Positions 1-64,000 of a stretch of 64,000 bases of DNA are shown here, in pieces. Origin of the DNA: Candidatus Jacksonbacteria bacterium RIFOXYB2_FULL_44_15 (GTDB lineage: Bacteria > Patescibacteriota > Patescibacteriia > UBA9629). Positions within the stretch are counted from its first letter, which is position 1; the number at the start of each line of letters is the position of its first letter. Location: NCBI GenBank assembly GCA_001818235.1, contig MHJY01000010.1, forward strand, positions 17,609 through 81,608. The letters are read 5' to 3'. Both the position numbers and the translations under genes were made by a program. Under the pieces are notes generated by a model. That model did not search any database. It saw only the letters and a program-made list of their open reading frames with translations, and was not told the origin of the DNA.

Positions 1-221
1 TGGGAGAATGGTGAAAAATCAAATCCACCGTCGCGCTGACATTATCAACGCCTACAAACTGATGATGACTGTTGCAAACTGCAAAAGTCAGCCGTCGGTG
101 GAATCTTAAATAGTAAAAAAAATGGACAGAAAAAGGATACGTGAATGTTTTGGACAAACAAACACGTTTCCTTCTCCAAAATCATCTCTAATTCGACCAG
201 TGAGTCGAAGAACTATTGCAT

Positions 222-245
222 AGATTCCTGCTTTCGCGGGAATGA
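222..245 (+). repeat. Family-A oriented motif copy (GATTCC-tgctttcgcg-GGAATGAC) pointing at the downstream structured element
   Basis: Same 5'-GATYCC...GGRATGAC-3' architecture as the copies at 2.5, 11.9, 20.8, 24.9, 51.9 and 60.5 kb. Confidence 0.5.
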
Positions 246-299
246 CAAAATCCAGTTAAAGAGACGATTTTAGAGAAGGAACATAAACATGCGCCTTCA

Positions 300-470
300 A
301 TTAATCCGCTTAAGTGGCACGCCCCGTCAGACTATCCAGTTTGACGGGGCACAAGTCAGGGAAAAAACTATAATCCCTGATCTCCCCTAAAAAGTGAGCG
401 GGGATTTTAGCACCATCCTCTCTCCGAAAATGGCGACTTTCCTGGCCGCCATCCAAGCGGATTAATCGAG
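300..470 (+). ncRNA. Candidate structured RNA of unknown class: four hairpins closed by a long terminal stem
   Basis: ttaatccgcttaagtgg (300-316) pairs with ccatccaagcggattaa (455-471). Internal hairpins are gccccgtcaga/tttgacggggc, tcaggga/tccctga, tcccc/gggga and atggcg/gccgccat. No ORF of 60 aa or more lies in 1-530, and an intrinsic terminator follows directly. I found no match to tmRNA, RNase P or SRP signature motifs. Confidence 0.25.
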
Positions 471-482
471 GGCGACACCAAT

Positions 483-511
483 AAAAAAATCCCATCATCG
501 GGATTTTTTTG
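483..511. terminator. Bidirectional intrinsic terminator (A7-atccc-atcatc-gggat-T7)
   Basis: A GC stem is flanked by an A-run and a T-run. It sits between the candidate RNA on the plus strand and the end of the hicBA operon on the minus strand. Confidence 0.5.
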
Positions 512-530
512 ATTTTGCTACGACGTAAAA

Positions 531-755
531 CTATTTTAATCGATTAAATTCAGCAACGGTTAAGCGCATGTCTTTAATGATTTCACTGAGCAACCCTTTG
601 CCAATATCTTCACCATAGTGCATCGGCACAACCGTAGTTCTGCCATCTAAATGTTCAAAAAAAGCATGGCTCCCTTTTTGATGAATCAGTTGGAAACCAA
701 GCTTAATGAGGATTTTGACCAATTTTCTGGTATTAATCGGCGATAGCGTGCTCAT
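531..755 (-). CDS. hicA: HicA-family mRNA interferase toxin (YcfA-like)
   Basis: 74 aa with a KGSH motif (HQKGSHAFFEH) and size typical of HicA. It overlaps the upstream antitoxin gene by ATGA. Confidence 0.65.
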   Translation of the reverse strand: MSTLSPINTRKLVKILIKLGFQLIHQKGSHAFFEHLDGRTTVVPMHYGEDIGKGLLSEIIKDMRLTVAEFNRLK

Positions 756-1006
756 ACACTAACGGCTAAATCTTGCCAAGCAACAAATTTGGGTTGGATT
801 AATTCCAATTTCTCGCGCTTCTTTTTGAGAACCTCCAGACATAAACTAATTGCTTCTTGCATCCGTTTGATAACGAGATCATAACTTTTGGCCTGGGTAT
901 GACAACCCGGTAAAGCTGGGCATTTGGCCACATAAATACCGTCTCCGTTTTGTTCAATTGTAATGCGAAAATTATAGGTTTTCATATGCATTGGCATTAT
1001 AAACAA
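752..1006 (-). CDS. hicB: HicB-family antitoxin (UPF0150-like)
   Basis: 84 aa. The IEQNGDGIYVAKCPALPGCHTQAKSYD stretch matches the HicB N-terminal fold motif (DGxYxAxxPxLPGC). It is translationally coupled to hicA. Confidence 0.65.
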   Translation of the reverse strand: MFIMPMHMKTYNFRITIEQNGDGIYVAKCPALPGCHTQAKSYDLVIKRMQEAISLCLEVLKKKREKLELIQPKFVAWQDLAVSV

Positions 1007-1152
1007 CCGGATTTATTGTGTCAAATAATGGAAATTCCACTCCCACCTCCCCTTTACCCGCCAAAGTTTTTGCTAAAAATTTAGGCGGGTGAAACCCCTC
1101 CTCCGGCAGGAGGGGAACTGAAAGTAAAAATGAAAATTAAAAATTTTCGTCC

Positions 1153-2364
1153 CTACCTCCCCACCACAATCATCGCTTTCCCCTCGCGCCCGGTAAAAGG
1201 CAGATCAGCGCCGGAAGGATAATCGCGAATTGACTCGAAAAAATTATCGTAATCATAGCGAAAGCCGGCGCCGCGACGGGTGCCGGAATCATTGGTAATA
1301 AATTCCTGGGTTGAATCATCATAACCGATAATCAGAATCATATGCCGCTCCGGACCTGGGGCAGTGTAATTAGGATTACGCAATATTTGGCCGTTCATCG
1401 GCGTAATAACTAAAGAGCCCTCAGCTAATTTTTTTTTGATTGCCTCAATGCTGACATCAGTTGCAACTTTGACGTTGGCTACCTGATAATAATCTTTTAG
1501 CAACTGCGCCGTATCAACTGCATTAGTATCTTGATAATAACCGAACTTCTCTTCTTGATATTTAGATAAAGCTAAAATTTCGGTTAACGCTTCCTCCAAA
1601 TTTAAGCCCTGGTTTTTAACCCAGCGCGCGGCCATCAGAATTGATGCTTCCTCACAACCATCCTGCTCGCGCGGATCAGCCCAGTTGCCAAACGGCGCTT
1701 GCGAAGTAAAAGAAACGGTAAATTTGACAGTGGCTGGGGCTGGAGATTCTGGTTTTAAAATAGTGGTCGCCTCGTCAGTCGCTAATGGCACATCCGGCGC
1801 TATCGGAAGTTTGATGTCCGGAACAAGCTCAACTAAAGGCGGCAGATATCCGCAATTAGGATCATCGCAAAAAATAAAATTATCACCGAGTTCAAGTTCG
1901 TGCGACGCCACCCAACCCGCATTAACCTCTAACGCGTAACGCGCCGGCATTCGCGGACGATACGAATTTTTCGGCTGGAGGCCTTCTGGCGCGACATCCG
2001 TAGCCAGATCAACCACCTGCCGATTATGATCAAACCAGATAATATCTAATGGGAAATTCATTTCCTTCATCCAGAAAGAGTGGTAATCAGACGCTGGAAA
2101 AATAAATAGCATGCCTTCGTTAGAAATCAAAGACTGGCGTCGCGAAAGCCCCAAAGTTCGCGCTTCGTTGGTATCAGCAAGCTCAGCGATTAAAATGGTA
2201 TTTTTGACTTTAAGCAGTTGATAAACCGGCTCTTGAGGTTGATTTTTTGATATTTTCGATGGCTCAGCTTGAGGTTGCCAGGCCAAGCAAATACCACCAA
2301 TCAATAAAAAAAACAAAATCCCACCAGCCGCCCAAATTAATTTTCGTTTGATTTGCAGAGTCAT
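1153..2364 (-). CDS. Secreted or membrane-anchored fusion protein: DUF192 domain plus C39-like (YvpB/Peptidase_C39_2-type) cysteine peptidase domain
   Basis: There is an N-terminal transmembrane/signal segment. GMLFIFPASDYHSFWMKEMNFPLDIIWFD matches the DUF192 signature. The C-terminal SQAPFGNWADPREQDGCEEAS...HMILIIGYDD...NDSG resembles C39-like papain-fold peptidases. Confidence 0.7.
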   Translation of the reverse strand: MTLQIKRKLIWAAGGILFFLLIGGICLAWQPQAEPSKISKNQPQEPVYQLLKVKNTILIAELADTNEARTLGLSRRQSLISNEGMLFIFPASDYHSFWMKEMNFPLDIIWFDHNRQVVDLATDVAPEGLQPKNSYRPRMPARYALEVNAGWVASHELELGDNFIFCDDPNCGYLPPLVELVPDIKLPIAPDVPLATDEATTILKPESPAPATVKFTVSFTSQAPFGNWADPREQDGCEEASILMAARWVKNQGLNLEEALTEILALSKYQEEKFGYYQDTNAVDTAQLLKDYYQVANVKVATDVSIEAIKKKLAEGSLVITPMNGQILRNPNYTAPGPERHMILIIGYDDSTQEFITNDSGTRRGAGFRYDYDNFFESIRDYPSGADLPFTGREGKAMIVVGR

Positions 2365-2519
2365 AACTATAATCTAGCACGCGATTGCTGATTTGTCTAA
2401 AAAATGATATGATAAAAAAGTTAAAAACTGCCAGAATAAAATACCTGCGAAGTATTCTTTTTGGTATTAATTGATTACTATTATAGATAGACTGTCCGAA
2501 AATTAACAAAGCACTAGTT

Positions 2520-2544
2520 TGTCATCCCGAGCTTGCCGAGGGAT
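2520..2544 (-). repeat. Family-A motif copy (reads GATCCCTCGGCAAGCTCGGGATGAC on the minus strand) upstream of the DUF192-C39 gene
   Basis: Reverse complement of the consensus form. It is paired head-to-head with the copy at 2577-2603 in a divergent intergenic region. Confidence 0.6.
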
Positions 2545-2576
2545 CTCTTATTTAAGGCACGAATATAGAAAGGGAT

Positions 2577-2603
2577 TCCTCGCTAACGCTCGGAATGACA
2601 GTT
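2577..2603 (+). repeat. Family-A motif copy (GATTCCTCGCTAACGCTCGGAATGAC) upstream of the adaptor gene
   Basis: Direct match to the motif seen at other loci. It is oriented toward the 2647 gene. Confidence 0.6.
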
Positions 2604-2646
2604 CTTGGACAGTTTATGACAAAGACATACTACACTTTATATTACT

Positions 2647-4602
2647 ATGCATTTCCAGCATCCACCCAGCAAAAAATTAATCATCATCACCGCAATAATC
2701 GTTATCATTTTAAGTTTGATTTTACTTAAAGTTTTTTATTTAGACCCAAATAAACCGCTGGTCTATGAATTTACGACAGTTAATAAGGTTGATTTAACCC
2801 AAGAGGTCAGTGTTACCGGCACAATTGTTCCGAAAGACTCGGCTGATCTGTCTTTCGAAATAACCGGAAAAGTAAAAGGAATTTACGCGGCTGTGGGCGA
2901 TTCGGTTACCGCTGGGCAAGTGCTCATTAAATTAGACACAACCGAACTGGACGCCAAACTCGCGCAAGCGCAGGCGGCCGTGGATACCAGCTTGGCTGAT
3001 GCCTCAAAAGCGGAAACGCAAATTCAAAGCAGTCAGCTGGGGCTCAAAGAACAACAAGCGAAAATTGACAGCGCCCGCGCCCTCCTAGCGCAATATCAAG
3101 CTGGTTTGGAAAAAGAACAAGTCAAATTGGTCGAAATTAAAAAAGGCGCGCGATCAGAACAATTACAAGTGGCCCAAACTAAAGTCATCAATGCGCAAAA
3201 TAATTTAATTGACGCGCAAACTAATCTGGCTAACGTTAAAAACAAAGCCACTAACGATCTGGTGAGCCTTTATGATGACGTTTCGGATACGATTTATGCC
3301 AGTTACACCAAAGCTGATGACGCCATTAACAAACAGATTACTGATCTCTGGAATAAAAGCGGCACCACTTATGAATTAAGTTACAGCACCTCTGACCTGC
3401 AAGCAAAATCTGACGTCGAACGGCAATACTCCGGCATTAAAGACGAAGTCGCCGCCTGGAAACAAGAAATTGATGGTCTCTCAGCAACCTCAACCAACGA
3501 AAATTGGGATCGCGCCTTGGAAAAATCGCGCAATCATTTAGTTAATGTCCGTGATTTTTTAATCCGCCAAATGGACACTCTAAACGCCGGGATTGATAAC
3601 GCATCAGCCAGTAAAACTACTTTAAATACCTACCGAACGAGCGTCGTGACCGCCCGAACGAACATTAATACCGAACTCACCGCGATTACGACCGCGCAAC
3701 AAGGAATTGCCAGCCAAAAAATTACCAATCAAAATAATATCAGTACTGCCTCTGGAGCAGTGAACACCGCGCAAAATGCGTTGGATTTGGCTAAGAATGA
3801 ACAACAACTAACCGCGATCCAGGCTTCGCCGGAAGAAATCGCCGGACAAGAAGCCGCAGTCAGGCAAGCCGCGGCCAACGTCACCAGCCAAAAAGCAATT
3901 CTCGCACAAGCGCAAGCAGGTCTGGACACTCAACGGTCGCAGATAGACCAAACCCGGGCCGGGGCAACATCTGCTCAAGCCGGAGTTAAACAGGCGCAGG
4001 CTAATTTGCAAAACGCCCAAGCCCAACTTGCCAAAGCCACAATCACCGCTCCGATACCCGGAATCATCACCAAGCAAGACACTAAAGTCGGAGAGATTGT
4101 CAGTGCTCAAAAAAACATTATCTCGCTATTAAATCCGCAGGAATACAAAATCGAAACGAACATTCCGGAAGCAGACACCGCCAAAATTAAAATTGGCGAC
4201 ACTGCGGCCGTCACCCTTGATGCCTATGGTGATGACGTGAAATTTTCCGCCCAGGTCACTAAAATTGATCCGGCCGAAACAGTCATCGAAGGCGTCTCGA
4301 CTTATAAAACCACCCTTAAGCTGAATCAAAAAGATGAGCGGATTAAATCCGGCTTAACCGCCAATGTTGATATCCTGACCGCCCAGCGTAGCCAAGTGCT
4401 CGCCATTGTGCAACGCGCAGTAATTAACAAAGACGGCAATAAATTCGTGCAGATTATTGTTATTGACCCTCAAACGAACAGGGAAACGATGAAAGAAGTT
4501 CCGGTTAAAACCGGATTGCGCGGCTCAGACGGGAATATCGAAATTACTGAAGGGTTAGCTGAAGGCGACAAAGTAATAGTTTACACCAAAGAAAATCCTT
4601 AG
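2647..4602 (+). CDS. HlyD/MacA-family periplasmic adaptor with an unusually long coiled-coil
   Basis: N-terminal transmembrane segment, about 400 aa of Q/A/L-rich heptad coiled-coil, and a C-terminal beta-barrel/lipoyl-like region (ITAPIPGIITK...). It directly precedes the ABC ATPase and FtsX permease genes. Confidence 0.75.
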   Translation: MHFQHPPSKKLIIITAIIVIILSLILLKVFYLDPNKPLVYEFTTVNKVDLTQEVSVTGTIVPKDSADLSFEITGKVKGIYAAVGDSVTAGQVLIKLDTTELDAKLAQAQAAVDTSLADASKAETQIQSSQLGLKEQQAKIDSARALLAQYQAGLEKEQVKLVEIKKGARSEQLQVAQTKVINAQNNLIDAQTNLANVKNKATNDLVSLYDDVSDTIYASYTKADDAINKQITDLWNKSGTTYELSYSTSDLQAKSDVERQYSGIKDEVAAWKQEIDGLSATSTNENWDRALEKSRNHLVNVRDFLIRQMDTLNAGIDNASASKTTLNTYRTSVVTARTNINTELTAITTAQQGIASQKITNQNNISTASGAVNTAQNALDLAKNEQQLTAIQASPEEIAGQEAAVRQAAANVTSQKAILAQAQAGLDTQRSQIDQTRAGATSAQAGVKQAQANLQNAQAQLAKATITAPIPGIITKQDTKVGEIVSAQKNIISLLNPQEYKIETNIPEADTAKIKIGDTAAVTLDAYGDDVKFSAQVTKIDPAETVIEGVSTYKTTLKLNQKDERIKSGLTANVDILTAQRSQVLAIVQRAVINKDGNKFVQIIVIDPQTNRETMKEVPVKTGLRGSDGNIEITEGLAEGDKVIVYTKENP

Positions 4603-4605
4603 GCT

Positions 4606-5289
4606 ATGCCTCTAATTAAATTAACCAAGCTCGAAAAAACTTATTACACCGGCGGCGTGGAGACGCCGGTTTTGTGTCAGGTTTCTTTTTCCATTGAGAA
4701 AGGCGAATTTGTGGCGATTATGGGCCCTTCGGGCTCCGGCAAATCAACGCTCTTGCATATCCTTGGTTTTCTCGATCGTCACACTGCCGGCGAATATCGG
4801 TTTGACGGCAAAACGATTGATGATCTTTCTCCCGACGAAATCGCCCACGTCCGCAATCAAAAAATGGGCTTTGTTTTTCAGTCTTTTAATTTATTACCGC
4901 GTACCAGTGTTCTTGATAATATTAAACTGCCACTGCTCTACTCTGATATCCCGGAAAAAAAATGGACAACGCTGGCCAGCGCCGCCGCCAAAGCCGTGGG
5001 TTTAAGCCATCGCTTGAATTTCCAGCCAGCCCAGCTTTCAGGCGGAGAAAAACAGCGCGTTGCGATTGCCCGCGCCTTAATCAACAAACCAGAGGTTATT
5101 TTTGCTGATGAGCCTACCGGCAATCTGGACACCAAAACCAGCGAGCAAATCATGCAACTTTTTCAAAACTTAAACGAGGAAAAACACACGATTGTGTTAA
5201 TCACTCACGAGCCGGATATCGCCAAACACGCCCGGCGCATTCTTTACATCAGGGACGGCCAACTCGCCAAAGACGAAAAAATTAGTTGA
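4606..5289 (+). CDS. ABC transporter ATP-binding protein (MacB/LolD-type)
   Basis: Walker [13 protein letters not shown] signature LSGGEKQR, Walker [12 protein letters not shown]. Confidence 0.9.
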
Positions 5290-6530
5290 ATATGACCATT
5301 AAGCATACCATTAAAACATCTTTTAACGGCTTAAGCGTTAATAAATCGCGGACTCTGCTGACGCTTTTGGGGATAGTTATAGGCATCACTTCCATTATTT
5401 TAGTGATGTCTGTAGGCGCCGGCGCGCAGTCGGCCATCTTGGGCCAGTTTAAAGGTTTAGGCTCGCGGACAATTTCAATTGAACCTGGCCGGATGCCGGA
5501 AGGCCCTTCGGACATGGCGGAAATTTACACTGACTCACTCAAAAAACGGGAACTCGTTGCTCTGCAGGACAAGGGTAATGTTCCCGGATTGGTAAATCTT
5601 ACGCCACTCGTGATGTTACCGGCCACGCTGGCCTATCAAAACGAAACGTACCGCGCCAACGTTATCGGCGGCTCGCCCTTGATCGCGGATATTCTTGATA
5701 TTCAGCCGGAGACCGGAAATTTTTTTACCGAGGATGACGTAAAATTACGGTCTTCGGTCACAATTATCGGTTCCAAAATTAAGGATGAACTTTTTGGCGC
5801 CAGTGACGCGATTGGCCAAAAAATTAAAATAAAAGGCCGGACTTTTCGCATAATTGGCGTAATCGCACCCAAAGGGCAAGTGATGATGCTTGAAGTCGAC
5901 AAAATGGCGCTCGTGCCTTATACCACTGCCCAACAATATCTCTTGGGAATTGATTATTTCCAAGATATCATGGCCCAAGCCGAAAGCGAAGAAGCAGCTC
6001 CGGCCGCGGTTAGAGATATCGAACAAACACTTCGAACTTTACATAACATTACTGATCCAAAAAAAGACGATTTTCACATTGTTACCCAGGCCGTGGTGGT
6101 AGAGCGGGTCGGAATTATTACTGGTATTTTGACGGTGCTTCTGGTATCAGTCGCCGCCGTATCTTTAGTCGTGGGCGGAATCGGCATCATGAACATCATG
6201 CTTGTATCGGTGACTGAACGAACCCGGGAAATTGGCCTGCGCAAGGCGCTTGGCGCGACTGACCAAGATATTTTAAGCCAATTTTTAACCGAAGCGATGA
6301 TGATGACGGTGCTCGGCGGTTTACTGGGGATCGGATTCGGAGCAGGATTTTCGCTGATTGCGGCCTCAATCTTAAATAAAGTAACTGCCTTGGCTTGGCC
6401 ATTTACTTTCCCGATCTCAGCCGCCATGCTGGGAATTGGGGTGGCGACATTTATCGGCCTGGTATTCGGGCTCTACCCGGCGCGTCTGGCATCCCAAAAA
6501 AGCCCAATAGAAGCCTTAAGATACGAATAA
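5286..6530 (+). CDS. ABC transporter permease, MacB_PCD plus FtsX family
   Basis: N-terminal transmembrane segment, a large periplasmic domain and three C-terminal transmembrane helices (FtsX-like). It overlaps the ATPase gene by 4 nt. Confidence 0.85.
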   Translation: MNMTIKHTIKTSFNGLSVNKSRTLLTLLGIVIGITSIILVMSVGAGAQSAILGQFKGLGSRTISIEPGRMPEGPSDMAEIYTDSLKKRELVALQDKGNVPGLVNLTPLVMLPATLAYQNETYRANVIGGSPLIADILDIQPETGNFFTEDDVKLRSSVTIIGSKIKDELFGASDAIGQKIKIKGRTFRIIGVIAPKGQVMMLEVDKMALVPYTTAQQYLLGIDYFQDIMAQAESEEAAPAAVRDIEQTLRTLHNITDPKKDDFHIVTQAVVVERVGIITGILTVLLVSVAAVSLVVGGIGIMNIMLVSVTERTREIGLRKALGATDQDILSQFLTEAMMMTVLGGLLGIGFGAGFSLIAASILNKVTALAWPFTFPISAAMLGIGVATFIGLVFGLYPARLASQKSPIEALRYE

Positions 6531-6590
6531 TTTTATTGACGCCCCGGCCCATTTCTGCTATGGTAATTTAAACGATAATCACTAAAATTT

Positions 6591-6740
6591 ATGTCAACAC
6601 AAAAACAACAGCATTCTCACGCCGCTACAGGCAAAGGGCGCTCACATCTTGCCCTTAAAAAAAAGACGCTGACCACCTGCCCGCACTGTAAAGAGGCAAA
6701 ATTACCTCATCATCTGTGTCCCAAGTGTCAAAAATACTAA
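6591..6740 (+). CDS. rpmF: 50S ribosomal protein L32
   Basis: 49 aa, MSTQKQQHSHAATGKGRSHLALKKKTLTTCPHCKEAKLPHHLCPKCQKY. It has a basic N-terminus and a C-x2-C...C-x2-C zinc ribbon typical of L32. It falls below the 60-aa cutoff of the ORF track. Confidence 0.7.
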   Translation: MSTQKQQHSHAATGKGRSHLALKKKTLTTCPHCKEAKLPHHLCPKCQKY

Positions 6741-6745
6741 TTAAA

Positions 6746-7198
6746 ATGTCTAATCGTCACTTATCGCGCGCTTTAACTTTGCAAAGTTTATTCATGTGGG
6801 ATTTTAATGAGGAGGATGCTTCTTACTTGGATTTTTATATTGATTACAACTTGCAAAAATTTGGTTTAAAAAATTGCGATCGCGAATTTATCGACTACTT
6901 AACTAAAAGCGTCGTTGGTAACCGCGTCAGTTTAGACGAAATGATCAACCGCTACACTAAAGAATGGCCGGTCGACCGGCTTACGCTTGTTGACCGCAAC
7001 ATCTTACGGATGGCCATTTTTGAGATGTTCAATTCAGCTGAGGTGCCGACTAAAGTCGCGTTAAACGAAGGGGTAGAACTCGCTAAAGAATATGGCGGCT
7101 CATCCTCCCAAAAATTCGTGAGCGGCGTTTTAGGAACGCTTTACGAAGAGCATTTTAAAAACAAAGCTTCTTCTGACCCATTGGATAATACTCAGTAA
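6746..7198 (+). CDS. nusB: Transcription antitermination factor NusB
   Basis: VALNEGVELAKEYGGSSSQKFVSGVLGTL matches the NusB C-terminal signature. Start trimmed to the ATG at 6746 to avoid overlap with rpmF. Confidence 0.8.
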   Translation: MSNRHLSRALTLQSLFMWDFNEEDASYLDFYIDYNLQKFGLKNCDREFIDYLTKSVVGNRVSLDEMINRYTKEWPVDRLTLVDRNILRMAIFEMFNSAEVPTKVALNEGVELAKEYGGSSSQKFVSGVLGTLYEEHFKNKASSDPLDNTQ

Positions 7199-7211
7199 AA
7201 AAACTCATCTT

Positions 7212-7910
7212 ATGGAAAAAGATTTATCGCCACTCGAAAATAAACTTCGGGTTAGATTTAATAACCATAACTTTTTAAGACAATCCCTAGTTCATAAATC
7301 CTACATCAACGAAAATCCGTCCTTTACTCTCGACCACAACGAACGACTGGAATTTTTGGGTGACGCGGTCCTAGAGCTAATCGTTACCGAATACTTGTTT
7401 AAGCATTATCCGCGAACGCCGGAAGGGGAAATGACTAATTGGCGCGCCGCGCTCGTCAACTCGACTATGCTGGCGCAACTGGCCGAAGAGTTTAATCTTT
7501 ATAAATATCTTTATCTTAGCAAAGGCGAAAAAAAAGACCAAAACCCCAAAGCAAAGCAATATATTTTAGCCAATGCTTTCGAAGCGCTGATTGGCGCCCT
7601 CTACCTGGACCAAGGGCTCGATACTGCCAAAGATTTTATTATCAAAAATATCGTTTCAAAATTAGCGAACATTCTTAAAAACAAACTGTATCTTGACCCC
7701 AAAACTCGTTTTCAAGAAAGCGCTCAAGAACAAGAAACCGTTACCCCAACCTATAAAGTCTTAAAAGAGGAAGGCCCAGATCATGCCAAAACATTCACTA
7801 TCGGCGTGTATTTAAAAGACGAATTAGTGGCTATAGGACAAGGGCTATCCAAACAAGAAGCCCAAGTCGAAGCCGCCTTAAAAGCTCTCCAAGTAAAAAA
7901 ATGGGAATAA
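7212..7910 (+). CDS. rnc: Ribonuclease III
   Basis: ERLEFLGDAVLEL catalytic signature plus a C-terminal dsRBD (TFTIGVYLKDELVAIGQGLSKQEAQ). Confidence 0.9.
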   Translation: MEKDLSPLENKLRVRFNNHNFLRQSLVHKSYINENPSFTLDHNERLEFLGDAVLELIVTEYLFKHYPRTPEGEMTNWRAALVNSTMLAQLAEEFNLYKYLYLSKGEKKDQNPKAKQYILANAFEALIGALYLDQGLDTAKDFIIKNIVSKLANILKNKLYLDPKTRFQESAQEQETVTPTYKVLKEEGPDHAKTFTIGVYLKDELVAIGQGLSKQEAQVEAALKALQVKKWE

Positions 7911-9574
7911 CTGCCCCTTTACCCACAATCACCGACGAAGATACGGCGTCCGCTTTAGGTAAAAAATTAACCGAAATCGCCCGGCACGAAAAAGAATCAG
8001 AAATTAAACGCGAGGCCGAAAGCCTTGGTTTAGAATTTGTTAAACTGATGGGCAAACACATCCCGCCGGACGTTATTTCTATAATTCCCAAAAACCAAGC
8101 GGAAAAAAACAAAGTCCTGATTTATTTTAAAGACATCAGCGTTATCCGTCTGGCGGCGATCGAACCGTTGGACAAAAACGTCCAAAAAATTGCTCAAGAA
8201 CTTTCCGAAGAATACGATCGCCCGGTTAAGATTGATATTACAACCCAAGAAAATTTTGATGTCGCGCTGAAAGAATACGAAAACGTGAGGCAAATGTTAA
8301 TTTTAGGGACGATTGATATTGATGAATCAGCCATTTCCCAAATTGGCACCCAAATCAACGACTACCGCCAAATTGGCACCAAAGCCCACCAAACCACTAC
8401 CAGCGAATTTTTAAATATGATTTTGAGCGCCGCCCTGCGCATCAACGCCTCTGATGTCCACTTTCAGCCGGAAGAGGTTGATGTTAAAGTCCGTTTCCGG
8501 GTAGACGGCGTTTTGCATGATTTGTTTAGTTTGGAAACAAACATTTACCTTCAAATCAAAAAAAGAATCAAGCTGATCGGCAAACTAAAAATAAACATCG
8601 AAAACAAACCGCAAGACGGGGCATTGGTCTTAAACTCGAAAAATAAAAAAATCGACCTTCGTCTTTCCGCTTTACCGACGCACTATGGAGAAAGCCTGGT
8701 GATCCGGCTATTAAATCCAGACGCGATCCAGTTGGAGTTTAGCGCGCTGGGCATTCATGGCCGGGCACTGCACCTGATGCAAGAAAAAATCATTAGATCC
8801 AGCGGCATGATTTTAGCCTGCGGCCCGACCGGTAGCGGCAAAACCACTACCCTCTACACAATTTTAAAAAAATTAAACCGAGAAGACACCCAAATCATCA
8901 CCTTAGAAAATCCAATCGAATACAAGCTGGAGGGGATTCTTCAGACGCAGATTGATGATAATTTATCTTTCGCGCAAGGTCTAAAAACGGTCCTCCGGCA
9001 AGACCCTAATATTATTATGGTTGGAGAAATTCGCGATTTGGAAACCGCGGAAACGGCCATCAGCGCCGCCTTAACCGGCCATTTGGTAGTTACCACGCTC
9101 CATACCAATAACGCCGCCGGCGCCATTCCCAGATTTCTGGCCATGGGTGCCAAAGGTTTTATGCTGGCGCCATCTTTAAATTTGATTATCGCCCAAAGGC
9201 TGACGCGCCGCCTTTGCCCTGATTGCAAGGCCCCGACCACCTTGCCTCCGGAACTAAGCGCCAGGGTAAAATCAGAACTGTCCCAGATTCCCGAAGAGGA
9301 TCTGGGCGAGATAAATTTAAATGATTTGCATTTTTTTAAAGCGGTTGGTTGCCCCAAATGCAGCGGTCTCGGACTCCAAGGCCGTATTGGCCTGTTTGAA
9401 CTTTTGGATATTTCCGAAAAATTGATCGCCAGTATCGAAAGCGCCGCTTTAACCGAAACCGCGATTGTCCAGATCTCTCGGGAGCAAAAAATGGTCACCA
9501 TGCTCCATGACGGTTTTCTCAAAGCGGCTATGGGAATTACCAGCGTGGAAGAAATTTTGCGGGTCGCTGATTAA
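7901..9574 (+). CDS. pilB: Type IV pilus assembly / T2SS ATPase, PilB/GspE family
   Basis: Walker A GPTGSGKTTT, a GspE N-terminal domain, a tetracysteine motif (CPDCK...CPKCSG), and Asp/His boxes. Confidence 0.85.
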   Translation: MGITAPLPTITDEDTASALGKKLTEIARHEKESEIKREAESLGLEFVKLMGKHIPPDVISIIPKNQAEKNKVLIYFKDISVIRLAAIEPLDKNVQKIAQELSEEYDRPVKIDITTQENFDVALKEYENVRQMLILGTIDIDESAISQIGTQINDYRQIGTKAHQTTTSEFLNMILSAALRINASDVHFQPEEVDVKVRFRVDGVLHDLFSLETNIYLQIKKRIKLIGKLKINIENKPQDGALVLNSKNKKIDLRLSALPTHYGESLVIRLLNPDAIQLEFSALGIHGRALHLMQEKIIRSSGMILACGPTGSGKTTTLYTILKKLNREDTQIITLENPIEYKLEGILQTQIDDNLSFAQGLKTVLRQDPNIIMVGEIRDLETAETAISAALTGHLVVTTLHTNNAAGAIPRFLAMGAKGFMLAPSLNLIIAQRLTRRLCPDCKAPTTLPPELSARVKSELSQIPEEDLGEINLNDLHFFKAVGCPKCSGLGLQGRIGLFELLDISEKLIASIESAALTETAIVQISREQKMVTMLHDGFLKAAMGITSVEEILRVAD

Positions 9575-9585
9575 TTCACATATTC

Positions 9586-10473
9586 ATGGAATATACTTCG
9601 TCCAAACTTCTGCACCAAATTTTTACGCCCCGTCCGGCAATATCGCGTAAATACGACTATGGGCATTTGTTGATTATCGCCGGGAGTAAATTTTACCCCG
9701 GGGCCTCCGGACTGGCATCGCTTGCGGCTTTGCGTTCTGGGGTTGATGTCGTCACTTTAGCCGCGCCAAAACGCGCCGCTGACATCGCCGCCGGCTTTTC
9801 ACCAGCACTCATCACCTATTCACTAGCAGGTGATTTTTTGATGGAACGGCATTTTGATGAAATTTTGACACTGCTTAAAGGGAAAAACGCAATTGCCCTT
9901 GGCCCTGGATTAGGACGTGAAGAAGAAACACTTGAAATCGTTCGACAAATAGTTAAATCAACTGACTTACCGACAGTCATTGATGCGGATGCCATCTATG
10001 CCTTCGGCAAGAAACAAGATACAAGAAACAAGAAACAAACAATCTTCACCCCACATGCCCGCGAATTTAAAGCTTTGACTGATATTGATGTCACTGCGCT
10101 GGAAATTAACGCGAAAACAGAAGTTGTAAAAAAAACTGCTAAAAAATTAGGCGCGGTTATCTTACTAAAAGGACCGACTGACATTATAAGTGACGGTACA
10201 GAAGTTTATCTCAACAAAACCGGCTCGCCGTATATGACGAGCGGCGGTACCGGTGATGTCTTGTGCGGTATGGTTGGCGCTCTGGCCGCGCGCTTGCACG
10301 CGCAAGCCATTTACAATGGCCAGACAGTTGATTTGGCTAAAATCAGCTACACCGCCGCTTGCGCCGGCGCCTACCTCTCTGGAAAAGCTGGTGAACTCGC
10401 CGCGAAAAAGTATAAAGACAGTTTGATCGCCACTGATGTGATTGAGGAGATTCGTAGAGTCATCGTAAGGTAA
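9586..10473 (+). CDS. nnrD: ADP-dependent NAD(P)H-hydrate dehydratase (YjeF C-terminal domain)
   Basis: YDYGHLLIIAGS...YPGA and GGTGDVLCGMVGAL motifs of the carbohydrate-kinase-like YjeF_C family. Confidence 0.8.
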   Translation: MEYTSSKLLHQIFTPRPAISRKYDYGHLLIIAGSKFYPGASGLASLAALRSGVDVVTLAAPKRAADIAAGFSPALITYSLAGDFLMERHFDEILTLLKGKNAIALGPGLGREEETLEIVRQIVKSTDLPTVIDADAIYAFGKKQDTRNKKQTIFTPHAREFKALTDIDVTALEINAKTEVVKKTAKKLGAVILLKGPTDIISDGTEVYLNKTGSPYMTSGGTGDVLCGMVGALAARLHAQAIYNGQTVDLAKISYTAACAGAYLSGKAGELAAKKYKDSLIATDVIEEIRRVIVR

Positions 10474-10480
10474 CGTTATT

Positions 10481-10600
10481 CTGACCTGGTTAGCTTGTCC
10501 CTCCAATTTGGCGGGCAAGCTAACCAGGTCAAAGTCTATCTACAAGAAAAAACCTGGTTAGTTTACCCGCCGCATTAGTGGGTTTGCTAACCAGGTTTTA
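10481..10600. terminator. Two tandem long hairpins sharing a CCTGGTTAGC core, between convergent genes
   Basis: The first hairpin is gacctggttagcttg...caagctaaccaggtc and the second is aaaacctggttag...ctaaccaggtttt. The second is flanked by A and T runs and is probably a bidirectional terminator. Confidence 0.4.
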
Positions 10601-10669
10601 ATTTTGGTTTAAATGGAATGACTCTCGCTTTCCCCTCCTTACGAAGGAGGGGTTAGGGGAGGTTTATGT

Positions 10670-11878
10670 CTATATCTCCTCCTCCACCAAAACTTTTTCA
10701 ACTTCGTTCAACTCTTTTACAAGCGCCTTTCGCCTAAACACAAACTGACGCGACTGTTGTTCTTTTTGATTATAAAGCCAACCATGCTCAATCGGCAGTT
10801 GACCTTGATCAAGCGCCGCAAAATATCGGCTGATTGATTCGGCATTATGATATTCATACGTCTTTCCATATGAATACGCGCACCAGCCGAATCCAATCAG
10901 AGACACTTGCTCAATCCAGCGGTCTTGATAAACTCGCGGCTGGAATCCTGGCTTTGAATACCAACCAATCGGTCCCTCGACATAGCCAGAATGTTCAAGA
11001 ATTCTCCGCCCTACGATTTGCATCACATAAGTCTCTACCTGTGATGGAAACTCATCTGGATGTTGCTGATAATATCGCGACAACTGACTGTTGAGATCCC
11101 CTCGCCCCAGACGCAGGCGATAAAGAGTTATATTTGTTGGTCGCAAAGTAGCGACGCTTTGCACATCCTCGGCAAACTTTTCGACACTTTGACGCGGGAA
11201 ACCGTAAATCAGGTCAACATTGACCGACCGAAAATCGGCACTGATTAATCTTTTAACCGTATCTATTGCTTGAGCTACGGTATCCTGCCGCCCGAGCCAC
11301 TTTAAATAAACATCATCTAAAACCTGCACTCCGACACTAGCTCTTGTCACTCCCGCCAACTTGGCACATTCGACCTTTTCCGGCGTCCATCCTTCCGGCG
11401 AGCCCTCAAATGTGATTTCGACGTTATCAACTAGCCGAAAATGCTCTCGAAAATATCTCAAGAGTTTTTGAATCTGGGCTATTGACATTAATGTCGGTGT
11501 GCCACCGCCGATGTATAAAGAGGTGACCATTTTATCTCTAACCTCCGGCACCTGCTCTAAAAGAAGATTAGCTTCCCTCATCAATCCCTCAACAAAGCGA
11601 CCAACATCGCCGCCGACCACCACCGGATAGTGGCAGTAGCGACAACGTCTTGAGCACACGGGCATGTGTGCATATAGACTCACCCTCTTCTCAATGCGAA
11701 GCTGCTCTCGTACAGCCACGACGATTTCTTTTCCCTTGACTCTCTCGCCGGTTTCAAACCCCACCTTAAAACCATATTGGTCTGGTGTCCGCTGAAATCT
11801 AGTCGGATTTTGATGCACCACCGGCATCACCTGGCTTTGTACAAACTCACGAGCTTCTTTAATTAGTTTATCCATCAT
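10670..11878 (-). CDS. Radical SAM protein, HemN/HemW (coproporphyrinogen-III oxidase-like) family
   Basis: CSRRCRYCHY (CxxxCxxC), GGGTPT motif, and a HemN_C-like C-terminal domain. Confidence 0.8.
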   Translation of the reverse strand: MMDKLIKEAREFVQSQVMPVVHQNPTRFQRTPDQYGFKVGFETGERVKGKEIVVAVREQLRIEKRVSLYAHMPVCSRRCRYCHYPVVVGGDVGRFVEGLMREANLLLEQVPEVRDKMVTSLYIGGGTPTLMSIAQIQKLLRYFREHFRLVDNVEITFEGSPEGWTPEKVECAKLAGVTRASVGVQVLDDVYLKWLGRQDTVAQAIDTVKRLISADFRSVNVDLIYGFPRQSVEKFAEDVQSVATLRPTNITLYRLRLGRGDLNSQLSRYYQQHPDEFPSQVETYVMQIVGRRILEHSGYVEGPIGWYSKPGFQPRVYQDRWIEQVSLIGFGWCAYSYGKTYEYHNAESISRYFAALDQGQLPIEHGWLYNQKEQQSRQFVFRRKALVKELNEVEKVLVEEEI

Positions 11879-11882
11879 TAAA

Positions 11883-11906
11883 ACTCCTTGTCATTCTCGC
11901 GAAAGC
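11883..11906 (-). repeat. Family-A motif copy 11 nt upstream of the HemN-like start
   Basis: On the coding strand it reads GATTCCCGCTTTCGCGAGAATGAC followed by AAGGAG (SD), a 4-nt spacer, then ATG. It contains a GNRA (GAAA) tetraloop hairpin. Confidence 0.6.
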
Positions 11907-12066
11907 GGGAATCTATATCAATAGTTCAACCAGCATTCTTGTCCTCCCATTGAGAACACCATATTATACACCTCTCAAAACAATTGCCAACTAAATTATA
12001 CAAATAGATATACCTAATACCTAATACTTAATACCTGATACTTAAACAGCTCTTACTATAGCCAAA

Positions 12067-12096
12067 TTTGACACAGTAACAAAAATCATCTATGCT
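12067..12096 (+). promoter_or_regulatory. Sigma70-like promoter (TTGACA-N18-TATGCT) for the TrmB-GT operon
   Basis: Near-consensus hexamers about 20 nt upstream of the 12115 start. A TAATACC-type tandem simple repeat lies at 12010-12045. Confidence 0.4.
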
Positions 12097-12114
12097 CAAT
12101 TCAGTTGTCAAAAA

Positions 12115-12879
12115 ATGACGACAATATCAAAAAAAATGACCGAATCAATTAAAACCTTAGCCGAATTCGGCCTCACCCCCAATCAAACCAAAGTTTATTT
12201 GGCACTCCTTGAATTAGGCGAAGCCAGGGTGCAAGATATAGCTAAAAGAGCTCAAGTCCTGCGAACTACTACTTACGAGGTTTTAGAACAGCTCAAACAA
12301 ATCGGCATCATCAGCCAATACAACCGACAGAATATTCGAATTTACTTTGCGGAACCGCCAAGTTCTTTGGAGCAAATTTTGGAGACTAAAAAAAAAGCAA
12401 TCCAAAAAATCCTGCCGCAACTTGAATCCGTTTATAATATCAGTGACTTTAAGCCTAAAATAAGATACTATGAAGGGGTTAAAGGGTACAAAATTGTTTA
12501 TGAAGATACTTTAACCTGCCAAGAAAAACATTTGCGCGCCATCTTGTCGATGCAGGACATGTTTGAAAAAATGGGCGAGCAATATATGGAAAATTACATT
12601 AAAAAACGCGCTACCACTGGTATCAATCTTAATGTCATTCGAATCGGCCCGCACGAAGTCAAACCGATTTGGCCGGAAAGCCGCGAAGAATTGCGCGCCG
12701 TCCGCTTTGCGCCAGAGAACTTTGTTTTTCCTTTAACGATGTATATTTACGATAATAAAGTCAGTTTAATGTCCACCAAACGTGAAAATTTTAGTTTAAT
12801 CATCGAGTCCAAAGAATTTATGCAGACTCAGAAAGCCTTATTCGAAATTTTGTGGCAAGTATCCACGAAATCAAAATGA
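12115..12879 (+). CDS. TrmB-family transcriptional regulator (paralog 1)
   Basis: N-terminal wHTH (TKVYLALLELGEARVQDIAKRAQVLRTTTYEVLEQL) and a TrmB C-terminal domain. It is similar to the other three paralogs in the window. Confidence 0.75.
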   Translation: MTTISKKMTESIKTLAEFGLTPNQTKVYLALLELGEARVQDIAKRAQVLRTTTYEVLEQLKQIGIISQYNRQNIRIYFAEPPSSLEQILETKKKAIQKILPQLESVYNISDFKPKIRYYEGVKGYKIVYEDTLTCQEKHLRAILSMQDMFEKMGEQYMENYIKKRATTGINLNVIRIGPHEVKPIWPESREELRAVRFAPENFVFPLTMYIYDNKVSLMSTKRENFSLIIESKEFMQTQKALFEILWQVSTKSK

Positions 12880-13991
12880 CAATTATGACGATCGGCGTCG
12901 AGGCAACCAAAGCGTTTGAAGAGAAAAAGACTGGCGTGGGCTGGTACACGTTTTATATTACGAGCGAATTAATACGTTTAGTGCGTCCGGAAGATGAACT
13001 GCAGGTATATATAAATCCGGCCCAAATTTCAAATTTTAAATTTCAAATTTCTAAACAATGTAACAATGTAACAATGAAGCCATTATCTTGGTGGCCGAGA
13101 AAATTCTGGACTCAAATACGCTTGAGTTACGAAATGCTAACACAGCCCCCGGACGTGTTGTTTATTCCGGCGCATTTGCCGCCGCTCTGCCACCCCAAAA
13201 AATTAGTTGTGACGATTCACGACCTCGCTTTCAAGCAATATCCAGAAGTCTATTCGACGAAAGAGCTTCGCTTGCAGAAATGGGGGATTAAGCAGGTTTT
13301 AAAAAAAGCCTGGCGAATAATTGTGCCGAGCCAGTTTACAAAAGATGAGATTGTTAAGTATTATCCGGATTTAGCTAGTGATAACATCTTTGTCGTGCCG
13401 CACGGCGTAGATCATGATAAATTTAAAACTAAAAACTTAAAACTAAAAACTAAAGAAAATACTATTTTATATATCGGAAGACTTGAACATAAAAAAAATC
13501 TTATCCCTCTTGTTAAAGCGTTTAACCTTATCAATAATTTAAAATTAGAAATTAAAAATTTAAAATTAATTTTAGTCGGCTCTCCCGGCTTCGGCTATGC
13601 TGACATCAAACGCGAAATTGACGCATCACCATACAAGAGCAACATTCACCAGCTCGGCTGGATTGATCGTGACGGCCTAGTTGATCAACTAAATCAAGCC
13701 AGCCTCTTTGTCCTGCCGTCACTTTATGAGGGCTTTGGCCTGCCGCTTTTGGAAGCCATGGCCTGCGGTACTGCTGTAGCTTGTAGTGATATCCCGTCGC
13801 TTAAAGAAGTGGGCGCAGATGTTCCGTTATATTTTAACGCAAATGATCCCCAGGATATCGCCCAAAAAATTATCCTGCTTTTAACCGACGAGGCTCTGCG
13901 AAGGCAAAAAATCAATCAGGGATTAAAGCGCGCGAGCGAGTATACCTGGCAAGCCACCGCCCAAAAAACTTGGCAAGTACTAACTACTTAA
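12876..13991 (+). CDS. Glycosyltransferase family 4 (GT1/GT-B fold)
   Basis: EGFGLPLLEAMACGTAVACSD motif. Its ATG overlaps the TrmB stop (ATGA). It contains internal DNA tandem repeats at 13020-13075. Confidence 0.85.
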   Translation: MTIMTIGVEATKAFEEKKTGVGWYTFYITSELIRLVRPEDELQVYINPAQISNFKFQISKQCNNVTMKPLSWWPRKFWTQIRLSYEMLTQPPDVLFIPAHLPPLCHPKKLVVTIHDLAFKQYPEVYSTKELRLQKWGIKQVLKKAWRIIVPSQFTKDEIVKYYPDLASDNIFVVPHGVDHDKFKTKNLKLKTKENTILYIGRLEHKKNLIPLVKAFNLINNLKLEIKNLKLILVGSPGFGYADIKREIDASPYKSNIHQLGWIDRDGLVDQLNQASLFVLPSLYEGFGLPLLEAMACGTAVACSDIPSLKEVGADVPLYFNANDPQDIAQKIILLLTDEALRRQKINQGLKRASEYTWQATAQKTWQVLTT

Positions 13992-13995
13992 AATT

Positions 13996-14865
13996 ATGAT
14001 AGCATTTTTGATTGGCTTAATCTTCGCAATTATGACCCCGCTTGCGGCCCACGCCGAGCTCCTGCCGCCGCCCAGTTTAGAATTTACTGTTACTTACAAC
14101 AACGAGTCGCTCAACCAAAAAAATGTTAACCTGGCGCTTTTAGCTTGCCGCGGAGCTTGGTCTGAAATCACCAATAATATTGATTTGACTCATCTTAACA
14201 TCCCCGATGCCTCAGGGCGCTGCAGCTGGATTAATGAGCCTGCTGATGACGACTTTTGCTGGACCAAGCCTTGTTTGCCAAAACCGCTCACCAGCCGCGG
14301 GCCGTATAAACTTGCTATTCAGTACCAACCGCTTTCAAATCAAATTTTTCTGGACGATCTGCCCTTTGATGATCCTGATGATCGCGCGTTGACCTTGCGT
14401 TACCAAATCAACTTAAAGCCCGAAAGCCTTGCCGAGATTATCTTCAAAGACAGAACCAGCTACGAACAGTACTCACAAGAAGCGAGTCGAAATCAGCCGC
14501 AAATTGCCTCCCAAGTGCAAAGTCGCCGTTTTAGCGCCTTTGCCATCTTGCTCTTAGCGACGATTGTCATTGAATCATGCCTTTTTTTACTATTTCGCGG
14601 ACAGCTGAAGCTTAAACGCAAAACCCTATTCTTGATACCGATTATTAATTTAGTCTCTTTCCCTTTATTTTTCTTTATCTTATTGAAATCACGAATTAAT
14701 ATTTATTGGTCAGAAACGATTGTTACGACGCTTGAAGGAATAATGCTCTACCCGTCAATCGCCAAATACACACGACAAGCGCCTTTAACTAAAGCCATTT
14801 TGACTTCATTGATACTCAACGCCGGCAGCTTTTTGATCGGGCTTTTGATTTATTGGTTAGTTTAG
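13996..14865 (+). CDS. Hypothetical secreted/membrane protein (signal peptide plus C-terminal transmembrane helices)
   Basis: N-terminal signal peptide (LAAHA/EL), a Cys-containing ectodomain and three predicted C-terminal transmembrane segments. It sits inside the glycan operon. Confidence 0.45.
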   Translation: MIAFLIGLIFAIMTPLAAHAELLPPPSLEFTVTYNNESLNQKNVNLALLACRGAWSEITNNIDLTHLNIPDASGRCSWINEPADDDFCWTKPCLPKPLTSRGPYKLAIQYQPLSNQIFLDDLPFDDPDDRALTLRYQINLKPESLAEIIFKDRTSYEQYSQEASRNQPQIASQVQSRRFSAFAILLLATIVIESCLFLLFRGQLKLKRKTLFLIPIINLVSFPLFFFILLKSRINIYWSETIVTTLEGIMLYPSIAKYTRQAPLTKAILTSLILNAGSFLIGLLIYWLV

Positions 14866-14889
14866 GTTCAGTCTATTTTTGCATCGCAT

Positions 14890-16191
14890 ATGCCTTTTTA
14901 CTACTTAATCCCTCCCCTACTATTGCTCGCTTATTTAACTTACCGCCATACTTCATGGGGCATTTATGGAATCTTGGCAACCATTCAGGGTTATCTGATA
15001 CGCACCGAGATCTGGATTATACCAACCACTTGGCTGGAACTGGCAATTTACACAATTGCTCTAGTGAGCCTCATTAAACACCTTCGCGAAGAAACTCTAG
15101 AAACGCATTGGTATTACGCACTGCATCTAGTTCGCCCGTATATCATACCGGTGATTGTTTTGATTGTCTCGATGCTCATCTCGATAATTATCTCTGACAA
15201 TCAATTAGCTGCTTTAGGCATTTTTAAAGCATGGCTGGTTGATCCGTTGCTTTTTTGTTTAATATTTCTTGATGCAATCAAACCAGAACAAAAACGGCAG
15301 ATCATGTTTTTTTTGACCGTTTCGACCTGGCCGATTATGCTGTATGGATTTTGGGAATATGTTAAAAATACTGATCAAATCATCCCTGGCCGATTAGACA
15401 GCTTCTTTAACTCGCCTAATTTTGTCGCGATGTATCTAGTCCCGCTGGTTGTTTTGATTCTTGGTTTTTTGATTCTCTCACGCCGCCATCGCCATTCGCC
15501 TGCTGATCAAATAACCGGTTTTGGGAAACTCCAGACAATTTATTACTTCTGCTGGCTCGGAGTAGCGCTTTTGACGCTGTTGCTGACCAAATCGTTCGGC
15601 GGCTGGCTGGCACTAGCTTTGGGTCTTGCATTCCTCTTCCTTTTCATTCCAAAGTTTAATTTAAAAAAAATGCTGACTGCATCGATCGTCCTAATAATCA
15701 GCTTAACTCTGGGTTGGTTTGTATATCAAAAATCCATCTCCCATTATGATTCTTTCTGGCGCACAAATTCTTGGCAAACACGGCAAGCAATCTGGATTAA
15801 TTCGTTAAAACTTCTGGTTCGCGATCCTATACTGGGCGTTGGTTTAGCAGACTTCCAACCGGCCTATCAAAATTTCGTTACTCAACTGCCAAAAAACCAA
15901 CAACCGGCCGAATCCTCGGTGCCAGAACCGCACAATTTATACTTAGCTTGGTGGTTGCAAACAGGATTACTTGGCCTCGTAGCTTTCTTTTGGCTGATTT
16001 TGATCTTCTACTTAAAAAACTTAGATAACTATTTTAAAAAAAGCTTAGTCTTGACGATACCCGCGTTGGCCGCTCTGTTTGCCATTCTGGCTCACGGGCT
16101 TGTTGATACACCGTATTTTAAAAATGATCTATCGCTTTTATTCTGGATTTTGTTGATTTTTAATCTGCCGCAAACGCAAAATTCCAAATAA
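14890..16191 (+). CDS. O-antigen ligase (Wzy_C) family membrane protein
   Basis: Ten or more transmembrane helices and a periplasmic loop with PEPHNLYLAWWLQTGLLG, typical of WaaL/Wzy_C. Confidence 0.7.
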   Translation: MPFYYLIPPLLLLAYLTYRHTSWGIYGILATIQGYLIRTEIWIIPTTWLELAIYTIALVSLIKHLREETLETHWYYALHLVRPYIIPVIVLIVSMLISIIISDNQLAALGIFKAWLVDPLLFCLIFLDAIKPEQKRQIMFFLTVSTWPIMLYGFWEYVKNTDQIIPGRLDSFFNSPNFVAMYLVPLVVLILGFLILSRRHRHSPADQITGFGKLQTIYYFCWLGVALLTLLLTKSFGGWLALALGLAFLFLFIPKFNLKKMLTASIVLIISLTLGWFVYQKSISHYDSFWRTNSWQTRQAIWINSLKLLVRDPILGVGLADFQPAYQNFVTQLPKNQQPAESSVPEPHNLYLAWWLQTGLLGLVAFFWLILIFYLKNLDNYFKKSLVLTIPALAALFAILAHGLVDTPYFKNDLSLLFWILLIFNLPQTQNSK

Positions 16192-16302
16192 TTGAGCTTT
16201 GATATTTGACTCTGTATCAACCTTATAATAAAAATTCCCCGTCCGGTAATAGGATAGGGAATTTTTGTATCTAGAAAAAATTATTTCTTCGAAGAAATTT
16301 TT

Positions 16303-16578
16303 TTATCTCACTGCTTCCTTCAAAGCCTTGCCTGGTTTAAATTTCGGTACTTTCATTGCCGGAATCTGGATTTTTTGGGTCGGATTCTGGGGATTGACAC
16401 CAACACGGGCTTTCCTGTGGCTAACGCTAAATGTTCCGAATCCAGTTAAGGTGACTTCTCCGCCACTTTTAAGGGTACCGGTAATTTCGTCAACAATTAA
16501 ATTAATCGCTTTTTCACCACCAGCTTTGGTAGTTTCTAAAGCTTCAGAAATTTTTTGTGCTAAATCGGCTTTCGTCAT
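16303..16578 (-). CDS. hup: DNA-binding protein HU
   Basis: MTKADLAQKISE...GFGTFSVSHRKARVGVNPQNPTQKIQIPAMKVPKFKPGKALK matches the HU/IHF signature. Confidence 0.9.
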   Translation of the reverse strand: MTKADLAQKISEALETTKAGGEKAINLIVDEITGTLKSGGEVTLTGFGTFSVSHRKARVGVNPQNPTQKIQIPAMKVPKFKPGKALKEAVR

Positions 16579-16582
16579 AGTA

Positions 16583-17383
16583 TCACCTCCCTTCTATAAT
16601 CATATCTATCCGCTTAATTTGAATAGACTGATGGTTCTTAAGTTTGGCTAAAACACTATTAAAAACTATATCGCCTGTTTCTACCATTTTATGCTTTACC
16701 GGCAGTTGTGTCAAGAATGCCTCTATAATTTCATCTTTTTGGACTCCGAGGATACTATCCTTAGGACCGACCATCCCCACGTCCGTCACGTAACCCAACT
16801 TATGTTTTGACAGTAGTTCGGCGTCAGCGGTGGGAATATGCGTATGCGTGCCAACTACCAGTGATGCTCGCCCAGCCGCATACCAGGCAAAAGCCACTTT
16901 TTCAGACGTCGCTTCCGCGTGAAAATCTACAATCACCTCATCATGCTTTGGCGCTTCCTTAAGAATTTCATCAAATTTTCGAAATGGGTCATCATAATCC
17001 AGCTTCATAAAAACTCGGCCAATCAAGTTTATGAGCAACACTTTCTTAGTTTTTACCTTTATAATGCAATAACCTCGGCCAGGCACGTTAGGCGGATAAT
17101 TGGCTGGGCGGATAATTTGATTCTTCGCTTCAGCCAAGAGCTCTTTGCCCTCAGGTTGGGCCCACACATGATTTCCGGTCGTGAAAGCATCAATGCCGAT
17201 ATTTTGAATTTCGGCTAAAGTTCCTTTGGTAATGCCTTTACCATGGGCCAAATTCTCGATGTTGGCAATCACCAAATCCAAACTCTCCTGCTTGCGCAAT
17301 TTTGCCACCACCTGTTGCACCGCCCGGCGACCAAGTTGGCTGACTATATCACCGATGAATAAAACATTTAAAGTACCAGCCAT
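16583..17383 (-). CDS. ymdB: YmdB-family metallophosphoesterase (TIGR00282)
   Basis: LFIGDIVSQLGRRA start and GNHVWAQ / HAEATSEK motifs. It is adjacent to rny, as in Firmicutes. Confidence 0.85.
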   Translation of the reverse strand: MAGTLNVLFIGDIVSQLGRRAVQQVVAKLRKQESLDLVIANIENLAHGKGITKGTLAEIQNIGIDAFTTGNHVWAQPEGKELLAEAKNQIIRPANYPPNVPGRGYCIIKVKTKKVLLINLIGRVFMKLDYDDPFRKFDEILKEAPKHDEVIVDFHAEATSEKVAFAWYAAGRASLVVGTHTHIPTADAELLSKHKLGYVTDVGMVGPKDSILGVQKDEIIEAFLTQLPVKHKMVETGDIVFNSVLAKLKNHQSIQIKRIDMIIEGR

Positions 17384-17401
17384 AAATGACTATTTACGAA
17401 T

Positions 17402-18916
17402 CTAGCGAGCATATTCATCCACTCGAGTCTCGCGAATAACTGTGACTTTTATCTCGCCTGGATAAGTCATCTCCCGCTCGATGCGATCAGCGATATCGCG
17501 CGCCAGTTTTAATGCCTCTAAATCGCCGATCTCTTGCGGGGTAACGAAAACGCGAACTTCCCGACCGGCATAAATGGCGTAAGCATGCTCGACTCCTTTA
17601 AATTGCCGCGCTGTATCTTCCAGCTCTTTTAACCGTTGAATGTAATGCTCGTAAGTGTCTTTTCTGGCTCCTGGACGCGAACCGGAGATGGCATCAGATA
17701 CTTTATTGATGATTCCTTCCAGACTTTTTGGCCCATCTTGATGATGTGACAACGCCAAATAGGCAATCTCTTCCGGCAGGTTAAACTTTTTCATTATCTC
17801 GTATCCAATTTCCGGATGTGAACCCTGAACTTCGTGATCAACCGCTTTGCCGATATCGTGGAGTAATCCGCCTTTAGCGCAGATGGACACGTCAGCGCCC
17901 AATTCCTCGGCCAACATCTTTGATATTAACGCGACTTCAATTGAATGTTGTAAAACATTTTGGCCATAACTGGTCCGGTATTTTAACCGGCCTAAAATAC
18001 GGATTAATTTTGGATCTAAACCAACTACTCCGGCCTGATAAGCGGCCTCTTCGCCGGCCTTGCGAATATCGTTGGCCAATTCAACTTTAGCTTCTTTGAT
18101 GGTTTCCTCAATCCGTCCCGGGTGAATCCGGCCGTCTAAAATTAATTTTTCCAGAGCAATCCGGCAAACGTGCCGGCGGATCGGATTAAATCCAGAAATC
18201 CAGATGGTATCCGGCGTTTCGTCAATCACGATTTCGGTGCCGGTCAACCGCTCCATCGTTTTAATATTGCGGCCTTCTTTACCGATGATTCTCCCTTTCA
18301 TTTCCTCGGTCGGGATAGTTACGGCCGTAATCGTTGTCTCTTGGGCAACAGCCGAAGCTACTCTCTGCATCGCCACCGCCAACAAACTTCTTGATTTGCG
18401 GTCAACTTCGTCAGAGGACTGCCCTTCCATCTTGCGGATTCTGGCCGCCAGTTCATCACGGATCCGATCCTCGGTGTTTTTAAACAAAACTTCCTTCGCC
18501 TCGTCAATGGTTAACCCCGCGATCTTTTCAAGTTTCTCCAGTTGCTGAGTTTTTATTTGGGTTACCTTTTCCTTTAGTTCTTCAATTTTTTTAACCCGAT
18601 CTGCGTACTGCTCTTTTGATCGTTCCAATTCCAAAAATTTTGCATCAAATGTTTCTTCGCGATTTTCCAAGCGCTGCTGGCGTTTGCGCAATTCATCTTT
18701 GGTTTCCGTTTCCTCGCGCTTAGCTTCTTCTATAATTTGTAAAGCCTTTTCCTTACCCTGAATAGTTAACTCTTTTTCCTTATCCTTGGCTTTCTCGATA
18801 ATGTCTTTCGCGCGCCGCTCAACATTTTGCGCGTATTTGGTAGCTAAAAAAAGTCGCAGAAAGTAGCCGATTAGAATCCCGGCTACCACTGCGGTTAATA
18901 CCGCTGCTAGCAACAT
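17402..18916 (-). CDS. rny: Ribonuclease Y
   Basis: N-terminal transmembrane segment, coiled-coil, KH domain (IGKEGRNIK) and HD domain (LLHDIGKA). Confidence 0.9.
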   Translation of the reverse strand: MLLAAVLTAVVAGILIGYFLRLFLATKYAQNVERRAKDIIEKAKDKEKELTIQGKEKALQIIEEAKREETETKDELRKRQQRLENREETFDAKFLELERSKEQYADRVKKIEELKEKVTQIKTQQLEKLEKIAGLTIDEAKEVLFKNTEDRIRDELAARIRKMEGQSSDEVDRKSRSLLAVAMQRVASAVAQETTITAVTIPTEEMKGRIIGKEGRNIKTMERLTGTEIVIDETPDTIWISGFNPIRRHVCRIALEKLILDGRIHPGRIEETIKEAKVELANDIRKAGEEAAYQAGVVGLDPKLIRILGRLKYRTSYGQNVLQHSIEVALISKMLAEELGADVSICAKGGLLHDIGKAVDHEVQGSHPEIGYEIMKKFNLPEEIAYLALSHHQDGPKSLEGIINKVSDAISGSRPGARKDTYEHYIQRLKELEDTARQFKGVEHAYAIYAGREVRVFVTPQEIGDLEALKLARDIADRIEREMTYPGEIKVTVIRETRVDEYAR

Positions 18917-19290
18917 AACCTTGTCAAAAACATATCTTAATTAGACTAATACTCTCTTGGTGCTGACGTTGAAGGGTAAACAAAAAATCCTATTGGACGC
19001 AATAAGTGTAGAATGAGTTCTTGATAAATAATAATAGGTTTATAAGAGGCAAGGATGCGCGACAGGCAATACCATCCTGTCGAATATTTGAGACCATAAG
19101 GCAAAAATAAACCAATAAACTCATCTCTACGCCGAATTAACTTAATCATCTGATTCCGTTACTAGCGACCATGATGCGTAGAGGAACTAAAAGATTACCC
19201 TAATTAAGAATATGGTTTTAAATTAATTAATAATTTGAGTTTAGCAGGTTTAATTTAAAAAGTCAAAAAAACCTTAATTTAAGCGATGAA

Positions 19291-20781
19291 TTAAGCAATG
19301 CCCAAAACTTGGCGCACCACTGCCCGATCATCCCATGGCACCAAACATTCCCTCACTGCCATCACCTCTTCACAACCCTTGCCGGTTAAAACAATCACCT
19401 CTTTCGGTTTGGCCAAGGCAACCGCTTTTTCGATCGCCTTGCGCCGGTCTAAAATTTTCCAATAGTTTTGATTTATCTGACGATTCAAATCACTTTTGAC
19501 GCCCACTTCCACTTGGTTCATGATTTCCGCTGGGTCATCATCATAAGGATCCTCGTTAGTGATAATTACATATTTGGCATACTTCGCCGCCAAGCTCCCT
19601 AATTTCGGCCGCTTAGCTTTATCCCGGCCGCCACCGACTGCCCCTAGTACGGCAATGATTGATGAGTGCGGTTCTGGATGTTTGCCCGAACTAGGCCGAG
19701 CTTCGGGTGAGCAAAGCGAACCCCGACTGAGCGAAGCGAAGGAGTTTGAGGCCAGTGAGGGTAAATATCCAGAACCACGCACCGATAAAATCGTTTCGTA
19801 TACCTTCTCCAAAGCCGCCGGATCATGGGCGTAATCAACTATAACTGTTATATCGCGCTTAGAATCATAAATCACCTCCATTCGACCAGGCACTCCAACC
19901 ATTTTTTCCAAGGCCTGCTGGATTATTTTGATTTCAACTCCCTGCAATAACCCGACCGCGATTGCCGCTAAACAATTATAAATATTAAACTCGCCCAACA
20001 AATTTGTTTTAAAATGATATTTTTGATTCTCATACTCCAAATCAAATTCTGACCCTTGCGCCAGCAACTTACAGTCCGTCGCTATAATTTTTTTGAAATT
20101 TGATATTTGATTTTTGAAATTTTTTTCGGATTTCGGATTTCGGATTTCGGATTTTACCCCGTATCCCCACTTCTCATCCGCCTCAAACTTAACGAAGTAT
20201 TCCGCCTGCTCATCATCCAGATTCACGACGCTGACCTTTTTAGCGTCATTGCGAGGAGCAAAGTGACGAAGCAATCTTGAGTATAATTCTTGACCTTTGA
20301 GCGCCGCAAATAACCGCCCTTTTGCCTCTTTGTATTTTTCGAAAGACCCGTGGGATTCGATATGCTCTGGGGTGAGATTTGTAAAAACAACTGTTTGATA
20401 ATTTATGCCCCAATGGCGGTATTGTTTAATGCCTTCAGAAGTTGTTTCGATCACCGCGTACTGACAGCCAGCTTTGACCATTTCTCTCAGCAACTTTTGC
20501 AACCGAAACCGGCCTTGCATACCTTGTTTTGTGCGGTTGATCCATGATTTATCAGCAATTTTAAAATTGATTGAGGTAGTTAAACCAACCTTGTTGCCGG
20601 CCTCAGTCAAAATTTCCCAAATAAGGTTACAAGTCGTTGTCTTGCCGTTAGTACCGGTCACGCCGATTACTTTTAGCCGCCGGCTCGGAAAACCATAAAA
20701 TACATTCGCCAACACAGCCAAGGTTTTATGATAAAGCAAGATGATTGATTCGGGAACAAATTTTCGAAGTAATTTTTTCAT
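19291..20781 (-). CDS. murE: Mur ligase family protein (MurE-like UDP-MurNAc-tripeptide synthetase) carrying two in-frame repetitive insertions
   Basis: P-loop VIGVTGTNGKTTT, DYAHDP, GGGRDKAKRP and a C-terminal NEDPYDDDP motif. The start is moved to the ATG at 20781 because the ATG at 20808 lies inside the upstream repeat. Confidence 0.75.
   Translation of the reverse strand: MKKLLRKFVPESIILLYHKTLAVLANVFYGFPSRRLKVIGVTGTNGKTTTCNLIWEILTEAGNKVGLTTSINFKIADKSWINRTKQGMQGRFRLQKLLREMVKAGCQYAVIETTSEGIKQYRHWGINYQTVVFTNLTPEHIESHGSFEKYKEAKGRLFAALKGQELYSRLLRHFAPRNDAKKVSVVNLDDEQAEYFVKFEADEKWGYGVKSEIRNPKSEKNFKNQISNFKKIIATDCKLLAQGSEFDLEYENQKYHFKTNLLGEFNIYNCLAAIAVGLLQGVEIKIIQQALEKMVGVPGRMEVIYDSKRDITVIVDYAHDPAALEKVYETILSVRGSGYLPSLASNSFASLSRGSLCSPEARPSSGKHPEPHSSIIAVLGAVGGGRDKAKRPKLGSLAAKYAKYVIITNEDPYDDDPAEIMNQVEVGVKSDLNRQINQNYWKILDRRKAIEKAVALAKPKEVIVLTGKGCEEVMAVRECLVPWDDRAVVRQVLGIA
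19666..19782. mobile_element. 117-bp MITE-like element with 14-16 bp terminal inverted repeats, inserted in-frame in the Mur ligase gene (family B)
   Basis: Left TIR gtgcggttctggat (19666-19679) and right TIR atccagaaccacgcac (19767-19782). 117 = 39 codons with no stop. It encodes RGSGYLPSLASNSFASLSRGSLCSPEARPSSGKHPEPHS just before the conserved GGxRD motif. Confidence 0.6.
20095..20160. repeat. Tandem heptamer (cggattt x4) plus gaaattt-type repeats, in-frame inside the Mur ligase gene
   Basis: Encodes the low-complexity segment SEIRNPKSEKNFKNQISNFKK between conserved Mur ligase blocks. Confidence 0.6.
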
Positions 20782-20805
20782 GAACAGAACCTGCCCGAAA
20801 TTTGT

Positions 20806-20830
20806 CATTCCGAGCTTGTCGAGGAATCGC
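20806..20830 (-). repeat. Family-A motif copy between the FISUMP gene stop and the Mur ligase start
   Basis: On the minus strand it reads GATTCCTCGACAAGCTCGGAATGAC, 22 nt 5' of the Mur ligase ATG. Confidence 0.6.
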
Positions 20831-20835
20831 TTTTC

Positions 20836-21753
20836 TCAGTCCTTGAGGCAACGGACTGAAACGCCGTATAACTTATCCTCGCGCCTTCGGGCAACTGTAT
20901 AACCACCTTCGTCCAAACTTCGTATCCAGGCAGATGTCCCTCTCTCTGAAGACGACCAGAAAGAGGCGTGCATACCGCCAAAGGGGCCATTAGTGCCCCG
21001 GACGCCAGGCAACAAGGCATTAAACCCAGAGCCGCCGCCCAATTTTAACTTAAAGCCTTCGTCAGTGCCACCTCCGCCTGTGCCAATGCTATTATCCCCA
21101 TACGTATACGGAAAAGAAAGAGCGCACAAAGCGGTGTATTCATCATGAGTGGGAATATGCCAGCCAGACGGACACAGGCATTCTGGGTAACTGTTATATG
21201 CACTGGCCACAATCCATCGATGTCGTCCGTCATCTGCACTGCAATTGCTATCTATTTCAAAACAATATTTGTCTATAATTTTACTATTAATCTTGTTTAC
21301 GCAGACCGCCCGTTCCAAAGTGGTGTATTCATCATGGGTGGGAATATGCCAGCCAGACGGGCACAGTCCTTGTGCTCCTGGCGTAGTGGAATAAGCCATG
21401 GCCTCGTCCCATTGATATAATCCGCCCCCTTCATCACAGTAACTATCTTTGTTTAAATAACAGTATTTTTCTATAATGCCATTATTAGTCTGGTCTACGG
21501 CGCCGGCTATTTTAGCGCCAATGTTTAAATTTTCGGCAAACCAACATTGAGTACCAATGTAGACAGTGGCGTAGCTTTGGCCGCCATATTCAATCGAATC
21601 CCCACACGCCCATAAAGGTGGATAGTCAATTTGGTCTGAAGACGAGTTGTTAATTTTGTTCAAAATAAAAACTGCGCCGACAGCGATCATCAATACCAAG
21701 ATAAATGCGATTAACGATCTTTTTGTAAAAGAGAAAAAATTATATTTAGGCAT
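20836..21753 (-). CDS. FISUMP (Fibrobacter succinogenes major paralogous, TIGR02145) domain protein with N-terminal membrane anchor
   Basis: CPSGWHIPTHDEYT occurs twice, with a C-terminal FWSSSE...AW.RSL...SVRCLKD signature. A roughly 50-bp internal direct repeat lies at 21150-21200 and 21310-21365. Confidence 0.7.
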   Translation of the reverse strand: MPKYNFFSFTKRSLIAFILVLMIAVGAVFILNKINNSSSDQIDYPPLWACGDSIEYGGQSYATVYIGTQCWFAENLNIGAKIAGAVDQTNNGIIEKYCYLNKDSYCDEGGGLYQWDEAMAYSTTPGAQGLCPSGWHIPTHDEYTTLERAVCVNKINSKIIDKYCFEIDSNCSADDGRHRWIVASAYNSYPECLCPSGWHIPTHDEYTALCALSFPYTYGDNSIGTGGGGTDEGFKLKLGGGSGFNALLPGVRGTNGPFGGMHASFWSSSERGTSAWIRSLDEGGYTVARRREDKLYGVSVRCLKD

Positions 21754-22008
21754 AATGCTATAGTAATGAGATAATTTTCAAACCGTTTGAAAATTTATTC
21801 ATTTAGTATTTAAAATTCGTAAATTTAAAATTAAAACCATAACTTGGCGCCTATTTGCTGTTCTTTCTTTTCATTAATCCCAGTGTAACATTGACTATCT
21901 AAATTATCAATAAAGGATCAACAAAAAAAGCCATTAAAAATTTTTGTTGTCTGGGCGATTAACAAAAAAATTTAATGGCTGTCATTTCGTTATTTAATTT
22001 AGCAACTA

Positions 22009-22236
22009 CTACTTTTCGGTTCCGGCGATGAGGTTAGAAATGTGCTCGCGTACGATCGCCAGCATCTCTGGATCATTATCAACAAATTCACTGACGACCT
22101 TTGCCATGGCTAATGGCTTAGGATCTTCCAAATATTTTGGCCCCTCGATTGATATTGCTTCCACTGCAATTGTAATCTCAGCCGACATAACTTGATCGCC
22201 ATCAAGATATTTTATTGAAATTATTTTAAATACCAC
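22009..22236 (-). CDS. Hypothetical small protein
   Basis: 75-aa ORF in an otherwise empty stretch upstream of ddl. No recognisable motif. Confidence 0.3.
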   Translation of the reverse strand: MVFKIISIKYLDGDQVMSAEITIAVEAISIEGPKYLEDPKPLAMAKVVSEFVDNDPEMLAIVREHISNLIAGTEK

Positions 22237-22308
22237 ACAACATCCCTCCTTTTCTCAAAAACTTTCGCCCAGTAGACGTATACTAACATTTTCCTGTCTT
22301 TTGTCAAA

Positions 22309-23361
22309 TCAACTCGCCATCTCTATCAATTTATCCAAAAGTTGTGTAAATGACATCCCGCTAGCCGCCGCAGCTTTGGGAAAAAGACTGGCGCTGGTGA
22401 GGCCGGGTATGGTATTAACCTCCAAAACATAAAGCTCGCCAGCTTCTGTCAGAATCATATCTACGCGCGAAAAATGGCGACACTGCAGGGCGTTATGGGC
22501 GCGCAAAGCTAATTGCTGGGCTTGTTTAAATGATTTTGCTGGAATTGGCGCTGGCACGATTTCATCAACCAAATCTGGCGCGTACTTAACTTCGTAGTTA
22601 AACCAGTCACCGGCGCGTTTAGGCCGAATCTCAATCACCGGCAAGGCTTGATCGCCTAAAACCGGCACTGTTAGCTCCCGGCCTTTGATAAATTTCTCGA
22701 CAATAACTTCGCCTTTATTATCCGTGGCGATCGCCAGTTTTATTGCAGATGGTAATTCTGATTTATTTTTGACAATGGTAACGCCGACGCTGGAACCCAA
22801 ATTCACCGGCTTAACCACGCACGGGATTTTAATTTTGTTTATAATTTGATTTGAGTTTTCTTGGTTTACCGCCCAAGATTCTGGGGTGGGAATGTTCTCT
22901 GCTTTAAAAACTTTTTTCGCCATCACTTTATCCATCGCCAAAGCCGAGGACAGGGTGTCTGATCCGACAAACGGCACACCCCACAATTCCAAAAACCCCT
23001 GAACTGTGCCGTCTTCGCCAAAAGGCCCGTGCAACACCGGAAAAACCACGCCTATTTGGCTTATAGAACTCTTATTTTTTGACAATTGACCTTCACTCCC
23101 GCGCAAAGCAGTCAAACTTTTACTGATATCAAAAGCCGCCTTCGTCTTGCTGTCCAGCATTTGCGGTTTAAGGCCGCCGGAGTTGATCAAATATTTGGTT
23201 GACTCCCCGGTTGAAAGCCAGCGTCCGGTTTTATCAATCGCCACCGCAATAACGTTATATTTGTTTCGGTCTAAATGGGCAATCACCGAGGCCGCGGAAT
23301 TAATCGAGACATCATGCTCCCCGCTTTTCCCGCCGAATAAAATCAAAATATTTTTTTTCAT
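22309..23361 (-). CDS. ddl: D-alanine--D-alanine ligase
   Basis: ILFGGKSGEHDVS N-terminus and an ATP-grasp motif set (EVNTIPG). Confidence 0.9.
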   Translation of the reverse strand: MKKNILILFGGKSGEHDVSINSAASVIAHLDRNKYNVIAVAIDKTGRWLSTGESTKYLINSGGLKPQMLDSKTKAAFDISKSLTALRGSEGQLSKNKSSISQIGVVFPVLHGPFGEDGTVQGFLELWGVPFVGSDTLSSALAMDKVMAKKVFKAENIPTPESWAVNQENSNQIINKIKIPCVVKPVNLGSSVGVTIVKNKSELPSAIKLAIATDNKGEVIVEKFIKGRELTVPVLGDQALPVIEIRPKRAGDWFNYEVKYAPDLVDEIVPAPIPAKSFKQAQQLALRAHNALQCRHFSRVDMILTEAGELYVLEVNTIPGLTSASLFPKAAAASGMSFTQLLDKLIEMAS

Positions 23362-23648
23362 AAGCTTCCTGATTTTTTAATGAGCGAAAGTTGCAACCGC
23401 GTATCCAATGCTTCCGCGATTTTATGCAAAAAAGCTAGGCTGGGATTATAGGTTCCACTCTCAAGCCGAGAAATGGCAGATTGTCTCGTGCCAACTTTTT
23501 CCGCAATCTCCTTTTGCGTTAAACCTTTCTCCAAGCGCTTTTGAATGAGCGTATTAATCAAAGCAAACTCCGGTTCTAACGCATCATAAGCATTTTTAAT
23601 TTTTTTATCTTTCAATAATTTACTTTTTAATTGACGATAGGTTTTCAT
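23358..23648 (-). CDS. XRE-family helix-turn-helix transcriptional regulator
   Basis: LTQKEIAEKVGTRQSAISRLESG. It overlaps ddl by ATGA. Confidence 0.7.
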   Translation of the reverse strand: MKTYRQLKSKLLKDKKIKNAYDALEPEFALINTLIQKRLEKGLTQKEIAEKVGTRQSAISRLESGTYNPSLAFLHKIAEALDTRLQLSLIKKSGSL

Positions 23649-23819
23649 GATGGCAGTATAACGTATATGTTATATTATGTCAATTATCTTCATATTTTAA
23701 TTAAGCATTGCAATTTTTGTTTAGCGACACGGAGTTCTTTTTGCAATATCTTTTGTGTTTTTTTGATAAAACCGTGTAAGAGCACAATCTTTATATCCAT
23801 AAAAACGATGCAGTCTCAT

Positions 23820-24947
23820 TTAAACTAAAACTCGTGGAATCAACGGATTAATTCGCGTGACGATTTCGTAATTTATGCTGTCAATTTTAGCGGCCATTTC
23901 TTCCGCTGTTATCTGCTCCCCGCCACTCCTGCCAATCAACACCACTTCATCGCCGACTACGGCGTCCAAAGCTTTTGAGGCGTCGACCACTGTTTGATTC
24001 ATGCAAACCCGGCCAACAATCGGCAACCGCTGGCCGCGTACCAAAACCTCGCCTATATTGGAAAGCCCCCGATCCAAACCGTCCCAATAGCCAACCGGAA
24101 TAACCGCTAAGCGCATCGGACGAGGCGTTACAAAAGTGCAGTTATAACTCACGCCAACATTAGCCGGGACATCTTTGACCTGAACGATTTTTGTCTTCCA
24201 CTCAAGTGCTGGCTTGAGACTAAAATCAGAACAGCGTTTGCCTATCAAATCACGGCTCCACAGCGACGGATAAAAACCGTAAAGACCCAATCCCAGCCGC
24301 AGACTATTCCCGGGCAAACCGCCAAACAAAGCGCCGGGCGTATTGCCAAGATGTAAATATGGTATTTTGATCTTCTCAGTCTCCAACCACGTTACCAACT
24401 TCGCAAAATTCTCTATCTGCAATCGAGTATAGTCGGCATCACTGTCGCCAGAGGCCAAGTGACTGTATAAACCCTGCACCATTAAAAATTTTGACTTCTG
24501 CGCTGATTTGATAAACTCGGCCGCGTCTTCCATTCGTACGCCGAAACGCGACATGCCAGTATCAATTTTAAGGTGAATTTTAAAAATTTGCTGATACTTA
24601 GATCCTAGATCATTTAAAATTTTTAGCAAGCTGATCTCGTTGACCGCTATCTCAATATTTTGCGCGGCTACTTTAATCAGTTGATCGGCATCAGCGCGAT
24701 CATAATTCCCTAAAACCAGTATTGGCTTCTTGATCAACCGCGCGCGCAACTTCAGCGCTTCTTCAATAGACGCCACTGCCAAATAATCAACTTTCTCTTG
24801 GATAATTGAGGCCACTTCGGCCATGCCATGGCCATAAGCGTTGCTCTTAACTACGCCCAATAGAAAAAAATCAGGAGATATAATCCTCCGAAACTGCTCT
24901 AAATTATGCTTGATACTATCTCGCGAAATCTCGACTTTAGTTAACAT
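23820..24947 (-). CDS. alr: Alanine racemase
   Basis: VVKSNAYGHG PLP-lysine motif, with a TIM-barrel plus C-terminal beta domain pattern. Confidence 0.9.
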   Translation of the reverse strand: MLTKVEISRDSIKHNLEQFRRIISPDFFLLGVVKSNAYGHGMAEVASIIQEKVDYLAVASIEEALKLRARLIKKPILVLGNYDRADADQLIKVAAQNIEIAVNEISLLKILNDLGSKYQQIFKIHLKIDTGMSRFGVRMEDAAEFIKSAQKSKFLMVQGLYSHLASGDSDADYTRLQIENFAKLVTWLETEKIKIPYLHLGNTPGALFGGLPGNSLRLGLGLYGFYPSLWSRDLIGKRCSDFSLKPALEWKTKIVQVKDVPANVGVSYNCTFVTPRPMRLAVIPVGYWDGLDRGLSNIGEVLVRGQRLPIVGRVCMNQTVVDASKALDAVVGDEVVLIGRSGGEQITAEEMAAKIDSINYEIVTRINPLIPRVLV

Positions 24948-24953
24948 AAATTG

Positions 24954-24978
24954 TCATCCCGAGCTTGTCGAGGGACCC
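24954..24978 (-). repeat. Family-A motif copy immediately upstream of alr
   Basis: On the minus strand it reads GTCCCTCGACAAGCTCGGGATGACAA and ends 4 nt before the alr ATG. Confidence 0.55.
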
Positions 24979-25003
24979 CTTTCCTCATTAAGAGCTTCAC
25001 CCT

Positions 25004-27757
25004 CTACAACTCCGGCGCCTTTTCGATTCTGATTTCGCCGCCGGCCTCCAAATATACCACGTCGCGCCGGCCAACAGCGCCCGAAATCAAGAATGCCGCC
25101 AGCGCGTTTTGAACGTGATCCTGGATCGCCCGTCGCAACGGCCGTGCGCCGTACAGCGGATCAAAGCCCAAGTGCGCCAGTTCCTGCACCGCCTGAGGCG
25201 TGACTTTAAATGTGATGCCTTTCAGCTCGAGCCTTTTTGCGATGTCGATTAAAATCAAATTGGCGATCTGCTCAATGTCCGCGATCGACAATGGTTTAAA
25301 AATAATAATATCATCAAAACGATTAAGGAACTCCGGTTTAAAATATTCCAATAAATCTTGCTTAATAAATTCCTCGCGAATTTCTTCGAGTTTGGCGCCC
25401 TGCTGTAATTTCTCCTGTAACTTTTTAGTCCCGGCATTACTGGTCGCCACAATAATCAAATTAGTAAAATCAATCACTTCGCCCTCGGCTGAGGTCATTC
25501 GGCCATCGTCCATCACCTGCAAAAACAGGTTGAGAATATTTTTATGAGCCTTCTCCAATTCATCAAGCAATAAGATGCAATAAGGGCTGTTGCGCACCGG
25601 CTCGGTTAATAGTCCGGGTTCGTGCGCCGTTCCCAACAGTCGTTGAATACTGCTCATTTCTTGAAATTCCGACATATCTATCCGGATCATATTTTTTTCC
25701 GAACCGAAATAGATCTCCGCGATCCGCTTGGCTAGTTCGGTTTTACCGACGCCAGTCGGCCCGACGAACAAAAAATTAGCGATCGGCCGCCGTTCATCGC
25801 GCAGTTCAGCGCGAGCGCGCCGCAAAGCCGCGGAAACTTGTGAGACAGCGTAATCTTGATCAATATATTCAGCGTGGATTTCGGCCTCCAGATTCATCAA
25901 TTTTACGCTTTCCTCCTGCTCAATCTTTGCCAGCGGCATGTTGATCTTGCGCGATACAATCTTAGCAACGTCTGTTTCGGTAACCACGGTTTTAGGCCCG
26001 CGCTCAGAGGCGACTTGGGCCGCAACTTCCTGCAAGATTTTGAGCGATTTCTCCGGTTGATTTTCGGTATGGATTAATTTATTGGAAAGCTCAACCGCTT
26101 TTTCCAATGCTTGATAAGCAAAAAATACATTGTGTTTGCCCTCGATAAACGGCACGCGAGCTTCCAACATTAAAACAGTGTCTTCAAAATTCGGCTCAGG
26201 AACATCGATTCTGGCTAAAATCTGCCCCAAAGCCGAACGCTCAACATATTTGGTGTAACTTTTATAATCCGCGGTGCCAATCACCAAAAACCTACCGCCT
26301 TCTAATATTTGCACCAAAACCTGATCAATGCCCATGGTTTCAGTTCCGCTTTCCGCTCGCAGTCCCACGCCAACCAAATTTTGAATATCTTTAATAAATA
26401 GTACGATGTTGCCGGAATGAGCGGTCTCATACAAAGCTTGATACAAACGCTCTGAGGCACGTGCCGGGTCACCGCCGGCCAGCAGACTGGCCACGCTCAG
26501 CGATACTAAACGCTTATCCTGCAAAATCTCCGGTACCATTTCCGCCGCCATCTGTTGCGCCAATTCCTCCACCATGCTGGATTTCCCGACTCCAGGCCGA
26601 CCCACCAGTACGATACCATGCGCCCCGCCTTGAAAAACAGTGTAAATTTGCTCCATTTCGCGTTCATGGCCAAGCGACGGTGGCAAAGCGCCCTGGCGCG
26701 CCAAAGAAGTTATATCTCGGCTAAAGGCATTTAAATACCTGGTCTGGACAGCGGTCATCGCCCGGTTCATTCCGTATTTTGACTTAAACTGCGAAAGACC
26801 GCGCCGATGCGACTGCTTAGTGCGCAAATTTTCCTCCAGTTCGATCCAAAGTACCAGATGGCGCAATTTATAAGCTTCAATGTCCAAATCGTACAAAATT
26901 TCCCGCGCATAACCACCGACTTCAGCCAATGGTATCCATAAATCCGTCAGTTTAACCTTAGCGTTGCCGCCGCGATTATAAACTTCCCAATACGCCTGCA
27001 ATAAAATCTTTTGCAAAGCCGCTGAAAAAGAAATTTCGTGTTTTACTCCGGAGTGCATTTCCGCAAACATGCAACCTTCCAAACCACGTTTAATTTTACC
27101 GACTAATACTCCAGCGTTAATTCCCAATCGCCAAAGAATTATTTTTGATGTTGTCTGCGGCAGTAAGGTCGCCAGCAAATGCAATGGATTTACTTCGTGA
27201 TACTGATTATTGTAAGCTAAAAAAAACGTCTCTTCCAAAATATTTCGCGTTAAATGATTAAATGTTTCGGTAATGTCTATTAACCTCGGCTTCTCCCCGC
27301 CGGGTTTAGGAAAACGAGCGTACTCTTTTTTGATTACGTACTCCTCCAATTCTTCCTGGCGCGCAAAACGATAAATTAAATATAAGTCTGATAAAAAAGT
27401 GAATAGAAATAACCGCAGATAAATATTGTTGATGAGCCAAAAATCTTTCGCCAAAAAACCAAGCGGCAAACTAACCTTCAATGCAATAACCCTTTGATAA
27501 ATGTAAAAAGCCAGCAGTAAAATACCAAGACCGGCAATGCAGTAAAGCGTAAAGTTAATGACAAAATCTAATTTTAAAAGCGACCGCCTCTTGGTAATTT
27601 CCCAGGGAGTCAGTTTATTAAAATCAAAAAAGAAAGTCTTTTGGCCGATTTTGAGGTAAACTGGGGCTTTCCCGGTCTGAGAACACTCTGGGCACGGAGC
27701 GCTACCAACAAAACCAGCTCCTTGACATTGTGGACAAACTACGAACAATTCCTCCAT
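25004..27757 (-). CDS. ClpC/ClpA-like AAA+ chaperone with an N-terminal zinc-ribbon and membrane anchor
   Basis: CPQCQGAG...CPECSQTG zinc ribbon, two or three transmembrane helices, tandem Clp_N repeats, and two AAA modules (GRPGVGKSS; GPTGVGKTELAK). It ends with PEFLNRFDDIIIFKPL. Confidence 0.85.
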   Translation of the reverse strand: MEELFVVCPQCQGAGFVGSAPCPECSQTGKAPVYLKIGQKTFFFDFNKLTPWEITKRRSLLKLDFVINFTLYCIAGLGILLLAFYIYQRVIALKVSLPLGFLAKDFWLINNIYLRLFLFTFLSDLYLIYRFARQEELEEYVIKKEYARFPKPGGEKPRLIDITETFNHLTRNILEETFFLAYNNQYHEVNPLHLLATLLPQTTSKIILWRLGINAGVLVGKIKRGLEGCMFAEMHSGVKHEISFSAALQKILLQAYWEVYNRGGNAKVKLTDLWIPLAEVGGYAREILYDLDIEAYKLRHLVLWIELEENLRTKQSHRRGLSQFKSKYGMNRAMTAVQTRYLNAFSRDITSLARQGALPPSLGHEREMEQIYTVFQGGAHGIVLVGRPGVGKSSMVEELAQQMAAEMVPEILQDKRLVSLSVASLLAGGDPARASERLYQALYETAHSGNIVLFIKDIQNLVGVGLRAESGTETMGIDQVLVQILEGGRFLVIGTADYKSYTKYVERSALGQILARIDVPEPNFEDTVLMLEARVPFIEGKHNVFFAYQALEKAVELSNKLIHTENQPEKSLKILQEVAAQVASERGPKTVVTETDVAKIVSRKINMPLAKIEQEESVKLMNLEAEIHAEYIDQDYAVSQVSAALRRARAELRDERRPIANFLFVGPTGVGKTELAKRIAEIYFGSEKNMIRIDMSEFQEMSSIQRLLGTAHEPGLLTEPVRNSPYCILLLDELEKAHKNILNLFLQVMDDGRMTSAEGEVIDFTNLIIVATSNAGTKKLQEKLQQGAKLEEIREEFIKQDLLEYFKPEFLNRFDDIIIFKPLSIADIEQIANLILIDIAKRLELKGITFKVTPQAVQELAHLGFDPLYGARPLRRAIQDHVQNALAAFLISGAVGRRDVVYLEAGGEIRIEKAPEL

Positions 27758-27870
27758 AAATTATGATTTAATGATACTGCTTTTAATTTTTAGCGTCAAT
27801 TAAAAAAAGCGGGGTATTTGGATCCCCGCCCTCGAAACCTTATTTGTTTTTAATTTGATAATAAACAGCT

Positions 27871-29856
27871 TTAATCCACCGTCAGCCCAGTAGCCGGTGA
27901 CGCAGCCGGCAAGCTGGCAGGTGGATTTAAAGTATTGTTGACGCTACCGTCGCCGGTCGCTACATCAGGATTAAGCGTGCTGTTACCAGTATCAGGGCTT
28001 TTGCCGACCAAACAAACCGCCTGCCAAGGACGATAGTGAGAATAAAAAGTCTCTTCTTTTTTAGTGCCATCAGCATAAACCACCGCGTAATCAAACTGCG
28101 TATCAGCCCCGTTATGGGCACTTTCGGTGCATTTAGTAATTCCAGGCGCGATATCCGTAGTCTCAATAAATTTTTTAGCTGGCGGCTTAGTAATATTATA
28201 TATTTTAGGATCAGAAATAGTCACTTGCCGTCCGTCTTTAGTCCCCCAAAATTCAAAAAATACTTCATTGCCTTTGATGGTAGTCTGAATAAGAATATGC
28301 GTACTCATGTTATTTCGAAAACGGCAATCCGGATGAGGCGGGTAGATAGTGCAATCTGTTCCGGCTGGCTCATAATAAACTACCCGGTAGCTATGGCTCC
28401 GGCGCTCGGTAATTTCCAAACCACTCTGCAAGGCGCCGCGAAAAAGAGTAGTGCCAATTTGGCATAACCCGCCACCGTATTCAGGTATGGTTCTGTTGCC
28501 CTTAATCACCAGCTCAGGCAAATAGCCGTTTTGGCCGTCGATTGCCCCCAAAGCCGCGGCTAAAGAAAATTCTTCGCCCGGCGGAACTAATAAACCATTT
28601 AATGCCGCCGCGCCAACCGCGATGTTGTGTCGCCTGTTAGCCGGACTGCCGGCAAAATTTGATTTGCCGATACCGACAATTTCTTTAATGCCCAAATCAT
28701 TTATTGATTCTGTCGAATATTTTGGCAAAACTTTTTCGGTAATAATCTCAATTGGTTCGTTAACTAAACTTTCGTCGAAAAAAAATTTGTTAGTTGCCTC
28801 CAAAGTTTGGGCATAGGAGATCTGCCTGCCTTCGCTGCTCGGTTTAAACTCAGATACTTTGCCGGAAGAAGTTAACTGAAATCGGGCTTCTTGAACCGGG
28901 AGCTCGACTGCTGGAGCAATATGTTCCTGTAAATAAGCAATCAACCCGTCGTTAAACGCCAGCATCCCGTCTGAAATTGACAGCCAGTCTTTATATTGAT
29001 TTTTGTTTATTAATAATGTCTCGGTAGCTGTCGTCGCTTCGGTTGAATCTGTATATTTAAAAAAGATGTCTGACCGACTGATAAACAACTGTTCCATCTC
29101 GGCCTTTTTACTGGAAAGCTCGGCTACTGTAACTTTAGGCAAATCTTTTTTGGCTGTCAAAGTTACTACGGGCATTGCTATCTCGCTTAGGGCGTTGCGC
29201 GTTTGTGCGATCGCCGCATCATAATCCGGCATTATTCCAGACTCCTCGGGAATAATCATTATTTTTAAATTATTGTCAATCTGCAATTTGGCATCATGAG
29301 CCGACATTTCTTGATCCTTAAAATTTTCCTGCAACGTTGCCTTAAACTTATCGTCATACAGTGTATACTGTAATAAAATTTTCCTGGGATTACGCAATAA
29401 TTCAATTTTTGATTTAAAATCCGGCCAAAAATCTCCGGTTCGCCCAATTTCCATTATGTTTTCTAAGGTAGCCTCAGTATTGACGCTAACGAGTTCGTAG
29501 GTCAAATCCGGATCAGTCGTCGCGACGACTTGAGGCCAAACCGTCACCTGCTGATTTTTATACGTAAACAACATGCCGTCGCTCTCCAAACTTCGTTTAT
29601 AATTATTTATTAACTCCGCTAACTCGGCGCGCTTTAGACCGCTGATTTTGTTGCGGCCAAGCATGATTCCCGCGTAAACGCGGCCCTGATATTTAATCTC
29701 GTATCCCCAGACTACCATCAAAAAACTAAATGAAGTAAACCAAATAATTAAAAAAAATACGGCTAGATAACGCAGCCGCTTCTTCCGGTTAGCTGTCACG
29801 ACACCAATCTCTTTTCGTTCAAAATTGTGCGCCAAAAAATTATTCTTGCGGGACAT
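27871..29856 (-). CDS. VanW-family protein with N-terminal membrane anchor
   Basis: GGGLCQIGTTLFRGALQSGLEITERRSHSY VanW signature, with a long C-terminal extension. Confidence 0.75.
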   Translation of the reverse strand: MSRKNNFLAHNFERKEIGVVTANRKKRLRYLAVFFLIIWFTSFSFLMVVWGYEIKYQGRVYAGIMLGRNKISGLKRAELAELINNYKRSLESDGMLFTYKNQQVTVWPQVVATTDPDLTYELVSVNTEATLENIMEIGRTGDFWPDFKSKIELLRNPRKILLQYTLYDDKFKATLQENFKDQEMSAHDAKLQIDNNLKIMIIPEESGIMPDYDAAIAQTRNALSEIAMPVVTLTAKKDLPKVTVAELSSKKAEMEQLFISRSDIFFKYTDSTEATTATETLLINKNQYKDWLSISDGMLAFNDGLIAYLQEHIAPAVELPVQEARFQLTSSGKVSEFKPSSEGRQISYAQTLEATNKFFFDESLVNEPIEIITEKVLPKYSTESINDLGIKEIVGIGKSNFAGSPANRRHNIAVGAAALNGLLVPPGEEFSLAAALGAIDGQNGYLPELVIKGNRTIPEYGGGLCQIGTTLFRGALQSGLEITERRSHSYRVVYYEPAGTDCTIYPPHPDCRFRNNMSTHILIQTTIKGNEVFFEFWGTKDGRQVTISDPKIYNITKPPAKKFIETTDIAPGITKCTESAHNGADTQFDYAVVYADGTKKEETFYSHYRPWQAVCLVGKSPDTGNSTLNPDVATGDGSVNNTLNPPASLPAASPATGLTVD

Positions 29857-30067
29857 TGTTAAAAATCTCGTTTAATATTTTCTTGGCTAATACTTGCTGG
29901 TCTTGCGTCACTCCCTCTGCGTCTTTAATTTCGACAATAACAACATCACCTTCTTTTAACCCAGGCGGCAAATTCGCTGATTCCCAATGTAAAATTTGTC
30001 CGTTTTCTATAATGATCACTGCCTGCCCTCCCTCGATTCGGTCAATGACTGCTTTCTTAATGTACAT
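29840..30067 (-). CDS. DUF3006 domain protein
   Basis: VIDRIEGGQAVIIIENGQ...LPPGLKEGDVV pattern. Confidence 0.55.
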   Translation of the reverse strand: MYIKKAVIDRIEGGQAVIIIENGQILHWESANLPPGLKEGDVVIVEIKDAEGVTQDQQVLAKKILNEIFNNVPQE

Positions 30068-30073
30068 AAATCA

Positions 30074-30592
30074 TCAACTGCTTTGATCAGTTACTTTAAT
30101 GTGAATTTTCTGCACCTGTTTGGCTTTGGGCAACCGGATGGTTAAAATCCCCTTTTTAAATTCCGCGACGGCGGCATCAGCTTGAATCTCCTGCGGTAAA
30201 ATAATGGAGCGAGAAAAAGAGCCCCAATAACATTCTTGATAAAAATAATTTTGCCGCTGGATCTCCTCTTCTTGTTTGCGAGTGCCGCGAATCGTAATCA
30301 TGTCGTTACTGATAGAGATATCTAAATTCTCCGAGTCAACCCCAGCCACTGCCGACTTAATAACAATCTCATCATCTGTCTGATAAACATCAACTGATAA
30401 TTGGCCATCATAATTTTGTCCAGCCCACTCTGTCATATCTTCACCGGCGGCCCCTCCAGCCCTTATTTTTTTACTCATTTCTTGTTCTGATTGATTAGGA
30501 GACTCTTCTGTTTGCACGCCAATAGTTTCCGTCTCTGGTTCGCTCGACTTTTTAATTCCCGTAATTTTAGCAAAAAAAGATCGACTGATCAT
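30074..30592 (-). CDS. Hsp20/alpha-crystallin small heat-shock protein
   Basis: Alpha-crystallin domain (DVYQTDDEIVIKSAVAGVDSENLDISI...GILTIRLPKA). Confidence 0.85.
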   Translation of the reverse strand: MISRSFFAKITGIKKSSEPETETIGVQTEESPNQSEQEMSKKIRAGGAAGEDMTEWAGQNYDGQLSVDVYQTDDEIVIKSAVAGVDSENLDISISNDMITIRGTRKQEEEIQRQNYFYQECYWGSFSRSIILPQEIQADAAVAEFKKGILTIRLPKAKQVQKIHIKVTDQSS

Positions 30593-30710
30593 ATGGCCAA
30601 AAATTTTCGATTATCAATTTTTTAAAAAATCGAAATCAAAATGGTTATTCAGTGATTTGATATTAACAAAACTATTATATACTAAAATGTTTTTTTGGTC
30701 TACTCCCCGG

Positions 30711-30730
30711 ATGTCGCTCGCGAGCGACAT
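30711..30730. promoter_or_regulatory. Perfect 20-bp palindrome ATGTCGCTCGCGAGCGACAT about 120 bp upstream of hsp20
   Basis: Exact inverted repeat. It does not match CIRCE or HAIR consensus and may be an operator for an unknown regulator. Confidence 0.35.
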
Positions 30731-31417
30731 GGCCCATTGCAATTCATAAGCCAAATAATGATTCTAAAAAAAATAAGGGCACAACGGAAGCGCCCGGTTG
30801 AAAATTGTTTCACGGCGTCCAAATTGTGCCCTATGCTCTGATTTAGAGCACAGGGTACTACTTCTTCTACTCTTTTATAAGTAGCAAAAGTAATTTCCTT
30901 GAATTTGACTCTAAACCAGTTTATTCTTACCATTCCTAGGTGGACATTAAGCCGTTTTTTTATGCTTAAAGCCCCCAAACTAATTCTTCTTTTTTTATTT
31001 AATTTTTTTGTTTTTGTTTTGTCCTTTTTATTGATCCTCCTATGGAGCATAAGCTCCACTAAGAGGTTAGAGAATTATGGAACAGTTAAGAATCTAGATA
31101 CTTTAACAGTTTTATCTATCGCTAGATAATCCGACTGAACTCTTCGCTAAAGATAAATCTCCGCAAAGAGTTAATGTGGGCGTTAAAGCATCTAAACTCT
31201 CACTGTTCCTTACCTCGTAATATTTTCAAAGAACTTTCATATCTCTATTGGTTACATTATATCATTCTTAGTTAGTGCGGTCAATCGTCGAAGTTAAATA
31301 ATTGTGTTTCCATTTTATGCGTAATTAAAGCTAAAATTACTGTCAGTAAATAATAATTTTTTGACTCTGTTGATAACTATTTATTTGTTACTCACTATTT
31401 TTTCAAAATATATTAAT

Positions 31418-31437
31418 TTATCCACAATTTATCCACA
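31418..31437 (+). promoter_or_regulatory. Two perfect tandem DnaA boxes (TTATCCACA x2, 11-bp phasing) in an AT-rich gene-free region; candidate oriC
   Basis: Exact 9-mer consensus at 31418-31426 and 31429-31437. Further 7-8/9 boxes lie at 31549-31568. CTGTAGAC iteron-like repeats recur to the right, and an AT-rich stretch lies immediately to the left. Confidence 0.4.
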
Positions 31438-31439
31438 AT

Positions 31440-31871
31440 AAAACTAAAAAGCACCTACCAAAAGGTGCCCTTTAGTCTCCTCCCCGATAACTCGAGGAGG
31501 AGTAAGAGGTGATACTGCCCACAAATCTCTGTAGCACTGCAGTTTTTAAGTGGATAACTTATCTACAGTACTACGACTGGACCAAACTAATCTAGCGTTA
31601 AACACTAATTAGTAGCCCAGCCATAATCTGTAGACAAGAGAATTACCCAAAGGCAATCCTAAGACGAATCCTAGGAAACCTCTGCCTTTCGCCCATTTTG
31701 ATAATCGTAATTACCCAAATAGGCGAAAGGTTCTAAACGTTACCGTATAAGAAAGATAATCCCCATGCTTGTCGTGCCTACAGAGACATAAAGCCGAAAT
31801 TATCGGAAAATCTTCATATCTCTGTAGACCTCTTATATCTTAATTAACAAACAACTTACTTAATTTAAAGA
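31440..31871 (-). ncRNA. Candidate ~430-nt non-coding RNA on the minus strand (promoter to intrinsic terminator), class unknown
   Basis: Minus-strand TTGACA(31906-31901)-N17-TAAGAT(31883-31878) promoter. A hairpin gcacctaccaaaaggtgc at 31451-31468 is followed on the minus strand by TTTTTAGTTTT. No ORF lies between them. I could not match it to tmRNA, RNase P or 6S. Confidence 0.25.
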
Positions 31872-32008
31872 CCCAGTATCTTAGCACACAATAAAAAAAC
31901 TGTCAAGGGCCGCCTTTGCTTTCTGATTTCTACGGTGTTACAATAAAAAAAGCTTAGCACTGTCTACAAAATAATACGCTAATTAAATATCAGATATTTC
32001 ACTAATTT

Positions 32009-33019
32009 ATGAAAAAATCAGAAAATTTAAATACAGCCCTGTCGCCGGATTTAGAACCTGAAGTCGAAATTACTTTACGTCCACAAAATCTGACTGAATT
32101 TGTTGGTCAAAATCAGATCAAAAAAAATCTTGCAATTTCGATTCAAGCCGCACAATATCGAAACGACTCTCTCGAACATATATTGCTTTATGGCCCGGCT
32201 GGGCTGGGAAAAACTACCCTTGCCCATATTATCGCCAAGGAGACTGGCAACTACATTCATGCCACTTCTGGCCCGGCAATCGCGAGAGCCGGCGATCTGG
32301 CGGCCTTATTAACTAACCTCCAAGCCGGCGAAATACTTTTTATTGACGAAATCCATCGACTTAACAAAACAATCGAGGAGATTTTATATCCAGCCATGGA
32401 AGACTATAAACTTGACCTGATCGTCGGCAAAGGACCCTCAGCCCGCACTCTTAAATTAGAATTGCCCCGTTTTACCTTAATTGGCGCAACCACCCGTTTA
32501 AGTTTACTGTCATCGCCTTTGCGCGATCGTTTTGGTTTTATCCATCGCCTAAAATTTTATAAAGATGAACATATTAAAGAAATAATTAACCGTTCCGCCA
32601 ATATCTTAAATATTGTGATTGATGATGAGGCCGCTTCTACTCTGGCCGCGCGGTCGCGTAAGACGCCCCGCATCGCTAACCGCCTGCTCAAACGAGTGCG
32701 TGATTTTTGCCAAGTTAAAGGAGACGGACAGATATCACCTGATCTCACCAACCAAACCTTAGAATTACTGGAAATTGACGAACTCGGCTTGGATGATATT
32801 GATCGCCGAATTCTAGAAATTATTATCGAGAAATTTAACGGAGGCCCAGTCGGATTAAGCACGATCGCCGCCGCAATCGGTGAAGAAGAAGAAACAATCG
32901 CCGAAATTTACGAACCGTATTTGATGCAAATCGGCTTTCTCGCTCGCACGCCGCGGGGTCGCCAAGTTACCGAATCCGCTTACCAACATCTGCACCTTAC
33001 GCCGGTAAAACTTTTTTAG
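32009..33019 (+). CDS. ruvB: Holliday junction branch migration helicase RuvB
   Basis: [14 protein letters not shown] Walker A, a RuvB_N/AAA module, and a winged-helix C-terminus. Confidence 0.9.
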
Positions 33020-33074
33020 TTATCTCCTCTAAATAAAAAAGGGATCCAAAAAATTCCCTTTTTTTATTTTATCC

Positions 33075-34019
33075 TTAGGCTTTATGGTATGCTTTAATAA
33101 ATCTAATAGTGCCGCTTTGAGAACGCATCATCACTGAATGCGTAGTTATAAAGTCATCACCATAAGTTACTCCTCCCAAAATCGGACTCGGAGAAACGCC
33201 GGTCGCAACCAGCAAAGCCGAGCCTTTTATTAAATCATTAAGCTCATATACTTTATTCAAATCAGCCATACCCCGATCTTTGGCCTGCTTCAAAAATTCG
33301 TCGTTATGAGGCTTTAGCATCGCCTGCATATCGCCACCTAACGATTTTATCCCGGCCGCTGTAATCACCGCCTCTGGCGCCCCGCCAATACCGATCATCA
33401 TATCTATCTCCCAGTCAGAGATGGCTGGCGCTAAACCATGAGCGACTGTCCCGTGCTCAAACAAAACTACCCTGGCCCCTAACCGCCGTACAACGGCAAT
33501 ATAATGCTGATTACGCTCTCGCTCCAAAATGGCAATCGTCATCTCGGACGGCTTTTTATGGCTGGCACGCGCAACCTTTTTAATGTTTTCCTCCAGCGGC
33601 GCTTGAATATCGATTAAACCACGCCCAACAGGACCGACGCTTAATTGGTCCATATATGTGCCAGGCGGAGCCAAAAGACTACCCTTGGGGCCGAAAGCTA
33701 TTACCGAGATTGCGCCAGCTTTCCCGGCCGCGGTTAAACTGGTACCCTCCAGCGGATCAACGGCAATGTCAAACTCCAGCGCGTCTTTGCCGGTAGCTCG
33801 GCCAACTTTCTCTCCGATATATAACATCGGAGCTTCGTCTTTTTCGCCTTCGCCAATCACTACCGTACCCCGAAAATCAATATCATTCAACCGCGCCCGC
33901 ATTGCCTCTACAGCCGCCTGGTCAGCTGAATTTTTATCGCCGCGACCCAGCCACTTGCTGGCGGCAATGGCCGCTGCCTCGGTAACTCGAACAAACTCTA
34001 AAGCCAAGTTGCGATCCAT
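33075..34019 (-). CDS. glpX: Fructose-1,6-bisphosphatase class II (GlpX)
   Basis: MDRNLALEFVRVTEAAAIAASKWLGRGDKNSADQAAVEAMR N-terminus characteristic of GlpX. Confidence 0.85.
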   Translation of the reverse strand: MDRNLALEFVRVTEAAAIAASKWLGRGDKNSADQAAVEAMRARLNDIDFRGTVVIGEGEKDEAPMLYIGEKVGRATGKDALEFDIAVDPLEGTSLTAAGKAGAISVIAFGPKGSLLAPPGTYMDQLSVGPVGRGLIDIQAPLEENIKKVARASHKKPSEMTIAILERERNQHYIAVVRRLGARVVLFEHGTVAHGLAPAISDWEIDMMIGIGGAPEAVITAAGIKSLGGDMQAMLKPHNDEFLKQAKDRGMADLNKVYELNDLIKGSALLVATGVSPSPILGGVTYGDDFITTHSVMMRSQSGTIRFIKAYHKA

Positions 34020-34109
34020 ACGTTACTGAAAATCACGGTCAAAATTTCTAAAAAAATTAATGTTTTGACCCCGATTCTTTATTAAAACTTATGTGATTAA
34101 AGCTTTATC

Positions 34110-35417
34110 TCAGGCCTCTAAATATTTTAATACCGGAAATTCCTCGCCAGCCAATAATGCCAGTGATGCTCCTCCCCCGCTGGAAACATGACCGAATTGA
34201 TTTTCCAAATTAAATCGCGTCACTACGCCCTCAGTATCTCCGCCGCCGATAACCGAAAAACCTTTTGACGCCGCAACTGCTTCGGCGACTGTTTTCGTAC
34301 CCTGCGAAAAACTAAATTCTTCAAAATATCCCATCGGGCCATTCCAAAAAATAGTTCGCGCCCGTTTGACTATCTCGCCATATAAATAAGCGGTATAAGG
34401 ACCAATATCCAAAATCGCCTCATCCATGGCACATAACTCCTTCTGCCCGTTTATTTTCTCGATTCGCAGACTGCTATTATCGTAACCTCCCTGTTTTCTC
34501 TTTTTACCCACGATAATATCAACCGGCAACTGCACTTTGGTTAAAGCTACCGGCTCACCATCCGGCCATTGGCCAGGCGTTAATTCATGAGGCACAATTA
34601 ACCCGTTTGTTTTAGCAATCAATTCTTTCGCTACTTCGACCGGATCAACGCTGTTGCCTTTTGCCTGATCAACAAAAGAACTTTCCACTATAGAACCTCC
34701 AACCGCCAAACCATGCGCTTTAAAAAACGGATTCGCCAAAGCCCCACCTATTAAAACAATGGCCGCCCGATCCAAAACATTGCGAATCATCGCTATCTTA
34801 TCAGAAACTTTGGCGCCGCCTAAAATCAAGACAAACGGCTCCATCGGACCGGCTAAAATTTGGCCAAGCACTTTTACTTCTTTTTCCATCAAGAAACCGG
34901 CACAGCAACTGTCAGGGTGATATTCCAATATGCCTGTGGTAGAGGCGTGCACCCGATGGCTCTGGGCAAATGCATCATAAACCACAAATTCACCGGTCGC
35001 GGCCATCTGCTTAGCCAATGCAGGGTCAGCCTCATTTTCCCCTGCGTTAAAACGCGTATTTTCCAGCATTACAATTTCACCGGGTTTCATTTTGGAAACA
35101 ATTTTATCAACCTCCGGGCCAACGGTTTGATCAAGCTTTTGAACCTTTCGGCCTAACAACATAGACAACCTTTCCGCTACCGAGTCCATTTTGAATTGAT
35201 CATCCATTACTCCCACTTTTGGGCGTCCTAACCAGCTCAGCAACACCAAAGAACAACCTTGCGTTAATAGATAATTTATAGTGGGCAAAGAAGCGCGCAA
35301 ACGTTGGTCATCAGGAACAGTCCATTTATTGCCGACTAAAGCTAAGGTGACATCATAAGCCACCCGCAATAACACTCTTTTCCCTTTTAAATTAACTTGA
35401 TCTAGCGTGCGTAACAT
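34110..35417 (-). CDS. pgk: Phosphoglycerate kinase
   Basis: KRVLLRVAYDV N-terminus and a C-terminal GGGDT...HVSSGGGASLALL signature. Confidence 0.9.
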   Translation of the reverse strand: MLRTLDQVNLKGKRVLLRVAYDVTLALVGNKWTVPDDQRLRASLPTINYLLTQGCSLVLLSWLGRPKVGVMDDQFKMDSVAERLSMLLGRKVQKLDQTVGPEVDKIVSKMKPGEIVMLENTRFNAGENEADPALAKQMAATGEFVVYDAFAQSHRVHASTTGILEYHPDSCCAGFLMEKEVKVLGQILAGPMEPFVLILGGAKVSDKIAMIRNVLDRAAIVLIGGALANPFFKAHGLAVGGSIVESSFVDQAKGNSVDPVEVAKELIAKTNGLIVPHELTPGQWPDGEPVALTKVQLPVDIIVGKKRKQGGYDNSSLRIEKINGQKELCAMDEAILDIGPYTAYLYGEIVKRARTIFWNGPMGYFEEFSFSQGTKTVAEAVAASKGFSVIGGGDTEGVVTRFNLENQFGHVSSGGGASLALLAGEEFPVLKYLEA

Positions 35418-35473
35418 TATACTAGAGGTCCGCTTCTGGCCGCGAAACTTTTATCCACGCCCAGTGGCGGTCG

Positions 35474-36025
35474 TTAAAATTCATGGCAAGGCAAATGAAA
35501 CAAACTGGCCAATTCGTTATTAAAAACTTTCCCGTGCATTATCATTAAAGCGTTGCGTAACACCTCATCCTCCACCAATGCCTTTAATCCCTTATCCGCC
35601 AGCTCCAATAAAAAAGGCAAAATAAAATTAGAAAACTCTACTCGTGATGTTCGCGGCCCAAAGCGCTTGGTTAAACCTTTGATCTGCGAATAATCAAAAA
35701 GCGATATCTTCTGGTCGATTATTTTACGAATTAAAGTTTCATTCTTTTTTAAAGAAATCTCGGTAAATAAAATTTTATCCTTGCCGCTCAAATTATCGAT
35801 CTCCGCCAAATCAGGACATGAGGTTTTAACAATCAGGTCTCCACGATCCAATAATTCTTCTTTGGTATTGATAATATAAGCGCCAATATTTAGATAAGGC
35901 CGCAATTCAGGCTTGGTGGCATCGCCCTCAATTAAAACAGTATGGCGATTCTGCACAAGCACGGATATTGATTGTGAAGTCATGTCCACTTCATGCCTTT
36001 GGCCTTGAAGAACGCTAATCGTCAT
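35474..36025 (-). CDS. Alanine dehydrogenase/PNT-like protein lacking the central NAD-binding Rossmann domain
   Basis: Residues 20-120 resemble the AlaDH/PNT N-terminal domain (LIVKTSCP...ILFTEISL). The C-terminus matches the AlaDH C-terminal helices (FILPFLLELADKGLKALVEDEVLRNALMIMHGKV). No GxGxxG segment lies between them. Confidence 0.45.
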   Translation of the reverse strand: MTISVLQGQRHEVDMTSQSISVLVQNRHTVLIEGDATKPELRPYLNIGAYIINTKEELLDRGDLIVKTSCPDLAEIDNLSGKDKILFTEISLKKNETLIRKIIDQKISLFDYSQIKGLTKRFGPRTSRVEFSNFILPFLLELADKGLKALVEDEVLRNALMIMHGKVFNNELASLFHLPCHEF

Positions 36026-36047
36026 AAATAAAAAACACCCAAGTTGA

Positions 36048-36893
36048 TCAAGCTAGCCTAGCTTTCAAAACTTGATCATAAACTTCGGGAGTTGAAATAT
36101 CATACCAACTGCCTTTTAGCAAATAGCCGAGCAATTTATATTTTTTTATTAATTTAGGCAAAATATCTTTTTCCAAACTGACGCTTTTATCCCTTGGCAA
36201 GTGAGAAAAAATCTTTCCTTTGAGCAAATATATACCAGCAGAAATCAAGTGCGACTGGGTCGCGTGGGGCTCGGGTTTCTCGATAAAATCTTTGATATAT
36301 TCACCTTCTAACTTTACTACTCCCCAAAATTCTGGGTTACGCACCGTCGTTAAGGCAACCACTCCCAAAACATCCCGATGCCCATAATAAAATCGGACCA
36401 TATCTTGATAATTTATATCCGCCAATACATCGCCATAGATTAAAAAAAAGGCCTCTTGAGGACCTAAATTGGGCTTCATGGTACGCAAAGCGCCGCCTGT
36501 TCCCAAATCGCTACGATTTTGCACACTATAAGTAATTCTGACTCCAAATTTACTCCCATTGCCAAAATAAGATTTAATCTTATCAGCTAAGTGCCCGACG
36601 GAAATATAAATGTCGCGAATATCGGATTCCCGTAACCCAATAATAATATGCTCCAATAAAGGACGCCCGCCGACCGGCAACATGGCTTTGGGCATCTCGT
36701 AAGTGAACGGGCGAAATTTAATCCCCTGGTCGGCTGCCAAAATAACCGCCTTGCTGACCGGCAGATTCAATTTGTAAGCCAACATGGATTCAATCGCATG
36801 CGAGCGATTCCTGATTCTCACACCGTCAATTTCCGCATCAAGAATCTCGATCAAATCTTTGCGTAAAGTGATGGTTAAACGTTTCCTCAGCAT
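36048..36893 (-). CDS. Ribbon-helix-helix (CopG-like) domain fused to a sugar-phosphate nucleotidyltransferase
   Basis: N-terminal RLTITLRKDLIEILD...RNRSHAIESML (RHH). Then AVILAADQGIKFRPFTYEMPKAMLPVGGRPLLEH matches the NTP_transferase G-x-G-T-R signature region. Confidence 0.7.
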   Translation of the reverse strand: MLRKRLTITLRKDLIEILDAEIDGVRIRNRSHAIESMLAYKLNLPVSKAVILAADQGIKFRPFTYEMPKAMLPVGGRPLLEHIIIGLRESDIRDIYISVGHLADKIKSYFGNGSKFGVRITYSVQNRSDLGTGGALRTMKPNLGPQEAFFLIYGDVLADINYQDMVRFYYGHRDVLGVVALTTVRNPEFWGVVKLEGEYIKDFIEKPEPHATQSHLISAGIYLLKGKIFSHLPRDKSVSLEKDILPKLIKKYKLLGYLLKGSWYDISTPEVYDQVLKARLA

Positions 36894-36971
36894 AAAAAAT
36901 AATGTATGACAATATCATATGTTATCATACATTATTCCAGCAACCGCTGTCAATTGTAATTGTACTAATAT

Positions 36972-37535
36972 TTACGAAACCCGCTCGACATATTCGCCGG
37001 TTTCGGTATTAACCCTGATTAAATCACCCTCTTTAACAAATAGCGGTACATTAATTTGATAGTCCGTCTCCAAAGTAGCCGGTTTAAAAACAGTCCCTGA
37101 GGCAGTATCGCCCTTCACTGCCGGTTCGGTTGATTTTACTTTTAAAACTACTTTTGGGGGTAAATCAACATCAATTAAACGATCTTCATACTGCACTAAT
37201 GTTACTCCCTGTCCTTCTTTAATAAAACCTACTTTATCGTCTAAAAGTGATTTATCGACCGAAATCTGCTCAAAATTAGCCGTGTCCATAAAATGCAAAG
37301 CTGTCTGATCCTGATACAAATATTCGGCGGCTCGTCTTTCCAATACCACCTCCTCAACTTTCTCGCCGGCCTTGAAATTAAATGTTAAAACGCTGTTTGT
37401 AAGCAAATCCCTAACCTTAATAGTCACCGTGGCCGAACCGCGGCCTTTATGAGTGTGGGAATAGTCCGTCACTTCTAACAAGGCGTCCTTATATTTAAAA
37501 ATCACCCCTTTTTTTAAATCATTTGGTTCTAACAT
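36972..37535 (-). CDS. efp: Elongation factor P
   Basis: KGVIFKYKDALLEV...KGRGSATVTIKVRDLLTN (KOW-like) and OB domains. Confidence 0.9.
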   Translation of the reverse strand: MLEPNDLKKGVIFKYKDALLEVTDYSHTHKGRGSATVTIKVRDLLTNSVLTFNFKAGEKVEEVVLERRAAEYLYQDQTALHFMDTANFEQISVDKSLLDDKVGFIKEGQGVTLVQYEDRLIDVDLPPKVVLKVKSTEPAVKGDTASGTVFKPATLETDYQINVPLFVKEGDLIRVNTETGEYVERVS

Positions 37536-37743
37536 ACGGTAATAATGCCACTTCTCGGGCTTGTTTTATGGCTAAAGTCACCTTTCTCTGATGCTTAGCG
37601 CACAAACCGGTGTAGCGGCGGGGTAATATTTTCTTATAGTGCGAAAGGTAAAAATTTAAAGCTTCCGAAAATTTATAATCAATCAATTCGGCTTTTTCCA
37701 CACAATAATAACAATGTTTGATTTCTTCTTTCATAATAGACAA
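37519..37743 (-). CDS. rpsR: 30S ribosomal protein S18
   Basis: IDYKFSEALNFYLSHYKKILPRRYTGLCAKHQRKVTLAIKQAREVALLPY. Confidence 0.85.
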   Translation of the reverse strand: MSIMKEEIKHCYYCVEKAELIDYKFSEALNFYLSHYKKILPRRYTGLCAKHQRKVTLAIKQAREVALLPYVRTK

Positions 37744-37866
37744 GGTAATCTTAAGCTTCCCTAAGCCGGCAGTGGGGACAATTTATGTTGCCCAGAAAAA
37801 TCTACTAAATTAACACCGCCTAATCTTAGTTATAAGCGCAAGATAAATGTTGATGCAAAAATTATT

Positions 37867-38427
37867 TTAAAATGGTATGTCTTCCACCGAAACTTCGGCT
37901 TCTTCGTAATTCTCTTCGGAAATATCTATGGTCGGTATATCTTCCTCACCGCTTTTTGTCGGGGGAACATATGGCGCGTTGGAAGCCGCGATAGGGGTTG
38001 TTGCCATACCAACCGCTTTGTTTACCGTTGGACGAGCTGGGGAATAAGGGCTGGCAACTACTGGAGAAACAGCCGCGTTCACTGCACCGCCGGCGCCTGC
38101 CGGACGATCCAACATAATCATGTTATCTGCGACGATCTCAGTTTTGTACCTTTTAAATCCATTAGGATCATCCCAACTGCGAGTTTGCATTCTTCCTTCG
38201 ATGTAAACCTTGGTACCGCGTTTTAAGTATTGAGCGGCAATTTCTGCCAGACGACGCCAGGTTACAACTTCGTGATACTCCACTGTTTCCTGTCGATTGC
38301 CACTTTTGTCCTTGTAAACCCGATTAGTAGCAACACTAAAGGTAGCTACTGGTGTACCATTAGGGATGGTCTTAAGTTCCGGCTCCCTAGTCAAGCGGCC
38401 AATAATCATCACCTTATTTAAGTCCAT
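37867..38427 (-). CDS. ssb: Single-stranded DNA-binding protein
   Basis: OB-fold N-terminus (MIIGRLTREPELKT...YHEVVTWRRLAE) and an acidic C-terminal tip ending DIPF. Confidence 0.9.
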   Translation of the reverse strand: MDLNKVMIIGRLTREPELKTIPNGTPVATFSVATNRVYKDKSGNRQETVEYHEVVTWRRLAEIAAQYLKRGTKVYIEGRMQTRSWDDPNGFKRYKTEIVADNMIMLDRPAGAGGAVNAAVSPVVASPYSPARPTVNKAVGMATTPIAASNAPYVPPTKSGEEDIPTIDISEENYEEAEVSVEDIPF

Positions 38428-38509
38428 AAGTCTATGGGGGAATTATGAATCGGTGATTAGGATTGCCTATAATCGCAATCCTAAAGACACTTAATTCACA
38501 ATTCTTGCT

Positions 38510-39136
38510 TTATAGTTCTATTTCCCCTCCTAAAATATCTTCTAATTTTTTGTCCAAATCTGCTAATGAACTTTTTTTAGCCTTAGTGGCCTTCTTCTCT
38601 ACAATTACCTCTGGGACAATCACACTTTTTTGGACTTCTTGCTCGGGAGTAGAGGTTTCTGTCGGTAAAGATATTTCTGGTTGTTCACTAATCTCTCTCT
38701 TCGCTGGAACCGGCTCGCGCAGATCTAAATTTTGTCTCTCCTTAGGAGTAGCTTGCTCGACAACGATTAGCGGGCTGGCAGGTTGCTTACGAGCTTCTTG
38801 GGCCTTTAACCGTACTCGCTCGTTAAAAATTTTAAGGTAAGCTTCCAAATCTTCGTGTTGTAGCACTCGACTCCGTAAAATGCTTTTGGAAAGAAGAATG
38901 CTTTTTTTTATTGCAGAAACGCCAGCAGGCGCAACTTTAAAATAACACAAAACATAATAAGCATGCTCGGCTTTTTTTATTGGATAAGCTAATTTCCGTT
39001 GGGTCCAAATTTCGTGGGAGAGTATCTCGGCTTGCTCTTTGGCAAGCAATTGGCCAATTTGATTCTTTATTTCTTCGACTTCACTTTGCGAATTAGTCGC
39101 TGGAACTAAATATAATAATTCGTATCCTAAAGACAT
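38510..39136 (-). CDS. rpsF: 30S ribosomal protein S6 with long charged C-terminal extension
   Basis: MSLGYELLYLVPA...RKLAYPIKKAEHAYYVLCYF core. Start trimmed to this Met (the upstream extension in the ORF track is unlikely). It lies in an rpsF-ssb-rpsR arrangement. Confidence 0.75.
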   Translation of the reverse strand: MSLGYELLYLVPATNSQSEVEEIKNQIGQLLAKEQAEILSHEIWTQRKLAYPIKKAEHAYYVLCYFKVAPAGVSAIKKSILLSKSILRSRVLQHEDLEAYLKIFNERVRLKAQEARKQPASPLIVVEQATPKERQNLDLREPVPAKREISEQPEISLPTETSTPEQEVQKSVIVPEVIVEKKATKAKKSSLADLDKKLEDILGGEIEL

Positions 39137-39307
39137 TGCCCTAAAACTGCAAAAATAAAATGTGCTTAAACGCATCTTACTTTACAGCTCGTTACAAGCG
39201 AGCAGTCTAAGTATGCAACTTAGACTATGGATATAAAGCCCGCCGCGGCCCATCCACTATTTTTGATTAGACAGGCGGAATTTAAAGTCATTTTTAATCT
39301 AGCATAA

Positions 39308-39706
39308 TTACTTTTTTTTGGCAAATTTTGCTAACAATATTTCGGTATCTTGCTCCCGAACAAAACGTTTTAGTATCAAAAAACTGATTAAAATGCCTGC
39401 TACGTCAACCAACCAATCATGCCAATTGCCGTCACGCCCGGAAATAAAACTTTGATGATACTCATCGGTTGCGGCATATAAAGCGGCTAAAATCATTGCC
39501 AACGGTAATACGGATTGTTTCTTTTTTCCAATAACCTTAACCAATAGCCAAGTTAAAATTCCGTATTCAACCATATGCGCCCCCTTGCGCAATATTAAAT
39601 CAACCCAATCTATAAGACCGGAGCGCAAATTCGGTTGATTCGATAAATAAAAAATAATTCCCATCCACAATAACAAGAGCAACGAATCTAAAAATCTTTT
39701 TAGCAT
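39308..39706 (-). CDS. VanZ-family membrane protein
   Basis: Four transmembrane helices with KGAHMVEYGILTWLL, typical of VanZ. Confidence 0.7.
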   Translation of the reverse strand: MLKRFLDSLLLLLWMGIIFYLSNQPNLRSGLIDWVDLILRKGAHMVEYGILTWLLVKVIGKKKQSVLPLAMILAALYAATDEYHQSFISGRDGNWHDWLVDVAGILISFLILKRFVREQDTEILLAKFAKKK

Positions 39707-39751
39707 AAAATTTGTATCAGAAAAAATTTAATGATATTATTATAAATAACC

Positions 39752-39847
39752 GAACAAGTATTTTTTGCTTGCCTCAAACTCCCTTCGGTCGGGGTTCGGC
39801 TATGGCCTCACCCTAAGCTCGGCTTCGCAAAAAAAACTTGTTCGGTC
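39752..39847. repeat. Family-B element: about 96 bp bounded by a 10-bp inverted repeat (ccgaacaagt / acttgttcgg); internal core related to the Mur ligase gene insertion
   Basis: Shares the gtcggggttcg...tcaccc...aagctcggc core with the reverse complement of 19680-19765. Confidence 0.5.
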
Positions 39848-39876
39848 ATCATAATTGCCTAACACGATTTAGTCAA

Positions 39877-40449
39877 ATGTATCAGTTTTACCGGTTACTG
39901 TCTTGGTTTTTTCATCCGATAATCACGCTGGCCTTAATGCTTTTTTTGGCCATCGTATTTTCTTTTACTGAAGGCCAACCGTTAATTCTCTGGTTAGGAG
40001 TCGGGTTTGGAATGATTTATGGCATTCCTGGAGTCTATTATTTTATTTTACTCTATCAAAAAAAAATCGACGTCGACGTAAAAAATTTAATTCAGCGCGA
40101 AAATTTGTTTAAAATCAGCATAATTACGCTAGCCGCCGTTTTTGTTTTGACAATCATTTTTACGGAGGCCGAAATTCTCCAAAAAATGCTGTTGGCGGCA
40201 ACCGCAATCAATCTGTTATTCATCATCTTTCTCAATCTGTTCAAGATGGAGTTGAGCATTCATATTTCGGCATTAACAGTATTAATAATTTTTTTAATTT
40301 ATTATGTAGCCGACTACTACTTAATCGGACTGCTACCGCTAATCTTAACCGCCATTTCTCGTTATAAATTACATAAACACACTGTAGCGGAATTGATTGG
40401 AGGATTTTTATCAAGCGCGATTATTTACATCTGCATCTTATTGCTGTAA
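39877..40449 (+). CDS. Hypothetical polytopic membrane protein
   Basis: Five or six hydrophobic helices and no recognisable motif. Start moved to the first ATG; the TTG start in the ORF track lies inside the repeat. Confidence 0.45.
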   Translation: MYQFYRLLSWFFHPIITLALMLFLAIVFSFTEGQPLILWLGVGFGMIYGIPGVYYFILLYQKKIDVDVKNLIQRENLFKISIITLAAVFVLTIIFTEAEILQKMLLAATAINLLFIIFLNLFKMELSIHISALTVLIIFLIYYVADYYLIGLLPLILTAISRYKLHKHTVAELIGGFLSSAIIYICILLL

Positions 40450-40542
40450 ATTTAGCGTATCATTTTATAAGTTCGCTGTAAAAATGAGGCAAAATAAAAC
40501 AACTGGCGATTCGACCAGTTGTTTTTTTGTGCTTAATTCGAT

Positions 40543-42390
40543 TTAAATTGATGGCGGTGGCGGCGGCATATTATCAGAAAAATCACGCCTGCCTTTTTTG
40601 TGTCTTGATTTATCGTTTGCTGAAAAAGATGCTTTTTCCGACTCTTTAATCTTGAGTTCCTCCGTCTCTTTCAAATCCTCCTCCGCCATACCGCTTTCTT
40701 CATGTTCGACTGACATCATATCTTCCTCATCACTAAATAACTTATCAATTCCTTCGTTTAATAAACGGCGTTTCTGACCTAAATACCAAATCACAAAAAT
40801 GATTGCTAAACCTATCAAGATAACAAGACCTAGAACCAAAGGCCAGTTTGTCACCGCTCCGAGCGCAAAGCCAGATCCCCCGGTAGCTGCGCCTAATTCA
40901 ATTTTATTATCGTCTCCATCACCGGCGATAATTTCGCCTGAAACTTCTGGCGCCAAATCAGCAATTTCTCCACTTGCCCCCTCTTTTACAGAAATACCAT
41001 CTTGCCCAGTGGGCGTTTCACCGTTTAGTGATGGTGTCCCGCTTGTTTGGGAATCGGTTGGCTGCGGTGCTGGTTCTTTTACTGGTGCCAAACCACTAGG
41101 AAAATAATAAAGGACGTTAGAAATAAGACTGCCTTTACCCTGATCATCATAAGCTTTCGCGGTAATTCGATGGATCCCCGCCGTCGATGTGGCTATATCA
41201 AGAGGCGCCTCGAAATACAAAGTCCCTGACTGATCATTAATTGGCGTTACGACAGAATCTAACTTTCCATCAACAAAAACATGAATTAAAGAATCATTAT
41301 GCGCCACGCCTCCAACTTTTACCTTACCGGCGTCTTTTGTTATCCGAAGCAAGGTTGGCGGGATGTAAGGCTTTAAAGCTATAATTGATACTCCTTTGGA
41401 CAATTGACTAACCCGCCCATTCTTGTCTGCCGCTTGCGCGTAAATTAGGTGCTCTTTTCCTCTTTCTACGCTCTTTTTTAATTGATAGCTAAACCCCGCC
41501 ACGCCTGAGGAATGATTTAATACTGTTATTTCACCATCTTTGGCGCCATCCACGATTATTGTTATCGTACTGTCGTTATAAGCAACGCCAGTAATAACCG
41601 GCTTATCCTCAACTATTTTGTCATTATCTTGAGGAGAAAGAATGGTCGGCGTGGGAAAGTTAACAATCTCCAAGACTTTAACCTTACTTGGCAAGGATAC
41701 GCGCCCGGTTTGATCAACTGCCTGCAAGTATAATGAGTGCTGTCCCGACGTAATGGGCACTGACAAGCGATGTTTAAAACCGACAGCGCCAGATGGATTT
41801 GAGTTCAAGGTAAAAGTGTCGAATAAAGCGCCGTCAACAAAAAATTTAATAGTCGAATTATTATGAGCCACGCCTTGCAGATAGGCAAAGGGAGACGTAG
41901 TCTTTACATAATCAGCTAATAAAAACGTCGGCCCGCCGAAAGGAACAATATTAATGTTAATAGTTTTTGAAAAATCGCTACTAATCTGCCCTGTTTGATC
42001 AATGGCTTTTACTTTAATATCATGCTCACCTAAGCCCAACGGAATTGTCGGCTGCCAGGCAAAATTGCCAACACCAGAGGGATGATTAGAGGTTTTCACC
42101 GTTGCCGCTAAACTGCCATCTAAATAAATCTCGACAGCCGTATCATTAACGCTTACTCCAGCAATTAATGGCTTGGCTGTCGTTAATTTTTGCGCTTCTG
42201 GCAATAAAATTGTCGGCGCGATTACACTAAAAACAGCCTTTGATTGTAGAGGCAACGCGAGCGCTAACAATAAGACGCCGATTTTTAAAAAATTTACCGC
42301 TTTTGAAAATGTCGAACTTTTTTGTTTTTGTTTTTGCTCTGTGCTACGAGAACCATAACTAAATACACTAGCAATTTTTTGAAGGATCAT
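40543..42390 (-). CDS. Cell-surface protein with four or five tandem Ig-like repeats, C-terminal transmembrane anchor and acidic cytoplasmic tail
   Basis: Repeating unit of about 95 aa (P.I.GVA.NDS.I..FVDG...N..SG..GF). There is an N-terminal signal, a transmembrane helix near the C-terminus, and the gene ends PPPPPSI. Confidence 0.55.
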   Translation of the reverse strand: MILQKIASVFSYGSRSTEQKQKQKSSTFSKAVNFLKIGVLLLALALPLQSKAVFSVIAPTILLPEAQKLTTAKPLIAGVSVNDTAVEIYLDGSLAATVKTSNHPSGVGNFAWQPTIPLGLGEHDIKVKAIDQTGQISSDFSKTININIVPFGGPTFLLADYVKTTSPFAYLQGVAHNNSTIKFFVDGALFDTFTLNSNPSGAVGFKHRLSVPITSGQHSLYLQAVDQTGRVSLPSKVKVLEIVNFPTPTILSPQDNDKIVEDKPVITGVAYNDSTITIIVDGAKDGEITVLNHSSGVAGFSYQLKKSVERGKEHLIYAQAADKNGRVSQLSKGVSIIALKPYIPPTLLRITKDAGKVKVGGVAHNDSLIHVFVDGKLDSVVTPINDQSGTLYFEAPLDIATSTAGIHRITAKAYDDQGKGSLISNVLYYFPSGLAPVKEPAPQPTDSQTSGTPSLNGETPTGQDGISVKEGASGEIADLAPEVSGEIIAGDGDDNKIELGAATGGSGFALGAVTNWPLVLGLVILIGLAIIFVIWYLGQKRRLLNEGIDKLFSDEEDMMSVEHEESGMAEEDLKETEELKIKESEKASFSANDKSRHKKGRRDFSDNMPPPPPSI

Positions 42391-42682
42391 AAGGAAGCAT
42401 TAGACCTTATCCTCCTTTATAAGGATCACATTATATTAGCCACCTGCCTTTTGTAATATTGGCAAATAATTAATATATTATTTTTAGAATCTAATTGCTT
42501 CCTCGTATAACTAATACCACCTTAGGTAATTTTATTAAATTAGTCAAGTATTTTCTGTGGAAAACAAGTGAATAAAAAACCTTTCCCCTAAATCAAACCC
42601 AATCCTAAAACTAAAGGATTGGGTTTTGGCTAATTAATACTCCCCAAAAGCCTGCATTATTAATAATTTATTTTTTTGTTCT

Positions 42683-43174
42683 TCAACCACCAGCCACAAT
42701 TGGCTCTAAAGTGATTTTAATATTATCCTTTGCTTCATCATAATCAGTGGTGGCCGGATCGTTTGTCGTTTTGCCATCTGGTCCGGCAGATTCTAAAGAA
42801 CCACGTAAATAGTCACCATCCTGATCAATTGCTGGCGGTACCAAGGCATAACTTTTCCCCCAAGCATCTTCTTTCCAATTGGTCTCTAAATCGCTATTTG
42901 GAGCGTCCGTGAATCCTTCGGCTAAATAACCTTTAGTAACTAAAGTAGTAATGGTACTAATGGTATCGCCTGGATAATCCTGTTGATACGCCATTAAGGA
43001 ATCGCGAACAGCTTTCATTTCGTCCATTGTTGCGATCAATTTAGCCTGACTAATTTGATTAACCGCATTGGTTACTCCAGTACCAGCTAATACAGCCATT
43101 ACCGTAATGCTCGCCATGATTTCCGGCATGGAAATACCTCTCGGCTTTTTTAGCCGAGACCATGAAATATTCAT
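42683..43174 (-). CDS. Type IV pilin-like (prepilin-type N-terminal cleavage/methylation domain) protein
   Basis: Leader ...KKPRG|ISMPEIMASITVMAVLAG, with Gly at -1, Glu at +5 and a hydrophobic helix. Confidence 0.55.
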   Translation of the reverse strand: MNISWSRLKKPRGISMPEIMASITVMAVLAGTGVTNAVNQISQAKLIATMDEMKAVRDSLMAYQQDYPGDTISTITTLVTKGYLAEGFTDAPNSDLETNWKEDAWGKSYALVPPAIDQDGDYLRGSLESAGPDGKTTNDPATTDYDEAKDNIKITLEPIVAGG

Positions 43175-43463
43175 TTATTATCACCCCCTTTCTATATCTG
43201 TGCGAAATATCTCGACCTTTCTTTTATTTTTATTTTTGTCTTTTGTATAACTTATCTACATCTCATAGCGCCGTCAAAAAATTATCAAGTTTGGTTTTTT
43301 TTGTTTTTATTTAGCGAAAAATTTTGTTTTTGTTTTGCTTAATGACGGCGCCTCTTTTTTTGCCTCCATTTTTTTATTAATTCTATTTTAGCATAAAAAA
43401 ATGAGTCAAGCAATAAAAAAATCGGTACCGAGATACCGACTAATGCATTGCTTATCTAGACTA

Positions 43464-52634: not shown

Positions 52635-53414
52635 TCAAACTTCGCCAGTTTGCCAAAAAGTATAAAATATACTCTTTAACATGGCAACAATATATTGATC
52701 TTCGATTAATATTGCAAGTGCGGCTTTAGGCTGCCAAATAATAACTTTATTAGAAAATAACTGAAAAGACGTAAGAAACGGCGTCTTAACATGGAGAATC
52801 CTGGTTTCACGCATTTCTTGAGAATCAGTCGATTTTAACTCGTTGGAATCTTTACTGGGCAAAAGTAAAGCTTTAATCGTAACGCCTTTTCTAATTCGTT
52901 GTTTTATCCATCGTCGCTCCTCTGCCCAAGAAATAAAGCCGATAAAATCCTTAACCGAGCCAAAAAATTCAGAAACATCCTTAACCTCATCAATAATCTG
53001 GTAAAAAAGTTTTAAAAATTGATCTCTACCCTCAATGACTTTAATCGAAGTCGGCAACGATCCTTGTTTAAATAACCCTAACAATTGCGGCATATTCTGA
53101 GTAACGCCTTGATCCAATCGTTCCAATAATTCACGCTTTTTTCGTAACAGCTCCAACATTTTGCATGGTGACTCAACCATGAATGACCGACTAAAACGCC
53201 GGCGTTTAGAAAAGTGCGCCAACCCACGAGACTCCAAACCAGTAATCACTTTATAGACATTTGGACGAGACACGTTTAAATGCTGTGCAATCTTAGAAAC
53301 ACTCGCCGGCCCGATAGCCAAAGACAAAGTATATAGATTAATTTCGTGCCTGGTAAGCCCAAGCTCCTTGAGGGAATCGTAAACAATGTTTTTCACTTCT
53401 TTTTGGCTTTCCAT
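52635..53414 (-). CDS. TrmB-family transcriptional regulator (paralog 2)
   Basis: N-terminal wHTH (HEINLYTLSLAIGPASVSKIAQHLNVSRPNVYKVITGLESRGL). It is divergent from the PLP decarboxylase gene. Confidence 0.65.
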   Translation of the reverse strand: MESQKEVKNIVYDSLKELGLTRHEINLYTLSLAIGPASVSKIAQHLNVSRPNVYKVITGLESRGLAHFSKRRRFSRSFMVESPCKMLELLRKKRELLERLDQGVTQNMPQLLGLFKQGSLPTSIKVIEGRDQFLKLFYQIIDEVKDVSEFFGSVKDFIGFISWAEERRWIKQRIRKGVTIKALLLPSKDSNELKSTDSQEMRETRILHVKTPFLTSFQLFSNKVIIWQPKAALAILIEDQYIVAMLKSIFYTFWQTGEV

Positions 53415-53488
53415 AAAGTAAATCTAAAATATTTGTATATTTATTTTATACTACTTAACAAATAATGTCAATTTTTAAAGTAAATTAC

Positions 53489-53518
53489 TTGACAATTGCG
53501 TATATTTAAGCTATAATT
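53489..53518 (+). promoter_or_regulatory. Sigma70-like promoter TTGACA-N18-TATAAT for the decarboxylase gene
   Basis: Consensus hexamers. An RBS ggaaggtga precedes the ATG at 53574. Confidence 0.45.
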
Positions 53519-53573
53519 ATTTTTAGATTACAATAATAACTCTTTGACAATTTTATATAGGAAGGTGATCCAG

Positions 53574-54779
53574 ATGACTACGCATTTAAAAATTGGACGA
53601 CTTGACGCCGATGAACTAGCTAAAAAACTCACAACGCCGCTTTATGTTTATGATGCAAGGCGGGTTGAAGAAAACTACCTAACAATTAATTCCGCGATTT
53701 TTTATGAGCCAAAGCAGATTCATTATGCGATCATGTGTAATAACAGGTTACAGATATTGAAAGTACTCTTAAATTTAGGAGCTGACATTCAAGTCAATTC
53801 TGTAAAAGAGTATCGCCTTGTAAAGTCAATCGGCTCCTCCAATGCGAAAATCAGCGTTACTACAACTAATATCAGCACTGACGATCTGTCGTTTTATGCG
53901 GAAAATCAAGCCCAGATAAATTTTGATTCTATAGAAGAGATTAGCTGTTATGGACAGTTAATCAAACAATCCAGCACTGTCATCAATCATACTATTGGAA
54001 TCAGAATATCTGTACCGATGGAAATAACTGACCAATCCGCGACCAATCAGCCACATCCGACAAAAGCAAGAGTGGGCATAAATAGCAAACAATTTGACCT
54101 CGTTAAAGAAGCAGCAAAAAAGTATAATCTAAAAATTAACGGAATCCATGGCTATATCGCATCTAATTTGATCGACCTAGTACCGTTTATCAAATTAGGC
54201 TCCTATTTAGTAGAGTGCGCCAAAAAATTTCCGGATTTAGAATATATTAACTTTGGCACTGGATTTGGAATAGATTTTGATTGGCTGGCTTATGGTCAAA
54301 TGGTAACGCCGTTAATGAGATCCATCTCCACTTTCTTTGGCCGCCCAATTCATCTTAAAATTGAACCTGGGCGTTCATTGGTCGGTGATGCCGGCATTTT
54401 GTTGACACGCGTCACCAATATCAAAGACATGGGCAATTGGACGCAAGTCGGTGTTGACGCCGGTTTTGGCGTTTTTGCCAGACCGTATATCTATGGTTGG
54501 CAAAAGGGACAAGGCGGCTACCATCCAGTGGTGGTCGCCAATAAGATTGACCAACCACCAAAAGGACTCTACACAATCTGCGGTAACTCGACCCTGCAGG
54601 GCGATTTTATCGCCGAAGATCGACTATTGCCGGAGATTGAAATTGGCGACTTAATTGCTATTCTGAATGCCGGTGCCTATGGCGCAGTGATGTTATCAGG
54701 TTTCCCAGGAATGAGACGTGCCGGTGAAGTCTTGATTTATGATGATACAATTGAGGTGATTAGTGAAACTGAACGCTAG
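53574..54779 (+). CDS. PLP-dependent decarboxylase, Orn/DAP/Arg decarboxylase (fold III, LysA-like) family
   Basis: N-terminal TIM-barrel region, EPGRSLVGDAG motif, and C-terminal ICGNS...GAYG. Start taken at the ATG at 53574 instead of the TTG in the ORF track. Confidence 0.7.
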   Translation: MTTHLKIGRLDADELAKKLTTPLYVYDARRVEENYLTINSAIFYEPKQIHYAIMCNNRLQILKVLLNLGADIQVNSVKEYRLVKSIGSSNAKISVTTTNISTDDLSFYAENQAQINFDSIEEISCYGQLIKQSSTVINHTIGIRISVPMEITDQSATNQPHPTKARVGINSKQFDLVKEAAKKYNLKINGIHGYIASNLIDLVPFIKLGSYLVECAKKFPDLEYINFGTGFGIDFDWLAYGQMVTPLMRSISTFFGRPIHLKIEPGRSLVGDAGILLTRVTNIKDMGNWTQVGVDAGFGVFARPYIYGWQKGQGGYHPVVVANKIDQPPKGLYTICGNSTLQGDFIAEDRLLPEIEIGDLIAILNAGAYGAVMLSGFPGMRRAGEVLIYDDTIEVISETER

Positions 54780-54931
54780 TCACCTCAAATTAACCCCCTA
54801 GGAGACTGAATATCCTAGGGTTTGTTTTTTTATAGACTGAAACCTGGTTATATAAAATAACCAGGTTTTGACTAGACAAGTTGACCAAACTATTTACGTC
54901 ATCTTAAAGGCTAATTCTACTTCTTCATTCC

Positions 54932-55711
54932 TTAATATCTTTTTGCCTCGGCCCAGGCCAGTTCGTATATTTTCTTCATCGCGTCGGCAATTTCGGCGCT
55001 TTCGATGATAATTCCCAACTTTTCGCGCCAAGAGGCAATCATCACTTTATTATCATAAATATTGATTTCAGGGGAGAAATAGAATTTATCGGCCGGGATA
55101 AGCGCTACTTCGCGTTTTTCTTCTTCATTATATTTAACTCTTTCTATTGCGGTTTCTGTTTGCGGAATAATCCCACGAATCGCGATCCCTTTTTTAGCTC
55201 GACGGGCATAATACTTGGGAAAATAATCCGGCAAAGCCTTGTGCATATCATCAACTGTGGCATAAGCGCGAATCGCTTCGTGAGAAGTAAGTGTATCTTC
55301 GTAAACTTCTACTAATCCGGCCTTGCCTTCATAAAATTTAACTTTTGGCCGATCGGAAATATTGTGAATTGATTTTAAGCGCGGCACTAAGTTTGCCGAT
55401 TTTTTTAATTGCAACTCATACTGCGCGATCTTGTCTTTTAAAAAGGTGGTTATGATATCCGGCGATTGGGCGACGTATTCTTCTTTCGGCTCTTTCCCGG
55501 AAATGCTGACCAGCCCCTTGCTTACCAGAAGATCAAGGATGTTGTAACCGGTCGTGCGATTTATCCCAGCTGACCTGGCAATCACGCTCACTGTTCCTCT
55601 TCCAAGCTCTAATAAAGCTAGATATACCTTAGTTTCTTTATCGCTAAAGCCTAAATCTGAAAGGGCGGATTGTAAATTTGAGTCAATATTTATCATAAAT
55701 TTATTATACAT
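54932..55711 (-). CDS. TrmB-family transcriptional regulator (paralog 3)
   Basis: TKVYLALLELGRGTVSVIARSAGINRTTGYNILDLLVSKGLV plus a TrmB C-terminal domain. It is divergent from a radical SAM gene. Confidence 0.75.
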   Translation of the reverse strand: MYNKFMINIDSNLQSALSDLGFSDKETKVYLALLELGRGTVSVIARSAGINRTTGYNILDLLVSKGLVSISGKEPKEEYVAQSPDIITTFLKDKIAQYELQLKKSANLVPRLKSIHNISDRPKVKFYEGKAGLVEVYEDTLTSHEAIRAYATVDDMHKALPDYFPKYYARRAKKGIAIRGIIPQTETAIERVKYNEEEKREVALIPADKFYFSPEINIYDNKVMIASWREKLGIIIESAEIADAMKKIYELAWAEAKRY

Positions 55712-55810
55712 CTGTTCTTATTTTGTGTCAATAAGTTTAAACAAAACATTATACAAGCTATTTTATGGCTAGTTTATGGCTATTTTGGCTATACATAATG
55801 CCAATACGTA

Positions 55811-55839
55811 TTGACAATATTATGAAGATGTAGTATAAT
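55811..55839 (+). promoter_or_regulatory. Consensus sigma70 promoter TTGACA-N17-TATAAT for the radical SAM gene
   Basis: Exact consensus hexamers with 17-bp spacing. An RBS aaggggat precedes the ATG at 55915. Confidence 0.5.
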
Positions 55840-55914
55840 GTGATAAGAAATAAAAAACGTGCTTTGTCAATTAAATAGTACTTTACTGCAATATAAAGAA
55901 AGGGGATTGATGTA

Positions 55915-57162
55915 ATGAAAACAATTAATATCGGTCGAAGTGATTCTTTCGCCATCTTAACAAACAACATACCGGTTATCTTCCCTGGCCAGTTTCCAAA
56001 GGGCTACCAGAACAATGTAAGATGGTGGGGGAACATCAGCAAAGAGGAGTTACACTCTACTTTACCGGATGGAACGGCGCGATTGCTGACGATGGACCTA
56101 GATATTGGCGATACTTGCGGTCTTGCATGTCCGCATTGTTTCCGTCGGGATCCTAGGTTTGACTCTGTCAGTAAGGGAAACGCTTTAACCCACGAGGAAA
56201 TCGTGGCCTATGTTAAAGAGGCGAAAGCGCTCGGATTAAAACAAGTTAAAATCCTAGGTCGGGGCGAACCATTCCAAAATACGCGATTCCTTGAATTTTT
56301 GGAAACAATGACAGACATGGGTATCGGAGTGGCCGTGTTCAGTAAAGGACACGTGTTGGGTTGCGATGCGCTAGCGAGCAAATATAATAGTCATCGCGGA
56401 ATAAATTCCAGTTGGGAGCTAGTAAAACGCCTAAAAGATTTAAAAGTCAGTATTCTGCTGGGATTTAATTCTTTTGATCGCGACACCCAAAATGCCTTTA
56501 CCGGCGTTGACAAGTTCTCTGAAACCGCTTTGCTCAAAAACTATGTTGACTTTAGAGACCAAGCTTTAATCAACTTAGTTAAAGCGGGGTTTAACGAATA
56601 TATCCCCGGCGAAGCAACTAGACTAGCGATGATCGCGGCCCCGGTAAAGCCAGAGAATATAGACGAAATATTTGGTCTATATACTTGGGCGAGGGTAAGG
56701 AATATTTACATGCTCACCTGTCCAACCACTATCAGTGGTAAAGGGCTTGATGAATTAGAGCGCGAAAAACAGCATGCAGACTACGTTTCTCAGCTCGAGG
56801 ATCTGTGGGCGCAGATTTACATCTGGGCGATCCAAAAAAATCTCATCTCTAGAGAAGCTTTTCTAGAAGATGGGGTATCCCTGTATCCCGGATGCCATGT
56901 CTGTAATCAGACAGCGGCTGGATTCTACCTAAATTTACCTGGGCGGATCAACATGTGCCCCGGAAGAGTAGGCGGAACGACCATTTTTACCCGTGATATC
57001 GGCGAAGAAGCATCTTTAAAGGATGTCTGGGTACGATCTTCCAACTATCAGAGAGCCAAATACGGTAAGCGATACAATTACCATTGTGTCGCTCGTGACG
57101 GCTTCTCGTTGCCTCAAAATTTCTATAAAAATATTGAGGCAAAAGTAATGAAGAGCATTTAA
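55915..57162 (+). CDS. Radical SAM enzyme with a C-terminal Cys-rich (SPASM/twitch-like) region
   Basis: CGLACPHC (CxxxCxxC), GRGEPF, and C-terminal CHVC...MCPG cysteines. Confidence 0.7.
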   Translation: MKTINIGRSDSFAILTNNIPVIFPGQFPKGYQNNVRWWGNISKEELHSTLPDGTARLLTMDLDIGDTCGLACPHCFRRDPRFDSVSKGNALTHEEIVAYVKEAKALGLKQVKILGRGEPFQNTRFLEFLETMTDMGIGVAVFSKGHVLGCDALASKYNSHRGINSSWELVKRLKDLKVSILLGFNSFDRDTQNAFTGVDKFSETALLKNYVDFRDQALINLVKAGFNEYIPGEATRLAMIAAPVKPENIDEIFGLYTWARVRNIYMLTCPTTISGKGLDELEREKQHADYVSQLEDLWAQIYIWAIQKNLISREAFLEDGVSLYPGCHVCNQTAAGFYLNLPGRINMCPGRVGGTTIFTRDIGEEASLKDVWVRSSNYQRAKYGKRYNYHCVARDGFSLPQNFYKNIEAKVMKSI

Positions 57163-57307
57163 AAATTGCTCAAAACCAAAAGCCGATCAAATATTGACGC
57201 ACTTAACTTGATCGGCTTCTTTTTTTCGTATTAATATCCGCAAGCTATCCCGCCTTCGTCCGTCGACAAGCTCGTGACTTCGGCGGGACAAGCGCTTGGG
57301 CTCCGCG

Positions 57308-57919
57308 TTACTTTTTAAGCACTATCATCCTCATTTTTTGCCCAAATTTTAATCTTTCTGCCGGATCGTCAAATGCGATTTCACTTGGTTCAAATTCTGC
57401 TGGATCAAAATCCTCATCTCCAACCCAGTCGACAACGTCCGCATATTCAGGATGTTTGGGATTTTTGAGAATATCTAATTTGTCATAGTATCCCCAAATG
57501 CCGCCGCTGTCTTCAAACGGACAAGCCATTTTACCGGCAATACAAACTGGGTATTTATTATTTTTAACTTTTAGCACTATTTTTTCTAAAATTACCAAGT
57601 GCTCCCAATTATCGCCGAAGTCGTAAGTATAGTTCATCTTTCCCAACTTTGGGAACCAACCTTTGATTTTTTCTTTCCAGCCAGCTAAAACTTCGGTCCA
57701 GTCATCATCAGTCGGGATGCCGATGTGTAGCTCTTTTCCTCTCGGACCTATGGTAGTAAATTCGTGCAAATGACTATCGCCCCAACCCATCGCTTCTTGA
57801 ATGGCCACGTGCAAGTCCCAGAAACTATAATTTTCCGGCACCTGAATTCTTCGCCAGATAGGCGGCTTGCAATCTTTCAGAGTGATCTTAAACTGATAAA
57901 TATTTTTATAATTTTTCAT
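57308..57919 (-). CDS. pRiA4b ORF-3-like (PRiA4_ORF3 family) protein
   Basis: IYQFKITLKDCKPPIWRRIQVP...FWDLHVAIQEAMGWGDSHLHEF...YDFGDNWEH signature blocks. Confidence 0.65.
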   Translation of the reverse strand: MKNYKNIYQFKITLKDCKPPIWRRIQVPENYSFWDLHVAIQEAMGWGDSHLHEFTTIGPRGKELHIGIPTDDDWTEVLAGWKEKIKGWFPKLGKMNYTYDFGDNWEHLVILEKIVLKVKNNKYPVCIAGKMACPFEDSGGIWGYYDKLDILKNPKHPEYADVVDWVGDEDFDPAEFEPSEIAFDDPAERLKFGQKMRMIVLKK

Positions 57920-57937
57920 AGGTATCCATTTATAACT

Positions 57938-58225
57938 CTACCTTCTTAACTTATAGCCATTCACCTGCTCCAGTAAACTAATAGTCGCCTGCACCGATGA
58001 GTTGACAGTGTTAATCAACTTAACTCGATCGCCAAATCTCTTATATAGTGGAGTTATAAATTCATCGCCCCAGGATGGTGTAAAAGAAACGACACCGTCG
58101 AAGTCGATTAGAATCTCTTCATTGTCGGTAGCCGTAACCAAAGTTGGGTTAAAAGCCGCCAAAGCTTCCTTGCCATCTTGACGCGAAGTTAAAATCTCGC
58201 CAAATTTTTTAATGTATATATGCAT
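57938..58225 (-). CDS. DUF4325 (STAS-like) domain protein
   Basis: 95 aa with ILIDFDGVVSFTPSWGDEF resembling the STAS-like DUF4325 core. It lies directly downstream of a GHKL-ATPase gene. Confidence 0.55.
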   Translation of the reverse strand: MHIYIKKFGEILTSRQDGKEALAAFNPTLVTATDNEEILIDFDGVVSFTPSWGDEFITPLYKRFGDRVKLINTVNSSVQATISLLEQVNGYKLRR

Positions 58226-58226
58226 A

Positions 58227-58949
58227 TTAAAATTTAATCAAAGCCAAACATCCTCGTAAATAAGTTTCCGAATTAATAATTTCAAGCGTTGCTTCATGTT
58301 CTTTCAGCCATAATTGCGCATTGCCGCTTTGAAAGAACAGCGACATTGGATTAGTAGTCACGACCTGTCGGACGAACTTTAATCCATTGCCGCGAGCCTC
58401 TGGCGACCGACCAGAAATAATTTCGGAAAAAGCCACCACTAACGCCTGTCTATCATTCTGCAATTCAGGCCTAATCCTTTTTAAAGTCTGCAATATTCCT
58501 TGGCCGCGATCAGCTAAAACAATATACCGCTTATTAATATCATAACCAAAAAAAGTTCCGAGGATATCCGGCCAGTTGCCTAAGTTATGATCAAACGAAT
58601 TATTGCCAATCTCGCCGGTAATCGCAACTATTAAAGGAACGACCTCGGCTAAAGCAGGTTGATTAGTAAGAGCGAGCGGCAATTTTGATAGTCGCGCTTT
58701 AAATATCATGCTGTCTGGACAATAATATTCTGACACTGGATCAACTGGATTATCTAGCATCCATTTCCAGGCAACTTTAAAAAGTGGACATAATAAAAAA
58801 TCAATATCTATGCGCCGATAATGTCGATGAGCACGTTGCCCTGATCTAATTGCTGATAAATGGCCGCTTTGATCCCAGCGGCGTAATGTTTGGACGCTTA
58901 CACCAAGAGCTTGCGCTGCTTGGCTGATTGTTAATGTACTTTTAGACAC
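58227..58949 (-). CDS. MerR-type HTH fused to a GHKL (histidine-kinase-like) ATPase domain
   Basis: LTISQAAQALGVSVQTLRRWDQSGHL (MerR HTH). N-box-like GEIGNNSFDHN, G1 LADRGQGI and G2 GNGLKF are as in RsbW-type anti-sigma kinases. Confidence 0.6.
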   Translation of the reverse strand: MSKSTLTISQAAQALGVSVQTLRRWDQSGHLSAIRSGQRAHRHYRRIDIDFLLCPLFKVAWKWMLDNPVDPVSEYYCPDSMIFKARLSKLPLALTNQPALAEVVPLIVAITGEIGNNSFDHNLGNWPDILGTFFGYDINKRYIVLADRGQGILQTLKRIRPELQNDRQALVVAFSEIISGRSPEARGNGLKFVRQVVTTNPMSLFFQSGNAQLWLKEHEATLEIINSETYLRGCLALIKF

Positions 58950-59072
58950 ATGTAAACCTATACAAACTTATCTTAAATTTAATGTAAATGTATAGTTTGT
59001 TAGTCAAATCTATACAAATTATAGCAAAAAGTGACAATTTATGCAAGCTTTCCCTCCACTTCGGTGGGCAGG

Positions 59073-59708
59073 CTACGTCCTTTTCCGCGATGGCAAGAAG
59101 AAAGCGGCAATAATCAATAGCCCGATAAAAATAAAGGCCAGGGGCAGGGGATTGATGATTTTGATAAGCTGGGTCGGAATCCATGCCCAGAGCACTGCCC
59201 CGATGGCAGTTCTGATTAAGGTGATAATTATATAATCAGATATTTTGATCTTGGTTAGCCCAAAAGCATAATTTGCCACGTCCAAGGGAATAATTGTGCG
59301 TAGCAATAACAACCGCCAGAAAGTACTCGGTTGATTAAGAACATATTTACCAATCAAACGATCGACAGTCTCGAGATTTACAAATTTTTTTATCCAATCC
59401 CGTCCATAATGATGGCTGATGTAAAAAACAATTCCGGCGCTTATATTCCAAGCGATAAAAAAATAAGTCGCCAAAGCCACCGGGCTCCAAACATAAGAGG
59501 CAAACGGCACCAAGGGCAAGGCGGAAAAAGGCGCCACCACCGTGGCAAAAATTACGTAAATGATAAATACTGCCGGCCCTAAAATTGTGTGCTGGTTAAT
59601 AAAGTAACGAAAATCTTCCAACGGCAACTCTAATCCGGCTAAAAATCCATACCCGACTGCCAAACAGGTTAAGATCACCAACAAAATAAATAATCTCTTT
59701 TTACTCAT
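59073..59708 (-). CDS. TVP38/TMEM64 (DedA-like) family membrane protein
   Basis: Multi-transmembrane protein with an internal SNARE-associated-like core (GPAVFIIYVIFATVVAPFSALPL). It overlaps the upstream TrmB gene by ATGA. Confidence 0.65.
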   Translation of the reverse strand: MSKKRLFILLVILTCLAVGYGFLAGLELPLEDFRYFINQHTILGPAVFIIYVIFATVVAPFSALPLVPFASYVWSPVALATYFFIAWNISAGIVFYISHHYGRDWIKKFVNLETVDRLIGKYVLNQPSTFWRLLLLRTIIPLDVANYAFGLTKIKISDYIIITLIRTAIGAVLWAWIPTQLIKIINPLPLAFIFIGLLIIAAFFLPSRKRT

Positions 59709-60433
59709 AGTTTATCCCATAACAATTTAAATTTTTGGCGCTCCATTTGGGCTAAATCCGAGCTTTGAATCACTACGCCGATTAATTCTTTTTCCGAGGA
59801 CAGGCAGGCGATTTTGTCCTGAAAAATAAACATTGAACTGGAGAAAAAATATTCTTGCGGCAGGTATTTGATTGTACGCAAAAACTTGGCTTCGTCTTGC
59901 TTTAATTTATTCGCACCCAGATCAGCGAAAACTAAAGCTGTGAATTTAATATTCTTTTCCATTCTCGCCGGAATGTAGTGGTTATAATCATATTCTGGAG
60001 TAACGATTTTGTAAATATCAACAATCGAGCCAAGGTATAGAATCTCGCTATTTTTGACCTCGAGCGTTTGCTCGACAATTGAAAGGCAGCCTTCTTTGCC
60101 CAGATAAAACCGAACTTCCGGCCGTTTTTCTTCTTTGCCTTTGATTAGCGCCGACAGCTGGGGCATAATTTGGAGTAACGCTTCTTGCCGTTCTTTTAAA
60201 AGCGACTGCAACCGCTCCGGCTCTTCGGCGATAAACTTTTTTGATTCTTTTGATTGATAATAACTTACGAGACCTTTCTGCATCAAAGACTCGAGGATTA
60301 CATAAACCGTGGTGCGTTTTATTTTTGATTTTTTGGCGATCTCCGGAATCTTGGCCGAGCCCAACTCCAAAGAAGCCAGATATACACGGGCTTCTTTTTC
60401 GGTTAAGCCAAGTTTTTGAAGAGTGGAGAGCAT
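59705..60433 (-). CDS. TrmB-family transcriptional regulator (paralog 4)
   Basis: EKEARVYLASLELGSAKIPEIAKKSKIKRTTVYVILESLMQKGLV plus a TrmB_C domain. Confidence 0.75.
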   Translation of the reverse strand: MLSTLQKLGLTEKEARVYLASLELGSAKIPEIAKKSKIKRTTVYVILESLMQKGLVSYYQSKESKKFIAEEPERLQSLLKERQEALLQIMPQLSALIKGKEEKRPEVRFYLGKEGCLSIVEQTLEVKNSEILYLGSIVDIYKIVTPEYDYNHYIPARMEKNIKFTALVFADLGANKLKQDEAKFLRTIKYLPQEYFFSSSMFIFQDKIACLSSEKELIGVVIQSSDLAQMERQKFKLLWDKL

Positions 60434-60472
60434 GGGTGGTTGGTTAGACTATGACATGATAGCCGATGGAAT

Positions 60473-60564
60473 TGTCATTCCGAGCGGACCCCGAGCAGGG
60501 GCGAGGGGGGAGTCGAGGAATCTCTCTGGATTAAGCAAGGGATCCCTCGGCAAGCTCGGGATGA
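60473..60564. repeat. Head-to-head pair of Family-A motif copies in the divergent intergenic region
   Basis: gtcattccgagcggaccccgagcaggggcgaggggggagtcgaggaatc (60473-60521, minus-oriented) and gatccctcggcaagctcgggatgac (60537-60564, plus-oriented). The second is the exact reverse complement of 2520-2544. Confidence 0.6.
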
Positions 60565-60691
60565 CAAATTGACGTTTTTTGCTTATATACAGACTGGCCA
60601 TTTTTTACAAATCTGTCGATAATTTTGTCAACTTGATTTTATTATATACTAAAGTAAAACAGCTGTCAAACTTTGCTATTTGCCAAAAGTA

Positions 60692-60720
60692 TTGACAAAT
60701 ATCTCAATCAATGTTATAAT
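60692..60720 (+). promoter_or_regulatory. Consensus sigma70 promoter TTGACA-N17-TATAAT
   Basis: Exact hexamers. An RBS aggag precedes the ATG at 60785. Confidence 0.5.
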
Positions 60721-60784
60721 GATTTTATTAATAATAAATGACATTGCTCTTTGAAAAAAATCTTATAAATATAGGAGAAAAATA

Positions 60785-62023
60785 ATGAGTAACGAATACA
60801 TCGTCAATATAGAGTTGCCCGGAATTCAGACAGAAATTAAAGAAGCTCGAAAAATATTTAGCGACTTCTACGAAAAATATTGTACTACGTTTGACCTGGC
60901 TGATGAAGCCAAAATCAAAATGGTGTACAAAGCCGCACAAATCATGGGCATTTTCGCAAGGGCAAAAGCAATTCGCCAACTCTTGTTTGGCCGCAACATA
61001 TCGCTGTATGGAGTGTGTTACTTAGGAACTAAATGCAATCAAAACTGCAAATTCTGTCCAATGGGGCAGGCCAACTGGAAAATGCACCTACATGGCAAAA
61101 CTTCAAGCGATAGGCTGATTACGCTATCGTTAGAAGAGGCGTCGGCTGATCTTGATGCCCTAGTTCAAATAGGACATCGCGAAATCTGCATTTTAGCCGG
61201 AGAAGCGATCGCTTGCGATCCCGGCAAAGTCGTCGAATACGCCCAACTCGCGGTCTATAAACCAGGCGTTCATGAAGTAATCCTGAATATGGGAGCGTAC
61301 ACGCAACGTACTTTCGAATTCATCAAAGAAACCATTGTGCTCCCAGCTGGAGTCAAACTCCAGCATCGCGTGTTTCAGGAGACATATGTCAAAACAGAGT
61401 ATGACTACTACATGGAGCGTGCCCCTCGCGAGCACGGTAGTAAAGCAGACTTTGACTTCCGCTACAATTCCCAAGTGGCTGCTCTCAAAGCTGGGTTCGA
61501 TGAAGTCGGTATCGGAGTCCTGTTTGGTCTAAGCCGCTATCCTTTAAAAGAAATAAAAGGTCTGCAACAGCACGCGGCTTATATCAAAAAGTATGGCGGA
61601 AAGTATCCTAAAAGATGCTGTCTGCCAATAGCTAACAATCCTGAACCGGATACAAATCCAGTTGATGTTAAATACCTAATCCCAGGTATGTCAACCGAAC
61701 AGATGATAACTGAGCTAATCTACGCTCTAGCCAGATTGGCCATGCCAACTGTTTCGACAGTCTCATCAGAGCGCGATAATCCAGGTACCCTGGAGCTTCT
61801 GGATCAATACGCGAACCACACCACCTTGTTTGTTCATCCGGCTCCAGGGGGGAACATTAAATCATTGGACGAACTCCATGGTGAAACATTCAGTCATGGC
61901 TACAAACCAGTAGCCCAAGCAGAAGTATTCCCACGCTACCCAAGGGAGGCGATCAAAAGCTGGCAGAAACGGGGATACAATATTCTGGGTTTTAACATTA
62001 CAAAGTATGACCTTTGCCCGTAA
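60785..62023 (+). CDS. Radical SAM enzyme, ThiH/HydG/CofGH/MqnCE-like branch
   Basis: FGRNISLYGVCYLGTKCNQNCKFCPMG (CxxxCxxC preceded by a conserved Gly/hydrophobic N-cap), with a TIM-barrel-like remainder. Confidence 0.7.
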   Translation: MSNEYIVNIELPGIQTEIKEARKIFSDFYEKYCTTFDLADEAKIKMVYKAAQIMGIFARAKAIRQLLFGRNISLYGVCYLGTKCNQNCKFCPMGQANWKMHLHGKTSSDRLITLSLEEASADLDALVQIGHREICILAGEAIACDPGKVVEYAQLAVYKPGVHEVILNMGAYTQRTFEFIKETIVLPAGVKLQHRVFQETYVKTEYDYYMERAPREHGSKADFDFRYNSQVAALKAGFDEVGIGVLFGLSRYPLKEIKGLQQHAAYIKKYGGKYPKRCCLPIANNPEPDTNPVDVKYLIPGMSTEQMITELIYALARLAMPTVSTVSSERDNPGTLELLDQYANHTTLFVHPAPGGNIKSLDELHGETFSHGYKPVAQAEVFPRYPREAIKSWQKRGYNILGFNITKYDLCP

Positions 62024-62069
62024 ATTATGACGGCCCAGGTCGCATTAAGCTGTTAAAGGAGAGTAAAAA

Positions 62070-62600
62070 ATGAGAAAAATTATTACTGAACTAATAAAGT
62101 TAATAGCGAAGTACAATTCGACAATTCCTGCAATGCTAAAAGAGGAGCGGAAGTACCTTATCCAAAAGGTGAACGAAATTGTAGACGACAATTCCCTGGC
62201 AGATGATCTGCGGGCAGAAATTGTTAAAGAAATCCTAGATGATCCAGAAGTTGGGTTTATTGATCTCAGACTCCCTGGCGGATATGCTAGGGAATATTCC
62301 GACGAAATACTAAAGAAAAATTATTCGTCGAAGTCTGGAATACACTCTTGTACAGCACGAGAAGTATTTGAGCAAATCGATACAATTTTGCAACAAGAAG
62401 GGTTTGACATTGGCTATGTTAGTAAGTTATTTACGACTGAACATGGTGAAGGAAAATTCCCCTTTGTCAGGTACGAAGATCTCGAAAAAGCGCAAGAAGC
62501 GCGAATTGCGCTCTATAAAATAACTCTGCATATTTATCCTCTTTTGCGCGCGAAAGGATTGACTAAAGATGACCTGATGCCAAATTTCTTTTTTGAATAA
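62070..62600 (+). CDS. Hypothetical protein
   Basis: 176-aa ORF co-oriented with and between the radical SAM genes. No recognisable motif. Confidence 0.45.
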   Translation: MRKIITELIKLIAKYNSTIPAMLKEERKYLIQKVNEIVDDNSLADDLRAEIVKEILDDPEVGFIDLRLPGGYAREYSDEILKKNYSSKSGIHSCTAREVFEQIDTILQQEGFDIGYVSKLFTTEHGEGKFPFVRYEDLEKAQEARIALYKITLHIYPLLRAKGLTKDDLMPNFFFE

Positions 62601-62692
62601 CACAAACTAGCACTAAACCAAAAGCCAGCGGCAAACTATTGTTACCACTGGCTTCTTACTTTTATCGACAAGACAGACAAGGAGGAAAACGC

Positions 62693-62965
62693 ATGCTTGT
62701 AAACGCAACGTACTTAACTTTGAGCTTTGTTTTAGTGGCACTTGACATACTGTTGCTTATCAAAATAACCAAACCGGCTATCCGCATCGGAACGATTATT
62801 GGAATCAGTGGAACTGGTATTTATTTACTTATTTATGGATTGCTCGGAATTGTTCAAGACCCGTCAATTAATTTTGCGAATTGGGGTATGTCCATACTAA
62901 AAATGACCCTAGCGATCCATATTGTTGCTACTTTGTTAGCGCTTATAACTTGGAGGGTAAAATAA
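62693..62965 (+). CDS. Small membrane protein (three transmembrane helices)
   Basis: Strong SD (caaggagg) 7 nt before the ATG at 62693. Three hydrophobic helices. The stop overlaps the next ATG (TAATG). Confidence 0.45.
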   Translation: MLVNATYLTLSFVLVALDILLLIKITKPAIRIGTIIGISGTGIYLLIYGLLGIVQDPSINFANWGMSILKMTLAIHIVATLLALITWRVK

Positions 62966-64000
62966 TGAAAGTTGTATTAATGCAACCAAACGCAGACGAA
63001 ATTTACCAAAACAGACAATCGGCTTATTGTTCGCCCATAAGACCGCCGGAAACTGGTTTAGCAGTACTGGCGACTTGGCTGCACGCTTATTCTAAAATGC
63101 AACCAGAAGTAGCGGTTCTAAATCCATATGCTGAATTCGAAGAAAATGTGCGACGAGCGGCTGATGCAGATTGGTTCGGGATGACTGATTTGTATACTAA
63201 CCATAATAATTGTCTGCACATTGCGGATGCAGTGAAACAAAAAAATCCGCAAGTCAAAATAATCCTTGGCGGCCCTAATGCGGCAATGCTAGGGGATTTG
63301 GTACTCCGAAATCGCCCGGTAATCGACTACGTTGTTGGTAGTTCAAGATGTTGGGATGGTGAAGATGCCTTAACTGGGTTAATTAACGAAACACCCGAGG
63401 CTAAAATTCCTAATCTCTGGTACAAAAAAGCAGGTAAGGCAATTTTCACTTACCCTGCCTGGACTGACCTCAAGTCAATGCCCTTATGGGACTTTGCCGA
63501 TTTTCTTGATCTTGATGTTCGACTAGCAGAACACATCAATAATCAGGCTGGCGATCCTTGGCAGGTATCACCATTGGCCTTGTTCAACTTACGAGGATGT
63601 ATCAAAGCCATCAAAGAAGGACCATGTACGTATTGCACATCTGCTGACTGCGGCGGAAAGGGGAGATTACTGTTACCAGATCAATTTTGGCAACAAGTAA
63701 CACATCTTAATCAATTATATGGGGCTAAAGTATTTTATGTAGCTGATGATATCTTTACTGTATCGCTCGCTACTATGGAACGTTTAGCACGAGCCAAACC
63801 TAGCAAAGATGATGTGAAGTTAAGAGCCTACGGCTTTTTACCTGATTTAATCAAGCTAGAGAATAAAAAATTAAAAAGAATGGCTACAGCATTAAAAAAA
63901 ATTGGTGTCTTTAACCTTTTCTATGGTTCAGAACATTATGCGCCGGCTATTGTCCGTCTGGCCAACAAGCAACCGGTAAGCATTCAGGAGACAGTACGGA
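62965..64000 (+). CDS. B12-binding-domain protein with downstream radical-SAM-like Cys cluster (partial, runs off the window)
   Basis: The N-terminal roughly 130 aa resembles a cobalamin-binding Rossmann-like domain (VKIILGGPNA...). Later LRGCIKAIKEGPCTYCTSA gives a Cx8Cx2C cluster rather than canonical CxxxCxxC. The reading frame is open to the end of the window. Confidence 0.5.
   Translation, partial: MKVVLMQPNADEIYQNRQSAYCSPIRPPETGLAVLATWLHAYSKMQPEVAVLNPYAEFEENVRRAADADWFGMTDLYTNHNNCLHIADAVKQKNPQVKIILGGPNAAMLGDLVLRNRPVIDYVVGSSRCWDGEDALTGLINETPEAKIPNLWYKKAGKAIFTYPAWTDLKSMPLWDFADFLDLDVRLAEHINNQAGDPWQVSPLALFNLRGCIKAIKEGPCTYCTSADCGGKGRLLLPDQFWQQVTHLNQLYGAKVFYVADDIFTVSLATMERLARAKPSKDDVKLRAYGFLPDLIKLENKKLKRMATALKKIGVFNLFYGSEHYAPAIVRLANKQPVSIQETVR

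What the first reader, a model, noticed from the sequence alone, without database searches (positions are those of the whole stretch)
1..530. Gene-free 530 bp with a four-hairpin element closed by a 17-bp terminal stem and followed by a terminator
Region 300-470 folds on paper into four short hairpins enclosed by a long-range stem (ttaatccgcttaagtgg / ccatccaagcggattaa) and is followed at 483-511 by an A7-stem-T7 intrinsic terminator. A Family-A leader motif sits 55 nt upstream (222-245) in the orientation seen before genes. Positions 27-45 and 88-107 also form a long imperfect inverted repeat. The arrangement (leader motif, structured domain, terminator, no ORF) resembles an sRNA gene or a cis-regulatory element whose target gene lies outside the window. 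The spurious-looking 62-aa ORF at 310-498 (minus strand) overlaps it.
Basis: seen in the sequence. Interest (0 to 1): 0.5.

Follow-up and report, generated by a model that had tools for sequence, protein, structure and literature searches.

The report
Structured tail after an orphan gene
The 530 bases are a real, unusually strongly folding, gene-free stretch. It lies directly downstream of an orphan gene in a Candidatus Jacksonbacteria genome, so it is most simply that gene's structured 3' tail, built from palindromic modules (one a known repeat type), rather than a recognisable small-RNA gene or riboswitch.

Summary
Window 292-474 is a 183-nt unit closed by a 27-nt inverted repeat, enclosing four hairpins and followed by an A7-stem-T7 bidirectional terminator (fold z = -10 on +, -8.2 on -). 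Two further stem-closed modules (24-102 and 168-281) precede it.

No Rfam family matches. No sigma-70-like promoter lies on the + strand inside 1-540, and no co-oriented gene follows. The next genes, hicA and hicB, converge on the terminator.

Contigs that extend the window show a co-oriented 167-aa ORFan ending about 45 nt before position 1, with no terminator in between. The region is therefore best read as the 3' tail of a roughly 2.1-kb unit driven by a perfect consensus promoter.

The "Family A leader motif" is an NTS/dRS3-type hairpin repeat, a known family.

One link is new. The hairpin loop at 417-425 (CCUCUCUCC) is the exact complement of a 9-mer that occurs four times in the unit's 5' leader and nowhere else in about 84 kb.

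No relative of the 183-nt unit was found, and all copies are clonal, so covariation cannot be tested. Function is inferred, not shown. Interest is modest.

The parts
24..102 (.). Module D1: imperfect inverted repeat (24-41 / 86-102) enclosing two small hairpins
   Evidence: z = -4.8 on +, -4.1 on -
168..281 (.). Module D2: 22-nt, 91% inverted repeat (168-189 / 260-281) enclosing a small hairpin and the NTS-like hairpin. Its 5' arm is CU-rich (UUCCUUCUCC) and its 3' arm GA-rich (GGAGAAGGAA).
   Evidence: z = -5.7 on +, -7.6 on -. Both stem mismatches are G-U on the minus strand and A-C on the plus strand (read from the sequence).
220..247 (-). Minus strand reads TGTCATTCCCGCGAAAGCAGGAATCTAT.
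   Evidence: It matches 25 of 28 positions of the consensus CGTCATTCCCGCGMAVGCGGGAATCYRG (PMC11893778).
292..318 (.). Module D3, 5' arm of the closing stem
   Evidence: I1; 2nd longest inverted repeat in 64 kb
321..350 (.). D3 hairpin 1: 13 bp, loop AUCC, with one G-U pair on the + strand
   Evidence: (I8)
356..380 (.). D3 hairpin 2: UCAGGGA / UCCCUGA. On the + strand the 5' half can alternatively pair with 437-445.
383..404 (.). D3 hairpin 3: UCCCC / GGGGA
413..433 (.). D3 hairpin 4. It has 4 bp on + with a 13-nt loop, and 10 bp on - through two G-U pairs.
417..425 (+). CU box CCUCUCUCC in the loop of hairpin 4. It is the exact complement of the GGAGAGAGG box found four times in the 5' leader just upstream of the window.
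448..474 (.). Module D3, 3' arm of the closing stem
   Evidence: I1
483..510 (.). Bidirectional intrinsic terminator (A7, 4-bp UCCC/GGGA core, T7). It lies 9 nt after D3 on + and 20 nt after the hicA stop on -.
   Evidence: (I10)
531..755 (-). hicA toxin gene, convergent on the terminator (context)
   Evidence: PF07927
752..1006 (-). hicB antitoxin gene (context)
   Evidence: PF15919, weak

Best explanation
Window 1-511 is the untranslated 3' tail of a roughly 2.1-kb transcription unit whose start lies outside the window.

**Layout of the unit**
- A perfect TTGACA-17-TATAAT promoter sits about 1.63 kb upstream of window position 1.
- It drives a 1.07-kb structured leader, then a 167-codon orphan gene that stops about 45 nt before position 1.
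- Then come three stem-closed palindromic modules: D1 (24-102), D2 (168-281, built around an NTS/dRS3-type repeat) and D3 (292-474).
- The unit ends at the bidirectional terminator (483-510), which it shares with the convergent hicBA operon.

**Shown**
- The anatomy and the strength of folding.
- The absence of an internal promoter or terminator.
- The co-orientation of the upstream ORF.
- The exact box / anti-box complementarity.

**Inferred mechanism**
- The tail acts in cis as RNA. Its long stems (22-27 bp) protect the mRNA 3' end from exonucleases, or serve as RNase III entry sites, as REP/BIME and Correia-type elements do.
- The loop of D3 hairpin 4 presents CCUCUCUCC. This can pair (9 bp, about -16 kcal/mol) with any of four GGAGAGAGG boxes in the 5' leader of the same transcript.
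- That pairing would couple the 3' end to the leader. It could occur within one molecule, or through a processed 3'-derived fragment.
For: **Context**
- Identical contigs from seven or more samples extend the window. A co-oriented 167-aa ORF ends about 45 nt upstream.
- Its codon-frame score of 0.184 lies inside the range of real genes (mean 0.25, 5th percentile 0.16) and above every wrong-frame control (maximum 0.07). It has an AAGGAG ribosome-binding site.
- No terminator-like site lies between its stop and 483-510. No promoter-like site lies on the + strand of 1-540. A 12/12 consensus promoter lies at L001 12413-12385.

**Structure**
- Fold z-scores are -4.8 (D1), -5.7 (D2) and -10.0 (D3 plus terminator) on the + strand.
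- Two of the four longest inverted repeats in 64 kb lie here.

**Box / anti-box**
- GGAGAGAGG occurs four times on the transcript strand of the leader, once as its complement in D3, and zero times elsewhere in the 64-kb window or the 20-kb locus. About 0.05-0.18 occurrences are expected.
- In the MFE of the whole 2,134-nt transcript the CU box stays in its hairpin loop, and box 1 is 7/9 unpaired.
- In four related Parcubacteria loci, the homologous leader carries GGAGAG boxes plus exactly one CUCUCC, which pairs locally with a box. GA:CU pairing is therefore a conserved theme of this unit.
- The relatives' leader domain has a roughly 21-bp closing stem with compensatory changes: one pair is UA, AU and GC in the three sequences. 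This shows the unit functions as RNA.

**RNase III**
- The enzyme is encoded about 7 kb away in the window.
Against: - There are no transcript data, so neither the strand nor the 3' end is shown.
- Both strands fold about equally well. The minus strand is slightly more stable overall (-204.5 vs -192.4 kcal/mol for 1-530).
- Imperfect stem positions give G-U pairs more often on the minus strand (7) than on the plus strand (3). This is not significant.
- D3 has no relative anywhere, and all copies are clonal, so selection on the pairs cannot be tested.
- The CU box matches the leader boxes, not the orphan gene's own ribosome-binding site (only 4 nt). The nearest box is about 1.35 kb away.
- The relatives have no comparable 3' tail.
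- A 530-nt 3' UTR is long for a bacterium.
Confidence: 0.4

Rival explanations
1. The region is a DNA-level mosaic of selfish or neutral palindromic repeats, like NIME or BIME arrays or a decayed MITE, that accumulated in the dead space between convergent genes. Any RNA folding is a by-product, and the 9-mer match is a relic of local duplication and inversion.
For: - Both strands fold equally well.
- D3 has MITE-like dimensions: 183 bp with 27-nt terminal inverted repeats.
- D2 is built around a member of a known dispersed repeat family, NTS/dRS3.
- Four NTS-like cores lie within 2.5 kb here, against five in the other 64 kb.
- The site is a convergent-gene junction next to a toxin-antitoxin cassette in a variable island. 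Some assemblies break just beyond hicB.
- All five closing-stem mismatches are transition-type, as expected for decaying repeats.
Against: - D3 is single-copy in about 84 kb of this genome.
- It is absent from 577 kb of related Parcubacteria sequence by covariance model.
- It is absent from 241 million metagenome records by a two-arm pattern, and from phage and plasmid collections.
- No target-site duplication is evident.
- The exact inverted 9-mer shared with four leader boxes has roughly a 0.002-0.004 chance of arising in 530 nt.
Confidence: 0.25
2. D3 plus the terminator is an independent small-RNA gene on the + strand of about 220 nt. Its CU-rich loop acts as a seed.
For: - A structured domain is followed directly by a terminator.
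- An accessible CU-rich loop is typical of seed regions.
- Perfect targets exist nearby.
Against: - No promoter-like site lies on the + strand of 1-540 under the scan's criteria. The best hand-found candidate (TTAAAG-17-GAACAT, 256-284) matches only 3/6 + 3/6.
- There is no Rfam match and no homologue.
Confidence: 0.1
3. The functional strand is the minus strand. The modules are a read-through tail of the hicBA mRNA, or an antisense RNA running into the 3' end of the orphan gene, and they carry a fifth GGAGAGAGG box in the same sense as a recognition site.
For: - The minus strand is more stable for D2 (-53.3 vs -44.7 kcal/mol; z = -7.6 vs -5.7) and for 1-530 overall.
- Seven of ten imperfect stem positions are G-U on the minus strand.
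- Hairpin 4 has 10 bp on minus and only 4 on plus.
- The terminator stem has only 3 G-C pairs and could leak.
- A minus-strand terminator-like site lies at the orphan gene's start (L001 11258-11270).
Against: - A terminator stands between hicA and D3 on that strand, and no minus-strand promoter lies in 476-530.
- D3 plus the terminator has the better z-score on the plus strand.
- The 7:3 asymmetry is not significant, and the minus strand is U-rich, which inflates G-U counts.
Confidence: 0.1
4. GGAGAGAGG is a double-stranded DNA site. It would be either an operator for the divergently encoded TrmB-like regulator, or 9-bp inverted repeats for a site-specific inversion that flips the orphan gene relative to its promoter. 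D3 would merely host one copy.
For: - There are four direct copies and one inverted copy confined to 2.1 kb.
- A winged-helix regulator gene is adjacent.
- From my own knowledge, 9-bp inverted repeats suffice for the fim switch.
Against: - No recombinase was recognised nearby.
- All assemblies from seven or more samples show one orientation.
- The box is not palindromic.
- In relatives the boxes pair with CUCUCC within the RNA, and the leader shows RNA covariation.
Confidence: 0.05
5. One of the small ORFs is a real gene: 289-390 (+, 33 aa, preceded by AAGGAA) or 310-498 (-, 62 aa).
For: - Each is called in some assemblies.
- Codon-frame scores are 0.149 and 0.080, reached by only about 1.4% of wrong-frame controls.
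- The 33-aa ORF has a plausible ribosome-binding site 7-8 nt upstream, sequestered in the D2 stem.
Against: - The two ORFs overlap on opposite strands, so at most one can be real.
- The control set is not calibrated for intergenic DNA.
- The 62-aa ORF starts inside the terminator hairpin, has no ribosome-binding site, and has no relative in 5.8 billion proteins.
- Both run through 13-27-bp stems.
Confidence: 0.03

Closest known systems
REP/BIME clusters at the 3' ends of enterobacterial operons
   Same: - Clusters of imperfect palindromes between convergent genes.
- They are co-transcribed with the upstream gene and fold on both strands.
- Their classical role is to protect upstream mRNA from 3'-to-5' decay.
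   Different: - REPs are short (about 35 nt) and occur in hundreds of copies.
- D1 and D3 are long (80-183 nt), multi-hairpin and, as far as can be seen, single-copy.
Correia / NEMIS elements of Neisseria and similar MITE-like units such as ERIC and RUP (own knowledge)
   Same: - Units of 100-160 bp with terminal inverted repeats of about 26 nt.
- They insert in intergenic DNA and are co-transcribed.
- The long stem is an RNase III substrate that changes mRNA stability.
- D3 is 183 bp with 27-nt arms, and RNase III is encoded in the window.
   Different: - Those families are multi-copy with TA target duplications.
- No second copy of D3 and no duplication was found.
- Sequence is unrelated apart from a chance GGATTAA heptamer.
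NTS / dRS3 hairpin repeats and NIME mosaics; targets of Ssn GIY-YIG ssDNA nucleases (PMC11893778)
   Same: - Window 220-247 (minus strand) matches 25 of 28 positions of the NTS consensus.
- Two better copies lie at 11889-11916 and at L001 12577-12604 (perfect).
- The copies cluster around particular genes, as described for NTS.
   Different: - This applies only to the small hairpin inside D2, not to D3.
- The D2 copy fails the strict published degenerate pattern through one stem mismatch.
- No ssnA homologue was recognised in the 84 kb examined.
- The host is a CPR bacterium, whereas the paper emphasises Pseudomonadati.
icaR mRNA of Staphylococcus aureus: a 3'-UTR UCCCCUG motif pairs with the 5' UTR of the same mRNA (own knowledge)
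   Same: - A long 3' UTR carries a pyrimidine-rich motif complementary to a purine-rich element in the 5' region of the same transcript.
- The proposed outcome is RNase III cleavage or translational control.
   Different: - Here the complement is to four leader boxes 1.35-2.0 kb upstream, not to the gene's own ribosome-binding site.
- Nothing has been tested experimentally.
3'-UTR-derived small RNAs that share the mRNA terminator, such as CpxQ, SroC and DapZ (own knowledge)
   Same: A structured domain with a seed-like loop lies directly before the parental mRNA's terminator. There is no promoter of its own.
   Different: - Those sRNAs are usually 50-100 nt, Hfq-dependent and conserved.
- D3 is 183 nt plus the terminator and is an orphan.

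Membership tests
Any Rfam 15 family (sRNA, riboswitch, ribozyme, 6S, SRP, RNase P, tmRNA and others) | Covariance-model score at or near the gathering threshold | tested here: not met
   The only gathering-level hits in the window are two tRNAs elsewhere. The best hits in 1-1200 are miRNA and snoRNA models at 15-22 bits against thresholds of 37-100.
Intrinsic (Rho-independent) terminator | Stem-loop followed by a U tract; for a bidirectional site, also an upstream A tract | tested here: met
   Arms 483-493 / 500-510 are perfect, with A7 and T7. The stem is G+C-poor (3 G-C pairs; about -12 kcal/mol).
Cis-regulatory leader or riboswitch | A co-oriented gene immediately downstream | tested here: not met
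   The next genes, hicA and hicB, are on the opposite strand and converge on the terminator.
Independent sRNA gene | Own promoter | tested here: not met
   No promoter-like site lies on the + strand of window 1-540, or on the minus strand between 476 and 530.
Independent sRNA gene | Conservation or covariation in relatives | not testable with these tools
   Only identical copies exist. No relative was found.
3' UTR of an upstream gene | A co-oriented ORF upstream, with no terminator or promoter in between | tested here: met
3' UTR of an upstream gene | A continuous transcript | not testable with these tools
   No transcript data are available.
MITE (Correia / ERIC type) | Terminal inverted repeats and a size of 100-400 bp | tested here: met
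   27-nt arms at 81% complementarity, in a 183-bp unit.
MITE (Correia / ERIC type) | Multiple dispersed copies | tested here: not met
   Caveat: only about 84 kb of this genome could be read.
MITE (Correia / ERIC type) | Target-site duplication | tested here: inconclusive
   Only ACA or a palindromic TTAA flanks the arms.
NTS / dRS3 (Ssn-related motif), for 220-247 only | Palindrome ATTCCC-N8-GGGAAT with the oriented flank GTCATT | tested here: met
   There is one stem mismatch (AGGAAT), and 25 of 28 positions match the NTS consensus. The copy fails the strict SRM regular expression, while sister copies at 11889-11916 and L001 12577-12604 pass.
NTS / dRS3 (Ssn-related motif), for 220-247 only | An associated ssnA (GIY-YIG) gene in the genome | tested here: inconclusive
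   A loose GIY..YIG pattern hits only the orphan ORF, with non-canonical spacing. Pfam finds no GIY-YIG domain in it even at E <= 10.
icaR-like 5'-3' UTR pairing | A 3'-UTR motif complementary to the 5' region of the same mRNA | tested here: met
   (9/9 nt against four sites).
icaR-like 5'-3' UTR pairing | Pairing occludes the ribosome-binding site and has a regulatory effect | tested here: not met
   Only 4 nt are complementary to the orphan gene's AAGGAG. A regulatory effect is not testable here.

The most novel reading that the evidence does not exclude
D3 is the 3' module of an undescribed class of long structured RNA units found next to TrmB-like regulator genes in Parcubacteria. The class has a consensus promoter, a leader of about 1 kb built of stem-closed domains that carry GGAGAG boxes, and then a variable small gene. 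In this species the single CU anti-box has moved to the 3' tail. The transcript would therefore close on itself, or be controlled in trans by its own 3' fragment, through GA:CU pairing, possibly with RNase III cleavage.
Probability: 0.12. Interest if true: 0.6.

Novelty: new member of a known kind. Interest (0 to 1): 0.3.

Why it matters
If the tail works as proposed, it would be a case of 5'-3' communication within a bacterial mRNA in a CPR organism. Almost nothing is known about RNA regulation in that group, and Hfq-type chaperones are often missing (own knowledge).

It would also give a handle on the conserved, unannotated structured leader next to TrmB-like genes.

If the tail is only a palindromic mosaic, the practical value is smaller:
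- It shows that NTS/dRS3-type repeats, so far discussed mainly for Neisseria and other Pseudomonadati, also populate a Jacksonbacteria genome.
- It shows that strong fold z-scores alone should not be read as evidence of sRNA genes in such genomes.

Tried and rejected
- **Known RNA families:** Rfam at gathering level on the window, and at E <= 10 or E <= 1 on 1-1200 and on extended and related loci, gave nothing. ARAGORN gave nothing.
- **Other copies or relatives of D3:**
  - Window pattern searches found none.
  - Two viral-contig scans gave only single-arm chance hits.
  - The metagenome scan with both arms gave five unrelated tandem-repeat loci.
  - Phage and plasmid BLAST found nothing.
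  - A single-sequence covariance model over 577 kb found only itself.
  - The translated 62-aa ORF, used as a proxy, found only itself in 5.8 billion proteins.
- **Synteny through the DUF192-C39 neighbour:** this spent the single genome-contig scan. The nearest relative has 42% identity, so it gave no usable synteny. In hindsight this was a poor use of the scan.
- **Gene remnant:** tblastx against related loci found nothing.
- **Population variation:** contigs are clonal, with 1-2 SNPs per 20 kb and none in 1-540.
- **Identity of the orphan ORF:** Pfam, PADLOC, NCBIfam and PHROGs gave no hit; PDB sequences gave only chance hits at E about 0.5; 1.84 billion representatives returned only the ORF itself. 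The single-sequence AlphaFold model was unusable at pLDDT 37.
- **Ssn-like nuclease idea:** a loose GIY-YIG pattern hit in the orphan ORF suggested an Ssn-like nuclease flanked by NTS repeats. This was rejected for lack of any profile support and for non-canonical spacing.
- **Retron, bridge RNA, omega RNA, 6S and DGR readings:** considered from the anatomy and dropped. No reverse transcriptase, recombinase or TnpB/IscB gene is nearby, and no model matches.
- **Iteron origin reading of the GA boxes:** dropped because the spacing is irregular (160-290 nt) and the relatives show RNA covariation.
- **The large neighbouring 1120-aa protein:** no hit anywhere.
Full report

Yes. The sequence shows a 27-nt inverted repeat at 292-318 / 448-474, 81% complementary and 129 nt apart. 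It encloses four hairpins:
- 321-350 (13 bp)
- 356-380 (7 bp)
- 383-404 (5 bp)
- 413-433, or alternatively 432-450

Region 290-520 folds at -102.4 kcal/mol on the + strand (z = -10.0) and -105.7 kcal/mol on the - strand (z = -8.2). None of 200 dinucleotide shuffles reaches these values.

The terminator at 483-510 is a perfect 11-nt inverted repeat with A7 upstream and T7 downstream. It scores as a terminator on both strands.

Two more stem-closed modules precede the element:
- D1 (24-102): z = -4.8 on +, -4.1 on -
- D2 (168-281): a 22-nt, 91% closing repeat, z = -5.7 on +, -7.6 on -

The closing stems of D3 and D2 are the 2nd and 4th longest inverted repeats (arms up to 400 nt apart) in the whole 64 kb.

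In a GC-corrected scan of 200-nt windows the region lies in about the top 2%. It is not the strongest locus.

**2. What surrounds it?**

On the minus strand, hicA (531-755) and hicB (752-1006) converge on the terminator.

An exact-protein lookup returned contigs from at least seven samples or assemblies that extend the window (L001-L014). All are 100% identical over 1-540. The organism is Candidatus Jacksonbacteria bacterium RIFOXYC2_FULL_44_29.

In window orientation, the upstream sequence contains:
- A co-oriented 167-codon ORF with an AAGGAG ribosome-binding site. It stops about 45 nt before window position 1.
- A 1.07-kb gene-free leader upstream of that ORF.
- A 12/12 consensus promoter (TTGACA-17-TATAAT, with TG) at L001 12413-12385. 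It is divergent from an equally perfect promoter for a TrmB-like regulator gene.

No terminator-like site lies between the ORF stop and 483-510. No promoter-like site lies on the + strand of 1-540.

The ORF is a complete orphan. It finds only itself in 5.8 billion proteins and in 1.84 billion representatives read exhaustively. It has no Pfam, PADLOC, NCBIfam or PHROG family match, and against PDB sequences it gives only chance hits at E about 0.5.

Its codon-frame score of 0.184 nevertheless sits within real genes of this window (mean 0.25, 5th percentile 0.16) and above all wrong-frame controls. Its GC3 is 0.59 against 0.45 for other genes. I therefore treat it as a real, probably acquired, gene.

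The simplest reading of 1-511 is then the 3' tail of this unit, which spans about 2.1 kb.

**3. The 'Family A leader motif'**

The motif at 225-246 has a close copy at 11890-11911. That copy lies in the 5' UTR of a radical-SAM gene, and the shared block is about 36 nt. BLAST of the locus against unrelated loci found only this palindrome, at 89-96% identity, in Dehalococcoidia and other uncultured bacterial genomes.

A literature search for the sequence led to PMC11893778. That paper defines the NTS repeat, CGTCATTCCCGCGMAVGCGGGAATCYRG. NTS encompasses the Neisseria dRS3 palindrome and is the ssDNA target of Ssn GIY-YIG nucleases.

- The minus strand of 220-247 matches 25 of 28 consensus positions.
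- The copies at 11889-11916 and at L001 12577-12604 satisfy the paper's degenerate pattern, and the latter is a perfect NTS.

The motif therefore belongs to a known dispersed hairpin-repeat family and is not a leader signal. NTS-like cores are enriched at this locus: four in 2.5 kb against five in the remaining 64 kb.

**4. A link between D3 and the leader**

The loop of hairpin 4 carries CCTCTCTCC (417-425). Its complement, GGAGAGAGG, occurs four times on the transcript strand of the leader, at L001 12349, 12189, 11983 and 11693. It occurs nowhere else on either strand of the 64-kb window or the 20-kb locus, where 0.05-0.18 occurrences are expected. Only the 9-mer is shared, and the flanks differ.

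In the MFE of the full 2,134-nt transcript, the CU box stays in its local loop and box 1 is 7/9 unpaired. The 9-bp duplex is worth -16 kcal/mol.

**5. Relatives of the unit, though not of D3**

TrmB-like homologues at 52-64% identity lie in loci with the same architecture (L112/L113, L114/L115, L123, L124, and partially L116):
- a large unknown protein convergent with the regulator gene
- a divergent near-consensus promoter
- 0.5-1.5 kb of gene-free DNA carrying GGAGAG boxes on the transcript strand
- exactly one CUCUCC, which pairs locally with a box and looks like a terminator in L114
- a different small ORF in each locus

L112 and L114 share about 1 kb at 60-75% identity. L001 shares only the promoter region at the sequence level. 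It does keep analogous features: a stem-closed domain whose 5' arm ends in the GA box, and the box GGAGAGAGGGCTCTTTGAAAAT, which matches the relatives' GGRACTTTGAYAAT.

A three-sequence alignment of the relatives' domain gives a closing stem of about 21 bp in which one pair is UA, AU and GC, and three outer pairs also change on both sides. This supports RNA-level function of the leader.

None of the relatives has a D3-like tail. A covariance model of D3 finds only itself in 577 kb.

**6. Which strand?**

This is undecided.
- D3 plus the terminator has the better z-score on the plus strand. D2 and the whole 1-530 region are more stable on the minus strand (-204.5 vs -192.4 kcal/mol).
- Of ten imperfect positions in the main stems, seven are G-U on the minus strand and three on the plus strand. 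This is not significant, and the minus strand is U-rich.

The context argues for the plus strand: a co-oriented ORF, a strong promoter, no intervening terminator, and a terminator between hicA and D3 on the minus strand.

**7. Most likely mechanism (inferred)**

The tail is co-transcribed with the orphan gene. Its 22-27-bp stems either block 3' exonucleases or recruit RNase III. RNase III is encoded about 7 kb away in the window, at roughly 7212-7910 in converted coordinates.

The CU box can pair with the leader's GA boxes. This would couple the two ends of the transcript, either directly or through a processed 3' fragment.

The closest precedents, from my own knowledge and not checked here, are:
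- REP/BIME stabilisers
- RNase III-processed Correia elements
- the icaR 3'-UTR / 5'-UTR interaction
- 3'-UTR-derived sRNAs

D3 fails the multi-copy criterion for a MITE. It also fails the criteria for a riboswitch (no downstream gene) and for an independent sRNA (no promoter).

**8. Rivals**

- **A purely DNA-level palindromic mosaic.** This is the strongest rival. The folding is symmetric, the dimensions are MITE-like, NTS repeats are present, and the site is a junction in a variable island.
- **An independent sRNA.**
- **A minus-strand read-through or antisense RNA.**
- **A DNA site or inversion switch.** No recombinase was recognised and no alternative orientation appears in any assembly.
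- **A small protein gene.** The 62-aa ORF starts inside the terminator hairpin and has no relatives. Codon scores for the two short ORFs are uninformative.

**9. Verdict**

Part of the region, the NTS-like hairpin, is already known.

The 183-nt unit is an orphan member of the general class of palindromic 3'-end elements. One non-trivial feature, the exact anti-box, ties it to a conserved but unannotated structured leader.

Interest is modest at 0.3. The more interesting object is the leader family just outside the window.

Noticed in passing
window 31440-31906 (minus strand): A candidate independent non-coding RNA. Promoter TTGACA-17-TAAGAT (with TG) lies at 31906-31878. A 436-nt stretch folds at -192.8 kcal/mol (z = -13.6) and ends in a terminator near 31470-31445. 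It contains repeated CUACAGAGAU hairpin arms. There is no Rfam match, and the region 31059-32009 is gene-free.
   Followed up: partly
window 30777-31284 (minus strand): A second promoter-to-terminator unit lies directly downstream: TTGACC-17-TATAAT at 31284-31256, and a terminator at 30795-30777. The only ORF in it (30700-31059, GTG start) runs past the terminator. Its 5' end contains GTTCTTTGAAAAT, which resembles the CTTTGAAAAT box of the TrmB-adjacent leader.
   Followed up: no
L001 11305-12378 (just upstream of window position 1); L112 4526-5800; L114 4675-5780; L123 5058-5800; L124 about 5470-5800: A structured, gene-free leader of about 0.5-1.4 kb lies under a near-consensus promoter, divergent from a TrmB-like regulator gene and next to a 960-1150-aa protein with no recognisable domain. 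It is conserved in architecture across several Parcubacteria. It carries GGAGAG boxes, one CUCUCC partner, and a stem-closed domain with compensatory pair changes. A different small ORF follows in each genome. It is not in Rfam.
   Followed up: partly
window 11889-11916 (+) and L001 12577-12604: Further NTS/dRS3-type repeats lie in the 5' UTRs of a radical-SAM gene and of the TrmB-like gene. A second TrmB-like gene (12115-12879) is divergent from the radical-SAM gene. The palindrome ATTCCCGC-N4-GCGGGAAT would also suit a dimeric winged-helix operator, but this was not tested.
   Followed up: partly
window 10476-10660: The junction between the convergent carbohydrate-kinase and radical-SAM genes holds two near-duplicate long hairpins (arms ACCTGGTTAG...CTAACCAGGT) and a third G+C-rich hairpin. 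This is the most stable 200-nt window on the + strand and the second most stable on the - strand in the scan.
   Followed up: no
L003 11943-11957 (leader, about 1.19-1.20 kb upstream of window position 1): One sample carries C10 instead of C9 in a homopolymer, plus a compensating 1-nt deletion 15 nt away. This is the only clustered difference among otherwise clonal contigs. It could be an assembly artefact or frame-preserving variation inside a 91-codon ORF.
   Followed up: no
window about 1007-1152 and beyond (contig ends of L011, L012): Some assemblies of the same species end within about 20-175 nt after the stop of the DUF192-C39 gene (1153-2364), before hicB is complete. This hints that the hicBA-to-TrmB segment is a strain-variable island.
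   Followed up: no
window 39746-39849, 19670-19776, 48331-48511: Other long-range inverted repeats (23-25 nt arms, 58-131 nt apart) could close further stem-enclosed units.
   Followed up: no
collections genome contigs and metagenome contigs: Neither scan returned the source locus itself, although exact-protein lookup shows it in NCBI, JGI, ENA and Logan assemblies. Negative results from those two scans therefore do not cover this organism's own contigs with certainty.
   Followed up: no

Follow-up and report, generated by a model that had tools for sequence, protein, structure and literature searches.

A membrane-anchored DUF192–Peptidase_C39_2 fusion in a Jacksonbacteria genome: a candidate envelope hydrolase beside a MacAB-like pump with a long adaptor

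The window, by which we mean the whole 64,000-nucleotide stretch of Jacksonbacteria DNA analysed here, carries a gene for a membrane-anchored fusion of DUF192 with a papain-fold peptidase, divergent from a three-gene transporter operon (Table 1). Our preferred reading, to which we assign a probability of about 0.5, is that the fusion is an exported cell-envelope hydrolase, probably acting on peptidoglycan peptides, which lies beside an independent MacAB-like pump of the monoderm type; the locus would comprise two separate envelope units that are neighbours by chance in this lineage. Peptidase and pump are each real and lineage-typical, and we found no good evidence that they mature and export a peptide together. 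All ORFs that had been listed for the locus were present at their coordinates in an ORF check of the window.

Table 1 Features of the locus, in window coordinates.
Feature	Position	Strand	Basis
TM anchor + DUF192 + Peptidase_C39_2 fusion gene, 403 aa	1153..2364	(-)	ORF, Pfam, AF2
N-terminal signal-anchor helix, residues 2-28 (hydrophobic core 9-27)	2281..2361	(-)	AF2 helix, Kyte-Doolittle
DUF192 beta-rich domain, residues 48-165	1870..2223	(-)	
Disordered Pro/Asp/Glu-rich interdomain linker, residues 166-211	1732..1869	(-)	pLDDT, sequence, alignment
Papain-fold Peptidase_C39_2 domain, residues 212-403	1156..1731	(-)	
Catalytic codons Q222; C237; H341; N358/D359	1699-1701; 1654-1656; 1342-1344; 1288-1293	(-)	
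Divergent intergenic region, promoter-like sites both ways	2365..2646		Consensus scan only
Putative promoter, minus strand	-35 at 2509 to -10 at 2480	(-)	Consensus scan only
Putative promoter, plus strand	2616-2643	(+)	Consensus scan only
Palindromic element, two inverted copies of GTCATYCCGAGC-N4-5-CGAGGRATC, between both putative promoters	2520..2600		
MacA-class adaptor, 651 aa; N-terminal TM helix 10-30, lipoyl, beta-barrel and membrane-proximal domains	2647..4602	(+)	
Extended alpha-helical hairpin insertion of adaptor, residues 99-462	2941..4032	(+)	AF2 secondary structure
Adaptor tip subdomain, residues 231-322	3337-3612	(+)	AF2
MacB/LolD-type ABC ATPase, 227 aa	4606..5289	(+)	PF00005, NF007826
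MacB-type permease, 414 aa: MacB_PCD extracytoplasmic domain + FtsX C-terminal TM domain	5286..6530	(+)	
rpmF (ribosomal protein L32), 49-aa ORF with CPxC...CPxC, then nusB	6591..6740	(+)	

The AF2 model of the fusion (pLDDT 85.7) shows two well-folded domains separated by a disordered, proline-rich linker, whose pLDDT falls below 50 at residues 184–204 and whose length and sequence vary across the homologue alignment. The membrane anchor proposed from sequence alone was confirmed, the best Kyte–Doolittle 19-mer starting at residue 9 with a mean of 2.43, and an N-terminal hydrophobic segment is found in every aligned homologue that has an N-terminus. Since K5, R6 and K7 immediately precede the hydrophobic anchor, the positive-inside rule predicts an N-in/C-out topology; the signal-anchor would insert the protein so that both folded domains, the peptidase included, lie outside the single membrane. 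No recognised wall-binding domain (LysM, SH3 or PG_binding) is present in the fusion protein.

Pfam upheld both domain assignments of the sequence-only reading, with DUF192 (PF02643) matching at residues 60–162 (E = 5e-29) and Peptidase_C39_2 (PF13529) at residues 224–360 (E = 3.6e-11; 44.2 bits against a cut-off of 24); the same search returned no PF03412 match at E ≤ 0.01. Residues Q222, C237, H341, N358 and D359 are invariant in alignments A1 (26 sequences) and A2 (16 sequences), including the catalytic Cys/His dyad on whose presence the earlier assignment had been staked. This conservation suggests a competent cysteine peptidase in which Gln222 would be the oxyanion residue and Cys237, His341 and Asn358/Asp359 the triad. 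The domain shares the fold of the solved PF13529 member 3erv, which together with the pseudomurein endoisopeptidase PeiR and Alr0975 makes up its nearest folds; ComA and LahT rank behind. It has no match in the PDB at the sequence level, and we therefore regard it as belonging to a divergent, CPR-specific subfamily. Compared with the single-domain PF13529 peptidases (B. subtilis YvpB and B. anthracis 3erv), the present protein also carries an N-terminal TM anchor and a fused DUF192 domain.

The subfamily is near-universal in Patescibacteria, with at least 575 species-level loci and 624 clusters at 50% identity. Fusion partners of its members include VanY D,D-carboxypeptidase, S9 and zincin peptidases, Kazal inhibitor domains and the membrane anchors VKOR and EamA. 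PF13529 also supplies the catalytic domain of lysins from phages that infect Gram-positive hosts (PMC8223927); tblastn with the C39_2 domain gave no match among 50,697 phage records, and a PHROGs search gave a single match at 0.007, to a product without assigned function, so that the link to lysins stands only at the broad Pfam level. We found no functional data on DUF192, YvpB or C39 in CPR in the literature.

The DUF192 domain of the fusion matches the PF02643 HMM and the fold of 3pjy and 3m7a, and it has kept the motifs conserved among exported DUF192 proteins that stand alone. Members of this family (DUF192/UPF0127/COG1430) are usually stand-alone proteins of 135–185 aa, whereas here the domain is fused to a peptidase. 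The pairing had first been taken for a non-standard one; it is indeed rare, at about 1% of family clusters, yet it recurs in CPR with either domain first, and database entries already exist under the name 'DUF192 domain-containing protein'. A stand-alone DUF192 gene lies beside a stand-alone C39_2 gene at only one of 148 loci (L139, possibly a split fusion), and operonic support for the link is therefore limited to the fusions. On its flexible linker of about 45 aa, DUF192 probably serves the peptidase by binding substrate or by regulating it, a role to which only the fusion in both orders points.

On the other strand, the 3-nt gap between adaptor and ATPase and the 4-nt overlap between ATPase and permease indicate one transporter operon, and the MacA, MacB and FtsX identities proposed earlier are supported by profile matches. 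The adaptor scores 150.8 bits against TIGR01730 (cut-off 94.9) and 1e-49 against E. coli MacA, its best Foldseek matches are MacA in MacAB-TolC, and it is 100% identical to Jacksonbacteria A2445_02485. The ATPase matches PF00005 (4.8e-34) and MacB NF007826 residues 3–225 (6.4e-70), and the permease PF12704 (1.1e-40), PF02687 (7.7e-20) and MacB NF007826 residues 255–646 (8.6e-69); since MacB is split over two genes here, neither reaches the NF007826 equivalog cut-off. PADLOC gave only generic ABC and coiled-coil cross-hits on the window, and the locus is therefore not a known defence system.

E. coli MacA has 371 aa in total and a stem of 70 Å (PMC5985334), and the adaptor is far longer, as had been noticed from its sequence. 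The coiled coil of about 400 aa that went with that observation is not continuous in the AF2 model (pLDDT 87.3): the insertion has 364 aa, compared with some 130 aa in MacA, and consists of two arms (99–230 and 323–462) of about 132–140 aa each, with one break each (167–169 and 391–394), and of a tip subdomain of about 90 aa (231–322), the sequence motifs of which are conserved in the CPR homologue consensus. Length is a CPR-wide trait, since adaptors of 500–630 aa are the norm there, and the present one stands only at the upper end of the family (median 557 aa). It is plausible that a long adaptor is needed for spanning a thick envelope. Pfam matches to M23 inside some very long adaptors, a conceivable link to the wall, were discounted, since they probably arise by cross-matching between members of the barrel-sandwich 'Hybrid' clan.

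By homology, the products of the operon would assemble into a pump, with the MacB-type permease as a dimer, the ATPase as a separate protein and the MacA-class adaptor as a hexamer. As in B. subtilis YknXYZ and S. pneumoniae Spr0693-0695, ATP-driven mechanotransmission would push substrates present at the outer membrane face out through the tube formed by the adaptor. Counting helical residues at 1.5 Å each, we estimate that the tube could reach about 20 nm, roughly three times E. coli MacA, a length that would allow it to cross the wall zone and a surface layer. No outer-membrane factor is expected in CPR. Besides E. coli MacAB-TolC, the systems to compare are the MacAB-like pumps of monoderms, for which YknXYZ, Spr0693-0695 and E. 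faecalis AS-48EFGH provide precedent (PMC5985334).

Gene neighbourhoods in relatives favour two separate units. We compared ORFs near a C39_2 gene (±3 ORFs) with those far from it at 148 CPR loci, de-duplicated at 90% identity as the only correction for kinship. M23 peptidases are near C39_2 in 17 loci, against 2 of 1,209 far ORFs (OR 15, p = 2.7e-6), and M23/EnvC-like coiled-coil proteins are among the neighbours; no M23 gene lies near the fusion in this window. Judged from these neighbourhoods and from the fusions of relatives, the likeliest substrates are cell-wall or envelope peptides, for example peptidoglycan stem peptides or cross-links, and the fusion peptidase would probably work alongside M23 endopeptidases. 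L,D-transpeptidase (YkuD), which appeared as a conserved neighbour at 14 loci in BLAST clustering, was dropped at a near/far p of 0.26.

For the transporter, the same comparison shows no enrichment, either of the MacB permease (OR 0.98, p = 0.62) or of the adaptor (OR 0.86, p = 0.71). A MacAB-like cluster immediately adjoins the C39_2 gene in five lineages (the window, L087, L010, L080 and L089), in three different gene orders; three of these adjacencies are on the same strand, with gaps of 28, 36 and 89 bp, and two are divergent (L087 and the window). In the unbiased sample, about three adjacencies were observed against about one expected, which is not significant, and such a pump is missing from the vicinity of over 95% of C39_2 genes and of most fusions. 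The co-occurrence with transporters that the sequence-only reading looked for in relatives is thus seen, but at background rate only. In the closest named relative (L088, a sister Jacksonbacteria with 48% identity), the fusion is directly divergent from rpmF-nusB (NusB-L32 <-> fusion) and the transporter cassette is missing, and the fusions at L002/L003, L083, L086, L102 and L139 have no transporter nearby. The divergent layout seen in the window would have arisen when the three-gene cassette was either inserted next to the fusion gene, ahead of rpmF-nusB, or lost from that place in relatives.

The five adjacencies could also mean that a C39_2 hydrolase works with the MacAB-like machine in some CPR lineages, the present one included, the two forming a facultative module of the envelope, which we consider unlikely, though the least so among the alternatives. 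The hydrolase might cut a wall gap for the tube, like the lytic enzymes of secretion systems and flagella, or it might be activated by mechanotransmission from the pump, by analogy with FtsEX-PcsB, FtsEX-CwlO and FtsEX-RipC. Immediate adjacency in three gene orders is consistent with such a module, as is the fact that the co-directional L089 case is itself a DUF192-C39_2 fusion, at 41% identity, and that the two genes are again divergent in L087, which has both the closest C39 relative (59%) and the closest adaptor (49%). M23/EnvC-like neighbours would fit a division or wall-remodelling context, and FtsEX-type control of CHAP and NlpC/P60 hydrolases has precedent (PMC6355983, PMC6705773, PMC10694151). 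The likeness to FtsEX with its hydrolases (CHAP in PcsB, NlpC/P60 in CwlO and RipC) lies in the combination of a MacB-fold ABC complex with an extracytoplasmic papain-superfamily peptidase, and is an analogy in working only: the AF2 model of the fusion has no coiled coil of the kind used by FtsX-binding hydrolases, the pump has a full MacA adaptor, lacking in FtsEX systems, together with MacB_PCD, and the association is not conserved. With odds ratios close to 1 and pumps so seldom nearby, the neighbourhood data also argue against a module.

It is more doubtful still that scattered CPR lineages use the PF13529 peptidase, whether or not it carries DUF192, as a dedicated partner of the long-adaptor MacAB-like machine. 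If this were true, the peptidase would open the wall for a trans-envelope tube of about 20–25 nm or be a hydrolase controlled by pump mechanotransmission, the FtsEX-hydrolase principle would extend to adaptor-bearing MacAB systems, and DUF192 would gain its first functional context, as a module coupling the peptidase to wall or pump.

We hold it to be just as improbable that the tethered peptidase serves feeding or attachment of an auxotrophic episymbiont by degrading wall or surface proteins of a host cell, or external peptides, with DUF192 binding the foreign substrate. CPR bacteria are reduced episymbionts (PMC10633639, PMC11665869), the subfamily is almost ubiquitous among them, and its fusions to S9, zincin and Kazal domains suggest a tool-kit for extracellular proteolysis. 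However, the protein is anchored in the membrane rather than released, its links to M23 and VanY suggest substrates of the peptidoglycan type, which might just as well belong to the cell's own wall, and the text of a Saccharibacteria Tn-seq paper makes no mention of these families.

The sequence-only reading had the peptidase, detached from its transporter, mature a leader-bearing peptide or bacteriocin for export by MacAB, under co-regulation through shared intergenic motifs, and this has become very improbable. The PF03412 peptidases ComA, PCAT1 and LahT are N-terminal domains of exporters that act in the cytoplasm and need a substrate with a GG leader, whereas here the domain belongs to PF13529, is encoded by a separate gene, is predicted to be extracytoplasmic and stands beside a MacB-type (type VII) pump. 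Pumps of this type do not take cytoplasmic substrates (PMC5985334). As had already been noticed, no precursor gene is at hand: the intergenic gaps of positions 1–7300 hold no plausible precursor-peptide ORF or double-glycine-leader gene, and a loose scan of small ORFs for such leaders matched an uninformative 15 of 425. Conserved catalytic residues, the five adjacencies, the presence of PF13529 genes near transporters in other phyla (PMC10318531) and the service of monoderm MacB-type pumps with adaptors in bacteriocin immunity or export, as in AS-48EFGH and YknXYZ (PMC5985334), speak for this reading, but transporters are not enriched near C39_2 genes and are missing at L088 and five other fusion loci. 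The label 'detached bacteriocin-type maturation protease' should stay out of the annotation.

The intergenic motifs do not support coordinated control either. Both head-to-head copies are real, at 2521–2545 (+) and about 2576–2600 (-), and the pair forms an 81-nt hairpin (-41.5 kcal/mol, z -4.2), but the motif is a dispersed repeat with six copies in the window, the others at 20804, 24953 and 60491/60545, where a second pair lies (about 60.5 kb). Of the 168 loci fetched, 166 lack it, and the corresponding intergenic region of L087 does not have it either; Rfam has no family over the palindromic element or the 5' regions. The element between the putative promoters is one instance of a repeat dispersed in the genome.

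The fusion in both orders ties DUF192 to the CPR branch of PF13529, two large families without assigned function. This branch is present in most sampled Patescibacteria genomes and has a statistically solid neighbourhood link to M23 as well as a fusion to VanY. Taken together, this offers a concrete lead, open to test, on how wall peptides are processed at the surface of ultrasmall episymbionts, a group in which the biology of the envelope has hardly been explored. For the CPR-wide long MacA adaptors with their conserved tip, we found no description in the literature searched; such adaptors may hold a clue to the construction of an exit duct in a monoderm that has a surface layer.

A minor observation concerns the 185-bp gap downstream of the permease, in which we located the previously unlisted rpmF. 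Together with nusB it forms context outside the system, a conserved flank that directly abuts the fusion in L088.

The most likely reading of the 403-aa minus-strand protein is that of an accessory-domain variant, rare but recurrent, of a cysteine peptidase that occurs throughout the Patescibacteria (CPR) and is predicted to be exported; the CPR-typical, long-adaptor MacAB-like pump beside it is best seen as independent of the fusion. All four open reading frames described by the sequence-only reading are present as stated, confirming its observation; its interpretation, a detached C39 leader peptidase paired with a co-controlled MacAB exporter, is partly supported.

Features at the locus and in related loci (window coordinates unless a related locus is named)
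Feature	Locus	Position	Strand	Detail
HicA/HicB toxin-antitoxin pair	window	531-1006	-	directly downstream of the fusion gene
DUF192-C39_2 fusion gene	window	1153-2364	-	403 aa
Spurious ORF	window	2519-2680		53 aa, translated repeat
Head-to-head repeat pair, hairpin	window	2520-2600		-41.5 kcal/mol, z -4.2
Best plus-strand promoter-like site	window	2616-2646	+	ends 3 nt before adaptor ATG
Adaptor gene	window	2647-4602	+	651 aa
Adaptor arm breaks	window	3145-3190, 3817-3862	+	residues ~167-181, ~391-405
ABC ATPase gene	window	4606-5289	+	227 aa, after a 3-nt gap
MacB_PCD+FtsX permease gene	window	5286-6530	+	414 aa, 4-nt overlap
rpmF (ribosomal protein L32)	window	6591-6740	+	49-aa ORF, CPxC...CPxC, previously unlisted
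nusB, GTG-start call	window	6716-7198		overlaps rpmF
Single repeat copies	window	20804-20828, 24953-24977
Second head-to-head repeat pair	window	60478-60570		divergent intergenic region
P0001, fusion homologue	L001	8001-9134		called 377 aa
YdjM-family membrane hydrolase gene	L002	9213-9755		beside fusion
YdjM-family membrane hydrolase gene	L171	4511-5011		overlaps stand-alone DUF192
Second small C39_2 gene	L085	6021-6599		192 aa

Pfam profile searches placed PF02643 (DUF192) at residues 60–162 of the fusion (E = 5e-29) and PF13529 (Peptidase_C39_2, here C39_2) at residues 224–360 (E = 3.6e-11; 44 bits, cut-off 24), with no match to PF03412, the double-glycine leader peptidase domain of PCAT-type exporters. 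An AlphaFold model with 26 homologues as input (pLDDT 85.7) has four parts: an N-terminal helix (2–28), a beta-rich domain (48–165), a disordered Pro-rich linker and a papain-like alpha/beta domain (212–401). The hydrophobic core at residues 9–27 is preceded by K5, R6 and K7, so that the positive-inside rule would place both domains outside the membrane. The Cys/His dyad, whose loss would have counted against the sequence-only reading, is conserved, with Q222, C237, H341, N358 and D359 invariant in two alignments of homologues (n = 26 and n = 16; codons verified). In structural comparisons, the peptidase domain scored 16.1 with 3erv, a B. anthracis PF13529 protein, 15.1 with the pseudomurein endoisopeptidase PeiR, 14.7 with the phytochelatin-synthase-like Alr0975, and 14.3, 13.7 and 13.0 with the double-glycine peptidases of ComA, LahT and PCAT1; as modelled, the fold is a generic one of the papain/C39 clan and does not tell the substrate. 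In a 94%-identical strain, the homologue P0001 is called with an N-terminus 26 residues shorter, which would take away the membrane anchor; this is probably a start-codon miscall, since the hydrophobic N-terminus is present in every other homologue.

The pairing of DUF192 with C39_2, which the sequence-only reading did not recognise as standard, proved rare but recurrent in Patescibacteria. When 1.84 billion representatives were searched exhaustively, 624 clusters (50% identity) scored E ≤ 1e-30, and only about 6 of the best 150 of these span both domains; at 90% identity, both Pfam domains were found in 37 of the best 120 clusters, some of the two-domain clusters carrying the NCBI name 'DUF192 domain-containing protein'. 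By these counts the fusion is a rare architecture, about 1% of clusters, within a very large CPR family (at least 575 C39_2 loci in species-representative genomes). The reverse order, C39_2 then DUF192, is found in P0025, P0029, P0048, P0064 and P0363, and fusion in both orders is good Rosetta-stone evidence for joint action of the two domains. The DUF192 half retains its family's conserved motifs and so presumably the ancestral activity. CPR genomes have many stand-alone DUF192 proteins (135–185 aa, N-terminally anchored), and stand-alone C39_2 genes usually do not adjoin them; three stand-alone DUF192 contexts include LysM-M23, Peptidase_S11, G5-3D and YdjM, anecdotally consistent with the envelope. 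A YdjM-family gene adjoins DUF192 twice, in unrelated contexts, and in both L170 and L171 KsgA (RrnaAD)-UvrD are found again close to a stand-alone DUF192 gene.

We examined the gene neighbourhood in 160 of >1,100 pattern-matched loci, 80 each from species-representative genomes and metagenomes, chosen by conserved C39_2 peptide patterns only, plus individual fusion contexts; removal of duplicates at 90% nucleotide identity left 148 CPR loci. Comparing ORFs at positions ±1–3 (n = 704) with those at ≥4 (n = 1,209) within the same loci, MacB-type permeases numbered 4 near and 7 far (OR 0.98, p = 0.62) and adaptors 2 and 4 (OR 0.86, p = 0.71), so that co-occurrence of peptidase and transporter, seen in some lineages, is not enriched. 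M23 peptidases numbered 17 near, in 17 loci, and 2 far (OR 15, p = 2.7e-6), and many of these M23 neighbours have an EnvC-like make-up of a coiled-coil followed by M23. No MacAB-like pump was seen near the fusions in L002/L003, L083, L086, L102 and L139, and L085 has a PadR-FtsX-ABC set, without adaptor, 2.7 kb from its fusion. The second small C39_2 gene of L085, which also has a weak PF03412 match, lies just downstream of that set and 1.4 kb upstream of the fusion, with which it possibly forms a paralogue pair.

The most informative of these contexts is a second Jacksonbacteria genome (L088, 48% identity), where the fusion is directly divergent from rpmF-nusB, which in the window come after the permease; the three transporter genes are the only difference, and at this site the cassette has been either inserted or deleted. 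BrnT/BrnA and a PIN-domain module occupy the side of the C39_2 gene in L087 equivalent to that of HicA/HicB in the window, and toxin-antitoxin cassettes flanking the locus in both relatives fit a variable region. The nusB start is probably later than the GTG call; in a near-identical strain NusB is called as 123 aa.

A facultative link between peptidase and pump in some lineages is an unlikely alternative, although in five lineages, and in three different arrangements, a C39_2 gene is the direct neighbour of an adaptor-ATPase-permease cluster. The window and L087 have the two divergent; in L087 the protein opposite the closest adaptor (49%) is a lipoprotein-type C39_2 that lacks DUF192 (59% identical). 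C39_2 precedes the pump on the same strand in L010 (28-bp gap) and L089 (89-bp gap), the L089 gene being a separate DUF192-C39_2 fusion with 41% identity, and lies downstream of the pump in L080 (36-bp gap). The excess is suggestive, but in the unbiased sample adjacency was observed 3 times, whereas cluster density in these loci would predict about 1, and the difference is not significant.

The two head-to-head intergenic motifs, taken to suggest coordinated control of peptidase and pump, are confirmed and fold as a strong hairpin between promoter-like sites of both directions. They are copies of a palindromic, dispersed repeat (consensus GTCATYCCGAGC-N4-5-CGAGGRATC) with six copies in the window, the second head-to-head pair, at ~60.5 kb, likewise lying between divergent genes. 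Among 168 loci, the 94%-identical strain alone keeps the pair and L019 has a single copy; the other 166 lack the repeat, including L087 (equivalent spacer ~78 bp), and no Rfam family matches it. It is a lineage-specific, REP/MITE-like element and gives no evidence for coordinated control. No Shine-Dalgarno sequence is visible ahead of the adaptor ATG; either the pump genes may be translated from a leaderless transcript, or their actual promoter may lie elsewhere.

The fusion's peptidase more probably processes peptides of the envelope or wall than cleaves leaders, because of its predicted extracytoplasmic tethering and the strong M23 neighbourhood signal, because close C39_2 domains are fused to VanY, S9 and zincin-like peptidases and membrane proteins, because structural neighbours cut isopeptide or gamma-glutamyl-type bonds, and because lysins of phages that infect Gram-positive hosts have Peptidase_C39_2 listed among their catalytic domains (PMC8223927). 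Partners fused to close CPR relatives (P0482, P0435, P0443, P0379, P0414, P0366, P0460, P0055) are VanY D,D-carboxypeptidase, Peptidase_S9, zincin-like, PEBP, VKOR, EamA, DUF1294 and Kazal inhibitor domains, a broad range of combinations with exported and membrane partners in which VKOR, EamA and DUF1294 would serve as membrane anchors. No phage relatives of the CPR C39_2 subfamily were found by sequence, the fusion has no wall-binding domain, and the window has no M23 gene near it. A 2023 survey describes PF13529 proteins as single-domain C39 relatives with extra decorations, sometimes near transporters (PMC10318531).

The adaptor, 100% identical to A2445_02485 of Candidatus Jacksonbacteria bacterium RIFOXYC2_FULL_44_29, is MacA-class (TIGR01730, 150.8 bits, cut-off 94.9); it matches E. 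coli MacA at 1e-49, and its top Foldseek matches are MacA within MacAB-TolC. The proposed coiled-coil of about 400 aa is a long insertion but not a simple coiled coil: in the model (pLDDT 87.3), the helical insertion is 364 aa, with broken arms (helices 99–166, 170–230, 323–390 and 395–462) and a tip subdomain (231–322) of short strands and two helices, which together split the lipoyl domain into two halves. If the broken arms are collinear (~132 residues at 1.5 Å each), the tube would be an estimated ~20 nm, compared with a 7-nm stem in E. coli MacA (PMC5985334). The best 120 homologues are essentially all CPR (median 557 aa, mostly 500–600 aa) and their consensus conserves the tip motifs, and the long adaptor is CPR-typical rather than special to this locus. 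Monoderm MacAB-like systems with adaptors include YknXYZ, Spr0693-0695 and AS-48EFGH, and such pumps are believed to carry peptides or xenobiotics away from the surface of the membrane and out across the wall zone (PMC5985334). No discussion of long CPR adaptors was found in the literature searched; these undescribed adaptors with their tip subdomain stand as leads, as do the DUF192-PF13529 link in both orders and the association of PF13529 with M23 and VanY. The breaks in the adaptor's two arms are level with each other and share a repeated motif (KKGARSEQLQVAQ / ASPEEIAGQEAAV), and CPR homologues almost always keep G167 and E171; the breaks may form a hinge or may reflect an ancient duplication of the hairpin unit.

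What the first reader, a model, noticed from the sequence alone, without database searches (positions are those of the whole stretch)
19666..19782. 117-bp inverted-repeat element inserted in-frame in an essential Mur ligase gene
Within the MurE-like gene, a 117-bp segment is bounded by 14-16 bp near-perfect inverted repeats (gtgcggttctggat ... atccagaaccacgcac). It is exactly 39 codons long with no stop and lands between the conserved DYAHDP block and the GGxRD motif. It encodes a Ser/Pro-rich 39-aa insert absent from canonical MurE. Its internal core (gtcggggttcg...tcaccc...aagctcggc) recurs in the intergenic element at 39752-39847, so it is a copy of a dispersed repeat rather than ancestral protein sequence. 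An in-frame MITE-like element in a cell-wall synthesis gene is unusual. Either the enzyme tolerates a surface loop insertion (a mobile-element-derived mini-domain), the gene is decaying, or the element is removed at the RNA or protein level.
Basis: seen in the sequence. Interest (0 to 1): 0.7.

Follow-up and report, generated by a model that had tools for sequence, protein, structure and literature searches.

The report
Palindromic mobile repeat inside murE gene
A 117-bp hairpin-forming repeat sits in frame inside the cell-wall gene murE of a Jacksonbacteria (CPR) genome, where it most likely adds a floppy 39-residue surface loop. Sister copies sit in frame in three other housekeeping genes of related bacteria, which resembles the known 'Rickettsia palindromic elements' in a phylum where I found no such report.

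Summary
Window 19666-19782 is a 117-bp (39-codon, stop-free) palindromic insert in a MurE-family ligase gene (minus strand), and a second copy lies in the intergenic region at 39750-39845. The gene is intact, under purifying selection, and identical in at least 8 independent assemblies. Most orthologues lack the 39 residues. AlphaFold2 models them as a disordered loop between a helix and the strand that carries GGGRD. The element belongs to a small family found in Jacksonbacteria-like Patescibacteria. I found 11 distinct copies: in frame and in either orientation in murE, pth, der and a capD-like gene, plus intergenic copies. The best reading is an RPE-like selfish palindromic element that is translated and survives only in permissive loops. 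It is not a classical MITE: there is no target-site duplication, and the terminal arms differ between copies. The ~60-nt core is almost invariant, and the arms co-vary to keep pairing. Between orthologous genes the core is far more conserved than the host's synonymous sites. One strand, antisense to murE, always folds better. These features leave open a nucleic-acid-level function or a structure-recognising mobility mechanism. Verdict: a real feature and a new member of a known kind, of moderate interest.

The parts
19291..20808 (-). Host gene: a MurE-family Mur ligase. The longest ORF is 505 aa. The NCBI start is MKKLL at 20781, giving 496 aa.
   Evidence: 100% identity to the Cand. Jacksonbacteria protein P0001; Pfam; TIGR01085, 357 bits against a cut-off of 257.
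19666..19782 (+). Element copy 1, 117 bp = 39 codons of murE. The strand given is the better-folding 'F' strand, which is antisense to the murE mRNA.
   Evidence: 103.8 bits; -63.1 kcal/mol and z -8.9 on the + strand; -48.1 and z -5.0 on the - strand.
19666..19692 (.). One arm of the closing stem of copy 1 (pairs with 19754-19782).
19693..19754 (.). Conserved core of copy 1. On the mRNA strand it reads GCCTCAAACTCC..GTCGGGGTTCG..CTCACCCGAAGCTCGGC.
   Evidence: invariant columns; 89% nt identity to the L001 copy; third-codon identity 0.8-0.93.
19754..19782 (.). Other arm of the closing stem of copy 1.
39750..39845 (-). Element copy 2 (AT-rich-stem subtype), intergenic between divergently oriented ORFs 39308-39706 (-) and 39838-40449 (+). 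The F strand is the minus strand.
   Evidence: (93.3 bits).
20239..20289 (-). A second, unrelated in-frame insert in the same murE gene (ELYSRLLRHFAPRNDAK). It carries the motif GTCATTGCGAGGAGCAAAGTGACGAAGCAATCT and is absent from the L001 orthologue.

Best explanation
The 117-bp segment is a copy of a small, non-autonomous palindromic repeat family. The family is about 96-125 bp long, has a GC-rich ~60-nt core and is closed by a 15-25-bp stem. It is carried by Jacksonbacteria-like Patescibacteria. Copies spread by a mechanism that is still unknown and that leaves no visible target-site duplication. In these gene-dense genomes many copies land in genes. Only copies that add a whole number of codons, have no stop in the host frame, and fall in a permissive surface loop survive purifying selection. 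In murE the element is transcribed and translated with the gene. It adds about 39 disordered residues in the helix-to-strand loop at the start of the C-terminal domain, at the N-terminal end of the strand whose C-terminal end carries GGGRD. By the topology of such folds this is away from the ligand site, so the enzyme should still work.

Shown: the family exists, its copies are in frame, the gene is intact, and the insert is modelled as a loop.

Inferred: mobility, translation of the insert, and retained enzyme activity.
For: Family and insertion:
- There are 11 distinct copies. All score 44-118 bits with one covariance model.
- Copies sit in frame in murE (window, L001), pth (L003, L017, L016), der (L016) and a Polysacc_synt_2/capD-like gene (L014). 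They use three different element reading frames and both orientations.
- Intergenic copies occur in the window, L007, L012 and L004.
- The der copy is absent from the L003 der orthologue, while the same L016 contig also carries the pth copy.
- Most MurE orthologues lack the insert.
- P0002, which has it, groups with P0003 and P0004, which lack it. Bootstrap support for window+P0002 is 0/300.
- A different ~119-bp palindrome occupies the same MurE loop in L002.

Tolerance:
- AlphaFold2 gives pLDDT 88.7 and pTM 0.90. The insert is coil with pLDDT below 50, between helix 321-336 and strand 375-382.
- MurE 4bub has 4 residues where the query has 40.
- The pth insert likewise has no counterpart in Pth 7y52.

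Gene alive:
- Outside the insert, nucleotide identity by codon position is 0.73/0.89/0.41.
- All invariant Mur-ligase columns are present.
- The sequence is identical in at least 8 assemblies.

Precedent:
- RPEs are 105-146 bp stem-loops, in frame in 19 genes, and the RPE-bearing gmk is translated and active (PMC2229807; PMC10969869).
Against: - No target-site duplication is visible, and I saw no transposase among the 55 window ORFs (checked by eye only).
- No near-identical filled/empty pair was found, so the insertion boundaries are undefined.
- The terminal arms differ between copies while the core is nearly invariant. This is the reverse of a transposase-mobilised MITE.
- The family is rare. 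There are 2 copies in 64 kb, 1 hit in 185,579 species genomes for one pattern, and only pth and der in an exhaustive profile search of 1.84 billion proteins.
- Between orthologous genes the element is far more conserved than the host's synonymous sites. For pth L003 vs L016 the insert is 0.89/0.94/0.91 by codon position against 0.74/0.79/0.45 for the flanks. The murE core has third positions at 0.8-0.93 against 0.13-0.4 right beside it. Decaying junk would not show this.
- Neither translation nor enzyme activity has been measured.
Confidence: 0.7

Rival explanations
1. The element is a functional structured nucleic acid, either RNA or single-stranded DNA of one polarity (the 'F' strand, antisense to murE). 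It would be maintained by selection for the host or for its own structure-recognising mobility machinery. It would sit in reading frames only because these genomes have little non-coding space. The conserved core would be the recognition or active part, and the co-varying stem a structural requirement.
For: - The core is nearly invariant, while all 13 pairs of the closing helix show changes on both sides. 94% of cells are paired against 23-53% when partners are slid, and 0 of 500 shuffles reach the observed score.
- Nucleotide conservation is flat across codon positions and far above the host's synonymous sites. It is confined to the ~60-nt core with sharp edges.
- The F strand folds better in 11 of 11 copies. 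Its consensus is 30 pairs at -25.2 kcal/mol, against 18 pairs at -14.5 kcal/mol for the other strand. Three invariant G.U pairs form only on the F strand.
- Outer-stem mismatches are A.C on the other strand (that is, G.U on F) 5 times and the reverse 0 times.
- Subtypes differ by added hairpins at loops: GGCC-ATA-GCC in copy 2 and CTCCGACA..TGTCGGAG in L014.
Against: - No Rfam family matches. The best hit has E = 8.6.
- The F strand is on the host mRNA strand in about 5 contexts and opposite it in 3, so a cis role in the host transcript is unlikely. The two window copies have opposite polarity.
- The inner helices never vary, so they give no covariation evidence.
- Copies were found with exact core patterns, which inflates the apparent invariance of the core.
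- Independent recent insertions from a conserved source would also explain the high similarity. The patchy murE phylogeny and the second palindrome in the same loop fit that reading.
- The 5:0 asymmetry gives only p of about 0.06.
Confidence: 0.2
2. The insert is removed before the protein functions. It would be an intron-like or bypassed segment (self-splicing, endonuclease plus ligase, or ribosomal hopping), or a protein-level splice.
For: - The arms form a long stem that brings the two junctions together.
- CPR bacteria are known, from general knowledge, for unusual insertions in rRNA genes.
Against: - There is no group I/II intron, ribozyme or other Rfam match.
- 117 nt is far too short for a known self-splicing intron or an intein.
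- The stem is a near-continuous helix without the two 3-nt bulges of a bulge-helix-bulge splice motif.
- All four host genes keep the element stop-free and in a whole number of codons. That is needed only if it is translated.
- There is no stop codon after a take-off codon, as bypassing would require.
Confidence: 0.05
3. murE is a decaying pseudogene, or the segment is ordinary lineage-specific protein sequence that only happens to look palindromic.
For: - The insert has no homologue in canonical MurE.
- The gene also carries a second insert.
Against: - The reading frame is intact in at least 8 assemblies.
- The codon-position pattern shows purifying selection.
- All invariant columns of 94 homologues are present.
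- The same DNA occurs in unrelated genes, read in other frames and on the other strand, and also in intergenic DNA. This rules out protein-level ancestry.
Confidence: 0.03

Closest known systems
Rickettsia palindromic elements (RPE; Ogata et al. 2000, as reviewed in PMC2229807 and PMC10969869)
   Same: - Both are roughly 100-150-bp repeats that fold into long stem-loops.
- Both are found in intergenic DNA and fused in frame into conserved housekeeping genes.
- In both, the inserted peptide lies where it is compatible with the protein fold.
- Both occur in small, reduced genomes.
- The mobility mechanism is unknown for both, and target-site duplication is uncertain.
   Different: - The host phylum is different: Patescibacteria/CPR rather than Alphaproteobacteria.
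- Sequence relationship to RPEs was not tested here.
- The family is far rarer: 2 copies per 64 kb and a handful of host genes.
- The terminal arms differ between copies and co-vary, while the core is nearly invariant.
- The element is more conserved than host synonymous sites between orthologues.
Correia/NEMIS elements of Neisseria, 107-bp and 155-bp species (PMC2229807)
   Same: - There are two subtypes. One has open frames and is found fused in genes. The other has stops in all frames and is essentially intergenic. This matches the GC-stem genic copies and the AT-stem intergenic copies here.
- Transcripts form long hairpins that could be RNase III substrates. The window encodes an RNase III-like ORF at 7212-7910 (identified by eye only).
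   Different: Correia elements have conserved 24-bp terminal inverted repeats, TA ends and target-site duplications. None of these is seen here.
Classical bacterial MITEs mobilised by DDE transposases (ERIC, RUP, YPAL and others; PMC2229807)
   Same: Both are small, non-coding, repeated, form a stem-loop through pairing of the 5' and 3' ends, and are occasionally intragenic with open frames.
   Different: - There is no TSD and no TA ends.
- The core is GC-rich rather than A+T-rich.
- The terminal repeats are not shared between copies.
- No parent IS with matching ends was found in the window.
REP/BIME elements and their RAYT (HUH) transposases; IS200/IS605-type single-strand transposition
   Same: - Recognition would be by hairpin structure rather than by terminal sequence.
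- There are no target-site duplications.
- One strand is favoured.
- A 25-nt unit, GTYGGGGTTCGC..GCTCACCCCAA, equal to the apex of this element, is repeated REP-like in unrelated GC-rich contigs L006, L010 and L011.
   Different: - REPs are 20-40 nt, extragenic, carry a conserved 5' tetranucleotide and accompany a RAYT gene. The element here is about 100-125 nt, is often intragenic, and no HUH gene was found.
- The two window copies have opposite polarity.
PARCEL palindromic amphipathic repeat coding elements (PMC2996958; title and abstract only)
   Same: Both are palindromic DNA that remains coding and is distributed among small-genome microbes.
   Different: By its title and abstract, PARCELs are an intragenic repeat coding sequence in surface-type repeat proteins. 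They are not single hairpin inserts in housekeeping enzymes.

Membership tests
RPE-like in-frame palindromic repeat (functional class) | Repeated element of about 100-150 bp that folds as a long stem-loop. | tested here: met
   There are 11 copies of 96-125 bp. MFE ranges from -36 to -67 kcal/mol, with z-scores from -3.9 to -8.9 for the two window copies.
RPE-like in-frame palindromic repeat (functional class) | Copies fused in frame into several unrelated conserved protein genes as well as lying in intergenic DNA. | tested here: met
   Genic copies are in murE, pth, der and a capD-like gene. Intergenic copies are in the window, L007, L012 and L004.
RPE-like in-frame palindromic repeat (functional class) | Insert lies in a surface or loop position compatible with the host fold. 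| tested here: met
   AlphaFold2 models it as coil with pLDDT below 50, between a helix and a strand. PDB sequence alignments of MurE and Pth skip the insert. Surface exposure in 3-D coordinates was not measured.
RPE-like in-frame palindromic repeat (functional class) | Insert is translated and the host protein remains active (shown for Rickettsia gmk). | not testable with these tools
   This needs a proteome or transcriptome, or an enzyme assay. The indirect evidence is that the frame is intact and the gene is under purifying selection.
Rickettsia RPE families proper (RPE-1 to RPE-10) | Sequence homology to an RPE consensus, and occurrence in Rickettsia. | not tested
   No RPE consensus was compared. 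The host is Cand. Jacksonbacteria, so membership by descent is not expected.
Classical MITE | Terminal inverted repeats conserved across the family and shared with a parent IS. | tested here: not met
   Each copy has its own arms. All 13 closing-helix pairs vary on both sides. blastn and the covariance model find no IS with these ends in the window.
Classical MITE | Target-site duplication flanking the element. | tested here: inconclusive
   No direct repeats are seen at the edges of the 11 copies. The exact boundaries are unknown because no close empty site was found.
REP/BIME | Extragenic palindrome of 20-40 nt with a conserved 5' tetranucleotide and an associated RAYT gene. | tested here: not met
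   The length is about 100-125 nt and roughly half the copies are intragenic. No RAYT-like ORF was noticed, but this was checked by eye only.
Self-splicing intron, ribozyme or other described RNA family | Match to a curated covariance model. | tested here: not met
   At gathering thresholds Rfam finds only 2 tRNAs in the window. A permissive scan of 19600-19850 gives only an E = 8.6 hit.
MurE (host gene) | Score above the curated cut-off of TIGR01085, plus Mur_ligase_M and Mur_ligase_C domains. | tested here: met
   The score is 357.1 bits against a cut-off of 257.3. The match comes in two stretches that break at residue 332, and the profile starts at position 63, so the N-terminal domain is short.

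The most novel reading that the evidence does not exclude
The element is not inert selfish DNA. It is a structured nucleic-acid module of one polarity, with a ~60-nt core under strong nucleotide-level purifying selection and a closing stem kept only by compensatory change. It lives inside the reading frames of essential genes. On this reading it would be one of two things. It could be a new kind of mobile element recognised by shape and core rather than by its ends, for example through a single-stranded intermediate. Or it could be a host-used RNA or DNA signal that the proteins have had to accommodate.
Probability: 0.2. Interest if true: 0.75.

Novelty: new member of a known kind. Interest (0 to 1): 0.45.

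Why it matters
This shows that in-frame colonisation of essential genes by palindromic repeats, so far described mainly in Rickettsia, also occurs in the ultra-small genomes of the Candidate Phyla Radiation. It explains some of the odd 'extra loops' and 'hypothetical protein' labels on CPR housekeeping enzymes; the window's MurE is named hypothetical in several records. It warns annotators and structure predictors that such segments are repeat-derived. It identifies one MurE loop that accepts about 40 foreign residues in three lineages. The conserved-core, co-varying-stem, strand-asymmetric pattern gives a concrete and testable handle on how such elements move or what they do. That question remains unanswered even for RPEs.

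Tried and rejected
- **Viral contigs.** Two core patterns found nothing.
- **Genome and metagenome scans.** One pattern each was allowed. They gave 1 and 12 loci. Three loci (L006, L010, L011) are GC-rich organisms that share only a 25-nt unit, so I set them aside.
- **Peptide search.** I searched all element frames concatenated. Only 6 proteins scored E <= 10, and the capD-like host was missed. Short-peptide searches therefore under-detect.
- **Exhaustive profile search of the pth/der-frame peptide.** This returned only pth and der, plus a spurious fibronectin-III repeat protein.
- **Search for a close, empty-site der orthologue to define boundaries and TSD.** The best hit is 56% identical, so this failed.
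- **Empty murE sites.** P0003 (L018) and P0004 (L019) are too diverged in the loop.
- **Recent lateral transfer of a gene segment carrying the insert.** Rejected, because third-codon identity directly next to the insert is 0.13-0.4.
- **Orthologous context for the intergenic copies.** None was found.
- **Terminator role for copy 2.** Rejected. It lies between divergent genes, and the scan reported no terminator at the element itself.
- **Bulge-helix-bulge intron, ribosomal bypass and intein.** All were considered and rejected on anatomy.
- **Second der insert in L016 (KGAPAKRGNNLAKGGSRAGRG).** It is not clearly palindromic and I did not pursue it.
- **First phylogeny script.** It timed out and was redone.
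Full report
**Observation.** The window is 42% GC. It matches Candidatus Jacksonbacteria bacterium RIFOXYC2_FULL_44_29 (CPR/Patescibacteria), with MurE 100% identical to P0001. The minus-strand ORF 19291-20808 is a MurE-family ligase. It scores 357 bits on TIGR01085 against a cut-off of 257, and it has Pfam Mur_ligase_M and Mur_ligase_C domains. Both matches are broken into two stretches at one point. At that point lies the 117-bp segment 19666-19782, which is 39 whole codons with no stop. It falls between DYAHDP and GGGRD.

The ends of the segment are reverse complements, and the pairing extends inward to 23-nt arms. The segment folds far better than shuffled versions, with z = -5.0 on the mRNA strand and -8.9 on the other strand. 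A second copy lies at 39750-39845 in the opposite orientation, between divergent genes. A covariance model built from the family finds exactly these two copies in the 64 kb. The identical insert is present in proteins from at least 8 NCBI accessions and 26 contigs, so it is neither an assembly error nor a frameshift.

**It is an insertion, not MurE sequence.** Orthologues P0003-P0012 lack the 39 residues, and typical homologues are 434-450 aa. Alignment to solved MurE (4bub) leaves query residues 334-373 opposite only four residues of the structure. An AlphaFold2 model built on 94 homologues is confident overall (pLDDT 88.7, pTM 0.90). It shows the insert as coil with pLDDT below 50, between helix 321-336 and strand 375-382. 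This is the helix-to-strand loop at the N-terminal end of the strand whose C-terminal end carries GGGRD. From the topology of such folds I infer that it is away from the ligand site.

The gene is alive. Every column that is invariant in 94 homologues is present. Against the L001 orthologue, the gene outside the insert shows the classic purifying-selection pattern of nucleotide identity by codon position, 0.73/0.89/0.41.

**It belongs to a dispersed family.** Pattern scans of public genomes and metagenomes, plus a peptide search, recovered 11 distinct copies:
- murE in the window and in L001 (P0002);
- peptidyl-tRNA hydrolase (pth) in L003, L017 and L016;
- the GTPase Der in L016;
- a Polysacc_synt_2/CapD-like dehydratase in L014;
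- intergenic copies in the window, L007, L012 and L004.

In pth, der and the capD-like gene the element is read on the opposite strand from murE, in two different frames. No common peptide is therefore involved. In Pth, too, the insert has no counterpart in a solved structure.

Genic copies have GC-rich arms and open frames. Intergenic copies have AT-rich arms with stops. This recalls the 107-bp and 155-bp Correia species (PMC2229807).

The hosts whose close relatives carry names are Jacksonbacteria-like. An exhaustive profile search of 1.84 billion proteins with the pth/der-frame peptide found only pth and der. The family is therefore small and phylogenetically narrow.

**Best explanation.** This is the behaviour described for Rickettsia palindromic elements. 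Those are 105-146-bp stem-loop repeats found in intergenic DNA and fused in frame into many conserved genes. One RPE-bearing enzyme (gmk) has been shown to be translated and active (PMC2229807; PMC10969869). I conclude, with confidence about 0.7, that the murE segment is a selfish, non-autonomous palindromic element. It is transcribed and translated with the gene and tolerated as a disordered surface loop. Selection removes any copy that breaks the frame or hits a structured region.

Two results support this 'permissive loop filter'. First, a different ~119-bp palindrome occupies the same MurE loop in another Patescibacteria lineage (L002). Second, the window's murE also carries an unrelated 17-residue in-frame insert elsewhere.

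The der copy is present in L016 but absent from the L003 orthologue. This indicates gain or loss within this group.

**Where it departs from a MITE, and what remains unexplained.** Four features do not fit a classical MITE.
- No target-site duplication is visible at any of the 11 copies. No close empty site could be found to fix the boundaries.
- The terminal arms are not conserved. All 13 pairs of the closing helix change on both sides between copies, yet 94% of cells stay paired. When partners are slid, only 23-53% pair, and 0 of 500 shuffles match the observed value. The ~60-nt core, by contrast, is almost invariant. Part of that invariance is by construction, because I searched with exact core patterns.
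- Between orthologous host genes the element is far more conserved than the host's synonymous sites. For pth, L003 against L016, the insert is 0.89/0.94/0.91 by codon position and the flanks are 0.74/0.79/0.45. In murE, third-position identity is 0.8-0.93 in the core but 0.13-0.4 immediately beside it. This also rules out a recently transferred gene segment.
- One strand, the F strand, which is antisense to murE, folds better in all 11 copies. It has a better consensus structure with three invariant G.U pairs. It also accounts for all five transition-type mismatches in the outer stems as G.U (p about 0.06).

Two readings fit these facts. In the first, insertions are young and independent, drawn from a conserved source family. 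The murE phylogeny supports this. P0002, which has the insert, groups with P0003 and P0004, which lack it, and not with the window (bootstrap 0/300 for window+P0002). That implies either two insertions into the same loop or repeated loss.

In the second reading, the core and the stem structure are under selection at the nucleic-acid level. The selection could serve a structure-recognising mobility mechanism or a host function. I give this second reading about 0.2.

A cis role in host mRNAs is unlikely, because F polarity matches host transcription in some contexts and opposes it in others. No Rfam family matches.

**Rejected alternatives.**
- Pseudogene: contradicted by frame integrity, conserved residues and the selection pattern.
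- Ancestral protein sequence: contradicted by copies in other genes, frames, strands and intergenic DNA.
- Removal at the RNA or protein level: no intron, ribozyme or intein features are present, and the stem has no bulge-helix-bulge geometry. The requirement that every genic copy be stop-free and a whole number of codons makes sense only if it is translated.

**Verdict.** It is a new family of a known kind, an RPE-like in-frame palindromic repeat. My literature searches found no prior description in this phylum. It has an unusual architecture, a conserved core with co-varying arms, that merits follow-up with transcriptome and proteome data and a genome-wide census. Interest is moderate (0.45).

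Noticed in passing
window 20239-20289 (minus strand, inside murE): A second lineage-specific in-frame insert, ELYSRLLRHFAPRNDAK, carries the motif GTCATTGCGAGGAGCAAAGTGACGAAGCAATCT. It is absent from the L001 orthologue and occurs once in the window. Other CPR MurE orthologues (P0006, P0010) show peptides of similar flavour (SLRGAERRSNL..DCFATLPMTK) at this or another site, which suggests a second repeat family that also lands in frames. From memory, this motif resembles a repeat seen in many bacterial genomes; I did not verify that here.
   Followed up: partly
L002 1290-1408 (MurE orthologue P0014): A different ~119-bp palindrome lies in frame in the same helix-to-strand loop as the window's element. 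Its arms are 20 nt and 80% complementary, and its MFE is -47.9 kcal/mol. It encodes ..HECGHKYREFAKISGQNPKNNLRFSTGQVREHSR...
   Followed up: partly
L006 1578-1652; L010 7180 and 8432; L011 2914-3116: GC-rich (62-67% GC) metagenome contigs from unrelated organisms carry 2-4 copies each of a 25-nt unit, GTYGGGGTTCGC..GCTCACCCCAA. This unit equals the apex of the CPR element and is arranged like REP elements. It may hint at the origin of the core, or it may be coincidence.
   Followed up: partly
window 19783-19797 and 39846-39859: Read in the same element orientation, the two window copies are followed by similar flanks: TCATCAATCATTGCC at murE and TCATCATAATTGCC at copy 2. In murE this sequence encodes host residues SSIIA. 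It could reflect a target preference or chance. The L001 copy does not share it.
   Followed up: no
window 19291-20808 and all 94 aligned homologues: These CPR MurE proteins lack most of the N-terminal domain of canonical MurE. TIGR01085 aligns from profile position 63, PDB chains align from about residue 87, and there is no Pfam Mur_ligase N-terminal domain hit.
   Followed up: no
L016 19-1257 (Der, P0123): Besides the palindromic element, this Der has another 19-residue insert, GAPAKRGNNLAKGGSRAGR, relative to the L003 orthologue. Its DNA is not clearly palindromic.
   Followed up: partly
L018 (MurE orthologue P0003), loop between VYKTL and IIAVLG: The 'empty' loop contains a small tandem duplication, CATGAAACA x3 (HETCNMKHETN). 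The loop is therefore variable even without the element.
   Followed up: no
window 47132-49291 and 57308-57919: Two ORFs look like mobile-element or plasmid-type genes. One is 719 aa and begins MTTQTITEEQLNLYQSLFRGRTDVYARYW. The other resembles PRiA4b ORF-3 and contains IYQFKITLKDCKPPIWRRIQVP. This is judged by eye only; they were not scanned against Pfam and have no evident link to the element.
   Followed up: no

What the first reader, a model, noticed from the sequence alone, without database searches (positions are those of the whole stretch)
25004..27757. ClpC-like unfoldase with N-terminal zinc ribbon and membrane anchor
The double-AAA Clp ATPase carries, ahead of its tandem Clp_N repeats, a CxxC...CxxC zinc ribbon and two or three predicted transmembrane helices (residues about 60-130). 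Canonical ClpC/ClpA are soluble. Membrane tethering would place an unfoldase at the envelope, perhaps substituting for FtsH-like quality control or coupling to secretion or pilus turnover. No ClpP gene or IGF/LGF ClpP-docking loop is evident in this window (IGF was not specifically located).
Basis: seen in the sequence. Interest (0 to 1): 0.5.

Follow-up and report, generated by a model that had tools for sequence, protein, structure and literature searches.

The report
Membrane-anchored Clp-type ATPase lacking pore loops
This gene encodes a Clp/Hsp100-type ATPase of candidate-phyla-radiation bacteria that is tethered to the membrane and carries a zinc finger, but it lacks the parts that normally thread proteins or dock a protease, so it probably works differently from ClpC.

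Summary
ORF 25004-27757 (-) encodes a 917-aa two-ring Clp/Hsp100 protein. Ahead of a divergent Clp_N domain it has a CxxCxGxG...CxxC zinc finger (C8, C11, C22, C25) and two hydrophobic helices (65-87 and 111-132). The extension is not a start-codon artefact: more than 100 Patescibacteria homologues of about 900 aa share it.

"ClpC-like unfoldase" is only partly right.
- There is no M-domain and no ClpP-docking loop.
- Ring D1 is a pseudo-ATPase. Walker B reads KD instead of DE, and the arginine fingers and pore-loop tyrosine are gone. This holds family-wide (Walker B DE in 0 of 175).
- Ring D2 keeps every catalytic residue, but its GYVG pore loop is deleted in this clade. Only 53 of 175 family members keep the aromatic.

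In most other lineages a roughly 125-aa membrane protein is encoded directly upstream (76 of 76 informative loci). It is absent from this window. Here and in three of four relatives examined the gene sits next to an Hsp20-DUF3006-VanW operon.

My best reading is a ClpP-independent, D2-powered remodeller at the cytoplasmic face of the membrane that probably does not thread substrates. I found no published description. I rate it a new variant of a known kind, interest about 0.6.

The parts
25004..27757 (-). Whole gene: 917-aa membrane-anchored Clp/Hsp100-family ATPase (stop codon 25004-25006)
   Evidence: ORF. Pfam AAA_2, AAA, ClpB_D2-small and AAA_lid_9. 100% identical to a Jacksonbacteria protein. 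AlphaFold pLDDT 88.7. Foldseek best matches are ClpC and ClpB.
27671..27745 (-). DnaJ/anti-TRAP-type zinc finger, res 5-29 (FVVCPQCQGAGFVGSAPCPECSQTG); one predicted Zn site from C8, C11, C22, C25
   Evidence: Translation. Sub-threshold RtpA, Anti-TRAP and DnaJ_CXXCXGXG hits. The four Cys are invariant in 87 homologues. Two CxxC in 148 of 175 members.
27497..27565 (-). Transmembrane helix 1, res 65-87
   Evidence: Kyte-Doolittle 2.22. Present in 171 of 175 family members at a fixed distance (median 40 aa) after the second CxxC. Part of AlphaFold helix 51-91.
27428..27496 (-). Short predicted extracytoplasmic loop, res 88-110 (moderately hydrophobic, lower pLDDT)
   Evidence: Low K+R density family-wide (0.094, against 0.21 and 0.26 in the flanks). 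pLDDT 65-74.
27362..27427 (-). Second membrane helix, res 111-132, with the conserved polar motif (T/S)xLxDxYLxYR (D124, Y126, Y129, R130)
   Evidence: Kyte-Doolittle only 1.25 here, 1.0-2.6 in the family. Consensus FWxSxLxDxYLxYR. AlphaFold helix 112-137. Membrane insertion is inferred, not shown.
26786..27262 (-). Divergent Clp_N-type N-domain, res 166-324
   Evidence: NCBIfam ClpA model aligns from res 171. ClpB N-domain 1KHY is the only weak PDB sequence hit (E = 0.2). Eight-helix AlphaFold segment. Precomputed PF02861 in P0001 and most homologues.
25898..26740 (-). D1 AAA module, res 340-620: pseudo-ATPase (Walker A GRPGVGKS retained)
   Evidence: Alignment to ClpC and ClpB. Motif statistics.
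26387..26404 (-). Degenerate D1 Walker B, VLFIKD (K456, D457 in place of D-E)
   Evidence: Walker B DE is kept in 0 of 175 family members and in 10 of 10 canonical ClpB references.
26453..26479 (-). Remnant of D1 pore loop 1, AGGDPARAS (canonical AGAKYRGEFE); no aromatic residue
   Evidence: An aromatic is present in only 5 of 175 members.
26201..26233 (-). D1 arginine-finger region, ALGQILARIDV (canonical ALERRFQxV); both Arg lost (Q512, I513)
   Evidence: In the family the two Arg are kept in 27 and 14 of 175.
25007..25870 (-). D2 AAA module plus D2-small domain, res 630-917: catalytically complete (K672, D732, E733, N774, R813, R872)
   Evidence: Pfam AAA_2 at 2e-51 and ClpB_D2-small. Each catalytic residue is conserved in 174-175 of 175.
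25613..25633 (-). Site of the deleted D2 pore loop: GTAHEPG, where ClpB has GAPPGYVGYEEGG (6-aa deletion removes the Tyr)
   Evidence: All 11 clade members lack it, and only 53 of 175 members keep G[YFW]. At least 10 state changes on an NJ tree.
25337..25435 (-). Region equivalent to the ClpP-docking loop, res 775-807: two helices joined by a short QQGAK turn, no (I/L/V)G(F/L) tripeptide
   Evidence: The GF-containing segment of S. aureus ClpC (RFAGFGGS) falls in a 7-residue gap of the query. Family alignment. AlphaFold helices 777-785 and 790-804.
27771..27799 (-). Promoter-like site TTGACG-17-TATCAT. The -10 hexamer ends 13 nt before the ATG, so the leader would be very short.
   Evidence: This is a consensus match only.
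27802..27833 (-). Terminator-like hairpin plus U-run, closing the upstream Hsp20-DUF3006-VanW operon
   Evidence: Fold energy -15 kcal/mol, z = -1.9. Sequence.
27871..30592 (-). Context: Hsp20 (30074-30592), DUF3006 (29840-30067) and VanW/PG_binding_4 (27871-29856) operon. It is adjacent to the Clp gene here and in 3 of 4 clade relatives examined.
   Evidence: Pfam. Relatives L004, L087 and L088 have it in divergent orientation, L089 lacks it. A functional link is inferred.

Best explanation
The gene encodes a stand-alone, ClpP-independent member of a Patescibacteria-specific Clp/Hsp100 subfamily that sits at the cytoplasmic face of the cell membrane.

Architecture (shown by sequence, alignment and model):
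- a cytoplasmic DnaJ-type zinc finger;
- a two-helix membrane hairpin with both ends in the cytoplasm;
- a linker of about 35 aa;
- a divergent Clp_N domain;
- D1, which is a pseudo-ATPase and probably a structural ring;
- D2, which is the only motor and keeps all catalytic residues.
There is no M-domain and no ClpP loop.

Geometry (inferred). Because the anchor is N-terminal, the N-domain and D1 face of the presumed hexamer points at the membrane.

Mechanism (inferred). The zinc finger and N-domain bind client proteins at the membrane. D2 ATP hydrolysis then drives bind-and-release or prying-type remodelling, not processive tyrosine-gripped threading. The reason is that this clade has no aromatic pore loop in either ring.

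Context (inferred). The neighbouring Hsp20 operon suggests a stress or protein-quality-control role. In most other lineages the ATPase probably works as a complex with a co-encoded membrane protein of about 125 aa. That partner is not encoded near the gene in this clade.
For: - Fold and domains.
- N-terminal module conserved in more than 100 homologues.
- Topology from hydropathy and the positive-inside rule.
- No M-domain.
- No ClpP loop.
- D1 degenerate family-wide: Walker B DE in 0 of 175, pore-loop aromatic in 5 of 175, Arg fingers in 27 and 14 of 175.
- D2 catalytic residues conserved in 174-175 of 175.
- D2 pore loop deleted in the whole clade P0001-P0011 and lacking an aromatic in 122 of 175 members, with at least 10 changes on a tree.
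- Partner gene directly upstream in 5 of 5 and 76 of 76 informative loci of other lineages.
- Hsp20 operon adjacent in 4 of 5 clade loci.
- Precedent for a Clp/Hsp100-related, membrane-associated AAA+ without aromatic pore loops: Torsin (PMC5425593).
Against: - No experiment exists. Hexamer formation, zinc binding, topology and ATPase activity are all inferred.
- TM2 of this protein is only marginally hydrophobic, so the hairpin could be partly interfacial.
- 53 of 175 relatives still carry PPGY-type D2 loops. The ancestral function probably did involve threading, and a non-aromatic loop might still translocate weakly.
- Adjacency to Hsp20 could be simple synteny among close relatives.
- Absence of ClpP and of the small partner is shown only for 64 kb, not for the whole genome.
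Confidence: 0.5

Rival explanations
1. It is a membrane-protein dislocase or unfoldase of the FtsH/Msp1 type. The ring still threads substrates pulled out of, or away from, the membrane, using non-aromatic residues of the shortened D2 loop. It hands them to a protease or lets them refold.
For: The N-terminal anchor orients the entry face toward the membrane, as in FtsH and Msp1 (domain order). The D2 motor is fully conserved. The ancestral state of the family has a PPGY loop.
Against: The D2 loop of this clade is G-T-A-H-E-P-G, with no aromatic or bulky aliphatic residue. D1 has none either. The loop has been lost repeatedly, which argues that gripping is dispensable. There is no protease domain or ClpP loop.
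Confidence: 0.2
2. It is an ATP-driven regulatory or assembly subunit of a membrane complex, such as a channel or an envelope or secretion device. D2 hydrolysis would be transmitted through the hairpin to membrane partners, not used on soluble clients.
For: A small integral-membrane protein is strictly co-encoded in other lineages, with gene overlaps or gaps of a few nucleotides in several loci. Polar residues are conserved inside TM2 (D124, Y126, R130). Pore loops are dispensable.
Against: The partner is absent from this window and from clade relatives. Beyond the small protein, no secretion or pilus gene is consistently adjacent. A Clp_N domain and a zinc finger look like client-binding modules.
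Confidence: 0.2
3. It is a canonical ClpC/ClpA-type unfoldase that feeds ClpP and merely happens to be membrane-tethered.
For: The best PDB sequence and fold matches are ClpC. Databases label relatives 'ATP-dependent Clp protease ATP-binding subunit'.
Against: No M-domain, no ClpP-docking loop, a dead D1 and no pore-loop tyrosines. NCBIfam scores are less than half of every equivalog cut-off. No ClpP gene was found in the window.
Confidence: 0.04
4. It is an annotation artefact or a decaying gene. Either the N-terminal 130 aa are not translated, or the protein is a relic that has lost its function.
For: No Shine-Dalgarno motif precedes the ATG. Many canonical motifs are degenerate.
Against: The genome is Shine-Dalgarno-poor, with the motif in 4 of 54 genes. 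The N-terminal module, including four invariant Cys, is conserved down to 37% identity. The next in-frame ATG is at about residue 240, inside the N-domain. The ORF is intact and the D2 catalytic residues are conserved in 174-175 of 175 members.
Confidence: 0.03

Closest known systems
ClpA (class I Clp/Hsp100, N-D1-D2 without M-domain)
   Same: Same domain order and D1-D2 linker length. The NCBIfam ClpA model and PDB ClpA chains align as one continuous stretch (res 171-895 and 340-895). The D2-small domain is present.
   Different: ClpA is soluble, has two active rings with pore-loop tyrosines, and has an IGL loop for ClpP. Here D1 is dead, pore loops are absent, there is no IGL, and a zinc finger plus TM hairpin are added. 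Score 454 against a cut-off of 993.
ClpC / ClpC1
   Same: Best sequence and Foldseek matches in the PDB. D2 is close to 50% identical by eye in the alignment (no figure was computed).
   Different: ClpC has a short coiled-coil M-domain (the MecA/McsB site) and a GF-containing ClpP loop. Both are absent here. In the alignment the ClpP loop falls in a 7-residue gap of the query.
ClpB / Hsp104 / ClpG / ClpK disaggregases
   Same: They are ClpP-independent. ClpG and ClpK are known (from the literature, my own knowledge) to sit next to small heat-shock genes and to have extra N-terminal domains. ClpB gives the highest NCBIfam bit score.
   Different: All have a long M-domain (distance 221 aa against 98 here), two active rings and pore-loop tyrosines. 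All are soluble.
ClpE / ClpX N-terminal zinc-binding domains
   Same: A Cys4 zinc module at the extreme N-terminus of a Clp ATPase, used in those proteins for substrate or adaptor binding and for oligomerisation (established knowledge).
   Different: The motif here is the DnaJ/anti-TRAP CxxCxGxG type and is followed by a membrane hairpin. ClpE and ClpX dock ClpP.
Torsin ATPases with LAP1/LULL1
   Same: Related to Clp/Hsp100 D2, membrane-associated through an N-terminal hydrophobic domain, lacking aromatic pore loops, and working with membrane-protein cofactors (PMC5425593).
   Different: Torsins have a single AAA ring, are eukaryotic and ER-luminal, and lack their own arginine finger. Here the Arg finger R813 is invariant and a D1 pseudo-ring is present. 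This is an analogy, not membership.
FtsH / Msp1 (N-terminally anchored AAA+ extraction machines)
   Same: An N-terminal membrane anchor places the ring entry toward the membrane.
   Different: They belong to a different AAA clade, have conserved aromatic pore loops, and FtsH carries a protease domain.

Membership tests
Clp/Hsp100 class I AAA+ (superfamily level) | Two tandem AAA+ modules with AAA_lid_9 and the ClpB_D2-small C-terminal domain | tested here: met
   Pfam AAA_2 at 2e-51, AAA (two stretches), AAA_lid_9 and ClpB_D2-small at 3e-20. Foldseek E = 1e-56 to ClpC.
Clp/Hsp100 class I AAA+ (superfamily level) | Clp_N double-repeat N-domain | tested here: inconclusive
   Divergent. Not reported by hmmscan on res 1-335 at E up to 1, and it was not among the 25 of 36 families listed for the full-length protein. 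The ClpA model aligns from res 171, 1KHY matches at E = 0.2, precomputed PF02861 is listed for P0001, and the model has helical repeats.
ClpC | Coiled-coil M-domain (linker) inserted in the D1 small domain | tested here: not met
   PxK motif to D2 Walker A is 98 aa (family range 91-105), against 221 in ClpB. The ClpC alignment breaks into two overlapping stretches with no counterpart for the M-domain.
ClpC / ClpA / ClpE / ClpX | ClpP-docking (I/L/V)-G-(F/L) loop in the last AAA module | tested here: not met
   A 7-residue gap lies opposite the ClpC segment RFAGFGGS. Res 775-807 contain no such tripeptide. The model shows a short helix-turn-helix there.
ClpA (TIGR02639) / ClpB (TIGR03346) / ClpK / ClpG / ClpV equivalogs | Score at or above the curated NCBIfam cut-off | tested here: not met
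   ClpA 454 against 993. ClpB 495 against 1232. ClpK 404 against 1900. ClpG 397 against 1900. ClpV 383 against 885.
Threading Hsp100 unfoldases (functional class) | Aromatic pore-loop-1 residue in D1 (KYR) and D2 (GYVG) | tested here: not met
   D1 has AGGDPARAS and D2 has GTAHEPG with a 6-aa deletion. Conserved loss across the clade.
Threading Hsp100 unfoldases (functional class) | Two hydrolysis-competent rings (Walker B DE, Arg fingers) | tested here: not met
   D1 has K456-D457 and Q512-I513. D2 is complete.
DnaJ cysteine-rich / anti-TRAP zinc finger | Paired CxxCxGxG repeats that coordinate Zn | tested here: inconclusive
   The motif is present (CPQCQGAG, CPECSQTG) and the Cys are invariant. 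Pfam scores are below cut-off: Anti-TRAP 20.3 against 32, DnaJ_CXXCXGXG 16.2 against 32.7. Metal binding cannot be tested here.
Integral membrane protein, N-in/C-in hairpin | Two membrane-spanning helices with positive-inside charge bias | tested here: inconclusive
   TM1 is clear (KD 2.2). TM2 is marginal (1.25) but conserved. Family K+R densities are 0.21, 0.094 and 0.26. No dedicated topology predictor or experiment was available.
Torsin | Single AAA ring lacking its own Arg finger, activated by a cofactor that supplies it | tested here: not met
   Arg finger R813 is invariant in 175 of 175, and a D1 ring is present.
Patescibacteria two-gene cassette (small membrane protein + anchored Clp-like ATPase) | A roughly 125-aa protein with FPxWWY, KPMYGDY and GRIISFFxR motifs encoded immediately upstream | tested here: not met
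   Present in 76 of 76 informative loci elsewhere. Absent from the 64-kb window and from L004 by tblastn and by profile HMM. Not called next to the Clp gene in L087-L089, which were not searched by sequence. The whole genome was not searchable.

The most novel reading that the evidence does not exclude
This is a bacterial, Patescibacteria-wide counterpart of the Torsin principle. It would be a membrane-embedded Clp/Hsp100-derived ring with a dead D1 and no substrate-gripping pore loops, which uses D2 ATP hydrolysis to remodel or gate a membrane assembly instead of threading polypeptides. In most lineages that assembly would be built with a dedicated 125-aa membrane subunit. If so, it is a previously undescribed type of envelope machine specific to these ultra-small episymbiotic bacteria.
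Probability: 0.25. Interest if true: 0.8.

Novelty: new variant of a known kind. Interest (0 to 1): 0.6.

Why it matters
Clp/Hsp100 proteins are textbook soluble threading machines. Here a whole subfamily has three unusual properties together:
- it is membrane-anchored;
- it has a catalytically dead first ring;
- it has repeatedly discarded the tyrosine pore loop while keeping the D2 ATPase perfectly conserved.

The subfamily is widespread. There are more than 100 clusters at 90% identity, and the partner gene occurs in at least 575 species-level genomes.

That combination argues that an Hsp100 scaffold can be used for non-threading work at a membrane. So far that idea has been discussed mainly for eukaryotic Torsins.

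The subfamily also gives candidate-phyla-radiation bacteria a lineage-specific, apparently core envelope-associated ATPase. Their membrane biology is largely unknown, and this protein could be tested biochemically.

For annotation, the labels 'ATP-dependent Clp protease ATP-binding subunit' and 'ClpC' on these proteins are misleading.

Tried and rejected
- Mis-called start. Rejected on N-terminal conservation, the Shine-Dalgarno-poor genome and the lack of an internal ATG before about residue 240.
- ClpP, ClpX or FtsH in the window. tblastn with E. coli sequences recalled from memory found nothing. Pfam on 27 ORFs (most of the longer ones) found no protease partner.
- The small partner gene in this window or in L004. 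None by tblastn or by profile HMM with filters off.
- HrcA CIRCE operator. None in the window.
- Defence-system membership. PADLOC gave only generic AAA hits such as DolB, and nothing for the small protein.
- Pfam and NCBIfam for the small partner. No family.
- A third conserved neighbour of the cassette. None. An aminoacyl-tRNA synthetase, a GT4 enzyme and TGT each occur in fewer than a third of loci.
- Literature. Seven full-text searches found no description of a membrane-anchored Clp in Patescibacteria.
- Rfam on the conserved non-coding block near Hsp20. No hit.
Full report
**What is there**

The minus-strand ORF 25004..27757 encodes 917 aa from an ATG. It is 100% identical to a 'hypothetical protein' of Candidatus Jacksonbacteria bacterium RIFOXYC2_FULL_44_29. 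It also has more than 100 homologue clusters of about 900-930 aa from Patescibacteria, at 37-68% identity and close to 100% coverage.

Pfam finds AAA_2, AAA (two stretches), AAA_lid_9 and ClpB_D2-small. NCBIfam's best models are ClpB, ClpA, ClpK, ClpG and ClpV, all at less than half of their curated cut-offs. An AlphaFold model built on 104 family sequences is confident (pLDDT 88.7, pTM 0.79). Its best Foldseek matches in the PDB are ClpC and ClpB.

**The N-terminal extension is real**

- *Zinc finger.* Residues 8-25 read CPQCQGAG...CPECSQTG, two CxxCxGxG-type repeats. They give sub-threshold hits to anti-TRAP (RtpA) and DnaJ_CXXCXGXG. Nearly all homologues start 5-20 aa before an equivalent motif. 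The four cysteines are invariant in 87 finger-bearing sequences, and 148 of 175 family members have two CxxC.
- *First helix.* A strongly hydrophobic helix follows (res 65-87, Kyte-Doolittle 2.2). It is present in 171 of 175 members, a median of 40 residues after the second CxxC.
- *Second helix.* It follows about 20 residues after the first (111-132). In this protein it is only marginally hydrophobic (1.25, a value soluble ClpB N-domains also reach). It is positionally conserved, reaches 2.0-2.6 in some relatives, and carries the motif FWxSxLxDxYLxYR.
- *Topology.* Across 171 members K+R density is 0.21 before TM1, 0.094 in the loop and 0.26 after TM2. This is the positive-inside signature of an N-in/C-in hairpin. 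AlphaFold predicts helices 51-91 and 112-137 in both the full-length and the isolated N-terminal models.
- *Start codon.* The next in-frame ATG is near residue 240. The missing Shine-Dalgarno motif is normal for this genome, where 4 of 54 genes have one. A terminator-like hairpin (-15 kcal/mol) and a TTGACG-17-TATCAT promoter-like site precede the ATG.

**It is not ClpC-like in the strict sense**

- *M-domain.* ClpA aligns as one continuous stretch, whereas ClpB and ClpC break in two. The distance from the PxK motif of D1 to the D2 Walker A is 98 aa (family range 91-105), against 221 aa in ClpB. There is no M-domain.
- *ClpP loop.* The GF-containing ClpP-docking segment of S. aureus ClpC (RFAGFGGS) falls in a 7-residue gap of the query. 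Res 775-807 form two helices joined by a QQGAK turn. No ClpP, ClpX or FtsH was detected in the 64-kb window (using sequences recalled from memory; Pfam on 27 ORFs, most of the longer ones).

**The two rings are very unequal**

I compared 175 family members with 10 canonical ClpB sequences.

| Feature | This protein | Family (n = 175) | ClpB references |
|---|---|---|---|
| D1 Walker B D-E | K456-D457 | 0 of 175 | 10 of 10 |
| D1 arginine fingers (two Arg) | Q512, I513 | 27 and 14 of 175 | 10 of 10 (each) |
| D1 pore-loop aromatic | none (AGGDPARAS) | 5 of 175 | 10 of 10 |
| D1 Walker A GK[ST] | GRPGVGKS, intact | 100 of 175 | 10 of 10 |
| D2 catalytic residues K672, D732, E733, N774, R813, R872 | all present | 174-175 of 175 each | 10 of 10 |
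| D2 pore loop with aromatic | deleted (GTAHEPG) | 53 of 175 | 10 of 10 (GAPPGYVGYEEGG) |

All eleven members of the Jacksonbacteria-type clade (P0001-P0011) share the 6-residue D2 deletion. The other members that lack an aromatic mostly have short Gly/Ser/polar loops. On a rough NJ tree rooted with ClpB the ancestral state is 'present', and at least 10 changes are needed.

A strictly conserved motor combined with a repeatedly discarded gripping loop is the most unusual property of the family. The known precedent is Torsin, which is Clp/Hsp100-related, membrane-associated and lacks aromatic pore loops (PMC5425593). Unlike Torsin, this protein keeps its own arginine finger.

**Genomic context**

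- *Other lineages.* In five distant homologues a 123-130-aa gene lies directly upstream on the same strand. In four of them it ends within a few nucleotides of the Clp start or overlaps it. It encodes a protein with motifs FPxWWY(T/S)xG, KPMYGDY and GRIISFFxR, followed by a hydrophobic tail of about 35 aa. It matches no Pfam or NCBIfam family.
- *Survey with the partner as query.* At least 575 species-level genomes carry it. In the 80 best loci, 76 of the 76 with enough downstream sequence have the anchored Clp-like gene immediately after it. No third gene is consistently linked.
- *This clade.* The partner is absent from the window and from L004 by tblastn and by profile HMM. No such gene is called next to the Clp gene in L087, L088 or L089, which were not searched by sequence. 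Instead the Clp gene lies next to an Hsp20-DUF3006-VanW operon in the window (same direction, separated by the terminator). The same holds in L004, L087 and L088 (divergent orientation), but not in L089.

**Interpretation**

*Shown:* architecture, conservation, motif states and gene contexts.

*Inferred:*
- the protein forms a ring whose N-domain and D1 face is held against the cytoplasmic side of the membrane;
- the zinc finger and Clp_N domain bind clients or partners;
- D2 alone provides the energy;
- without ClpP docking and without aromatic pore loops, the work is more likely bind-and-release or conformational remodelling than processive threading;
- the Hsp20 neighbourhood hints at stress or quality control.

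The main rivals are a still-threading dislocase, a regulatory subunit of a membrane complex, a canonical ClpC, and an artefact or relic. They are listed with their evidence in the rival explanations.

**Novelty**

Seven full-text searches found no description of such a protein. Databases call it hypothetical, 'AAA family ATPase' or 'ClpC'. I class it as a new variant of a known kind: a distinct, Patescibacteria-specific Hsp100 subfamily. I rate interest at about 0.6, mainly for the combination of membrane anchor, pseudo-D1 and dispensable D2 pore loop, and for the co-evolving small membrane partner.

Noticed in passing
window 30770-31250 (also L004:6244-7000, L087:2892-3476, L088:3170-3884): A non-coding block of about 450 nt upstream of Hsp20 is conserved in four Jacksonbacteria-clade loci. 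It has long invariant runs (AAAATAAGGGCACA, GACGTCC, GACCACAGGG, TCACTTCCCTGA, GAACAGTAAAGAATCTAGA). A terminator-like hairpin lies on the minus strand at 30795-30777. There is no Rfam, tRNA or tmRNA hit. It could be an unannotated ncRNA or a shared regulatory region. The overlapping 119-aa GTG ORF (30700-31059) looks spurious.
   Followed up: partly
L001:7606-7998, L002:7603-7995, L003:7626-7997, L005:6478-6849, L006:6621-7004 and L007-L086: An uncharacterised family of small membrane proteins of about 125 aa (motifs FPxWWY, KPMYGDY, GRIISFFxR) matches no Pfam or NCBIfam model. It occurs in at least 575 species genomes. In every informative locus it lies directly upstream of the anchored Clp-like gene.
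   Followed up: yes
whole window: Only 4 of 54 long ORFs have a Shine-Dalgarno core upstream. Many starts are preceded by an A/T-rich run ending in TTT. Translation initiation in this genome seems largely independent of Shine-Dalgarno pairing.
   Followed up: partly
window 19291-24947: A peptidoglycan-precursor cluster lies just downstream of the Clp gene: a Mur ligase, a Fib_succ_major-domain protein, D-Ala-D-Ala ligase and alanine racemase. An XRE-type HTH gene (23358-23648) overlaps the Ddl start by 4 nt. Ddl and a Mur ligase are also near the Clp gene in L088 and L089.
   Followed up: no
window 35474-36025: A 183-aa ORF carries only the N-terminal domain and a C-terminal fragment of alanine dehydrogenase/PNT. 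The homologue in L004 is 366 aa, and L089 also has a 187-aa form. The gene may be truncated or split.
   Followed up: no
window 47132-49291: A 719-aa protein fuses an AEP-TOTE primase domain (TOTE conflict system) to a ResIII/DEAD helicase. It is a candidate defence or conflict gene.
   Followed up: no
window 45050-46960: A 636-aa ORF with a TTG start has no Pfam hit at E up to 1e-5.
   Followed up: no
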